Shown one piece after another: positions 1 to 64,000 of a DNA stretch of 64,000 bases. Position numbers and translations under genes: made by a program. Within the stretch, counting starts at the first letter, position 1, and each line of letters opens with the position of its first letter. The stretch is taken from positions 110,484,001 to 110,548,000 of the forward strand of contig OZ024743.1 in assembly GCA_964016885.1 (NCBI GenBank). The letters are read 5' to 3'. Origin of the DNA: Eledone cirrhosa. Lineage: Eukaryota. The notes below the pieces were generated by a model. It did not search any database. It saw nothing but the letters and a program-made list of their open reading frames with translations, and was not told the origin of the DNA.

Positions 1-692
1 AATGAGGATGAACTTAACATTTTTGTCGGCGCCTTCTTGACGCTTCATGCTTTCATCACGCGCAAATCCCGGCCCTGTGTACGTTGCCGTGTTATCCACA
101 CCGTAAAACTCACGTCTGTGCTACTTCTAATAAGACCCCTTTTGTTGCACCTACATCGCAGTATGAACGCCCTGCGCAAATACGCCGAACAGGGGTTGTG
201 CTAATTCCGTGGTGACCCCCTTTTGTCGCAACGTTGTTGCTGTGTAAACGCAGTGCAATCAGTGCCGCTCAGCGTTTGTGCTAATTGCACTATGACCCCC
301 TTCTGCTGCAGCTGCGTTACCACGCTGATTTCGTCATCTCAATATCCTTACTTAAACCTACATCACTACTTGAATGTTACACAATTGACTACGTCGCTCA
401 TTCAGACTGACGTGTTTTCCCCATCCGTGACGTAAGTCGTGAACACACTTACGACATACATCGCCCCACAACACTTACTTGCTTCTTCCACATACAGGGT
501 TTCCGCAATCAGCCCACTCACACTGCTACTACAGGATACAGCATGCTGGTGTTCTATGTTTCCAGTAGATGAACAATCATTCCCTCAGAATAAGGGACTT
601 TAAAAATTACATGGCTACGTTCTTCAATCTTTGCATATGCGTGTTGCTATTTCACGATACCTACCGCGTGCAACGCCGAGTCCTGCTGTTAG
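1..692 (+). mobile_element. Decayed Helitron-like 3' portion
   Basis: Ends with ccgcgtgcaacgccgagtcctgctgTTAG|t (664-692), a degenerate match to the clean Helitron terminus at 52903-52932. Short peptides at ~485-590 (FFHIQG, HAGSMFPVDE) weakly recall the Helitron Rep N-terminal region. Confidence 0.45.
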
Positions 693-1061
693 TTAATCTA
701 TAATAATGTTATTCATATTTATATTTTTTCGTAATTTATTTAATGTGACGTTCAATCGTACGTTTTATAACTTTATAAAAAGTTTTATGGTTTCAAGAAT
801 CCTTTATAATTTTATAGCACTTATCTCCTATAAGTTGGTTACGTAGATTTTATGATAAGATCTACAGAGCAAAATTAAAAAATAATAAAATTGTAAAACT
901 ATAAACAATAAATGACACACGATAAAAGAGAACGCCATAATGAAGGCGAATTTAATTATTTACAATGACTAAATAGTAATTGTTTGTTACTCAGGAGTTA
1001 CTCCTGTCCACACGCGTTCGACAGTTAAAATTCCAGCTTAACAAGAGTTTATTTTGCCATG

Positions 1062-1145
<84 letters not shown>

Positions 1146-1328
1146 CATGCAGCGATTCTTTGCTTAAACTTTAATCTGTTATTTTAATAAATATATATAT
1201 ATATATATATATATAAATTTATTAAAATAATATATATATATATATATATATAAATAATGAACCAGACAATAACGAACCAGATTTTGGATCTAGCTGGAGC
1301 TCAGCCGTCGGGGTCCTGACTCCTTACC

Positions 1329-1362
<34 letters not shown>

Positions 1363-1588
1363 AACAATTAAGTTAAAGATGTACATCCATATATGTATAC
1401 TGAAATACTAGTATGTATATGAATACACACACGTATACATATGTAGATGTACCAAGTTTTTTTCACTGGTCACTTTACTGTGAGTGGCCAGCTATTCCGT
1501 ATGTAAACACACAGACAAACCGGTTTTTAGAGTCATACTGGTTTTTGAGGAAACACCTTTCCTCTATTCTCCAGAAAGCCAGACAAGG

Positions 1589-1633
1589 AATATTGAACTA
1601 GTTTCGTTGTTGTTACAACTCATCAGCAATATT
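1589..1633 (-). ncRNA. Minimal type I hammerhead ribozyme, copy 1
   Basis: Minus strand reads aatattg-CTGATGA-gttg taacaa caac-GAAA-ctag-TT-caatatt. It has a 7-bp stem I, an intact core, a 4-bp stem II, a palindromic stem III (CUAG) and a GUU cleavage triplet. Confidence 0.9.
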
Positions 1634-1718
1634 TACCTATCTTCCGGCCTCTCTAGAGAATCGTAAAAGCACATAGCGTTATATGCTTTTTCTATGAAAA
1701 TTAGTAGTGGGCAGACTA

Positions 1719-1726
1719 ATTTGCAT
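1719..1726 (-). promoter_or_regulatory. Octamer motif ATGCAAAT, one per 468-bp unit
   Basis: atttgcat on the plus strand is a perfect octamer on the ribozyme strand, about 86 nt upstream of the hammerhead. Function is not shown. Confidence 0.4.
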
Positions 1727-2056
1727 AGAGTGTGAGTAAGTACCGGTTCAACGGAGACGATAAAAACAAATAACGAAACGAAATTAAATTTCGTTTCGTT
1801 TGTAACTCACTTTTGTATGACTGACGCTTAAACAATTAAGTTAAAGATGTACATCCATATATGTATACTGAAATACTAGTATGTATATGAATACACACAC
1901 GTATACATATGTAGATGTACCAAGTTTTTTTCACTGGTCACTTTACTGTGAGTGGCCAGCTATTCCGTATGTAAACACACAGACAAACCGGTTTTTAGAG
2001 TCATACTGGTTTTTGAGGAAACACCTTTCCTCTATTCTCCAGAAAGCCAGACAAGG

Positions 2057-2101
2057 AATATTGAACTAGTTTCGTTGTTGTTACAACTCATCAGCAATAT
2101 T
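2057..2101 (-). ncRNA. Minimal type I hammerhead ribozyme, copy 2
   Basis: Same sequence as 1589-1633, offset +468. Confidence 0.9.
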
Positions 2102-2524
2102 TACCTATCTTCCGGCCTCTCTAGAGAATCGTAAAAGCACATAGCGTTATATGCTTTTTCTATGAAAATTAGTAGTGGGCAGACTAATTTGCATAGAGTG
2201 TGAGTAAGTACCGGTTCAACGGAGACGATAAAAACAAATAACGAAACGAAATTAAATTTCGTTTCGTTTGTAACTCACTTTTGTATGACTGACGCTTAAA
2301 CAATTAAGTTAAAGATGTACATCCATATATGTATACTGAAATACTAGTATGTATATGAATACACACACGTATACATATGTAGATGTACCAAGTTTTTTTC
2401 ACTGGTCACTTTACTGTGAGTGGCCAGCTATTCCGTATGTAAACACACAGACAAACCGGTTTTTAGAGTCATACTGGTTTTTGAGGAAACACCTTTCCTC
2501 TATTCTCCAGAAAGCCAGACAAGG

Positions 2525-2569
2525 AATATTGAACTAGTTTCGTTGTTGTTACAACTCATCAGCAATATT
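2525..2569 (-). ncRNA. Minimal type I hammerhead ribozyme, copy 3
   Basis: Same sequence as 1589-1633, offset +936. Confidence 0.9.
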
Positions 2570-2992
2570 TACCTATCTTCCGGCCTCTCTAGAGAATCGT
2601 AAAAGCACATAGCGTTATATGCTTTTTCTATGAAAATTAGTAGTGGGCAGACTAATTTGCATAGAGTGTGAGTAAGTACCGGTTCAACGGAGACGATAAA
2701 AACAAATAACGAAACGAAATTAAATTTCGTTTCGTTTGTAACTCACTTTTGTATGACTGACGCTTAAACAATTAAGTTAAAGATGTACATCCATATATGT
2801 ATACTGAAATACTAGTATGTATATGAATACACACACGTATACATATGTAGATGTACCAAGTTTTTTTCACTGGTCACTTTACTGTGAGTGGCCAGCTATT
2901 CCGTATGTAAACACACAGACAAACCGGTTTTTAGAGTCATACTGGTTTTTGAGGAAACACCTTTCCTCTATTCTCCAGAAAGCCAGACAAGG

Positions 2993-3037
2993 AATATTGA
3001 ACTAGTTTCGTTGTTGTTACAACTCATCAGCAATATT
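2993..3037 (-). ncRNA. Minimal type I hammerhead ribozyme, copy 4
   Basis: Same sequence as 1589-1633, offset +1404. Confidence 0.9.
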
Positions 3038-3460
3038 TACCTATCTTCCGGCCTCTCTAGAGAATCGTAAAAGCACATAGCGTTATATGCTTTTTCTATG
3101 AAAATTAGTAGTGGGCAGACTAATTTGCATAGAGTGTGAGTAAGTACCGGTTCAACGGAGACGATAAAAACAAATAACGAAACGAAATTAAATTTCGTTT
3201 CGTTTGTAACTCACTTTTGTATGACTGACGCTTAAACAATTAAGTTAAAGATGTACATCCATATATGTATACTGAAATACTAGTATGTATATGAATACAC
3301 ACACGTATACATATGTAGATGTACCAAGTTTTTTTCACTGGTCACTTTACTGTGAGTGGCCAGCTATTCCGTATGTAAACACACAGACAAACCGGTTTTT
3401 AGAGTCATACTGGTTTTTGAGGAAACACCTTTCCTCTATTCTCCAGAAAGCCAGACAAGG

Positions 3461-3505
3461 AATATTGAACTAGTTTCGTTGTTGTTACAACTCATCAGCA
3501 ATATT
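3461..3505 (-). ncRNA. Minimal type I hammerhead ribozyme, copy 5
   Basis: Same sequence as 1589-1633, offset +1872. Confidence 0.9.
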
Positions 3506-3864
3506 TACCTATCTTCCGGCCTCTCTAGAGAATCGTAAAAGCACATAGCGTTATATGCTTTTTCTATGAAAATTAGTAGTGGGCAGACTAATTTGCATAG
3601 AGTGTGAGTAAGTACCGGTTCAACGGAGACGATAAAAACAAATAACGAAACGAAATTAAATTTCGTTTCGTTTGTAACTCACTTTTGTATGACTGACGCT
3701 TAAACAATTAAGTTAAAGATGTACATCCATATATGTATACTGAAATACTAGTATGTATATGAATACACACACGTATACATATGTAGATGTACCAAGTTTT
3801 TTTCACTGGTCACTTTACTGTGAGTGGCCAGCTATTCCGTATGTAAACACACAGACAAACCGGT

Positions 3865-4790
3865 GGGAACTTCTCTATGGTGAAGAACCATTAGTAGAAA
3901 TAGAAAATAAATTCTGGATATGGAAGCAGCAGTTGGAATCAAGAGGACTGAGAGTGAACCTAGTTAAGACAAAAGTGTCGATAAGTAGAAAAGGGGACAA
4001 CACTCTGATTCCATCAGGGAAATGACCATGTTCAATATGTAGAAAAGGAGCTGGCATAAATTCAACAAAATGTGCACAATGCAGATCTTGGTTACACAAG
4101 AAATGTAGTGCGATAGCAGGCAAACTAACTTGTAGGTGAAACTACATATGCAGTAGTTGTACAGGGAAATTTGACAGTAGAATTCGCAGTGATCGACACA
4201 TCTTTCAAATGCAGGTTGATAGTTTCGGGTACCTATCTGAAAAGATTAGAAAGGGAGCGTGGTGCTCCGATGCCATAGTATCTAGAATAAGGACGGGTTG
4301 GAAAAAGTTTAGGGAGATGCTTCCTTTGTTGACAAAAAAATGTTTGTCCCTGCGAACGAAAGGCCGGTTACATGATGCCTCTGTGAGATGCGCGATGCCG
4401 CATGGTAATGAGGCATGGACAGCAACTGCGGAGGATATGCGACTGCTAGAGAGAAATGAAGCAAGCATCCTCCGTTGGATGTGCAATGTCGATGTGCATA
4501 GATGAGTTGAGAGAGAAACTGTATAAGAGGGATAAGTAGTAGTGTGCGGGAGAGAAGACTGATGTGGTATGCATACGTGATGTTCATGGAAGAGAACGCT
4601 GGGTAAAGAAGTGCTACAAAATACCAGCGGAAGGAATACGCAGTAAAGGAAGACCACGAAAAACATCGGCGGAGTGGTGAGAGCAGACGCGCAGCGCATG
4701 GAGGAGATGACAAAGGACCGTGACAAGTGGATAGATGCTGTGCTGAATAGGGAAAAGCGGACGTAGAATGATGATGATGATGATGATGAT
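3865..4790 (+). mobile_element. 5'-truncated, decayed RTE-clade LINE (RT C-terminus)
   Basis: Peptides WELLY..., LESRGLRVNLVKTKV, a Cys-rich PCSICRKG..C..C..WLHKKC insert, SRIRTGWKKFREMLPLL and LLERNEASILRWMC. It has stops and frameshifts and ends in a (GAT)n tail typical of RTE. Confidence 0.85.
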
Positions 4791-5085
4791 ATATATATAT
4801 ATATATAAATGAAAAGTATAGAAATTGTTGTAACGAGAAGCTAACAGTATTTCATAACATATATGTGACTATAGCGTCAAAATGGGAAAATAGTTGGGAA
4901 TAGATATGGGAAAAATAATTCAGACTCAATTCAAAAGGAATCAGGATATAGATTTATCCAACAGAATGTAGAGAAATCCAGGGAAAAATCAATAGAGCCT
5001 TAACTCATACTAAAACAAGAGGAAGGAGCAAGAGGAAGGAGCAGCCATTGGTGTTAGCATTGCAGGCGACATAGCTAACTTATTC

Positions 5086-6297
5086 ATGGTATGGTGGGAC
5101 AGTAGACTTAAACAAAAACTTAATGAACAATTAGAAGACAGCTTAACCCTGATAATGTACTCCCGCTACGTAGATGATATAAACATCGTAGTTAAGACAC
5201 CCCCACTAAAGAACAGTCAGGAACTAGAGAAAAACACAATGGAAAGCATCCAGCAAATAGCAAACTCCATCCACCAGAGCATTAGAGTTACTATAGACTA
5301 CCCAAGTAGACACCCCAACCATCGATTACCTGTACTAGACACAGAGCTCTGGTTAGATACCATTAACAACCCAAAACAAATCCTCCATTCCCATTATGCC
5401 AAACCCATGACTTCCAAACATCTGATCCACCGAAACTCGGCCATTTCGGACCATACCAAAATCAACATACTGATTGCGGATTTGGTACGAGTGATGAGAA
5501 ATGTGTCCCGCATGTGCAACCCCGAAGAACTAGAGAGACACATACAACACTTCATCCACCGTATGCAGTTCTCTGGCTACAATCAGAGAGATAGAATCAG
5601 AGTGTATAAAGGAGCCAGAACCAAATGGGAAAAAATGGTAAATAATGACATAAATGGGACCTGCCCCTTGTATAGGAGCAAATTTTGGAATAGAATAGAA
5701 AGAACTAGGAACAAGGCCAATAGAATAAACTCATGGTATGATAGCAATAAATACCAGAGTGTAATGTTCATCAATACAACCCCTAGAGGCGAACTAGCCT
5801 ACAAATTTAGAAGGGCCCTAAATAAACATAATCTCAATATTAAGATAGTAGAAAGACCTGGTACCTCCGTAAAAACACTTATTAGCAAGACATACCCGTT
5901 CCAAAGACCCTCATGTATAGATAAGAAATGTATAACCTGTAAAATAAGCCCCCATATTAACTGTAAAACTAGAAATGTAGTGTATAGCATAAGATGTACT
6001 GAAGGACAATGTAGAAACAAAAATATAGTGTACATAGGTGAGACAGCTCGAAGTATAGGGGAACGAATAAATGAACACTGGCGAGACCTCCAAGATAATA
6101 AAGAATCATCTGTGCTCTACCAACATGCTAAGATAGAACACAGGGGTAGATTAGAGAGCATAGAAATAAAAATAGAATCCACGCACAGAAAAGACGCAAT
6201 GTTTAGGCAAATTACAGAGGAAGTAAGCATAAAAGAATTAAAACCAAAATTAAATAGAAAATATGAGTGGAACAGCAACATCACAACTTACAATTAA
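5086..6297 (+). CDS. PLE reverse transcriptase C-terminal half plus GIY-YIG endonuclease (open frame, 5'-truncated)
   Basis: In-frame GAAIGVSIAGDIANLF from 5041, RYVDD, LPVLD, CxxxxCxxC, NVVYSIRC...YIGETARSIGERINEH and E..I...KPKLN. Confidence 0.9.
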   Translation: MVWWDSRLKQKLNEQLEDSLTLIMYSRYVDDINIVVKTPPLKNSQELEKNTMESIQQIANSIHQSIRVTIDYPSRHPNHRLPVLDTELWLDTINNPKQILHSHYAKPMTSKHLIHRNSAISDHTKINILIADLVRVMRNVSRMCNPEELERHIQHFIHRMQFSGYNQRDRIRVYKGARTKWEKMVNNDINGTCPLYRSKFWNRIERTRNKANRINSWYDSNKYQSVMFINTTPRGELAYKFRRALNKHNLNIKIVERPGTSVKTLISKTYPFQRPSCIDKKCITCKISPHINCKTRNVVYSIRCTEGQCRNKNIVYIGETARSIGERINEHWRDLQDNKESSVLYQHAKIEHRGRLESIEIKIESTHRKDAMFRQITEEVSIKELKPKLNRKYEWNSNITTYN

Positions 6298-6552
6298 GGA
6301 CAAAATGAAAACACACACACACATAGAACAAACAACTTACAATTGAAAACACACACAAAATGAAAACACACACACACATAGAACAAACAACCAACCAACA
6401 ATAAATAAATAAACAAATAGAAAAATGGACACAAACACACACAGACACCTGGATGTGGCACATGCGCAAACTGAGCACACAACACACACACAGAAACAAA
6501 ATGGCGTAGGATAGAAGAAAGAAAAGGCACAGAAACGAAGAAAGGAATTCCC

Positions 6553-6597
6553 AGTCACTGAAGAGGTCACAGAGTGTGTGACGAAAGGACTATGACT
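6553..6597 (+). ncRNA. Type I hammerhead in PLE 3' end
   Basis: agtca-CTGAAGA-g gtcac agagtgt gtgac-GAAA-ggac-TA-tgact. Confidence 0.8.
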
Positions 6598-7003
6598 ATA
6601 TATATAAACAACTATCTGGTTGTGGAACCAACGAACCAACCAGAAATTTATAAGTTTGTAGATTTGTAAATTTATAAATTTATAAATATATAATAAATTG
6701 AAGTGAAAGCAACTGGTGCGTGTGTTTCTTATTGGCAACATGACCCTCCCAAAGTATAACAATATCGGTTTCAACACACGATTTCAGATAAAGAATCTTG
6801 CTAAACAAATTCAGAAACGAAATATATATATATATATATATATATAGATATATATATATAATGAGAAAATGCGAAGTAGTTTCAGATGTTAAATCCTTTA
6901 TTGGTAATGCTGTGATACATATTTCAATGACGACAGTGGCCACTTGATTATGTGTACCCAGTGCCGTGACATCATCAGACAGCTTCTTATATAATAAGTT
7001 TAC

Positions 7004-7185
7004 GGTGGATTGGCAGTATTGGTAGAGGGTCGGACGCCATGCTTTGCCGCACAGATACGTCCCTTTATGGTATGAGTTCAAATCCCGCCGAGGTTAACTT
7101 TGCCTTCCATCCTTACGGGGTCGATAAAATAAAGTACCAGTAATACACTCGGATAATTGCTGGTCTTGTGTCAAAAGTAGAAACA
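7004..7185 (+). mobile_element. tRNA-derived SINE (Nin/Deu-like core)
   Basis: A-box-like tggcagtattgg, B-box gagttcaaatcc and core gccttccatccttacggggtcgataaaataaagtacc. Many copies occur in the window. Confidence 0.85.
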
Positions 7186-7751
7186 GTTATGAAAGCAATC
7201 CAAACAGAAACGACGATGGAACGGACAAGGCGTGTGTTCTTGGTTCGCCTGTCCGTCTCCTGTTGTCAACAATTCACTTCAGCAATTCTGCACAGGCGCA
7301 AACGAAAGGTGGTCATCCACCACACCAAATTTATCATAAATTAGTTTAGGTATGCATAACCCCCCCCCCCCCCTCCCCATCCACGACCAACCAAACGACC
7401 ACGCCGTCCAGGTTTGTAATATGAGACTTTTAAATTATGCAGCGAGTGACAGCTAGCCGATGTCAACTGGTGTTGGCATAGTAAGTGTTCTAGTAGGCTC
7501 TAATACTACCCCTAAATATCTGCCCGGACAATGGCTTGGGGAATATAAACTTATCTCTAGATATCGTGGTTTCACAGTGGAAATTAAAAATTAAACGTTA
7601 AAACCTTGATTGAAGTGAATAAAAGAAAAAAAAAAATATTTATAAAGAGTAAATAGGCAGATATCTAAAATAAAGTAAGCCGTTTAGAATAGGGGATATA
7701 TATTGGGTATTTCAGATGCAATATCTTATATGTTATTATTATTATTATCAG

Positions 7752-8645
7752 TTCCATAGAGGTTTAGTGGTGGGCAAGTGGGATGACGCACTCCGAGAAT
7801 CATTGGGCCTCGACGAAGTCGGCCTGACCAGTCTGTAACGGAGGACTTTTGAGCCGGGGACGATGGACAATTTCCAGAAATCCCTCGCTTGGCAGTGCTA
7901 CCATGGAGGGTTTAGCACTGCCAGTTCGGGATAAAATCTACAGCCATGGAAGTGGTATCAGACGGACCTGCCCAAGATGCGCACAGAGCGACGAAACCGT
8001 TCTGGACGCACTTGTCCAATGTCCGTGCATTACTGACTTGTGGAGTTATGTCGAACAGCTACTGTCGCGTGTGGAACGAATCCGGCTATCGGCCGAGTCC
8101 ATAGTGAAGATCGATCCGCCGCCTTCCTTAGATCAGGAAGAGCAGGCAATGTTCCTCTGTTTGGTAGTCTTGCGAAAGAAGTTATATGGTGGACCAGATT
8201 AAAAGGACTCAAGACAGACACTTTTCTCTTCTGCCAATCCCTCATCAACTTCTTCAAGTTTCACCTGGAAAGGAAGGTGAGGGTGGAGATAGAAGTGCTG
8301 CCCCCCCCCCCCGTACATTTGCTAAAAGGTGAATGAATGAGGCGATAATGGCTCGTGTGAATGGGCCTACTCTAACCATGCGCCTATAGGCTAGCAAACT
8401 TGAGGAGAGGGTGGTTCAGGATTTGTAGTGTACCTGTGTCACCCCTGGGTTGTCCACCCTTCTACAGGGGATTTTATTTTGTTATATTTATGCATAGTTT
8501 ATTTTATATTTCTTATATCTTCATTGTTAAATTAGTCTTGCCTTTGTGCACTTTTACCCGACCTTATTGTACCCCCCCCCCCCACACTGTCCCTGTCTTT
8601 GTATTGTCCCCTACATTTTTGCCCTTGTATCTAATAAATGAAATC
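7752..8645 (+). mobile_element. L1/Tx1-like LINE 3' fragment (zinc-binding C-terminus of ORF2 plus 3' UTR)
   Basis: FQKSLAWQCY.. and LPVRDK....TCPRCAQSDETVLDALVQC (zf-RVT-like). AATAAA lies near 8633 and the element is flanked by (ATT)n-type repeats. Confidence 0.8.
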
Positions 8646-8730
8646 ATTATTATCATTATCAGTATATTATTATTATCAGTGTATTATTATTATCAGTATA
8701 TACGGCGGTGGAATGACAGTTTGGGACAGC

Positions 8731-8911
8731 GATGGATTGGTAGTATTGATAGGGGGTCGGGCGCCATGCTGTGCAGCAAAGAGTTACGGCCATTTATGGA
8801 CTGAGTTCATATCCCGCCGAGGTTAACTTCGCCTTTCATTCTTAGGGGTCGATCAAAGAGAGTACCAATAATACACTAAGATAATTGCTGGCCTTGTGCA
8901 ATAAGTAGAAA
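8731..8911 (+). mobile_element. tRNA-derived SINE
   Basis: Same family as 7004-7185. Confidence 0.8.
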
Positions 8912-9696
8912 TAATTATTATCAGTATATTGGACAATAGTACAGAATAGTAGAACAGAAGATAAATTAAGGTATGAAACGTAGTTATTAGGTAAACAATT
9001 AGTTGATATCTTCTTCTAACACATGAATCAAAACCAAACGAAATAAAAGGTACATATATGCAAGATGAGAGATGGAACATGTATGAGAACAAGTATGAGA
9101 ACAAGTATGAGAAAAAATATATATGAGAGAGGCAAACATGTGTATCGGTGTGGAGATGAAACCATAATATCTGGAGATAAGTCTATATTGCCAAGGCCAT
9201 TGTCCAGGTAGGAATTTAGGGGCAGTATTAGGGCCTACAAGAACTCTTACCCTCCCACCACCACCTGATTTCGGTTAACTGTCACTAGCAGTATAATTTA
9301 ACAGTGTCATTTTTTAATTTTCTGAAAATTGCAAACTTGACTGTCACCATTGAATATGAACCTGGAGATTGCGAAAGCATGAACGTACTTGTTCAATTAA
9401 CATTCAACATTTAATATTCTACCATACTCTTTCATTATAATGTCATTATAATTTGAAAGGATTGTAAATAAAACGAGTAAATCAGATAAGGTTGGAATTC
9501 CTTTTATTAATATATATCTACATATCTCTCTCTCTCTATATATATATAAATATAAATATGTATACATACGTATATATATATATATATGTATATATATATT
9601 GAAGTTTCCGTTGAAAATGTAAAAAAGTCATAGGAGTCAAGAGTGCTCTATGTCAGTTACAGAGCTAAATTTAATGTATAATAAACAATACAATAT

Positions 9697-9774
9697 AATT
9701 ACCTCATTACCAGAGGTTTCCCGAATAAGACGAATACAAGAAACGTCCCCATACGTTCGTCAGACAAGGCAATT
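9697..9774 (-). ncRNA. Type I hammerhead with long stem II
   Basis: Minus strand: aattgccttgt-CTGACGA-[~35 nt stem-loop]-GAAA-cc tct gg-TA-atgaggtaatt, with an 11-bp stem I including GU pairs. Confidence 0.75.
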
Positions 9775-9886
9775 TAAAACATAGTGAAATATTTGAAAAA
9801 TTTCCTCAAGAAAGGCAAACGTTTAACGGGCCCAAAAAATATATATAAATAAAAGTAATGCAAGAGATATATAAAAATAAAATAAT

Positions 9887-9982
9887 TGTTTCTACTTTAG
9901 GCACAAGGCCAGCAATTACCCAGTGCATAACTGGTTCTTTGTTTTATCGACCCCGTAAGGATGAAAGGCACAGTCAACCTCG
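9887..9982 (-). mobile_element. 5'-truncated SINE inserted in PLE 3' UTR
   Basis: SINE core on the minus strand flanked by the direct repeat ataaaataat (TSD). It is absent from the inverted partner arm near 13980. Confidence 0.8.
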
Positions 9983-10643
9983 ATAAAATAATGAAATATA
10001 TTAAGGGTGTGTGTATAAATGTGTGTATATGCGCCTACAAATGTACAAATGCGTGATTGTACAAATGCATGTGAATAGTGAAACAATGTGTGCGTAAGTA
10101 CATACATTAGGGCAAGCATATCAGTGTATGTGTGAGCACACAAACGTATATAATATATCTTGAAAAAAGAAATTGTAACATAATAGAGTTAACGTACATA
10201 CAGACTCAGGGACTAAGGATTGAAATATATACACATAGAATTATCAAAGCATGCGTATAAACACACACACACGCGCAACCACATATATGCAAGTGATATA
10301 CACATGGAGGGGAGTGTATCAGTCAAAGCAGTGTCAGGCTGAAAGTAGATACATATATAAAAAATATAAAATATGAAAATGAAAAAATGAAAAAAATATA
10401 TGAGAATAAAAAAATTAAATCAAAGAGAAAGTAAGAGGGAGGGGTTATCAATTATAAAGTAAAACTAGAAAAAATAGAAAAAAAAATAGGTTCGTACACA
10501 CAAATATATATATGAAAATATATATAAATACCTACAGATAGAAAGCACATACATGCGTACATACCTACAAAAGCGCTCATATATACACACGAAGCACATA
10601 TATATACATACATGTACATCTAATCACACGCACGCACGCGACC

Positions 10644-10699
<56 letters not shown>

Positions 10700-12365
10700 G
10701 TAAATATATACACACATATACATATTTATATATATATACATAAACACACACATATATATAAGTATGTAAAAAACAGATATAAAAACGCACATACACACAC
10801 GCATATACACATACACGAACACATACGAATGCATTCGCATACATATACAAACACGTATACACACATATGCACACACTTACACGCATACATACAATATAAA
10901 AACCAGCCGTATGAATAGAAGAGAAAAATTATACGCTTGTAAACATACATAAAAGCGGCTGAGGGACAACAGAATATATCTGGTGGTGAAAACGCAAGTG
11001 ACATGTGCTATCAGGTAGTGAAAGAAAAAAACGGAAGTAAAATATGTAAAATTGTGAAGATACAAAATAAGTGAATCAAGAAGCAGGGGAGGAGGTGTCA
11101 CTAGTGGATGTGAAGTAAAAATAAAGTTAAAAAAAAATAAAAGTAAATCAGAAAGATAAGTCTGTAAAGAGGGTAATTTAAGGAAAGGGAAGAACAAGAG
11201 TTTATGGAGGATAAGTATCTGAAAGTGAGTTAAGTTTATATGAGCTGGAAAGCAAGTGTGATTTCATGTGTGGACAACTGGTGAACATTTCTGTTTTTGC
11301 ATTTAGGCAGGTTTTTTGGTGATGTAAGTGTCTGTAAAATCCAATATTTTTCACTTATGCAGAGTGCGCATATTCTTTAGATTGGTTCAAAATTGACCAA
11401 TCTAATTTATAATGGATACCTTGGTCTTTCAAATCCCATATTCTGCTAACCAGAGCTGTTGTAAATCTTTTTTCAGGATGTCGGAAAGATGCGACATCTG
11501 AGTAATAACGCGTTTTGAATTTGTATTGTGTCATACCCACATATCGTTCGCTGGTGGCTGGTAGGTTGTTGCTGGTGGTTGTCACTTTAGCCGCATATAG
11601 AATGGCTTTGGTGTTGCATTTACCTTGTAATGGGCATTCACTTTTGACACTACAGGAGCAATTTTGATGTTCTCTGGGTATTTTTTTTATTGAGGATATA
11701 ATATTTAATAGGGGGACCGCAAGAGTAGCTGATTTTGACATAGTTTCTATTGAAGATCTTATAGTATATATGTGTTCTACGGAAATATTTATCTAAGAGC
11801 TCTGGGAATTGTTTGCCTACATTAGTTTTAATTGCTAAAGTGTAGGGGGTGTGAACCAGATTATTTTTATTTTCCTATTATTATGTTTAAAGGAGTAAGT
11901 ATTGTTGGGTATGTACTTAATCGGTTCGCTAAATCCGCTATTTTGAAGGGCTGTATTATAGTAGAGGGATGCCTTATTGAAAATAGCTTCTGAGGAAGAG
12001 AGGGTGGACTTCCTACGGCTAATATTTTGGTTAATATTTTTAAAAAACTATAGGAGGATGGCAAGAGCCTTTATTTATATATTTTAAATGTTCATTAGGT
12101 TTATGGTACGGTTTATAAGAAGCAGTAGGCAGATCAGGTTTATATCTAGAAAATTAACAGTAGAAAGGTTAGTGTCAATTTTAATTTTAAGATTAAAACT
12201 AGCGAAGTTTTTTTTAATTCTTTCCTGAATCTCTCTAGGTTATGGCCTTGAGTGGTATGGAAAAGTATCAAACCATCGTCGCGATAAGGCCCAAAAGGTA
12301 TCGTTAGGGAATTTCTCTTTAAGGGTGTGTAGGAAGAATAAGCCGACTAAATCACACACGTCAGC

Positions 12366-13167
12366 TTACTCACATGTCGCATCTTTATGACATCCGGAAA
12401 ACAAATTTACAACAGCTCTGGCTAGTAGAATATGGGATTTGAAAGACCAAAAATCCAATATAAATTAGATTGCTCAATGTTGAAACAATCTAAAGAATAT
12501 GCAAGAGGAACAAGAAGATGCGGACTCTGCATAAGTGAAAAATATTGGATTTTACAGAACATTAAATCACCAAAAACCTGCCTAAATGCAAAACCAGAAA
12601 TGTTCACCAGTTGCTTACACATGAAATCAAACTTGCTTTCCAGCTCATATAAACTTAACTCACTTTCAGATACTTATCCTCCATAAACTGTTGTTCTTCA
12701 GTTTCCTTAAATTACCCTCTTTACAGACTTCTCTTTCTGATTTACTTTTATTTTTATTTTTATTTTTATTTTTATTTTTACCTTTACTTTTACTTCACAT
12801 CCATCAGTGAGACCCCCCCTGCTGTGTATTCACTTACTTCATATCTTCACAATTTTACATATTTTACTTCCCCCTTTTCTTTCACTACCTGATATCACAT
12901 GTCACTTGCGTTTTAATCTCCAGATATATTCTCTGTCGTCCTCCAGCCGCTTTTATGTATGTATACTTGCGTATAATTTGTACTCATTTATTCATACGGC
13001 TGGTTTTTATATTGAATGTATGCGTGTAAGTGTGCACATGTGTCTGTATACGTGTTTGTATATGTATGCGAATGCATTCGTATGTGCGCGTGTATGTGTA
13101 TATGTGTCTGTGTATGTGTGTTTTTATACCTATTTTTTCTACATGCTTATATATATGAGTGTGTGTG

Positions 13168-13249
<82 letters not shown>

Positions 13250-14265
13250 TGTGTATATATATGTATATATATATATGGTCGCCTGCGTGCGTGTGATTAG
13301 ATGTACATGTATGTATATATATAGGTGTTTCGTGTGTATATATGCGCGCTTTTGTATGTATGTACGCTTGTATGTGCTGTTATCTGTAGGTATTTATATA
13401 TATTTATATATATATATGTGTGTGTACGAACCATATATCTGTAGGTATTTATATATATTTACATATATATATGTGTGTACGAACCTATGTATTTTTCTAT
13501 TTTTTTTAGTATTACTTTATAATTGATAACCCCTCCCTCTTACTGTCTCTTGATTTAATTTTTTTATTCTCATATATTTTTTCATTTTTTCATTTTTTAT
13601 ATTTTATATTGTTTATATATGAATCGACCTTCAGCCTGACATTGCTTTGACTGATGAACTCCCTTCCTTGTATATATCACTTGCATGTATGTGGTTGCGC
13701 CTGTGTGTCTGTTTATACGCGTGCTTTCATACTTGTATGTGTATATATTTCAATCCATAGTGCCTGAGTCTGTATGCACGTTAACTCTATTATCTTACAA
13801 TTTCTTTTTTCAACATATATTATATACGTATTTGTGTTCACACATACACTGATATGCTTGCCCTCATGTATGTACTGACGCACACATTTGCTCACTATTT
13901 ACATGCATTTGTACATACACACATATGTACATCTGTAGGTGCATATACACACATTTATACACATACCCTTACTATATTTTCTTATTTTATTTTTATATAT
14001 CTCTTGCATTACTTTTATTTATATATTTTTTTGTCCGCTAAACCTTTGCCTTTCTTGATGAGATTTTTCAAATATTTCACTGTTTTAAATTGCCTTGTCT
14101 GACGAACGAATGAGGACGGTTCTTGTATTCGTCTTATTCGGGAAAACTCTGGTAATGAGGTAATTATATTGTATCGTTTATTATATATTAAATTTAACTC
14201 TGTATCTGCCATAGAGCACGCTTCACTCCTATGACTTTTTTCAAATTTCAACGGAAACTTCAATA
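12366..14265 (+). mobile_element. Inverted 3' copy of the Naiad-like PLE (inverted pLTR)
   Basis: Diverged reverse complement of ~9597-11505. Includes the GIY-YIG C-terminus (CGLCISEK, ORF 12432-12686) and ends at (TA)n. Confidence 0.85.
14088..14165 (+). ncRNA. Type I hammerhead with long stem II (partner of 9697-9774)
   Basis: aattgccttgt-CTGACGA-a cgaatgag...cttattcg g-GAAA-actctgg-TA-atgaggtaatt. Confidence 0.7.
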
Positions 14266-14284
14266 TATATATATATATATATAT

Positions 14285-16070
<1,786 letters not shown>

Positions 16071-16143
16071 TGAAGGACAAACTTTTGATGAAGGACAAAC
16101 TTTTTCATATGTAACCCATTTGCAACGCCGCAGCTCCATTATT

Positions 16144-16179
<36 letters not shown>

Positions 16180-16183
<4 letters not shown>

Positions 16184-17086
16184 AATAATGGAGCTGCGGC
16201 GTTGCAAATGGGTTACATATGAAAAAGTTTGTCCTTCATCAGTGGCCTTCCAACCGTCGTAGGCATTTCGTCGCTTTAAAGGCCATATACCTCAGGTTGG
16301 TGCGAGCAACGGCTAAAAAAAGTCGTTGGGACACGTAAATAAAGGGGACGCTAGGGTAAACAAACAAAATGGTTCAAGCAACAGAAAGTGATGAAGAAGA
16401 AAGAAACAAGTCCCAGATTTCTATGAATATAAATTCGGTGGAATCGTGAACGAGAGAATAAAGACCATCAAACCTGGTTGAAATGTGAGCAACGAAGGAA
16501 TTTCGCACAGGTCTAACGGGAGGAAGAAGGGGTCTGGTCTGCGAATTCGGTAAACATAAGTTCTGTGAAGTCGCAGACGAGAGAGAGGGAAAAAAAATTC
16601 TTACCGGCTTGGCCAAGTGCGCGCGAGAAAAGGATTACGGACAGGTCAAACGGGAAGAAAGGGTAGGAGGAGAGGTAGTGACAGAGAGTTAGTGACTGAA
16701 AGGTGAGGAAGAGGCTAACAGAGAAAGAGAGACTGCTAGAAAGCGTAAAGATACAAAGAACGAAACAGACTGGTGGCAGCGGAGGAAAAAATATATGTGT
16801 AAATATGATAATAATGGAGCTGCGGCGTTGCAAATGGGTTACATATGAAAAAGTGTGTCCTTCATCAGTGGCCTTTCAACCGTCGTAGGCATTTCGTCGC
16901 TTTAAATGCGAGCAACGGCTAAAAAAAGTCGTTGGGACACGTACATAAAGGGGACGCTAGGGTAAACAAACAAAATGGTTTAAGCAACAGAAAGTGATGA
17001 AGAAGAAAGAAACAAGTCCCAGATTTCTATGAATATAAATTCGGTGGAATCGTGAAGTAGAGAATAAAGACCATCAAACCTGGTTG

Positions 17087-17087
<1 letters not shown>
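16180..17087. mobile_element. Non-coding element with ~300-bp terminal direct repeats (626-bp period) between (TA)n tracts
   Basis: 16180-16481 is repeated at 16806-17087, with a ~20-bp deletion in the second copy. An inverted 60-bp copy of the left terminus lies at 16087-16147. Confidence 0.7.
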
Positions 17088-17181
<94 letters not shown>

Positions 17182-17608
17182 CTAGTTTTAGTATTAATCG
17201 ATACGTATAAAATATATATCGATTATGTTTCTCAATAAAAAAAACTCCATTAACATTAGTTCAAAGTATCAATTGTACAAATTGAAACGATATATATAAT
17301 TGATATATACCAATTGAGAAACTATTAGTTTTCTGTATATATATATACAGAGGAGTTAAGTAAATATCGTTATTTATTATTTTATTCTGAATCATAATCG
17401 AATATATTTTATATGTATTGAGCAATCTTAAATTTAGTTTATTTGTACACAAACTTCTTTTAATGAGTTTCAATTGCCATAGTGCAACCTGTTCGGAATT
17501 AAGTTAGCATTCTTAACGACCATTCCTGTAATATATCCAGATCTTTTAAACCATATTTTAAGACCATGTGGAGAACAGATCATAGTTCTTCTCTGGGCAA
17601 GTAAGTAG

Positions 17609-17648
<40 letters not shown>

Positions 17649-17679
17649 ATAATAATAATAAGAAGAAGAAGAAGAAATG

Positions 17680-18230
17680 TGAAGACTAAAATCCAAAGAG
17701 GGCTCGATAAGTGTAAATATATATCAAATATATAAGAACCGTAGAGCAAATATTTATTAAAATAACAGATTAAAGTTTAAGCAAAGAATCGCTGCTTACA
17801 CCCTTAACGAGATCTTCTGAAACTAACAAAGTCAATCTGTAAACGCAGAAGTGGATATTTCAAAAAACGTTGCAACCGGAGGAAGACAGGAAGACGATAC
17901 TTTGGTTCGTGGAAACGTTTCCTGGCAAAGAACGGGAAAAACGAATATAATACGTCATTAATAGGAGCGGTGAAAGACAATTACGCGCAAAGACAGAACC
18001 ATGTTTATGGTATAAAAGAGGTCGCAGACTAATGTTCTCTTAGGTGGTTCATAGAGCCGTTCTCTGGCAATGAACGAAAAAAACGAAGATAATACGTCAT
18101 ATGTGGATCGTGGAGAACAATAGCACGCAAAGACAAAACCACGTAAATGGTATAGCAGAAGTGGTAGACTAAAATTCTAACTAGGAGACCGAATGAATCT
18201 CCGCTTCAGAGTTAAGAACAAAGTAAATAA
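17680..18230. repeat. Unclassified interspersed repeat
   Basis: Related segments at 1148-1230, 32802-32965 (locally inverted) and 52025-52330, sharing attaaagtttaagcaaagaatcgctg. Confidence 0.7.
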
Positions 18231-19526
18231 ATACAATACAGAGGTAATAGAAATTAAATAAATACATACACGCATCCAAATACGTACATAGACAAGCATA
18301 TGCGAAACCACTTACCATAGGTATACAAAACCATGCACATATAAATATGTGTGTGTGTGTATGCGGGTATACAAATAAATAAATAATGTTAATGTTTAGG
18401 AATTTTGATTACTTAAACCATAGCTAATATTGTATTGCCTTATTAGGTATTTTAAATATTTTCAATATTAATTTATCAAATAGGATTTTCGAGTCATTTA
18501 TCTGGGTTGTTTCCTAAGTTTTTACTTAACTGCATGTGAGACCTAAGTAAATACTTTTGTTTTTGTTTTTTAATTTCCGGTTGATTTTATTTATTTATTT
18601 ATTAATACTACTGTGCATAGTATTTTCTGTCTGGCCCTTATTCACTCATCCACATATATGTCTGTTTACCAACCTTGTAATTATAAGTAATTATATATTA
18701 TATTATGTTCATTATTTTATATTGAAGATGTTATTGTACTATTGATCCTTATTACTTACCGATGATTTTATGTACCATTATAATATGTTAAATTTTATAT
18801 ATCATGTAAGATGTTTATATTTTTGTACCATCATAATTTTGGGTATTGTACAATTTATATTTTTTTCTCACCTACTTTGTAACTCTATATGAATTGATTT
18901 GTTAACTTACATACCATTATATATTATATATTATTATATTATTATTATAGTATTATTGTGACATCTATATTGTTTGTGTAAATTAACCGGAGATTATCTA
19001 TTATATTATATTATATATTATGTAATTATATAGTTTATTATATATTATATGTGTTACTTTTAATCATTTCATTACTTCATGTTATACTGCATATTAGATA
19101 TACGTATTATTATTATTTTTATTCCTATTATGCTTATTTATATTTAAACTCTTAATAAGGTTTAATTTGTGCTGTTAATGATGGAAATGTATATGTATAT
19201 GTGCGTACGTGTGCGTACATATATACATATGTATATTGTGCCTTTTAATTTTAATTTTTAATTTTCATTTTAATATTGTTACAAGTATATTATATTATAT
19301 TATATTGTATTATATATAATTCCCGCTCTATATAACCACCTTTGTTTAGCTCTAGGTTTTTTTGCTTTGGACTATATTTGTAATATGGTTCAAAATGTTA
19401 TCCACCTCCTTAGTGATTTTTATAATATATTTTTACCCATAATCTTCCAATACTTTAGTGTATGTACACTCCATATTCTTCGGAGTTTTCGGCTTGTATT
19501 GGCCGATAGTACTTCTTGTGGTTTTG

Positions 19527-19571
19527 ATTGCCCTGATGAGTCCTTAATAAGACGAAACATTGTTGGCTAAT
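19527..19571 (+). ncRNA. Minimal type I hammerhead at the end of an AT-rich PLE-like 3' UTR
   Basis: attgcc-CTGATGA-gtc cttaataa gac-GAAA-cattg-TT-ggctaat, overlapped by AATAAA and followed by (TA)n at ~19616. Confidence 0.75.
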
Positions 19572-19612
19572 AAAGACGTTTGATGTTTTGAAGGCTTCTT
19601 TGTTTTATTTTC

Positions 19613-19678
<66 letters not shown>

Positions 19679-19683
<5 letters not shown>

Positions 19684-19984
19684 ATATTAAATAAATGGAA
19701 ACTATAATTATAAAACCATATTTATTTCATTATATATATTTCAAGGGTTCCAAAACACTTTGGTACGCTTTCATCAGATAAAATATAAAGTTTGTTTTAT
19801 AAATAGAGAAATACCCAGGATAATCATACCTTATCAGTTGAATATTCTTTGCATAGTGGAAATGTATTTGGGATTTTTCAAACTTATAGCTGAATATGCA
19901 AATGAATATGTACATAATTGAAAAACAACCGTTTATTTAATCCACTATGGCGAGAGAGGAGAAAGAAGAGAAGAAGGACAAGCT

Positions 19985-20028
<44 letters not shown>

Positions 20029-21006
20029 GAAGAAAGCGAAGATGAATAAAAAAAAACTCATATAACGTTAATTTGAGGGAAATATATTCAAACAATTATC
20101 TATGTATATATGTAAGTATATATCTTAATAATATGTGTATTTATATTAAAAGGATATATTACGAATATTAGTTGTTTTTTCTTATCCTCCCTTTTCAACC
20201 ATATAAATATGAATATTCTTACTTAACTCAGTTAATTTAATCTAATTTAATTTAATTTAATTTTAAATGATTCTCAATTTTAAATACACATTTATTTACA
20301 TAAAATACAAAACCAATATACCCCATAACTCATTAGAACAACTATCTATAACATGATATACCCATCTATTTATTTATTTATTTATTTATCTACTTATAAC
20401 AGAAGAAAAAAATATTATATTATAAACACATTTTAAACAACTAATAATCGTAAAATATCCTTTTAATATAAATACACGTATTATTAATATATATACTTAC
20501 ATATATACATAGATAATTGTTTGAATATATTTCCCTCAAATTAATGTTATATGAGTTTTTTTATTCATCTTCGCTTTCTTCTCTCTTCTCTCTCTCTCAC
20601 TATTTTGTCATTTTTCTCTTCTCTCTCCTCTCTTTCAATAGTCGTTTAAATAAACGGTTGATTTTCAATTATTTACATATTCATTTGCATATTCACCCAT
20701 AAGTTTGAAAAATCCCTAATACATTTCCACTATTCAGAGAATATCCAACTGATAAGGTATGTTTTTCCTGGGTGTGTCTCTATTTATAAAACAAACTTTG
20801 TATTTTATCTGAAGAAAGCGTACCAAAGTGCATTGGTACCCTTGAAATATATATAATAAAATAAATATGGATTTATAGATATAGTTTCCATTTATTTAAT
20901 ATCATTGAACATTTGTTCCAGGAAATCTGTTGAGTGCTCTAAATCAGTTATAATCATTTATATTTATATTTGTCGGATTTCCAACAAATTAAATACGCCT
21001 TCTACT
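19679..21006 (+). mobile_element. Fold-back PLE 3'-end remnant (same family as 14285-15777)
   Basis: Arms ~19679-20190 and ~20420-20907 are reverse complements. A unique 100-bp tail follows, then (TA)n. Each arm has a hammerhead. Confidence 0.75.
20801..20863 (+). ncRNA. Type I hammerhead (inverted copy at 19723-19785)
   Basis: tattttat-CTGAAGA-aag cgtacc aaagtgcatt ggtac cctt-GAAA-tata-TA-taataaaata. Stem II differs from 15582-15646 but remains paired. Confidence 0.7.
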
Positions 21007-21014
21007 TATATATA

Positions 21015-21099
<85 letters not shown>

Positions 21100-21158
21100 G
21101 AGTCCAGAATTAGCCGTCGAAACGGCTTGAGCTCAGCTGTCGGGGTCTTACTGGTTCC
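21100..21158 (+). mobile_element. Solo 59-bp terminus of the 62461-63712 family embedded in (TA)n
   Basis: gagtccagaattagccgtcgaaacggcttgagctcagctgtcggggtcttactggttcc. Related pieces lie at 1297-1328 and 34313-34352. Confidence 0.7.
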
Positions 21159-21190
<32 letters not shown>

Positions 21191-21192
21191 TA

Positions 21193-21398
<206 letters not shown>

Positions 21399-24005
21399 CA
21401 GGACGCTGATCTTTGGCTGGGAGGGCTTGTTTTTTGTTGAATTGAAGGACGTGTTTTATTTATATTTTGACTGATTCTGTTCGGTATTATGTGACTCGCG
21501 TTTTGAAGGTGAGAGCATATTTCGCGTGTGCGGGGAGTTGGTATATGCATTGATGTTATTTAGTACGTCTTAATCTAAATCACTTGTGCAATACTCGTTT
21601 CGATTCATATCGATAAAATATACTGAAACACAAAATGTTATAACGCAATACACTTAGGTTTTCAAGAAACATGACTAATATGAAATTTATAATTAAATAA
21701 TACTAAATATCTGTTTGTAAGTTATAGACCTTGCTCATAAATGAATATTTATGACATAGTTTCTTCTTATATGTGACTTGTCGTTCAAATATAAACGTAT
21801 AATTCTGCTAATACATAATTTGTCTAAGTGTAATTTGAGGTAATCCACGCATAATTCACATGATATACACCACTGATTGCATACTATGCCATTCTCTCAA
21901 TTTAAGGGAAGTTTGTTATGCACACACACACGCACACACATGCGCGCATACACAGACGCGCGCACACCACTCATACACACACACACATGCACATACACAC
22001 ACATCCACACGTACGCACATACACACACATACACACATATATATAAACATATATATATATATAAACATATATATATATATAAACATATATACTATAGCAA
22101 ATGAAGATGAGATATTGTATTTGTTTTACATATGTTTTAACATGGGAAAGATGATACTGGAAATAGTGAAATATTATCTCATGCTATAGAGAAATATGTT
22201 CATATATTAGAATCTGAAAATTATCTATGTAATCTGCTAATGATACAACACCTCTCCCGTAATTATTATGAACTATTAATGCTCTGATCTATTTCATGAG
22301 CCACCCCCTCGATTGTTGGATATATCTATATCTATATGTGTGTGTGTGTTTAGGTGTGTGTGTATGTGTGTGTGTGTGCGTGTGTCTGTGTGTGTATGTG
22401 TGTGTGTATGTGTGTGTGTATACATGATTATTATATACTCCCTTCTGTTTGCGTTAAACTCAGCGCCCCGTGGTGAGCAATTTCTCGCACTCCTATTCTC
22501 TTGTTAATTTGTCATTCGTCCACTACCCACGTGCCTCTGGCCACTAAGCAAAACAGATTTATTACGGCCATATGAAGGATATTCCTCTTATTGTGTGAGA
22601 AGACCCCTTCATGATTAGTAATTTAATGTAACGTATCTTGGCTCCTTAAGATATTTGATGGTGGTCATACGCTATGAAACTGCAGTTGCTGTATTTGGAG
22701 TGAGTATCATTACTAGTTTTGAATTTACTTTGCGTGAACTTACTTTGCGTGAATCTACTATGCATGTATATATTCGGTGAGGAGGGCCGCAGGATGGAAA
22801 AAAAAAGCGTCATCTATATGGTGAATGGCAACTAATCAAATACGACTCATAAACTTTAAAGGCATTAGGCCTGGTGTTAAATTCTCTCTGCACTCGCCGG
22901 TCTAGAGTACATGAAATATCGGTGCAACCCTTAAGACAATTTCATCATTCTGCATGTACGCGTGAAGTCCTCATTTGCCACCACGTCTCTGCTTTGAATC
23001 CCACTATGTCTCAATAAATGTGTGTATGTGTGTGTCTGTGCGTGTGTGTGTGTGTGTGTGTGTGGGTGTGTGTGTGTGTTTGTTTGAGTGTGTGTGTGTG
23101 GATGTATGTGTGTACATACATACATTTTGGGAATTATCTAAATCCATACGCCTTCCTAGAACTTCTTGTTTGTGGTCGGTTGTATGTCTCTTTATATTAG
23201 GAATCAAATTAATATCCAATATCTCACAATGATACAATTAAAAATTCCTTGTAAAAGAGCAAATTTGGCATCACTTCATTGCGACTACTGTTTTACGCTT
23301 AAACTGTATTTTCTTAGGCGCTGTGTGTATTTGTCATTATGAATAGTTCTTGTGAAAATTCTTAGCTAGCCGGGTGAGATAGCAACCGCTCTATTCCTGT
23401 GATACTAGATTTGTTGTTGGTCATTTCCGCTTGCTACCACCGCCGAAGGTAGTGTCTTTGTTGTTGTCTTTTCTAACAGCGATCTGGTACTGTGTGGACG
23501 TATTGCATTGTTCTCTCTTTCTCTGATCTGTATGTCTCTCAGACATACCGTCAGAAATATTTTTTAAAATTTTTTGCTGCATGAACCATTTATTTTACGT
23601 TGTACTTAAATTGTGTGAAACCACAGCTGGTCTAAAAATTGATGCGTGTATATAAAAGTTGATATGGTCATCGATCATCCCTTTTCTTCCTTTTCACCTT
23701 TCCTACTATAACTTTTGCGGCTATCACTTTTTCCGCTGATTTCTATGCTTTGAGATACATATTATCCGTCGCTGTTAATGTCGGTATGTTGCTGTTTTAA
23801 TAGCTTGCATTGAGTTATTCTCATTGTCCTACGAATCCTAATACACTCACGCTTCAAACTGGATATTCGAGATAACTTTGTATATATATATATATCTATA
23901 TATATATATATATTGTATATACATACACATATATATATACGCATAGATAAATACATGCAAACATACGTACATACATACGCACATAGACACACACATTCAC
24001 ACACG

Positions 24006-24090
<85 letters not shown>

Positions 24091-26333
24091 ATTTAGATTT
24101 ATAGACATCGATTAGACGATAATAGGGACTGTATTTCCAAAGGTCCATGGAAAACTGATTTATATGTATTTCCGTATATATGAATATTTATATAAACCAC
24201 CAAACTAACAACGACATATATTCGATACAAACTTAATTTTAGTATAATGAATGGCACGTATATCTCTGAAATTCATGTGGAAATTTCTGTAAGTTCTTCA
24301 GATGTTAGTCTATAAAATAATTGCTTATCATAATTAAGGGGATAAATAGCAGGAAAACAACGGCAATTGTGCTGGTTACAAATACATTGAAGCGATCAAT
24401 GTATTATATGAGGCCTATTACTGTCCAACTCATTAATATGATCATCAGCAGGAATATGTGGGACGGAATAGAAAATCATTAGAAAACACTGGAAGAAATT
24501 TGGCGTCAGATTTATACATGAATTCGAACGTTTGACATTGTTTACGGCTACAAGGTCGATGACAATTGAGATTCCCACATGAATGTATCCCGTTCCGATA
24601 TTGTACAACGACTCCCAACATCCAAGTTAACAAACACACAGATGCCCTCAAATACATGCATATACATATATGTGTCTAACTCTCCTTCTCACTCCATGTC
24701 TATATATATGGGGGGGGGGGGTATGTATACGAAACGTATACGGGATATGCTCAGACAATATGAGTTTACGGTTTTACTATTCTGCTATTTTAAATGTGTA
24801 TATGTTGAGGAGACATATTCCACTTATTCCAACAAGTAAACTAAAGTTTCATGAAATTACGATGTAACTATCTTAATAGTCCACTGATCTGTGTAGCATT
24901 GTCATATTTCTTAGGGCAATTCAGTGTAATACAATATGACAAAAGATATCCCTCTTAGGATTTCCAAGAACAAATTACTTTTCTCTGTGAATGTAGTAGA
25001 ACAATGCAATATAACATGCCCAGCTCAAATGCATCACACTTACTTAAGCTTAACACTACTGCGTCTTGAAACGCACAAGGCAGATGAAGTGTTCAAATGA
25101 CCCCGTTAGGTTATATCTGTAAATACATCGTTCCAATTTTGTTTACGGTTTTCAGGTCTCTGTCGATCATCTGTTACTATATCTTCGGATGTCCCTGTCA
25201 CGTCTTTCCACGGGAGTATACGTTTAGGATTTTATTAGTATTTCCCTTATTTGTTAGTAGTGTGACGTGACACAACCAGCCATATCAATGCTAACACACG
25301 ATGTTAAACACCACACACCATACAGGATTTCAACTTGAGTAATGCCGATGGTGAGCCATACGCCTTAATGAGAAGTCATCCTCCTTCAAAATAAAATACA
25401 TGAAACATAAACTGTAATTGTTAAGCGTATGCTAGCTCATTTGTTTTGTTACATCGCTGGATTGATTATTAGGACGTGGAAATTATTTGGTATACCATCC
25501 CCACGAGGCGGTAATCGATGATAGAATTGCCTGGGGGAATGAATCTAACATTTGCCTATTTCGGTCGACTGAGTTAATTTTACTCCGTAGAAAGGCAGTT
25601 TAGTAGTTTACAGTAAGCCCATATGTTTTCAAATTTCGAATAAGCCCAACGCTTCCTCCAACGAGTATTTAAAATTAACATGCTTCCTTGCTTTATTTTG
25701 CTTTGTTTGAGCCTGCACCCGTGGAAAGTCAGATTAGAAACTGTGCATTATTCTGTATTTCCTGGTATTGTTGCAACTGAGTCGGTCTAACAAACGACGG
25801 AGTTATATTTTTAACAAGAAAAATCTATAATAGATAATCTCTAAAGTTTAAATGAAATATAATATTTTTATATTATGTGAAGCAGTTAATTACGAAATGT
25901 TATCTATTCAGGAGTGTCCTGGGTTTGATATACCAATAGAATAAAAAGAAGTAAATATTCTGAACGTATAATAATGTGTTTACTAACAATGATATGATGA
26001 CTACAGCAATATGGAATTGAATAGTCATAACTCAATATTAAAAGGATAAACTGTCACGTACATAATTCAAAAGTTTATAAGAATTAGATAATAGGAAAAT
26101 TACAGCAAATTTTACTTACATATTAAATGAAATTATTATTTGCCAGAAGAATTGTTATCCATCATTTCCTTAATTAAATTCTCATTTTCTTATCAATGTA
26201 AGACACAACGAAAATGTTAAATATATATCTTACGATTTATAAACTTTAGTAAAAGACCGGAATATTAAAAGGGTTTACAGTGTATAGAAAAAAACGGGTG
26301 TATATGTATAATACGAAACATTATATATTAATC

Positions 26334-26509
26334 GGGGGATTGGCAGTATCGATAGAGGATCGGACGCCATACTTTGACGTATATAGTTACGGCCCTTGCC
26401 ATTCTGAGTTCAAATCCCGCCGAGGTTAACTTTGCCTTTCATCCTTACGGGGTCGATAAAATAAAGTACCAGTAATGCACTGGGTGGCCTTGTGCCAAAA
26501 GTAGAAACA
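26334..26509 (+). mobile_element. tRNA-derived SINE
   Basis: Same family, with A/B boxes and core. Flanked by a TSD-like attatatattaatcg. Confidence 0.85.
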
Positions 26510-26989
26510 ATTATATATTAATCGTATTATAAATCAGAACACAAAGATGTTTTAATCCTATCACTAAAGCCCGAAGCAACCAGTATTGTCATAATCAGAA
26601 CTAGGTTACCGTCTGTGATCCCTAACAGTCATACAATGTCTATACTGTCAAAGCTTCCACAACTCGTTTCAGGAAATTTTAAAGCTAAATGTTACCGCAC
26701 TTAAAAATGAGTAAACATAGTATCACCCGCATACGTTTTATTTACCGCATTTAACTATTATTCACATCACCATGTTGGTGTTGATCACTACATTCTCATG
26801 CTAAGAAATGGAGTATAGAATATGATCTTATATTTAGTACGAAACTGATTAATGATTGTCGCTGATACCACCTAAATATTCTTCCCGTGCCAATGTCTGT
26901 ACCGTAATTTGATCGTACCTTATTGTTATCCCATTCGTCCGAGGGAATTGGAGATGTACTGGTATTACGTGCAGTGCAACACTCTTTTC

Positions 26990-27660
26990 TATCTGTCATA
27001 GTTACATGGCATATATTGAGTCTGCCAATGAATTTCTTATCCAACCTTTAAAATTGTCTTTTCATCTGAGTTTTGCAACACCCCTTACACTCTCCCTCAA
27101 CATTGTTTGTAGGATGATTTTCCAAGGTATCTGCATCGTGTTACATGGCCATATTATCTCGGCTTTATTTTCTGCGTTATTATGGTAATGACGCCAAGGA
27201 GGCCAGCGTGAAGTTGGATTTCTCTGCGGATATGTATGTTTGTGATACGGTCTATGTATGAGGAACTCATTCTATTATCTTAGTTCAGCTACAACAATCT
27301 TTCTTTGAAATGCTGCCAGGATGCATCGACATTAGTGTATTGTAAAACTTCTAGATCTTCAAAAATGTATCAGCACAATGACTCTAGTAACCAGCTCTGA
27401 GAAGGGTAGTGGCATATTGTCTTTATAATCGGTTTTTCAATCTGGCATGGTTTCACACATATAACCCCTTATGGAAGGTATATTGCAAACTGACTACTAA
27501 AGAATATATATATATATTCGGTAGTAATATCAACCTCTCGTTAGTATACATAGCTTGAATACACCATCTGGCCCGACGATGCTCTATGGGACACGAATGA
27601 AATATGGTCATCAGTGGGGAATAACGTGGAGATTTCAGTCGAAAGCACATTTATTTTTAA
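26990..27660 (-). mobile_element. Highly decayed RTE-like LINE 3' fragment
   Basis: Minus-strand remnants YGHVTR..KIILQ....R*KDNFKGW match the RTE C-terminal pattern. Confidence 0.5.
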
Positions 27661-28223
27661 GCATCATCATTTGAAATATGCAGCATACAACATATTGTAT
27701 AGTTTTATTTTACAAATAGTGTGTTGGAAGAAGGAATTCATAAAATCATCCAAATCCAGCAAAACTTTCTAAGTCATTTTTTTTCTTTTTTTGCCCTTTG
27801 AAATGAATATATGCACATAATCAATGTTATGCGTATTCATTCGTGTACGAATTAGATACATCTGCTAATGCCATGGATAAATAAGTATAAATACATGCTT
27901 ATATATGTACATGTTAACATCCATATATACAAATTCTTAGAAATGCCTGGATGCAAACTAAAAAATTAATAATCACTTTGTTATTGACTGGCTCTAATTC
28001 TACGCTAAGGAATTGAAATTTATAAGACAACATCCATTCATTCCTCCGTCCATCCACCCATGCATACATTCATACCTACAGATATGCGTACGCAGACGCA
28101 CATATATCCACTCATACACACAAAAATAAATATACATATATTAACACACACAAACACACATATATATAGATATGTATATACATATATATATATATATGTA
28201 TATATATACATGTATATATATAC

Positions 28224-28323
<100 letters not shown>

Positions 28324-30399
28324 ATATATGTATATATGTAGCGAAAGAGAGAGAGAGCTGGAGACAGAGATGAATAGATTGTGAGAAGGGGGGAACATAT
28401 ATATATATATTAGCCTGTCACTCTGCGTTTGATATTATATGTATAATTATAAATTTGTTTCAGAACAGTATATAATCATATATCTATTTCCAAAGCACAA
28501 TTCAATTGATCATAAGTGTTCCGCAATATCGCTGAATTGAAAATGATTGGCATAAAGCGATATTACCATAAGTGATTGGCTATCCTTATTCAACTAACAA
28601 TAGTTCTGTTCTTTGATATATAAATAAAGTATATCATTGCAAACTCAGCTTGCGCTAGTTATCTTAATATAACATAGCTTTGACTAATACGACCCAAAGA
28701 TAATTTGCCTACATCTCTAATTGTATAATTATTTGTTGTTCAAGCTTTTGTTTATGGTTGTGTATGTAGTTGTGAGTGCTTGCTTCTTTATGTCTATTCG
28801 TTTAATGTATGTTTTCATTAGACATTGCACGTTGATAATGTAATAATGTTGCCATAATTCTATACGACGTAATTTCATTATATTCTCTTTAAAAACGTTG
28901 ATTTATAACGAATTATCATTGTAGTCCTCATGGGAATTAGGAAACTGTAGGATTATTGGGTGGGGAACACAACAATATTACAAGAATTCCTGGCATTATC
29001 TGCAAGAATGGTATTCTCAGTAATAACGCTAGAAACAAGAACAAAATATAGCAGTAAATAAGTAAGGCCAAATTAAAACATGTTCAGTATTAATGCCGCT
29101 ACAATTAAAAAAACATGAAAGTGTACAATGAGAATATTGATAATTTTTATAGCTTTGGATCTTCCATGTTTGATGTCATATTTTTATTCATTTTCATTTT
29201 TTCATCCTATTATGCTCATGTCATTCTTTTCTTTTAAAAAGGAAGCATTTTGTGATAACGTGTGTATTTTGTCTTTGAATCAATTTTATCGTACTGCATA
29301 TTCTAATTTACATTATCAATTTTTATATAAATATATGATAAAAAAAAAACAATGTATATATAATTTTATATCTGCATAACGTTAAGTATATTTGATGTCG
29401 ATTTTTAAAATGTTCTCAAAGTTTTGTCAACTAAAACTAGTTTCAAAGTTTTGACAACAAAATGAAGGAGACATAAAAGAAGAAAAAATATGTATGCATA
29501 ACATTAACTGAAGATTCTTCGTGAAAAATTATTAACATTATGATAGAGTAAATATGCATATATTTATTTTTGCACCATCACTACACTCTAAGCTCGTAAA
29601 ATTTTAATGAGAAACCAGCTGTTACGAATTCATAATGCTGCCGTTAAAATTCGACTGACTCTTTTAAATAACTTCCAGGAAGATTTATTATTATTATTAT
29701 TTCTATTATTATTATAAAAATCATTATTGTTATTAATATTATTATTATTATTATTATCATTATTATCATTATAAATAATAATAATAACAAAATAACAAGA
29801 ACAACAAAATCTATAATAATAATAATAATAATGATTATAATAAAAATAACAATAGTGATAAAACTAATAACAGTGTTATTAATATCATATTTACTTTTAA
29901 ACCCTTTGATGTCTTATTAATAGCATGGGTTAGCTACACTTTCACCTCACTTTGAATATGTAATTAGAATTGATGTTTTAAAATTATATACATTAATAAA
30001 ATGTGACAAAATTGAATGTCAGAGATATCTTATCGATTGATTTCAAATATTTTGTTAGTTTTGTGTTATCGAAATTTAAGTGTGTGTTTTACATAGATTG
30101 ATGAAAAAAAGATAGTGAAAATGTTGTAGATCTTTATCTACCGTTCATTGGTATACCTTAGTTATCTTTCATATTTATAAATGTCTGATTTTGTCTCTAT
30201 ATTGATAACACATCAAATTTATAAAATAAACATACTCATAAAAACAAAACAACGACTAAAATATATATCAAGTTACATAGCTATGTGTAATAACACACAA
30301 ACACATTAATGAATTCAGGTAAAGTCATTTCAAGCATAACCATAGGTTTTAGTGGAACAAATGAAGTATAAACACTTTTAACTATTCATCTGTTCAAAG

Positions 30400-31600
30400 C
30401 AGAATATGAGGTATTACATTTATATATTTCGCGCACATTTCTCAACATCAGAAGCTTTTTTTCCCTATGATTTGTTTTACAGAAAAATCTAACTCTAGCC
30501 ACATAACCTATCAAACACTATACAGAATATGTCAGAAATAGTCTAACTTGTATGCCGTACAAACATTTAGGCGGGTAAATGAGATACAAACGCACCTTTA
30601 CGTTAGAAAACTGCGACATTGTATTGTTCTTATATATAGAAGTGATGAACATATACATAACAACAGCCCCTATTTCAAAATCTGTAGTTTTCTCTCCGCT
30701 ATATTTAATGTTATAATCTATCATACGTTGCGACCCATAGAATTAAGTAGAGGGATTGTTTTGAATTATTTGTTATTATTTTCTACTATATGTGCGTTTC
30801 TATTTAGCGTAAACGTTCTGGTTTTCTATTATGCTACATCTTTTGAAACCTTGCATATTTAATTGCAAAATCAATTTAGCATTTCTCTTTCAGTCTATTG
30901 ATGCCTTTCAACATCATCACATACTAGGAGTTCATTAATAACATCATATTGGTAAATATCACCACACTTTTTCTGTATTCTCATCCTGTCTGATTTTGCA
31001 TGTTAAATTTGTTAGCGCCATTTTAAAGTGTGAGGAATACTCCTTATCTGCTTGAGATTCCTTTCATATTTACAGTAGCTTCTTTGTAAATATATTTCTT
31101 TCATATAGTCTTGGAATACTAGATTTGAAACAAAAGTATATTATAGCTATCTTACTCTTGGTTGATGTTATCATAAGATTTACGGCTGAAAGATTGTCAA
31201 CTGATAATATATTCACGACTAAAATTTTCTATAATGTATTTCTTGATAACGTATTTGTGGATAAACGTTTTCATGAGAGCTACACGATTTTATATGTTAC
31301 TGCATTATAACTGTTGTTTTCGTTGATTTCTCGGTATACATTTAATGTAATAATTTTTGAGGGATGTGTATATCAAAGTGTATCGTTCCATTGATTATTA
31401 TATTCTGCTGATTATTGTGTTCATATTTCTTCCAAACAATTTCACAATTTTCGTTATTGTTTATTTTTGATATCCACATAGTCTGCCATGAAATGTTATA
31501 TCTTGTCTCATAAAATCACTCATATACTTTCTAATAATTATGTCAATCCAACATATTGGTCTACTAAATTTCGTTATCATCGGCAAACGAAACGAATACA
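30400..31600 (-). mobile_element. Possible very old PLE remnant
   Basis: Frameshifted minus-strand traces in the expected order: W.YVD.I-like, ..FDI.I....VYR-like, then NIKYSGEKT..FEI (YIGET-like). Confidence 0.3.
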
Positions 31601-31696
31601 AATTTAGGCCTACACTGAATTGAATTCAGAGTAATATGGTCCAGAACAAATAACAACAAATTATGTTTCAAGCCTAATACTGTAATAAAATTAACA

Positions 31697-32247
31697 GTTG
31701 TTTCTATTTTTGTCACAAGGCCAGCAACTACCCAGTACATTACTCGTACTTTATTTTATTGACCCCGTAGGGATGAAAGGCAAAGTTAACCTCAGCGGGA
31801 TTTGAACCCAGTTCGTAAAGGGACGTAACTCTCTGCTGCAAAGCATGGCTTACGACCCTCTAGCGATATTGCCAAGTAAATGTTTCTACTTTTGGCACAA
31901 GGCCAGCAATTACCCAGTGCATTACTGGTACTTTATTTTATCGACCCCGTAAGGATGAAAGGCAAAGTAAACCACGGCAGGATTTGAATTCAGAATGGCA
32001 AAGACCATAACTCTATGCGTCAAAGCCTGGCGTCCGACCCTCTACCGATATTGCCAAATAATTGTTTCTACATTTGGCACAAGGTCAGGAATTATCCCAG
32101 TGTATTACTGGTACTTTATTTCATCGACCCCCGTAAGGATGAAAGGCAAAGTTAACCTCGGCAGGATTTGAACTCAGACCATAAAGGGCCGTAACTCTTT
32201 GCTGCAAAGCAAGGCGTCCGACTCTCTACCGATTCTGCCAATCCACC
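31697..32247 (-). mobile_element. Three head-to-tail SINE copies
   Basis: Copies at ~31697-31875, 31880-32057 and 32061-32247, each diverged from the others. Confidence 0.85.
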
Positions 32248-32743
32248 ATTGTTCAATAACATGTCACTAAATTAAATTAATGTCAAATTAGATAACATTA
32301 ACCTCAGTACTAGACGAGTATTTTATTTTACCGTACTCAGAAGTTTAAAATGTGAAATTTACCTAGGAAGTTTTTTAAAATAATAGTATCAACGGTGCTT
32401 ATTTTATTGGCTGCAACAATTAGATACCGTGGGACAATGTAAGAAAAACGGCTGCGGTTATGTCCAGATCGAATAACGATTACCTTTCATTGATTACATT
32501 TGTACATTATGAGTAGGACATTTAGCTTGTAGAGTCCAACAGATTCAGATGAGCACAGGAATTCTGGCTTTCACTTAATAATTCTTGCGAAACGGAGTTA
32601 TTAATTTAAATCGAGTCAGACAAACCATATTGTTTTAAATTACTATTTTTTCAACCTAACTAACTTAGTCATTTGCAATTGGAACACATGTGTACTTATA
32701 TCTGTGTTCATCCCTCTCATAAATCCAATCATATATATATATA

Positions 32744-32788
<45 letters not shown>

Positions 32789-32957
32789 ATAATAATAAAT
32801 TTGAAGACTAAAATCCAAAGAGGGCTCGATAAGGATAAATATATATCAAATATATAAGAACCGTAGAGCAAATATTTATTAAAATAACAGATTAAAGTTT
32901 CAGAAGATCCCGTTAAGGGTGAAAGCAGCGAATCTTTGCTTAAAATCTGTTATTTTA

Positions 32958-33035
<78 letters not shown>

Positions 33036-33281
33036 TTATACATATTTCTAAAATGCTTGGCTCAGGTAGAGGTTTTGTTAATGCTCAGAATGGTTCGTAA
33101 TACAGGAGAGAAAACCATTGTGTGAATCAGAGCACATTCGAACTGCATGTTTACAATCAGAAACACGTTTTTCAGATATATGATACATAATATTGACGTA
33201 CATTACTACTGACTCTAATTGTTATGTGCACCATTTTTTGTTATCCTTACACACTCACAAAAACCCACATGCACACATGAA

Positions 33282-33313
<32 letters not shown>

Positions 33314-34944
33314 GTATATATATGTTGGTCGGGAGGGGGGGGGGGCTGTTACGTGTGTGTATTCATATATATGCCTGATTGTGCGTGTACTTTTTCTAAG
33401 TATTTTCATTTGGATAACGATGCTAACTCTAAAGGATAACTATTTGAAGTCACCAATTTTAAAGAAAACCTATTAATTTCCTATCTTAACATGTCACAAT
33501 TTGTGGCCAATTTCAGAAGGTGCTTAAACTGCATCAATTTTTGCTTTACCTTTTTTTTGCTTCCAAAATCATCTTCGTGTGGAACTTTCATTTCCTTTAT
33601 GTCTAGTATTATTTCTATATATCTAGCCTATTTTTTTTATTTTCGTTTGTGTCATCAAAATACATTATCATTTCAAAACTATTATTTGACAGAATTCCTA
33701 GCATCTCATAGTGCGACCTATTCCAATTGCTGTCTAATTTCCGCAAGAATAGAATTTCAATTACACTAGCATTTTCGATACTGAATAATTTCCTGAAAAG
33801 CTAAATTCAAATGCTTCTTTTTAAATCAGTGATGCACAGTATATATATATTTTACTCCATTTTGTATGATTTCTGAATGTCACTTGATAATATTTGTATT
33901 CTTAATATAGCTTTGTAGATGATTGCAAAATACAGAATTATAAATAATAAATTGTAGGGTTACAGCATGAACGTTACTCAATATGATTGCTGAATACATA
34001 ATTCGGTGGGCTAGAAAATGTTAATATACATTAATGCAACTATTTAATGTTAAGCCCAACAATAATACTGCTTAATATGCATTGTTTATCAATCAATATG
34101 TGTGACTTTCCAATTTTATATTCTCACAATATCACATTTACAAGCACACATATGTATATGTATCTATAAATGCGTGTATGCATATGTACATACATACACA
34201 CCTCATATATATACATTTTGTTTCGTTTTTTACTATATGCGTAATATGTATCTATATTAATAATAAAAAAACATCAGTTGCTTTTTTAACATATTTATTA
34301 TGTTTTCATATATAGTCCAAACGGACGGAGCTCAGCCGTCGGGGTCCCGAATTTTTCATATATAAATACACTTCAACAGGATTAAATACAATGGTGTGTG
34401 AATTATAAATGTATATTTTTTACTAAAGTGGGACGACTGGTAAAGGTTAGGACACATATACACGTTATATAGAAAATAAATGGAATCTAACATTAAGCTG
34501 AAAGAGAGTGGCGTTTCCTTTGAAAACGTTTTTATCTCGTTCATATTGGTATTTTGGCAGTAGTCACGTTAGACTTAATTGAACTCATGCTTACGGAATC
34601 TCCAACCAAACCAGTGAAATGATACATGTATAGGGGTACATCCACAGAAGTGTACGCACTCATTCATTAATGAAAACATACAGATAACGCACACGAAAAC
34701 ACATCCACGTTCAGAGTAACAGAAACATCAAACGCGTATATATATATATAAATGTGTGTGTGTGTATAAATATACATATATTTATATAAATACGTTTTCC
34801 CATTTTGTACATTCGCACTCTTACCTTCAAACAAATTTCAAATGGTTTGTGTTGTCATATGTTGAAGGGATTACGTTACGAAATATATGACTTCAATCAG
34901 ACTTATAATCCAGATTCATGATTGATATAATGAATTCTATATAG

Positions 34945-35108
34945 TCACAAGGCCAGCAATTTGGGGAGAGGAGAAAGTTGATTAAATCGACCCCATAAGC
35001 AGGAAATGTAACATTAACCTCGGCAGGATTTGATCACATACCGTTAATGGTCGTAACTCTATGCTGCAAAGCATCTTGTCTGACGCTGTACCAATACTGC
35101 CAATCCAT
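34945..35108 (-). mobile_element. Diverged tRNA-derived SINE
   Basis: cacaaggccagcaatt...aatcgacccc...taacctcggcaggatttga...ctgccaatcc. Confidence 0.7.
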
Positions 35109-36084
35109 CGCTCTTCATGGTTGATATAATAGAACTCGGCTCGTATTGCAAAACATTAAAGAAATGACATTATTTACAATTTCTCAAACTCTGATCTCAG
35201 TACAACCCCAAATCTGATATTTCACGAAGAATAGGGGTTACATATTTTTAGAAATAAACAGAAGTAACATCTAAATTGGTTTTGTCGGCATGACCACAAC
35301 ATGGATGTCAGCCATTTAGATAAGAATACATGTCAATTATTTAACGAAATTATAAAACAAGGCAAAATAAATTTGAAATGGTTCTTTAATTTAAAACAGC
35401 CCAGCAGATATATGTCTATTCACTAAATCGACTGTTTGTCGAAGGTCTTCGTGGTGTACGGGCTGTACCACCCGGTTATTCCGCAGAGGTGTATTACATT
35501 AATCATCTAATTGTAACCTTTCTTCATATTTTTTTTTAGATATTTTAAAAGTATTGGAGAGTCTGTGTTTGTAGAGATGTAGTTTAGAGAGTGTGAACAT
35601 GTAAGTGTGCGTTTATGTCAGCATATGAGAGTACCTGCCTATTCAACCTGATGTAGAATTAAATGTATCGAAGATATAATAGGGTGTGTCTGCCAGCAGA
35701 TATTTTTATCCCAACCGACAGACAATAGAGCTATGGAAGTTGCGTCACACCCAGCACTGTGTCACCCTAGTGTGTGGGTTTTCTGTTGGTCAGCGGTTTG
35801 TCGAAGAGGAATAAAATAAAATAAAAAGCAAATGAAGAAAAAGATAAGTAAAGTAGGTTAACGTGTTTTAGGGGTGAGGCTTTGGTGTAAAATGCTTAGA
35901 TTATTCATCCATCTATTTATTTATATTCATTTCAAACACTAACCACAACCATTATTATTTATAGTGCAAATATCCCTTTAAGGATATAGATAGTTTGGTT
36001 GGTTTGTTCGACAATTGGATGGTTGTTTATATGTTGCCAAATCTCTTTCGTCACACATAAACAAACTCTAAACAAAACTAAACA

Positions 36085-36535
36085 GAAACCATGAGTGGAA
36101 CAGCAACATCAAAACTAGTAATTAAGGAGAAAATTAAGACATACAGACATACACAAAAACCAAACTAACAAAATAAATCAGACACACACAGATAGAACAA
36201 ACAACCAACTAGTGACAAGTAAATAAATACATAAATAAATAAACACTCACACACACACACACACTGATGTAACACATGCGCAAACTAAGCACACAACACG
36301 CAACACAGAAAAACAAGTTGTGTAGGACATAACAAAGGAGGGACAGAAAATAAAAAGAACAGTCACTGAGGAGTTCACAGAATGTGTGTCGAGAAAGCTT
36401 GGACAATATATAAACAACCATCCTATTATCGAACCAACCAGACCGCCACCCCACCGGAAATTTATAATAAATTAAAGTGAAAACTAAAAGTGCGTGTTTT
36501 TATTGGCAACATGAACCTCCCAATGTATAACAATA
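36085..36535 (+). mobile_element. Diverged 3' end of the 5010-6820 PLE family
   Basis: gagtggaacagcaacatc...tattggcaacatga. Decayed hammerhead agtcactgaggagttcac... at ~36361. A short inverted piece lies at ~35995-36057. Confidence 0.7.
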
Positions 36536-36654
36536 TATATTACAATTAACTTGTGAGGAGATATAATTACTTTGAGATGATATATTCAATATACTTAAAT
36601 TTCTTATTCACATTTCTTTCAAGATATGAGAGAAAGATGGAGTAAACCATGTAA

Positions 36655-37550
36655 TCTAAAATTACCAACGTGAATATCACTAAAGGGAACCCAGGATGTA
36701 GTTGCAGAAAAGCTGAAGAATGCCCTTTACAGGGCAAATGCAATACGAAATCTATCGTATACGAGGCCAAACGGACTCCCATTGTTAATAACCAACGACC
36801 CATGAGTGAGCGATATGTGGGCATGACGCAAGATAGATTTAATTTCAGATACCATGCACATGTCGCTTTATTCAAACGCCCAGACAAAATAACATCTACG
36901 GCGCTGGCTAATAAAGTGTGGGAGTTAAAAGAATGCAAGATTCCATACTTGATTGATTGGTCCATTTTCGACTACTCAAAAGAATACCAGAACGGCACAA
37001 ATAACTGTTATTTGTGTATAACTGAAATGAACAGAATACTGCAAAATCTTAAAACTCCTACTACTTGCCTCAAATCTAAAACAGATGTTTGAGAAGTTGT
37101 CCACACATGAAACCACATCTTCTCTCCGGTTGGTATAATATACATACGGAACACTCAACCACCCTAAACTTCCTGTTTTTACAAATTACCTTTCCACTCA
37201 CAACCCATATCTCTTTATGAACACATACGTTTTACCAGAGCCATAATACACAATTAAAACCCACTTATTTATTATAATTATACCGACCCCCATTTTCTGT
37301 CATACTTTAAACATATAAACACCGACCACATTCTTTCTGTCCACCCTTCTCAACCTTTTAGAGACCATAAACACTTCTCCCCATTTTTTAACCTTTAACC
37401 TTAATTTATCTACAACCAATAACACTGACATATTCACGTTTTTCACATATCCGTTGTCATACCCTTTCACTACCCTCCCCACTTTATCTTTATACCTATT
37501 AGTTATACTCTTTGTACATACACCCTTACATTTTATTATTTTATTTACGG
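36655..37550 (+). mobile_element. Naiad-like PLE 3' fragment (GIY-YIG endonuclease, ORF 36670-37092)
   Basis: CSCRKAEECPLQGKC..SIVY..YVGMTQDRFNFRY..H..VWELK..W....CYLCITE, paralogous to 11355-11741. Confidence 0.85.
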
Positions 37551-37555
37551 GAACA

Positions 37556-37670
37556 TTCTGAGTTCAAATCCCGCCGAGGTTAACTTTGCCTTTCATCCTT
37601 CCGGGGTTGATAAAATAAAGTACCAGTAATGCACTGGTAAATTGCTGGCCTTGTGCCTAACGTAGAAACA
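37556..37670 (+). mobile_element. 5'-truncated SINE
   Basis: B box and core of the same SINE family. Confidence 0.8.
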
Positions 37671-37714
37671 ATTATTTTATTTATGGGAACGCTATTTATA
37701 TATATATATATATA

Positions 37715-37990
37715 TGTCAGGTCACTAGTTGGTGCTACTGGTAACATGTATCCCAGTACAACATGTCTCATGGTCGTGTCGATGGCGACTAAACTGACAA
37801 CCCCACCAAGGTTTCTTGGTGAGGAGGGTGACTTTGGACATCCTGCAGGATTAAAAACAAAACCTGTCAAAAGGCAAAGGAGCTCTTAAGAGTCAATGGC
37901 CATCGAAAATCACCGAGACAGATGACCCCTTAGCCTTTGTCAAGGCAGAATTCTAGGAGAAGGAAAACTCTGATATCATACCTGCAAACC
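37715..37990 (+). mobile_element. RTE 5'-UTR-like repeat
   Basis: Contains ctaggagaaggaaaactctga and gtcg...ggcgactaa, motifs I recall from RTE-clade 5' UTRs. Confidence 0.45.
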
Positions 37991-38321
37991 TGATGGTATC
38001 CAATGATGTTGACTTGTTCTTCTTTTTGGTAAATATCATCTTGGTTAAGAGAGTGGGACTGGCTTTGTGCAGTGCCTTTGCTCACTATAAAAGCTTCACG
38101 ACACAGGCATTGCTTTATATCTGGAGATCTCTCTGCACTTGTCGTCACGTGGTACCATGGGCCCAGCACTATGTGTCAATAATTGTCACAAGTGTAGTGT
38201 TTGTACCAGAGTGTTCAAGTCGCTGGCTGGACTAAAAATTCACACTCGTTCAGCGCTTCGATAGGGGTTCTCCTACATCGATATAAAGTAGTGGCCGTAC
38301 TCGAAAACGAGTGGGCAGCCA

Positions 38322-38410
<89 letters not shown>

Positions 38411-38440
38411 AAAGAATAGAGGTGTAACACACGAGTTGTG

Positions 38441-38975
38441 ATATATTGGTAAAAGGTAAAGAAAATGCTGAAAAGTTGTTCCCAGTGAAGAATAGTTTAA
38501 TTAGAAATAAGTAAAAATTACTAATAAGTATTGGTTAGTATTTAGTTTTAGTTTTAAGTTTTTACTGCTTGCGCATTTCTAATGATTTTCAAAAATAATT
38601 TTGAGATAGAGCGCCCGTGATGTTTGCTCTAATCTGATTAGTTTTGGAAATTCTTCCTGTTTTATGTGAAAAAAGTGGCTCCAGAGCTATTATAATAAGT
38701 TTCGCGCCAATTCGTGTTGCAAAAATGTTTGTGGTCAAAACAATTTTGATTGGTTGGTAGAGGTCACGTGACTGTTAAAAATTGATTTTGCGCCAAATGT
38801 AGGTTTGTCGAAGAGTGTACTTATTCGCCTGATTGAGAAGTCACTGAAAATAAGTCTTTTAAGACAAATATCTGTGTGTGTGTGTGTGTGGGTAGTAAAG
38901 AGGTTCATTGTTGTGATAATGGTCAGTAGGGATGTGTGTGTGAATTGCAGTCATGTTGAAAGGTCAACAGTTCAG

Positions 38976-39027
<52 letters not shown>

Positions 39028-39244
39028 GTGTGTGTGTGAGTGTGTGTGTGTGTGTGTGTGTATAGCAGAGTAATTCATGGTAGAGGGATCGGTCAGTACG
39101 AATGTGTCTGTACGTGTGTGGGGGATATTTTAACATGTTGAAATATATTTTTCAGCTCATATCTTATACAGAGAAGTGTGTGTGTGTGTATGTGTGTGTA
39201 TCTTTGTATGTTAGTGTACGCGTGTGTATGTGTGTGAGTATATA

Positions 39245-39286
<42 letters not shown>

Positions 39287-40135
39287 GACCAGTATTTTTG
39301 AGATACTGGTAAAAATGCTGTACATTATTCGATATTTTCAGCAAAAGCGATTCTCACACGAGAACATCAAACAGATTAATAATAAAAGGTGTGAAATGAT
39401 ATATAGTATTGTCATAACACCAAGGTGTGTGTGAGTGTCCAGATTGGCCGTACTGCAAGGGGAATCCATTAGGCCCTGCCGTATTGGAATACTTGTGTAC
39501 AAATATGTATGTGCCCATCAGTGTGTAATGCATGTGAGCGTATATGTATGTGTGTTTTTTTAACAAATACGGACCCCGTCTAAACACTTCTCCCTAAGAC
39601 GAACCCACAACATACACACGTCAACAGACATACCTACATCAGCATACATCCTACATACATCTCTATCCACATATAAACACAATGACATACGTAAACACAC
39701 ATGTTCTATGGTGCAACACAAATATACACACATTTGCATACTTTTTGATGTCTATAGATATAAACGTGCCGATACACACACATACATATAAGCACACATG
39801 CATTGCACACTGATGGGCACATACATATGTGAACACAAGTATTCCAATACGGCAGGGCCTAATGGATTCCCCTTGCAATACGTGCAGTCTAGACACTCAC
39901 ACACACCTTGGTGTTATGACAATACTATATATCATTTCACACCTTTTATTATTAATGTTTTTGATGTTCTCTTGAGAGAATCGTTTTTGCCGAAAATATT
40001 GAATAATGTACACCATTTTTACCAGTATCACAAAATACTGGTCCATCCACACACACACACACACACATACACCTACACACACAAACACACATATATATAC
40101 ACACACATGTACATGCGTACACTAACATACAAAGA

Positions 40136-40233
<98 letters not shown>

Positions 40234-40339
40234 TCGTATAAGACAAGAGCTGAAAAATATCTTTCAACATGTTAAAATATCCCCCACACACGTACAGAAA
40301 CATTGCTACTAACCAATCCCTCAACCACAAATTATTCTG

Positions 40340-40388
<49 letters not shown>

Positions 40389-40948
40389 AACACACATATT
40401 TGTCTTAATAGGCACCTCAACTATTCACCTTTCAACATGACTGCAATTCACACACACATCCCTACTGACCATTATCACAACAATGAACCTCTTTACTACA
40501 CACACACACACACACATATTTGTCTTAAAAGACTTATTTTTCAGTGACTTCTCAATCAGGCGAAAAAGGACACTCTTCGACAAACCTACATTTGGCGCAA
40601 AATCAATTTTTATCATTCACGTGACCTCTACTGACCAATCAAAATTGTTTTGACCACAAACATTTTTGCAACACGAATTGGCGCGAAACTTATTTTAATA
40701 CCTCTGGAGCCACTTTTTTCACATGGAACAGGTAGAATTTCCAAAACTAATCAAATTAGAGCAAACATCACGGGCGCTCTATCTTAAAATTATTTTTGAA
40801 AAGCATTAGAAATGCGCAACCGGTAAAAGCTTAAAACTAAAACTGAATACTAACCAATACTTATTACTAATTTTTACTGATTCCTAATTAAACTATTTTT
40901 CACTGGTAACAATTTGTCAGCATTTTCTTTTCCTTTTACCAATATATA
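38441..40948. mobile_element. Large non-coding fold-back element (~1.1-kb inverted arms, ~220-bp spacer)
   Basis: 38441-39555 is a diverged reverse complement of 39775-40948. Internal (GT)/(AC) tracts differ in length between arms. Confidence 0.85.
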
Positions 40949-41213
40949 TATATATATATATATATATTTCCATTTACCCCTGCTATGTATTTTTTAATTT
41001 TTTGTTTTTGTTTTTGTCCATCACGGGCGTTAATTTTAATTTTAATTATTATTACAAATTTTGTTTTGCTTGCTGCTTATTTATCTACTGAATTGTGCTT
41101 ATGACTTATTTTTTATTTGTGTGCGTATGTATGTGAGTATATATGTGTGTATGTACATATGTATATGTGTATATATGTATGTGTGTATATTCATATACAT
41201 GTCTGTGTGCGTG

Positions 41214-41267
<54 letters not shown>

Positions 41268-41503
41268 AGTGTGCCTGTATATATATATATATATACATAT
41301 ATGTATATATAAATATGTGTGTATATCTTTAATTATGTGTACGCGTGTGTATATGCATATGTATATGTACGTGTGCATGTATGTATCTATATGTGTGTGT
41401 ATACAAGTACGTATGTTTATGTGTATGAGTATAAGTATATGCGTAGGTAGATGCTTATAAATGTATGTGTATATTTATATATATATATATATATATATAC
41501 AAT

Positions 41504-42057
41504 GTATATATAGTGTATTTTGCAATACATTTTATGCTTAATTAAAAGCATTTTGAAGACCGTATGCTATTGTTTTAGAGTAGTGACAGACTCACTTACT
41601 TTAATTTCAGCAAACAGGGGAGATAAAGCTGACAAGGCATTTAGTGATGCTTATCAATTAAGCATAACGTGCATTGCAAAATACACTATATATTCACTCA
41701 TATATATATGGCTATTTCAAAGCACCAATTCTAATTTTTAATTTCTGCTTGACCGGCAACCGCTCTGTATATTCAGTTCCTGATTATTTACTAGAATTCT
41801 ATAAGAACATAACATCCGTAATTTCAGCGGACGGGAGGAGTAGTTGGCTTTGATAAGCATCAATAAATGCAGAAACAAGGCCTTGTCAGCTTTATCTCAC
41901 CCTGTTTGCTGAAATTAAAGTAAGTGAGTCTGTCACTACTCTAAAAGAATAGCATACGGTCTTCAAATTGCTTTTAATTAAGCATAAAGTGTATTGCAAA
42001 ATACACTATATATACACTCATATATATATGGCTATTTCAGAGCACCAATTCTAATTT
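41504..42057. mobile_element. Small fold-back/direct-repeat element between (TA)n tracts
   Basis: 41504-41640 is inverted at 41880-42017, and 41668-41738 is directly repeated at 41988-42057. Confidence 0.7.
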
Positions 42058-42790
42058 ATATATATATATATACATATATATTTATTATTTTTCCCCATTA
42101 AATTACGTCCGTTATTTTCTTTTATATCAGCCTCTCTTTAAATTTGTTTAGGCTTTGTTTTGAAATCCATATCTGACATACACTTCAAATAAAATGTCAT
42201 TACGATGAACGATTTCAGACGTCTGCGTCGAGCCTTTCCGTCTACGTGAAAACTTTGGTAAATGGAATAATTGTCTTATGTTGTTTATTACATAACTAAA
42301 TAGCTTTGCAGCCTACATAGAGCACTCTCCTTTCCTTTACCTTTCCACACGGCTTCCATTCCTTGGAACATAACTTAACTACCGGCTCAATCCCGATCTA
42401 ATCCGCCGTGACCTTTCTCCGAACTTTACACACCTTCCCACACTTGGTCTTTCCTTCCACGCATTACCTCTGTTTGATTTTGTTACCATACTTGTTTTTT
42501 TCCGTATAAGATTTTTGCCTGTGTTCTTACAATTGTATTTCTATGATTTTTTGTTCACGGTTGCCTGTGTTTTTACCTTTATGATTTTTTGTTCACGATC
42601 GCCTGTGTTTTTTCCTTTATGATTTTTTGTCTTTAATTTTCCTGTGTTTACTCCCCCCTCCCTACGTTTTTCTGTTTCATTTTCCCTTCCCCGTCTCTGC
42701 CTATCCTTCGCACTCACCCCTTCGTTCACTCCACTCCGCTTCACACCCCTGCCCACTCATCCCTCCCCCTGCTTTCACCCAACGCCCATC

Positions 42791-45540
42791 ATGCCCAACC
42801 TGAGATCCTTTCTCCACCAACTATACAATCGCCTCAAACTTTTCCTCACCCCCCCCCCCCTCCCACCCTGCTATCTCCCCTCCGCCCTTCAACTCTCCTA
42901 CCTTCTCTTCGCCAAAACCCGGCACTCCAGCCACATCCATTTCCTCAGCCACTGCCTCCGCCTCAACCTTATCCCCCTCGGCTTCCGTCTACACTTCCAC
43001 CCCTCCCCCGCCGCTTCCCCCTCCACGCAACGTATCCTCACCCGATCCTCACGCCTCCTGATGCGCAACTCCATCCGCGCCTCCCGTTCCACCCTCCGCC
43101 TACTTGACCACCAACTGACCCCCACCCTCCTCCGCCTTTACTCCACCTGCCACCCCCTCCTCGCCCAAGCCATCCTCTCCTTCATCCATAACCTCAACCA
43201 CAACCTCTTCTCGTTCCTCAGCTCCACCAAAGCCCGCAAGCTACACTCACTCCTCCCCCCTCATCCACCACCACCCGCCCATCCCCATACGCCCACCACT
43301 CTCCACCTCTCCCTCGACCCCCCCTACCCAATCTCCAACCTCCACCTCACCCCACCCCCCAAACACCCAAACCCCACCCCTTGTTGTCACCATACCCCTG
43401 ACCTCCCCCTCTCCGCACCTGAGCGCTCACTCCTTAGTAGAGTCCTTCGCTTCATACCCCACACTCCGCACAGCGACGAGTTCCGCACCCGAACGGAAGT
43501 CGAGCGATTCGTGCGACGCACTAACCTACAGGCACATTTCGGCCGAACGCCACCGGCTCCGGACGCCCCAGACCCGTTTCTCGCCCTGGGCCGACGACCA
43601 TCTTCTTGGACGCCAGCCCCAGGGTAATTTAGCACCCTGGACGCCTTCGTCGAAGCCAGCCGTAGCGCAGTAAATCGTTTCGACTTCCGCCACCGTTCCA
43701 AACGGCACAATATCTCACGGGGCGAACTCTCCGCTCCCTCCGTAGCCGACATGACATCGTCATCGAACCGGCGGACAAGGGAGGCGCCGTAGTGGTATGG
43801 CGCGCGGACCTCTACACGGCCGAAGCCCTCAGGCAGCTCTGTAACCCCCTCTTTTACCGCCCTCTACCCTCCGATCCCACCCCCCTCTACCAACAACAAG
43901 TCTCCTCCACCATCAAAGACCTTATCGCCTCCTCCTTTCTCCCCCCCAAGCTTCCCACCTCATCGTCCGCACCCCCCGCACCCCCACCATCTACTTCCTC
44001 CCCAAACTCCACAAACCCGACAACCCCGGCCGCCCCATCGTCTCCGCTTGCAACTGCCCCACCGAACTCATCTCCGCATTTCTCGACTCCCTCCTCGCCC
44101 CCCTTGTCACTACCCTCCCCTCCCACATCTCCGACACCAACCACGCCCTGCGCCTTTTCGACTCCTTCACCTACCTACCCGGCCCACAGCCCTTCCTCTT
44201 CACCCTAGACATCAAGTCCCTCTATACAGTCATCCCCCACGCCGACGGCCTTCGCGCCCTCAAACACTACCTCGACCTTCGCCCCTTCCCCATTCCCTCC
44301 ACCCCAAACTCCTTCGCCTCGCCGAGCTGGTCCTCACCCTAAATTGTTTCTCCTTCTCGGGCGAGTTTTACCAACAGGTCACGGGGGTAGCCATGGGCAC
44401 AAGAATGGGCCCGAACTATGCCAACCTTTTTGTTGGCCATGTTGATGCTCACATATTTGCCCAGTACACCGGCCCCACGCCCGAACTGTACGGTCGTTAC
44501 ATTGACGACTCTATCGGAACCACGACCCTCACCCGAGAACAGCTCGACTCCTTTCTCTCCTTCTTCTGCTCCTTCCACTCTTCCCTCCACTTGACCACCT
44601 CTATCTCCACCACCCACGTCCACTTCTTAGACATCTCCATCGCCTTCGGCCCCTCTCACCACTCCCTCGTCACCTCCGCCTTCTTCAAACCCGCCGACTC
44701 CCACTCTTACCTCGACTTCACCTCTTCCCACCCCACCCACACTAAACACTCCATTCCCTACTCCCAACTTATCAGGATCCGCCGCCTCTGTAGCCGTGAT
44801 GCTGACTTCGAGTCCCAGGCCCTAGTCAGCCAATTCATTTCCCTAGTCAGCCAATTCATCCGCAGAGGTTACCCCCCCTCTCTCGTCTACACCGCTCTCA
44901 CCCGCGCCCGTGCTGTCCCCCGCTCCACCACCCTCACCCCACGCCACCGCACACCCACCCACCGTCTCCCCTTCCCCATCACCTACCACCCCTCCACCTT
45001 ACCCCTCCACCGCACCATTAGCCGCCTCTACCGACGCCTCTAGTCCGACCCCTCCACCTCCCACCCCCCCTTCAAACGCGCACGCAATCTCCGCACCCTC
45101 CTCGTCCACAGCTCCCTACCCCCCAACCCAGGCTCTCTTCCTCCCCCCGGTTCCTTTCCCTGTTCTAGGCCCCGCTGCAACACCTGTCCCCACATCATCA
45201 ACACCACCACCTTCCAGGGTCCCAACGGCCACTCTCTCTCGGTCCGGCATGCCTTCCGCTGCACCTCCTCCAACCTAGTCTACGACTTATGTCGGACAGA
45301 CGGGACGTCGCCTGGCAGACCGAGTCACGGAGCACCTCCGGGATATTCGTCTCGGGGGCAGTTCCCCCATCGCCCGCCACTTTGGTGGCCCTGGACACTC
45401 CGCACGCCATCTCACAGTCTGTGTCCTACTCCAGTGCCACGGAACACCCGTCCATCGCCTTACGTTCGAACAACGAACTATCTTCATCTTACAGACCCAC
45501 ACTCCCCCCGGCCTGAACTCCCCACCCTTATTCCTTTAGC
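42791..45540 (+). pseudogene. PLE polyprotein (N-terminal domain, RT, GIY-YIG), frameshifted
   Basis: PADKGGAVVVWRADLY, PKLHKP..PGRPIVS, LDIKSLYT, GVAMGTRMGPNYANLF, RYIDD, SIPYSQLIRIRRLCS, CSRPRCNTC, NLVY..YVGQTGRRLADRVTEH and PGLN, spread over several frames. Confidence 0.9.
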
Positions 45541-47035
45541 GTTCTACCGCACCCCTCCCCCCACGCTCATCCCCCACTAACACCACTAACACACCCCTCC
45601 TTTTCACCGCCCACCCCACACTAACAACACTAACACCTCCACTCCACCCCTCATCTGACCACCCTTCCCCAACTAACATACTAACATCGCTTCCCTCCCC
45701 TCTTCTCCTCTTCCCCCTCCTTATCACACGCACACCCCCACCGGCACATATATACACGCGCTCACACACCCTACTACCAACACTAACCCTCACCCACACA
45801 CCTCTCACTCCCACACGTACATCCCACCATCCCGCAACTAACCTCACTAACACCCCCTAACCCCAAGCACACGAACACACGCACCCACTTACACCACCCA
45901 ACCCACACGCAACTAACATCACTAACACCCCCCAACCCCACGCACACGTACCCACACACCCTCGTACACCAACAACTCTACACACCCTACCACCAATAAC
46001 CCCCACTCACACCTGCATTCAACCCCTCCCCACCTCCCGTATACTAACACCCACTAACACCTCTTCATCAAACTACACACACACCAGTACACCACACTCC
46101 CTCCATAGAACCACACACACCCTTCTCTCCCCCCGCATCATCCACACCCTCGCTCCACACTCACTCATCCCACACACCTCTACTAATACACCCCCCCCTC
46201 CTCACTCCCACTTTTACGCCTACCCATCCTCGCCCCCTTACCATTCCACCGCCTGCTGCTATGCCCTCTGACAACCTCCCAGCACTAACAGACCACAGCA
46301 CTCCCACTGCTGACCACTTCCTGTTGCGCGCGCACCCCACATCTCTCCTATTCCGACCACCGCTTCATGGATTACCCACACGCAGAAATTGACTTACAAT
46401 CAATCCACTAAACATCCTTGAACTTTACCAACTTTTCAACCATCCTCTTACGTAATCACCTATATAACTCACTCACACACACACCCCAACATTTTTTTTT
46501 CTCCACACGCCACCCACACCCACAACACGCTTAAACCCCACACACGTGCTTTCCACCACATATTTACACCCTCAGCCTCCTGATTCCTCTCCCCCACCCC
46601 CATATCCGAACACGCACAGACACTCCGTCCCACAAAAACACCCCCCACACACACACCTCTTCCTGAACATGCAACCCCGTTCTTCCCCCAACCCTTACTT
46701 TCACATACACACACACACACACACGCACACCTACACACACACACCACCTTCAGCCCTCCCCGCTCGGACATCCCTTCTCCCTCTCCCCACTCCACCCGCC
46801 ACCACCTCTACTCACCCCACACCCTTCCACCACCTGTTTACCCCCCTTTTAATTTCAGTTTATTTTGATCATGCCTTTATTTTTAAATTTATCTCATTCC
46901 TTGTATTTTGATCATGCTTTATTTTTATTTTTATCTTTATTTGTTATTTTTTCATTCGCACCGTTTCCTTTCGCTATATGTCTCTCCACCACTCCCCTAC
47001 ACAACTTTTGAACTCTGTTCCCACACACTTCTCAC

Positions 47036-47066
47036 CTGAGGAAGGGCTTATGCCCGAAACGTCGTC
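47036..47066 (+). ncRNA. Minimal hammerhead core of Neptune-like PLE
   Basis: CTGAGGA-a gggc ttat gccc-GAAA-cgtcg-TC. An adjacent stem I is not obvious. Confidence 0.6.
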
Positions 47067-47130
47067 CCCCACCTACACCCCACTCTCCTGAGCGTGAAAT
47101 TAATAAACATTGTACTGCAACCAAAAATAC

Positions 47131-47726
<596 letters not shown>

Positions 47727-48463
47727 AACAAAATATGCTCAAAACGAATGCAATAAAATTTCAATAAAAAATTAAGATGGAAAAAGACGAACAAGTAAGA
47801 AGAAAGGAAATGGAAAATCAACCATATCCGTATGACAGACGTAGCATTACCGGCAGAATTTACCAAAGACCATACAATAAATATTTATGCGAACACTTTA
47901 ATCAATGAACGATAACAACAGGCTCTACAGCTCCCACCGAAATTTGCTATCTACAAAAAGGTAAATCCAATCGAGTATAAAACGGAGCTTGTAAAGTGTT
48001 TCACAAAAATACGTTGGAATGCGAAAATAAACAACAGAACAAAAATAACCACAGTAGTAATCTATATATATATAACTGTTGTTGTTGTGTGTATGTGTGT
48101 GTGTGTGTATCCTCATTTTTGCAAAGTCTATACAAATCCACATTTCTACTCCGATTGTCTTCAAACTTACATTTATATATTCCTTGCAGTCTAAAGATAC
48201 TAACTGCAGCTTTTATTTTTAAATTTTCTGTTGTTAAAGGGATGTTAGGCGCCGGTTATCGATCTTAGTCGAGCCCTCATAATATCTGTCTGTATGTCTG
48301 ATGTCTGCATAACGACATTCTGACGAACAAGTCATTACTGACGTATTATCTTCGCTACATTCTACACACACACACATATATATACATATATACTTATATA
48401 TACATATATACTTATATATACATATATACTTATATATACATATATACATATATACACATATAT

Positions 48464-48538
<75 letters not shown>

Positions 48539-48622
48539 CAAACACATATACACATATGTAGATATACACATATACACATATAAATATACACATAAAATAT
48601 ATGTATATATACACACACCCAC

Positions 48623-48660
<38 letters not shown>

Positions 48661-48679
48661 TTATCTGTGTATATATATA

Positions 48680-51270
48680 TTGACGAACTTCGTTGGAATT
48701 TTCATCTTGAACTCTGTAAATCGGAAAATTCCTCAATTTCGCGGTGGAATTTATCATGACGATGCCCTTTTTACTGTCTTAAACTGTAACTTAGTAAACC
48801 TTAATATTTTCAAGAATACTTGATCTATTTAAGCACCATAACCTTAACGACGTTAAATTAAATTTGAGAACAACGTTAAATTAAATTTGAGAACAACGTT
48901 AAATTAGCTAACTTCCTGGATATATCCATTAATCTAGACACCGGCCTATATTACCCTTACTATAAAGATAATGAGAATCTGAATTATGTTAATTATGAAT
49001 CAAACCACCCTATTAATGTTAAGAATGCTATAGTCGGAAATATTGAAAAAAGAATCTCTAATCTATCTTCTAATAAACTTATCTTTGAAGCTAAAGCCAA
49101 TTATTATAATAATGCGCTTTCCAGAGCTGGTTACCCAAACATAATTAAATACAATAATGAAACCAATCATGGCAGAACCTATAGTAACACGGCTAGTTAT
49201 AAGCATTCCAATAGCATAAAGAGGAGACCTAGATATAAAAAATATTATTTGGTACAACGCTCCTTTTTCTCTTTCTATTATTAGTAATATTCCTAAACCA
49301 TTGTTTATGTCGCTAGCTAATTGCTTCCCTCCTTCACATATTTATAGTAAGATCTTTAATAAGCATACAATTAAATTCTCTTATTCCACCATTTCCAACA
49401 TCTCTAACATTATCTCTAAACATAATACTAAAATATTAAATAATTAATCATATCCATCCAACCCTGAGCGTCATAGTAATAACAACATCAGGCCCGACGT
49501 CAATGTAAACTCTAGGCAAGTCTCCTTAAATACAAATACGACGTCAAACGTAATTTCCTAATATTAATCTAAATCAGGAAACATTAGCACCTCTTGTAGG
49601 TAATTTCTCCAAATCAATTCCTTCTATAAATAACCCTGCGCCACTTGCAAATAACTCTATTAATAACATTAATCGTAAATGCAATTGCCTTAAATGTCCT
49701 CTTAATAATCAATGTCTCGACAAGAATTTAGTATACGAATGTAAGATGATAACTAGCACCAATTATTACACCTACTTTGGATCTACTTCCACTTCCTTTA
49801 AGCCGAGACTATATAACCAGTCTTCATCTTTTAAATACCCACTTAAAAGAACAAACACTGCTCTCTCAGAATTCATCTGGTCCTTAAAAGACAAAAACAT
49901 TAATTACAAAATTTCTTGGAGAAAAATTTGCAATGCTTCTCCCTATGTTACTGCTTCCCTATCCAGAACTTGTAATTTATGCCTAGCGGGAAAATTTACC
50001 ATTATCTCTAATTTTAATTCTATAATAAATAGACGAACACATTTATTTTCGCTTTGTATCCATAAATCGCTTAGGTCATTTCACAAAGTATATAGCTAAT
50101 TCTTTCCCTATAATTAGGATTAAAATCTTTTTCTATCACAAATATATTCCTTTTACATACATACCCCTTTTTCTACCATATTTTAGTGCATTCTACAAAA
50201 GTTCATTCATACTATAACATTTTTGGTCCTCTAATTGTATAAATTGTTTAATTTCTTTTAATAATGTTTTTGTAATTTTTAAACCTTTTAATTCACTATC
50301 GATCATTTCTTCTTGGCGAAACAAAATATTTTCTTTTCAATAGTTCATCTTTAGATCATTTTTTCTCAAAATTACTATTTAGTAGCTATATCTCCCGATT
50401 TTTTACTTCAAATCTATTAGGTGAATTGTGTAAACACATTTTTTGACCTTATGTTTTTTCTTCCTCGTATTTTTTCGTTTTTCTCTCTTTCTATGCTTGT
50501 ATAAACTTAAATAATTACTTTTTATATTACATTCTATTGAAACAAACTAGACCCTATATCGTATTCTATACTTATAAATAATCTAACTTTATTTTCATTC
50601 ACCTTATCTTATTTCACTTTATTTTATATTAATAATACTTTTTTAATAAATCCTTCACTATTTAAACCCTAAATAAATAGTATAATTAATTTCTATATCT
50701 GTAATCATAAGCATCATCATGCTTAAACCTCATTAACGTTTAAATTTAAAATCTTATTAATTTATTTAATTTATTTATGAATTTTACAACCGTTTTTTTT
50801 CAGTCATTTCTCTGTGTGAGACAGCGTTTCTGAATTTAAATGTTTATCTCCCTCTCTCTTTTCTCTCCTCTCCCTTTCTCTCTCCTTCCTCCATCTTATA
50901 ATCTTCCTCCGTTATCCTTTCCTTCTTTTTCTTTTCGTTTCTTCATCTTCCTTACCCTTCTCCCCTTCCTTTCCGTTTTCCAATCTCCTATATTCTTTTA
51001 AATTTATTTATCATAAGTTGTTTAGACACTACCTTGCTCACAAGTGTCTTTTTTAAGCTTCATATCATGTCTCCCTATTGTATCGGATGAGAACGCAAAT
51101 ATCGTCCCTGGATGATATTTGTTTTTGAAATGCGCCTAATAAAATACATGGAACTTTTTTAACCATCTTTTCATTTATTTTATATATACTCCAGTCCAAT
51201 AAACTGTCGAGTGCTACTTATCCGATATTTGCATTGCTTTATTGTGCTACAATAAAACTCACCTCCTACA
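48680..51270 (+). mobile_element. 5'-truncated Naiad-like PLE (pseudogenised)
   Basis: NFVGIFIL...GIYHDDAL, NFLDI, SNHP, RISNLSS, IWYNAPFS, KIFNKHTIKFSYS, CNC..CPL, YFGST..FKPR, LSEFIWSLK and CNLCL. A decayed hammerhead at ~51076-51146 reads CGGATGA...GAAA. (TA)n lies at both ends. Confidence 0.85.
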
Positions 51271-51288
51271 TGTATATATATCTATATC

Positions 51289-51530
<242 letters not shown>

Positions 51531-51559
51531 TACATGTATATATATATATATATATATAG

Positions 51560-51591
<32 letters not shown>

Positions 51592-51921
51592 ATGCATGTA
51601 TATATATATATATATATACAGATACATTGTAGATCGCTTTAACTCGCCTTTTTTATTATTCAAAATAATTCTTGCCAATAAACATTAACCCTTTGTACGC
51701 CATTCATCTAACTTTAGACCAACACATTCCAAATAAATGGAGTATTGACAAGAACGATGGCGAATGAATCTTCTAGGTAAGCAGTTTCCTCGCGAGCTGT
51801 TAGTTCACAAGGGATTCTCTACTACACCTTTTCTTAATAATACCTACCAACGTTTGCTGGTCACTCCTTCCTCCAAAAGCAGTACAGAGCATCTCTCTCT
51901 CACTCTCTCTCTCTCTCTCTT

Positions 51922-51988
<67 letters not shown>

Positions 51989-52524
51989 ATATATACATAT
52001 ATATATATATTTGTTATGAGAACATATTAAAGTTTAAGTGAAGAATCGCTGCTTTCCAGATTAACCGGATATTCTGGAACTAAAAAAATTAATCTGTGAA
52101 CGCAGAAGTAAATATTTCGAGAAACGTTGCAACCGAAGGAAGACTATATTTTTGTTAGTGAAGCCGTTGTTTGGTAATGAACGGAAAAAAAGCAAGCAAG
52201 GATAATACGTCGTTATGTGGATCGAGAAGTACAATTTCATGCAAAGACAAGACCAATTTTATGGTATAAATGGAGTCGTTAGACTAATATTCTGATTAAA
52301 ATTACCGAATGATTTCCAGCCTCGGAGTTTAAGAATGATGTAAATAAAATTGAAAACGAAAATGACAGAGGTTATTAAAAGACTAAATGTAAATAGTGAA
52401 GATTTAGGCCAGTGCATACGTATACGCCGACGGATATACACATACATATACATACGCACACACAAACACACACAAGCACACACGCACGCACGCGTGTGTG
52501 TAAACCTTATGCATTTCTACAGTC

Positions 52525-52932
52525 ATTACACCAAACTTAAGAAATAGGTTACTTACGTACTCCAGATGGTCATGGGCACTTTCATTTTTTCAGATATTGA
52601 TTATAGGGCCTCCCGGCAGATAACCCCCTTCAACTATTTCCTCGGAATCGACTGAAGAACTGCAGTGCAATGCAACAAAACGTCATTACTTCTGGAGTTC
52701 GCAACCGATTTTCGCAAAACTTGACACATGGGCTACGTTTGATCTACAGATGAATGTGAAATCGAAGAATTGGCACATATTGAGTAGGGGGACCCTGATG
52801 GCAGGAACCCTCTTTTGTAAAAAGCCGATGATTTTGTAAAAGTATTGTTTTCGAAGCAGCACTGAAGTATTGACATAAATGGTATACATAACTGTTATTT
52901 AATACCCGAGCAACGCCGGGTACCTCTGCTAG
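52525..52932 (+). mobile_element. Non-autonomous Helitron-like element (5' boundary uncertain)
   Basis: Subterminal hairpin tacccg-agcaacgc-cgggta (52903-52922), then CTAG|T at 52929-52933. Confidence 0.65.
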
Positions 52933-53199
52933 TAATATAAATAATACGAGTAACAATAACAACAACCACAGAAGCAATAATGGAAATAATACGAGTAGCA
53001 ACATTAATGATAGACACACAAACAAAAACAAGAAACAAAAACAGGAAACAATAATAAAAGTAACAACCACAATGGTACAAATAACAGTAACAACAACAAT
53101 AACAATAGAGAAAACAACAACAATACATCTAACAATCATAAAATAATAATAATGTTAATGGTAGGAACAACAACGAGCATAATAAAAATAATAGCAACA

Positions 53200-55000
53200 C
53201 ACACAACTATGACGAAACATATAATTACAACCCCTTAGAGAAACTATTCTTCAAATCAGCTGACAAAACATAAGATGAATAACATTTATCCTGCGAGCTT
53301 ACCCTTTAATAAAAGGGTTTGTATACCATAACAAATATATGCTGAGACAGAGGTACAGTTCACCATAGCTAGAAATAAGTTTAGACAAATAGTAGACCGA
53401 TATACTAAGAGACAAAGAAGACAAGTGGTCCAACAACTTGGAAGAAAACCTGTAGAAAGTTTACTTAGCCTCAAGCAGCGCACAAGGGATGGTGAGGTAG
53501 TGTGTCTACCCACAGATAAATCTGGTAGGATGTCAATAGATAGCATGCCGAACTACATCAAGGTTATGCAACCCCACATCACCAACACGAGCGAAATTAC
53601 ACAACAAACACACGGGGGGAGAGAGAAGATCCTTAACGATCACATGGTGATGTGGACCGACATCCTAAAGCCAAGCAGACGCACTGCCAACAACATGCAA
53701 GCGTATAACAATGACATACCACCCTTCTATGACTTCCGCAAAGACCATAAGACAGTCAACGACCCGACGACAGGACCATCAACAAAACCTGTATGCGGAG
53801 TCAATATCGCTAGCAACTACAGGATCTCCTACTTCCTCTCAATGGTTATAAGCACCATAATCAAGGTGTCCCCAGATGTATGTGAAAGTACAGAGGAACT
53901 CCTCAGCAAAATCAATGAATGCAACAAAAACAAAAAACCTATCTAATTGCATAATAGGCAGTATGGACTGCTATCATTATACCCATCCATTAACATTGAT
54001 TTTGCTGTGGAAAATGTGTAGAGATGTTCATTGAGAGTGAGGTGGAGATCTGCGACGTCGTCACAGATGAACTGGGTCTTTTACGTAGACTTACCTATCA
54101 CACCGACTACCTAGAGAGCCATGACGTTAGCCGTTTCTGCCCAGTAGACCCATAAGAGGTAGACGCCCCACCATCACCTCAATGGCAAAAAGGCTCCCTT
54201 GAGAAAGTGGATTGGTGGATTGGGTGGACAAAAGCCATACAGACCCCCCAAAACAATGATCAGGTAAGAAAAATGGTCGCGCATGCAATAGGGGCTAGTA
54301 TCAAAACTACCCTAACGAAACGATCTACACCCAAAATGAGGGAGCAGCCATTGGCGTCAGCATAGCTGGTGACTTTGCCAGTCTTTTTATGGTATGGTGG
54401 GAAAGGAGACTCAAGGATATATGTGATGAGAGTTTCATAGACCTCATCATGTACTCTCGTTACGTAGACGATATCAATATAGTAATAAGATCCCCCCCCC
54501 CCCGCCCACAGGAGAGTTCTAACAAGTCTGATTTAGAATGTAGCACACTGGAAAGCATCCAGAAGATAGCTAACTCCATACACCAGAGTAAAACTGTAAC
54601 TATCGACTACACTTCCAAACACCCTAACAATGGACTACCTGTATTAGACACGGAACTCTGGATTAACACTATAGACGAGAGGGCCCAAATCCTCCACCCA
54701 CATTACACTAAACCCATGTCCTCCAAATACCTGATACACAAAATCTCAGCAATATCCAGTAGTGCTAAGTTTAATATTCTGATCGGAGACTTGGTACGAG
54801 TGATGAAGAATGAGGCCCGCATGTTCGACCGAACAGAAATGGAAAGAGACATCCAACAACTCATCAACCGCATGCAATTCTCTGGCTACAACCAAAAAGA
54901 CAGAATCAGAGTATACAAAGCAGCAACGGAGAAGTATAAGACCCTCATATAACTGGACATGAAAGGAATTTGCCCATTATACGGGAGAAAATCATGGTCT
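53200..55000 (+). pseudogene. PLE RT pseudogene ('MVWW' type, related to 5086-6297), lacking the endonuclease
   Basis: PTDKSGR, RKDHK..GP.TKPVCG, CESTEELL, GSMD..SLYPSI, GAAIGVSIAGD, MVWWE, RYVDD and MQFSGYNQKDRIRVYK. It has frameshifts and is truncated at a hairpin near 54985. Confidence 0.9.
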
Positions 55001-55053
55001 ATTTATTGATATTGGATTTTAAAATCCAATATCGATAAATAGACCAGGATTTT

Positions 55054-55113
55054 TTTCATTCTGATGATTGAAAGCAACATTTTTTGCTTTTAAGAAACCA
55101 CTTGTAAATGGAA
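55054..55113 (+). ncRNA. Type I hammerhead
   Basis: tttcatt-CTGATGA-ttgaaagcaa...ttgcttttaa-GAAA-ccacttg-TA-aatggaa. Its downstream flank matches 42258-42327. Confidence 0.75.
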
Positions 55114-55209
55114 TAATTGCCTGTTGTTGTTTATTACATAACTATTAAGCTCTGTTACCTACATAGAGCACTCTTTTGTCCTGGACTTTTCCGACGGAAT
55201 TACTTCATT

Positions 55210-55328
<119 letters not shown>

Positions 55329-55336
55329 TATATATA

Positions 55337-55382
<46 letters not shown>

Positions 55383-55414
55383 CATATATATATATATGTG
55401 TATATATATATATA

Positions 55415-55470
<56 letters not shown>

Positions 55471-55986
55471 CGGTAAACGTGCTGACTAAAAGTTGTTGTG
55501 TATGCAACGCACCGGTCAGTAAATAATGATGCAGTTTTTTATCAAGCATTCAACGTCATGTTTTTCCTTCCAAATAAGAATTGTCAGTTGGTGACCTTGA
55601 CATCTCACCGGCTATGGTAAGGATGGTTCGATATGTGAGAGAGGCTTTATCTATGGCGGCATAGAATTGGGTGGTAATCGGATGGTCAGCTAGTCATCAA
55701 TTCTGCGCCTTCTTAAAACTCGGGTGTTGGTGTGGGGGTTGATTAACGTTCACAAGGGAACGGACACCAGCTATGAAAAGATCATTTTTGTCCGTTCTCT
55801 TGTATTTTTTCTTTAATTTGGATTACTTCGAAATCATAACCTTATTACATAACAATGGTTTCTGATGAGATCGCGTGACATCTTACATGATTGAACAATC
55901 ACGTAACCACGATCGTCATTGAAATATGTTTCAGAGATTTGTTAAAGAGGACGCAGTAACATCCACACCGAAATTCACATTTTTCT

Positions 55987-56129
<143 letters not shown>

Positions 56130-56261
56130 GGTCTATATGTGTGGGTCTATATATATATGTATACAGTGGAAACAATTTCCTTGGTTCGATTTGACGAGCT
56201 CCACACAACTCGTTCAGCGAATTATTTCAGGGATCTTGTCGATCGTCAATCGAACATCGCC

Positions 56262-56319
<58 letters not shown>

Positions 56320-56697
56320 TTTTATATTCGATGAGATTGACATATTTAATAAATTTCATTATTTCGTTATGAAATTTGCATTTCAGACCTTGCACATCAG
56401 ACTCACGCGAAAATATTGAAGAATATCTAGAGAAGGGGATTCTTTCAGATGAGGATAATGCTGCCATCACTTCTAATTTGACAAGACTGTCATAAGAGAG
56501 GGGGGATATCAAGTGGTATTACAGATTGCATTTCCATACACTTACGAATATATATTCATCATATAACCAATATAATTTTCAAGTTTATCAAGAATACATT
56601 ATAAACATTATCACTCCCTCCACCAAAAACGAATATGAATAAAAAATAAAGAATCTATGAGAATAAAAGTAGTTCAACGCAATCTCTCTTTCTTCCC

Positions 56698-56762
<65 letters not shown>

Positions 56763-57233
56763 TATATGTCTCTGTGTGTGTATGTATGTGTGTGTGTGTG
56801 AGTGTGTGTATGAGTGCATGTGTGTGTGTGTATATGAGTGTATGTGTGTGTGTGGGTGTGTGCTATCGTATGTTAAGAATATCCAAATTGTATTTTTTAT
56901 CACTCCATTATCTACAGGCAATTCTTGTAAATCTTATTTCATGCTTGTTATTTAACGTTATCGTCTTTCCATATTCTCCTAATTCATCTTATATTTATGT
57001 ATATGTGCATATTAATTATTTTCTTCTTACTTCCAAAATTCTACTCATATTTCTATTCTTATAAACTGTATTTTATTTACTTCAAGAGACTTTAATTGAT
57101 AAAGCTTTTCTACATCATATTTCCATTTTCATTCAGTTAATACCTTTGTTATCATCTTTCTACATATAATTATACACAAGCACACACTCATTTACTCACA
57201 TGCACAACCTCTTACACACTCAGGCACACAAAT

Positions 57234-57290
<57 letters not shown>

Positions 57291-57675
57291 TGTGTGTATA
57301 TGTAAATATATATGTATGTGTGTGTAGGTGCATATTTTTGTGTGCATGATTCCGGGTGCTAAGTATGCTGGAGAAAATATAAGGTATTTTTGACAATGAA
57401 ATTTTGTTATTTTAATGGAATCATGTTATGTCGCATAAAAAGCATAACATATCATGTCACTGATTTATACTTATAAATCTGCTAAAAAATATCTCATTCC
57501 AACGTGTTTAATACCATTATTTAATTTGATGTTTCTGGACACATTATCGAAATCAACTCAAGCAAGATTGAAATTCTATATTTCAGTAAATGCAGCCAAA
57601 CGATATGAACAATTTATTTAGGTGTCTAAAATATGCGGATGATTTGCTGGCGTGCAGTAATATAAAAAGTGTTTA

Positions 57676-58030
57676 TTTTAATTATATACATATAACGTGG
57701 ATTTTTGTTTAGTCTTCGATGGAATTGACATTTCATCTCATAGAATGTATACCTTTTGCGATCATTCTGTCGTTCATACGAATTATGAATCCAGGTGTAA
57801 TAATTGATTCTACTTCTGGCATAAGGCCAGCGGTTACCCAGTGCATTACTGATACTTTAATGCACTGGGTAATTGATGGCCTTGTGCCAAAAGTAGAAAC
57901 AATTATTACAGCTGGATTCATAATTCGTATGAACGACAGAATGATCGCAAAAGGTGTACATTCTATGAGATGAAATGTCAATTCCATCGAAGAGTAAGCT
58001 AAAATCCACGTTATATGTATGTAATTAAAA
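57676..58030. repeat. ~355-bp imperfect palindrome centred on two SINE 3' tails
   Basis: Near-identical 84-aa ORFs on both strands. The centre is acccagtgcatta-ctgatactt-taatgcactgggt. Confidence 0.9.
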
Positions 58031-59303
58031 TGAATATTTTTTTATATTACTGCACGCCAGCAATCTATTTTACCAGTCTGTTTGCAATGTCCTCTCACCA
58101 GGACATGGCCATGATAGGTTGTAGTTGACGCATCTGTCATATGGGGCGTACTTTCTATAGATGAGTATAGAGTGTTTACGTCCCAAATGACACAACAAAC
58201 GGAATAACAGTAAACATTTGTACATTTTGAAATTGTTAATAGTTGCATAAGATGTTGTTTCAAATATTTGTTATTTCACGTTCCCAAAAGCGGACGCAAC
58301 TGAATCGACACGGTGGCCGACATAGTACCTGGGCTGTAGCCTTGAGATATGCTCTTCAAATATGAAGGTTCTGACTGGTGATAAGGAAGGTTGATGATAA
58401 CGTTATATCCCGATACATTCATGTATTGCGGGAATTTCTGGTCATAAAAGAGATACAAGCGTCAACATTAAAGAGAAATTTGCAGTTTCAGAGTTGACAC
58501 CATGTCACAGAGCACCGCAGTCAATATAGTTTCTCCAGCCAACTATCCACACATGTAGGGGAATATACAATAAAAACATGGACACACACACACTATGTTC
58601 ATGCAGGGCATACAACAAAATATAAATCAGCTTCGGACGAAGTATATACGCGTGCTGTCCTCCACGGACAACTGGTAAGAAGGCCGCCTCCAGAGGCCAT
58701 GCTATTTATAACAACGTGATAATATCGGATATATATATATATATATATATATACACATTTATCTAGGCTTAAAAATCATTTGAGCATGGCATATAACTCC
58801 TTTCTTTCAATACACTTGAAATGCTTTTTCAAACCAAAAAATACGAAGAAAATCGAGATAACGTATTTAAGGACGTTTCATAAATACTTTGCAATTTTAT
58901 TGATGCTGATGAAATTCATAACCGCGATTAAAATTAGTCCTCATTCTACCAATTTCCTTACTTTAAATCGATTCGAGAATTGGAAAATCTCAACGACAGA
59001 CATTAACATGTCAATGTCCATGGTCAATTGAAGCATATATATACCAATGATATTCCTTGTAATAATGTAATTTGACAAATATATAATTGTTAAACCACCA
59101 ACGTTTTGAAGCTTGCTTCAGAATAAATCACACTGTAGTGTTTACTTTAGTAGCGCAGAATATGAATTATAAGACAAAATAAGATGAATTGAATTATATT
59201 TCCGCTGCAAATCGTGAATAATATATGGACATACAAACACACACAAACTGTATATATATGCACACACATACATACACATGCACACATATACATATCTGTA
59301 TAC

Positions 59304-59355
<52 letters not shown>

Positions 59356-60176
59356 GTATAAACTCACACGCACAGACAATCTAGAAATACATTTATATAT
59401 ATATATATATAAATATATATATAAATATGTGTGTGTGTGTGGATGTATGTGTGGGTGTATGTATTTGTGAGTGTGTACGCGTGTATTTTTGTTTGTGTTT
59501 ATACAAGTTTCTGTTTCTTTGCCAGGTTTATATACCTAGCACAATCAAATATATTATTAAGAGACAAAACAAACTTTGACGTAACTTCTTAATATCTAAA
59601 TAATGTGATATATTCATTCTATCACATTTACCATGATTTTCCGATGCTGTGTATAGCTTTTCCTGTTTAAACTTGTGTTTTATTCTTCGTTTTCATTTTC
59701 ATTCCTTTTCTAAACAAAAGTTACATAGTTTTCATATCATTTCATGGAAAATATCAAATTTGGAAATTTATTTGCTTATTATTTTTAATTCTCTTGAAAG
59801 TTTTGTTGTTCTAATAAAAATAAAACGAACAAAAAAACTATGATAGTACAGGGATAATATCACTATGATTCGAAAGATTCAATGTTTAGGTTTTCAAATT
59901 GTATATATATTTTCTTTATTACTGAATATTTCTAACACTTGTGATCAATCATGTGAAGGTAATAGTGAATGATTATGAGCTCAATGATATATTTGTTTTG
60001 CTGTTTTTGCTACTAATATGTTGACGTTCTGGTTACAATGTAAAATCTCACTTTTCGATGGAGGCGAGTATCATTGAGATTCACAAATTCGTAATGTACA
60101 CACAAAAATGCGTGCACACAAATACACAAAAATCTCTATCTCTCTAAATCTCTTTCTTTCTCCCTCTCTCTCTATA

Positions 60177-60229
<53 letters not shown>

Positions 60230-60469
60230 CTCTATCTCTCTATCTATCTCTATCTCTCCTTCCCTTTGCTGAAGATCGTACTGGCAGTGCTCAAAAGATA
60301 TACGCAATCGTAATTTTCACTGCGAGTTTTATGTTCCATCTTGTGGATTGGCCAAATCGTTTGCGGTGTCTTTTGTTTGCTATGTTGGAATGCCAAGCAG
60401 CTGCCGAACCTCCGAAACTAAAATAAATAAAAAACCTAGATGAAAATAACAGCACCAGAAGCATTTTTC

Positions 60470-60840
60470 GTCTTATGTGTTTCAACATTGATGTTAAAAT
60501 ACAAAGGCTCCATCGCCGATAGCTTATTATCTTAACAACAATGTAAGAACAGTTGTCATGGTCAATTCTTTCTGGAGAACCTGTACTTTACACAAGACGC
60601 AAGATACTAGGATGATGTCAAGTGGGCGATGTAAAAACAAATTAAAGGAATCTCTGATCCTAGCAAGAGTAAACTCAGATAAACTACGCACTGAAATGAT
60701 GAACAAGGAACACTCCTACATAATTCGGCAAAGGATATACAAAAGGAAACTCTGTCTCCATAACCATGTGTGAAAGAAGCATAAAAAACAATAAAGAATG
60801 AAGAGAATCAACCAATTCCCGGAATTGAGATTGGAATCAA
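60470..60840 (+). mobile_element. Decayed RTE-like LINE 3' fragment
   Basis: ...IIRQRIYKRKLCLHNHV resembles the RTE 'KRKL.W.GHV' region. Weak. Confidence 0.35.
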
Positions 60841-60848
60841 CGATCTCA

Positions 60849-60896
<48 letters not shown>

Positions 60897-60897
60897 A

Positions 60898-60930
<33 letters not shown>

Positions 60931-60937
60931 ATATCTA

Positions 60938-60973
<36 letters not shown>

Positions 60974-61113
60974 CGTACGTTTTTCCGGGTTGAATCGGAG
61001 GTAACCACAGTAAGGAAGGTACTCAATACATTGCAGAGTATACAAGTTTTAATATAGATGAGATTCTACAGGACTAGAACTGTTTCAATCATTAGAAATC
61101 ATCAGGAAATATG

Positions 61114-61148
<35 letters not shown>

Positions 61149-61165
61149 TTACATATATATATATG

Positions 61166-61440
61166 TTCCCGATCTTTGCTCCCAAATACAGGAAGTCCTC
61201 AACCAATTCTAGCGGCTTCCTGCCTACATTAGTGATCCCATCTCGCTTCTCAACATTCTCTACCAGGTATTTTGTTTTAGTCTAATTCATTCGCAGCCCC
61301 ACACTCATTGACACAGACTCAACATCCTGCATCAAATGCTCTGCCTCCTTCACTGTATTTGTGACCAAAACTATGTCACGGCAAATTCAGCATATGATAT
61401 ATTTTTCGCCTTAACTCTCCTGCTCTGAGCCGGGGCTACA
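61166..61440 (-). mobile_element. Decayed LINE RT fragment (RTE-like)
   Basis: Minus strand: AEFA.DIVLV...SVGLRMN*TKTKY...LELVEDFLYLGAKI. Confidence 0.7.
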
Positions 61441-61873
61441 GTAAAGCCAGAATCCTACTGTACTAAGAGTGAGAAATGAAATTTCGTTACATTCTATTCC
61501 ATTTATCGTTTTCGGTGTGCCCGGCCGACTAAACTCACTCGATATGCAAATTAGGCTGCACAGCCGTTAATATGCATGAGGAAAGTATATACTTTCAAAC
61601 GTTTAACCATCTGGCAGGAAGGTATACGATGCTGACGATAGCTAATACGCTTGGAACTATTACATCGTTCCTGTGTCAGTGTTGAACAAAACAGGTGACG
61701 TGGTTGCCTAAATACTGGTTTAGGCAACACGGTTTGCTTGTTTGTTTACAAAGAAACAAACAGAGCATTATAATAAATGTTCGGTAAACCGATACGTGCA
61801 TATATATATATATGTGCATGTATGTATATATATACATACTACTGTACGTCTGTATACATATGTGTATGTACAT

Positions 61874-61957
<84 letters not shown>

Positions 61958-62235
61958 TGTTCAGCAATTTTTAGACAACTCTACCAGTGAAACAATTGTT
62001 AGACTGCGAATAATTCCCCTTTTTGGTAATGTTGAGCATGTTATTCTTCACTTTTTTAATTTTATTACTCCAAGATGAACTTACATAGGAATACATGTGA
62101 AATCATAAACTCGTCATCTACGTAAACCTCTTGTTGAGTCAAGCAACGACATATACTAAAACTATCCATAATAGGAAGTTTTCACAAGGTCTATTTCGAT
62201 TACCTATAACGATATTTTCTCATCGTTAAAATATG

Positions 62236-62267
<32 letters not shown>

Positions 62268-62280
62268 TATTGTATATATA

Positions 62281-62364
<84 letters not shown>

Positions 62365-62369
62365 CATAT

Positions 62370-62450
<81 letters not shown>

Positions 62451-62460
62451 CATATATATA

Positions 62461-63712
62461 GGAACGAGTAGGACCCTGACGTCTCAGCTCATGTCATTTC
62501 GACGGCTAATTCTGGACTAAATGAAATGTTTTATTCTGGTACATGAATAGCCGAGCTTCTCAGGGAATAATTGCATGTATGGTAAAAGTGATTGTCACAG
62601 GGATTGGTAAAAAGTTTCTTGATGAGACACACAATTCTATCATGGAATTTTGTGGAAGGAATGGGTAGCTGAACTTGCCAGTAGAAGAAAGAGGGAGAGG
62701 GAGTGGAGGAAATCCCGTCGTGCGTTGATAGTGCCGACTACAGCAGAATCCTAAGGATAAGAGGTCAAGAAAAGTATACTAGGGAGGGGGAGGGGGAGGA
62801 AGTCAAAACAATAAGTAAATCAATATGGAGTAAATATATAGAAGAATAATAAGTATGTTAAAAATATAAAAAAAAACAATTTCTGATTACTATTCCCCTA
62901 CATTTGGGGTGGGTGTGGGTGGGGTGGATTTGGGCTGTTCTGAATTAATTTTTCGTATATATTGTACAAGCATTTATTTAGTTAGTATAATAATTTATGT
63001 ATCGTAGCGGTACTCTTATATATAGTATTAGTATTCATTTTCGGGATTCTGAATTATTATTTCGTTTTAGTTTCGGGACTCGGAATTATTATTTCGTAGT
63101 AGTTTCTTTAGTATTTTGGCCCCCTACTCGTTGACCTGTCACTGTAAGATAGATATGGATGATTACTACTAACTCATAAAATTCTTTCAGTACAATCCCG
63201 TATTTAATATTCCGTCCCACCTATTAAACTTTCCTGTAGTTTGGCAGTACCAGTGAAAGACTTGATGATTGTGGTAAGGGAATAGTAACCAGAAATTGTT
63301 TTTTCATATTTTTAACATTCATATTATTCTTCTATATATTTACTCCATATTGATTTACTTATTGTTTCGACTTCCTCCCCCTCCCCCTCCCTAGTATACT
63401 TCTCTTGACCTCTTATCCTTAGGATTCTGCTGAAGTCGGCACTATCAACGCACGACACGGTTTCCTCCACTCCCTCTCCCTCTTTCTTCTACTGGCAAGT
63501 TCAGCTACCCCTTCCTTCCACAAAATGCTATGATAGAATTGTGTGTCTCAACAACACACTTTTGACCAATCCTTGTGAAAATCACTTTTAACATATATGG
63601 AATTACCCCCTGAGTAGCTCGGCTATTCATGTACCAGGATAAAACATTTCATTTAGTTCAGAATTAGCCGCCGAAACGACATGAGCTCAGCCGTCGGGGT
63701 CCTACTCGTTCC
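62461..63712. mobile_element. Fold-back element with ~440-bp inverted arms, TA at both ends
   Basis: Termini ggaacgagtaggaccc / gggtcctactcgttcc. Arms are ~62461-62905 and ~63270-63712. Confidence 0.85.
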
Positions 63713-63715
63713 TAT

Positions 63716-63857
63716 TACCCACTCTACTACCCTAAGTATTGAGTTCTTTGATGCGAAATGGTCCATCTGGTTCCTTACCACATTTCCTTCCCTTCGTTAT
63801 ATATATATATATATAAATATATATATATATACATATATATATATATTTATATATATA

Positions 63858-63926
<69 letters not shown>

Positions 63927-64000
63927 CGAAGGAAATGTGGTAAGGAACCAGGTGGACCATATCGCACCAAAGTACTCAATACTTAGGGTAGTAGAGTGGG
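63716..64000. repeat. Inverted ~80-bp repeats flanking a central (TA)n tract (runs off the window)
   Basis: cccactctactaccctaagtattgag...ccttcgttat-(TA)n-ataacgaagg...ctcaatacttagggtagtagagtggg. Confidence 0.85.

What the first reader, a model, noticed from the sequence alone, without database searches (positions are those of the whole stretch)
1361..3864. Putative cephalopod non-LTR retrozyme: homogeneous 468-bp tandem array with one hammerhead ribozyme per unit
Seen: 5.35 apparently identical 468-bp units with no plausible protein. Each full unit has a complete minus-strand hammerhead (aatattg CUGAUGA guug-uaacaa-caac GAAA cuag UU caauauu). The 3' end on the ribozyme strand abuts (TA)n, like the PLEs nearby. 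Established: animal non-LTR retrozymes are tandem hammerhead-bearing repeats of a few hundred bp whose transcripts self-cleave into monomers that circularise, and they are thought to be mobilised by PLEs. Inference: the non-integer copy number and uniform sequence fit one recent rolling-circle reverse transcription of a 468-nt circular RNA. I do not recognise this family, and the unit is at or above the long end of the range I know.
Basis: partly seen in the sequence, partly recalled or inferred. Interest (0 to 1): 0.92.

Follow-up and report, generated by a model that had tools for sequence, protein, structure and literature searches.

The report
Ribozyme repeat copied by Penelope elements
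This is one copy of a large family of protein-free jumping repeats that each carry a self-cutting RNA, and the shape of their insertions shows that a Penelope-type jumping gene pastes them into the genome, probably by reading round and round one small RNA circle, a mechanism proposed for such repeats but not yet shown.

Summary
Confirmed: 5.35 identical 468-bp units, five minus-strand type I hammerheads, (TA)n at the 3' end. It is one of at least 1,753 dispersed insertions of a non-LTR retrozyme family; I found no description of it.

The window shows half of the usual insertion. Most copies are two head-to-head arrays whose 3' ends sit in (TA)n at two fixed unit positions 69 nt apart, with 5' ends spread over the unit (16 of 21 and 24 of 40 loci). 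That is the Penelope-like element (PLE) inverted-copy-plus-tail signature. A young PLE family and an older sister retrozyme in this genome show it too.

Locus-specific variants fill every unit of both arms. They are skewed to A>G on the ribozyme strand (18 versus 4 T>C), which fits one RNA circle, sometimes ADAR-edited, read repeatedly from both nicked DNA strands.

Cleavage, circles, editing and the partner PLE are inferred, not shown. The scan earlier noted PLE-type ends on a ribozyme-free tandem unit in another genome (e1-7881736, unchecked).

The parts
1361..3864 (-). Retrozyme array, 5.35 identical 468-bp units; the proximal-start (unit position 235) arm of the family's insertion type. 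Unit positions count from the predicted cut site on the ribozyme strand.
1329..1362 (.). (TA)n target tract abutting the 3' end of the array
   Evidence: both flanks TA-rich in 50 of 53 insertions
1361..1361 (-). 3' end at unit position 235, the inferred proximal reverse-transcription start
   Evidence: same end at 98 exact junctions in G000
1573..1644 (-). Type I hammerhead 1; predicted cut between 1596 and 1595 after GUU
2041..2112 (-). Type I hammerhead 2; cut 2064/2063
2509..2580 (-). Type I hammerhead 3; cut 2532/2531
2977..3048 (-). Type I hammerhead 4; cut 3000/2999
3445..3516 (-). Type I hammerhead 5; cut 3468/3467
1596..2063 (-). One full cut-to-cut monomer, the predicted 468-nt circle (three more at 2064-2531, 2532-2999, 3000-3467)
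1760..1828 (-). 69-nt 'tail' (unit positions 236-304) between the two fixed 3' ends, with a 13-pair hairpin at 1772-1800; position 304 (1760) is the distal start used by the partner arm at other loci; repeated in each unit
1719..1726 (-). ATGCAAAT octamer (unit positions 338-345), shared with sister family B; a promoter role is a recalled lead from newt satellite 2, not tested
   Evidence: search gave no paper to support it
3864..3865 (.). 5' junction at unit position 72, joined directly to a decayed RTE-like LINE fragment (label recalled); no distal-start arm is present at this locus

Best explanation
A young, high-copy non-LTR retrozyme mobilised in trans by a Penelope-like element. (1) Inferred: an array is transcribed on the ribozyme strand; the hammerheads, probably acting as dimers through the palindromic stem III, cut it into 468-nt monomers that are ligated into circles. 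(2) Inferred from shown anatomy: a PLE protein binds the conserved region round unit positions 235-345, nicks both strands of a (TA)n tract and primes reverse transcription from both DNA ends, one strand starting at position 235 and the other at 304. (3) Inferred from shown variant patterns: both reverse transcriptases read round the same circle, through the cut site, for 0.1 to about 13 turns (longer arms up to 27 units show signs of later duplication), stop at positions spread over the unit, and the two cDNAs are joined head to head. (4) Shown: the product is two inverted arrays with fixed 3' ends in (TA)n; the window copy has only the 235 arm. (5) Weaker inference: some circles were A-to-I edited first, so the edits stand in every unit. 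My odds: retrozyme 0.93, PLE twin priming 0.88, monomer circle as usual template 0.75, ADAR origin of the A>G skew 0.55.
For: Dispersal: 255 matches from 37 of 284 candidates scored; 1,753 exact distal junctions, control 0; 7,747 exact hammerhead cores, control 0. Two-end rule: 16 of the first 21 distal-end insertions on C1 have an inverted partner ending at 230-235; 24 of 40 loci picked by the proximal end have a partner ending at 300-304, and none of the 40 has two proximal ends. This matches the PLE inverted copy plus tail (PMC8557442) and the two internal RT starts with both strands cut and extended (PMC11167929). The PLE at window 4807-6822 belongs to a young family (150 scored hits at 98-100% aa identity, frames to 1,294 aa) with the same build in 9 of 12 long stretches and a 57-58 nt tail. 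Sister family B obeys it in 15 of 25 stretches with a 57-nt tail. 5' ends ignore the cut site: 4 of 123 within 10 nt, 5.3 expected. In 37 two-armed loci, 59 of 62 comparable patchy variants are not shared between arms, while 14 of 37 loci carry variants fixed in both arms and seen fixed in no other of the 37. Locus-fixed variants: A>G 18, T>C 4 of 51 (p 0.002), C>T 7, G>A 6; patchy variants A>G 13, T>C 12 of 128 (Fisher p 1.5e-4). L180 has five A>G fixed in both arms. Stem II has a two-sided pair swap in 7 of 16 aligned monomers.
Against: No partner is identified: families A and B showed no homology beyond AT-rich noise and one 15-nt match (E 0.87) to 8 PLE 3' regions, and the young PLE's tail is 57-58 nt, not 69. 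Exceptions to the two-end rule: 4 of 21 and 5 of 40 loci have no partner arm, 5 of 40 end elsewhere, L049 has two distal-type ends, and family B loci L137 and L146 have two proximal-type ends. Two of 62 patchy variants are shared at the same unit index in both arms (L047, L173), which suggests multimeric templates at times. 'Unique' variants were judged on 37 of at least 1,753 loci. The A>G skew was noticed after the fact; the replication alone gave 8 versus 2 (p 0.06), its patchy variants were also skewed (4 versus 0), and without L180 and L075 p is 0.046. The 5' neighbour gave no support (G in 2 of 18 against 23 of 151). Only 2 of 149 predicted pairs show two-sided change. The Rfam score is under the gathering score. 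The anole PLE used uncleaved RNA in vitro, and 8 of 9 Xenopus retrozyme dimers did not cleave.
Confidence: 0.75

Rival explanations
1. A PLE mobilises it, but the template is a long uncleaved read-through transcript of an existing array; no circle is needed and uniformity is inherited from uniform parent arrays.
For: The anole PLE inserts unprocessed RNA and hammerhead mutants do not affect it (PMC11167929). Two of 62 patchy variants are shared at the same unit index in both arms. The window's unit is identical in arrays on C22 and C7, so uniform potential parents exist.
Against: 59 of 62 patchy variants are not shared, and 14 of 37 loci have their own variants in all units of both arms. Five A>G changes fixed in every unit of both arms of L180 need a one-monomer bottleneck at some step; copying linear arrays can only shorten them.
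Confidence: 0.16
2. Monomers or short pieces were inserted and the arrays grew afterwards in DNA by unequal crossing-over, as a satellite (the route discussed in preprint 10.64898/2026.07.22.740005).
For: The 26.8-unit arm at C3:113.97 Mb has patchy, roughly periodic variants, so local duplication does happen in long arms.
Against: Both inverted arms share locus-specific variants; arms are non-integer with fixed 3' ends and 5' ends not tied to the cut site; most arms are nearly free of internal variation.
Confidence: 0.04
3. The circle also exists outside this genome, as a viroid-like or horizontally moving RNA in other animals, and the genomic arrays are PLE-made copies of it.
For: Runs labelled as organisms B and J each hold the whole unit as one flankless contig that closes on itself (497 and 496 nt, depth 11.4 and 4.5), 98-99% like the window.
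Against: The stem II swap, the GUC triplet and most other differences in those contigs occur in G000 subfamilies. Depth is low, the kind of run is not on record, and a tandem DNA array also gives a closed contig, so cross-contamination or close kin explains it more simply. The hammerhead is on one strand only.
Confidence: 0.04
4. The array in the window is an assembly artefact (collapsed or expanded repeat).
For: Perfect uniformity; homopolymer indels in some arrays look like read errors.
Against: Arrays at other loci have their own fixed variants, lengths and junctions; the junction rules are shared with two independent families. The exact copy number here was not checked with long reads.
Confidence: 0.01

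Closest known systems
Animal non-LTR retrozymes (coral, mussel, axolotl; PMC7229834, parts 2-4 of 6 read; vertebrate survey 10.64898/2026.07.22.740005, parts 1-3 of 5 read)
   Same: [quoted passage not shown] Stem III resembles axolotl HHR_Amex1 (one pair, palindromic tetraloop), which cleaves well as a dimer.
   Different: The parts of those papers that I read do not describe two-armed inverted insertions, two fixed 3' ends or (TA)n targeting ('inverted' 0 times in PMC7229834; 'tail' 0 in the preprint). They link retrozymes to PLEs by co-occurrence and pLTR homology; here the link is insertion anatomy and no pLTR homology was found. Their supplements were not read.
Penelope-like elements, EN+ (anole PAc, PMC11167929 parts 1-2 of 4 read; overview PMC8557442, passages read)
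   Same: 5'-truncated tandem copies with an inverted copy, a tail on one end equal to the distance between two internal RT starts, both DNA strands primed, AT-rich or (TA)n targets, hammerhead upstream of the starts.
   Different: No ORF; tail 69 nt against the 30-40 bp reported; up to 27 units per arm; canonical rather than minimal hammerhead.
Non-autonomous Chlamys PLEs such as MRC1 (PMC8557442, passage)
   Same: Non-coding PLE passengers, often in multicopy head-to-tail insertions.
   Different: Those resemble their autonomous partner at the 3' end and belong to a clade reported to lack canonical hammerheads; this family has a hammerhead and no matched partner.

Membership tests
Animal non-LTR retrozyme | Tandem repeat of a few hundred bp, GC under 50% | tested here: met
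   468 bp x 5.35; GC about 35%
Animal non-LTR retrozyme | Type I hammerhead with intact core in each unit | tested here: met
   5 of 5 hammerhead-bearing units match HH9 at E 5.8e-7, below gathering score; core invariant and stem II swap in 7 of 16 monomers
Animal non-LTR retrozyme | No protein, no LTR structure | tested here: met
   Frames of at most 65 aa inside a unit; ends are (TA)n-joined truncations. PBS and PPT were not searched for.
Animal non-LTR retrozyme | Dispersed multicopy family | tested here: met
   1,753 distal junctions, 7,747 cores
Animal non-LTR retrozyme | Stable self-paired monomer fold | tested here: met
   z -11.1 circular, ribozyme strand; covariation outside the hammerhead is weak, 2 of 149 pairs in all
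Animal non-LTR retrozyme | Target-site duplication longer than 4 bp when present | tested here: inconclusive
   50 of 53 insertions have TA-rich flanks on both sides, which hides duplications; one candidate of about 9-13 bp at L051
Animal non-LTR retrozyme | Self-cleavage in vitro | not testable with these tools
   Needs transcription assay
Animal non-LTR retrozyme | Expressed as linear and circular monomer RNA | not testable with these tools
   No test was obtained (see Tried and rejected); only indirect genomic signs
PLE-mobilised non-autonomous element | Inverted 5'-truncated copy joined head to head | tested here: met
   16 of 21 and 24 of 40 loci; absent at the window locus itself
PLE-mobilised non-autonomous element | Tail on one end only (two fixed internal starts) | tested here: met
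   Ends at about 235 and 304; 0 of 40 with two proximal ends; one locus with two distal-type ends
PLE-mobilised non-autonomous element | Young autonomous PLE with same target and build in the genome | tested here: met
   Pfam support is weak: GIY-YIG E 1.5e-4 and RVT_1 E 0.0074 on the window fragment, no family on the full frame; CX4CX2C before the endonuclease fits Neptune/Nematis as described.
PLE-mobilised non-autonomous element | Sequence shared with the partner's pLTR | tested here: not met
   No real match to 8 PLE 3' regions or to fetched PLE loci; only a few of the genome's PLE families were seen
Autonomous PLE | RT plus GIY-YIG ORF | tested here: not met
   No ORF in the unit
Viroid-like hammerhead RNA | Ribozymes on both polarities, replication without a DNA copy | tested here: not met
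   Hammerhead on one strand only; thousands of genomic copies

The most novel reading that the evidence does not exclude
Each insertion is a DNA record of one ribozyme-made RNA circle that a Penelope-like protein read in rolling-circle fashion from both nicked strands at two fixed starts, and some circles had been ADAR-edited, so somatic-type RNA edits were written into the germline and into every repeat, feeding the family's evolution. This would give genomic proof of the retrozyme life cycle and a fossil record of RNA editing. A remoter extension (about 0.04) is that the circle also moves between hosts outside the genome.
Probability: 0.45. Interest if true: 0.82.

Novelty: new member of a known kind. 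Interest (0 to 1): 0.66.

Why it matters
What moves animal retrozymes, and whether their arrays are made at insertion from circles or grow later as satellites, is stated as open in PMC7229834 and in the 2026 preprint. This family is young and large enough to read the answer off the genome: two fixed starts name the exact bases at which a PLE protein should begin cDNA, a young PLE family with long open frames in the same genome is a candidate enzyme, and two sister retrozyme families define the shared RNA signal. The same data bear on how PLEs build their inverted, tailed insertions: both arms come from one template variant. If the A>G skew is ADAR editing, RNA edits are being fixed in the genome through a circular intermediate.

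Tried and rejected
Sequencing runs: no RNA holder listed. Twenty rows in 17 studies hold part of the unit; only X4, X12, X20 and X21 were laid, the other shares are no evidence. X21 (Hi-C DNA, about 1 in 100 read) gave 0 reads, which the tool marks as no test. X20 (wastewater) holds one 157-nt piece; not interpreted.

Metagenome scan for the hammerhead core: 0 matches. Viral and prokaryote collections were not scanned.

Partner PLE by homology: none among 8 PLE 3' regions or fetched loci; the older PLE at window 10.7-13.1 kb has best relatives at 87-93% aa identity with short frames and was not pursued.

Reverse transcription starting at the ribozyme-cut 3' end, or running off at the cut 5' end: rejected; 3' ends lie at 235/304 and 4 of 123 5' ends lie near the cut (phases read, not included).

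G.U-wobble tolerance as sole cause of the A>G skew: disfavoured, as C>T 7 versus G>A 6 shows no matching skew, but not excluded. ADAR neighbour preference: uninformative. The replication was planned for 40 loci and ran on 20, of which 14 were usable. In one search a second, divergent insertion in L178 was dropped because it had inflated the patchy counts. Loci with under 150 doubly covered positions (9 of 69) and older subfamilies (13) were left out of the spectrum.

Rfam miRNA hits: AT-rich hairpins far below gathering scores. Sigma-70 scan: not relevant to a eukaryote; used only for hairpin coordinates. Earlier findings by place and by sequence: nothing.

Literature searches that found no cephalopod retrozyme and no report of inverted, tailed retrozyme insertions or edited retrozyme copies: (listings), with finds. 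The library lacks most subscription papers, Repbase and Dfam were not available, and no supplements were read.

Full report
OBSERVATION. Window 1361-3864 is 2,504 bp of exact 468-bp periodicity (5.35 copies, 0 mismatches). Five minus-strand matches to Rfam HH9 score E 5.8e-7, 37.7 bits, under the gathering score of 52. The predicted cut follows GUU at 1596/1595 and every 468 bp after. Stems I and II form in a local fold (p 0.63-0.99); stem III is one pair plus a palindromic tetraloop and does not form in the model, like axolotl HHR_Amex1, which cleaves well as a dimer (PMC7229834). The circular monomer folds at z -11.1, the other strand at z -5.7. No frame inside a unit exceeds 65 aa. Below, unit positions count from the cut on the ribozyme strand.

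FAMILY. The unit is dispersed over G000 (3.0 Gb): 255 matches from 37 of 284 candidates scored, 7,747 exact hammerhead cores and 1,753 exact junctions of one end type, both with control 0. Subfamilies range from 88 to 100% identity. The core is invariant in 16 aligned monomers; a stem II pair swap occurs in 7 of 16 and GUC replaces GUU in some. Whole-fold covariation is weak: 2 of 149 pairs.

INSERTION ANATOMY. Most loci are two arrays joined head to head, 5' ends inside, 3' ends outward into (TA)n (both flanks TA-rich in 50 of 53). One arm ends near position 235, the other near 304. Of the first 21 distal-end insertions on C1, 16 have a partner ending at 230-235 (three are arms of 13-20 nt read by eye), 1 runs out of the stretch and 4 have none. 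Of 40 loci picked by the proximal end, 24 have a partner ending at 300-304, 6 are undetermined, 5 end elsewhere, 5 have none and none has two proximal ends. L049 has two distal-type ends. Only 98 exact proximal junctions were counted, because that end varies by a few bases and the pattern is subfamily-specific. 5' ends show no pull to the cut site (4 of 123 within 10 nt, 5.3 expected). The window copy is a lone proximal arm whose 5' end (position 72) is joined inside a decayed RTE-like fragment; whether the other arm was lost or never made is unknown.

THIS IS THE PLE SIGNATURE. PLE insertions often carry an inverted 5'-truncated copy and a 30-40 bp tail at one end (PMC8557442 passages). The anole PLE protein cuts and extends both strands of AT-rich DNA and starts at two internal RNA sites that delimit the tail (PMC11167929). 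In this genome the PLE at window 4807-6822 belongs to a young family (150 scored hits, 98-100% aa identity, 17,788 candidates, frames to 1,294 aa) built the same way in 9 of 12 long stretches, tail 57-58 nt. Its Pfam support is weak. An older sister retrozyme, family B (about 445 bp, degenerate copy at window 61460-61880, 4,191 candidates), is collinear with this one, has a hammerhead with different stems I and II and the same stem III, and shows both end types head to head in 15 of 25 stretches, tail 57 nt. No real homology was found between either retrozyme and 8 PLE 3' regions, so the partner is not identified.

TEMPLATE. In 37 two-armed loci, 14 carry substitutions fixed in all units of both arms and fixed in no other of the 37; of 62 comparable patchy variants 59 are not shared between arms, 2 are shared at the same unit index and 1 at other indices. 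This fits one monomer read repeatedly by both arms, with occasional multimeric templates. It is not proof: only 37 of at least 1,753 loci were compared, and uniform parent arrays exist. The 26.8-unit arm on C3 shows later local duplication.

A>G SKEW. Noticed after the fact in 47 young loci: locus-fixed variants A>G 10, T>C 2 of 32. I wrote down the prediction and tested 20 new loci, 14 usable: 8 versus 2 of 19 new variants, p 0.06. Pooled: 18 versus 4 of 51, p 0.002; C>T 7, G>A 6; patchy variants 13 versus 12 of 128; Fisher p 1.5e-4; without the clustered loci L180 and L075, 12 versus 4, p 0.046. L180 has five A>G fixed in both arms; 15 of 18 sites are paired in the fold against 92 of 151 adenines. 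Against it: no neighbour preference, and patchy variants in the new set were also skewed (4 versus 0). ADAR editing of the circle is the best fit; strong editing in coleoid cephalopods is recalled knowledge. Wobble-tolerant selection and transcription-linked mutation are not excluded. The window's own unit carries one such change (98A>G) together with 388A>C, both shared with six other sampled loci.

MECHANISM. Shown: anatomy, dispersal, two fixed ends, TA target, variant patterns. Inferred: transcription, dimeric hammerhead cleavage, ligation to a circle, PLE binding near positions 235-345, nicking of both strands, twin rolling-circle reverse transcription, head-to-head joining, and prior editing. 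Confidence 0.75; the main rival (0.16) keeps the PLE but uses an uncleaved multimeric RNA, as the anole PLE does in vitro.

OTHER SAMPLES. Two runs labelled as other organisms hold the unit as one closed, flankless contig at low depth. Their variants largely match G000 subfamilies, so contamination or close kin is likelier than a free agent.

COMPARISON AND NOVELTY. It meets the sequence-level criteria for animal non-LTR retrozymes; cleavage and circular RNA could not be tested. PMC7229834 proposes PLEs as candidates (also PMC7761336 passages). The 2026 preprint links the two by co-occurrence and pLTR phylogeny, discusses local amplification, and leaves the mechanism open. My searches (finds 18, 80, 81) found no cephalopod retrozyme and no report of inverted, tailed or edited retrozyme insertions; subscription papers, repeat databases and supplements were not seen. 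An unchecked note of this scan (e1-7881736) describes PLE-type ends on a ribozyme-free tandem unit in another genome; I read it after forming this view.

VERDICT. A new member of a known kind, with unusually direct genomic evidence on an open mechanism. Interest 0.66.

Noticed in passing
window 61460-61880 (+); L128:1-790; L133-L156: Degenerate copy of a second, older, homologous retrozyme family (about 445 bp, GUA triplet, 4,191 candidates) with the same two-end rule and a 57-nt tail.
   Followed up: yes
window 4807-6822 (+): 5'-truncated copy of a very young Neptune-like PLE family with frames to 1,294 aa, a minimal hammerhead-like motif 164 nt before the proximal end, and two 3' ends 57-58 nt apart inside the start of the ORF.
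   Followed up: yes
window about 10740-13150: Older two-armed inverted PLE-like insertion between (TA)n tracts; large family (47,878 candidates, best relatives 87-93% aa).
   Followed up: partly
window 3865-4790 (+): Decayed RTE-like LINE fragment with a (GAT)n tail (label recalled; no Pfam hit); the array's 5' end is joined inside its RT region with about 1 nt of microhomology to related copies.
   Followed up: partly
window 53833-55000; L050:5673-7001; L067:3-1169: Further PLE families at 46-63% aa identity to the young one; the L050/L067 family shares the young PLE's proximal end sequence and has its own hammerhead-like motif.
   Followed up: partly
L075 (C1:30.83 Mb): Three A>G changes destroy the ATGCAAAT octamer in all 19-20 units, so an intact octamer is not needed in the copied template.
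   Followed up: partly
runs X4 and X12 laid on window 1500-1967: Closed flankless contigs of the unit in runs labelled as other organisms; on the ribozyme strand X12 differs by four A>G changes among nine substitutions.
   Followed up: partly
L125:8373-9617; L178:2620-4347; L072: Retrozyme insertions often lie beside PLE copies or other retrozyme insertions in the same (TA)n-rich patch.
   Followed up: no
window 31698-32241: Three tandem copies of a 182-bp SINE-like unit, 83% alike; likeness to octopus SINEs is recalled.
   Followed up: no
window 42001-48000: GC-rich (up to 60%), strongly C-skewed stretch unlike the rest of the window, with a weak hit to the PLE protein at 44324-44797.
   Followed up: no
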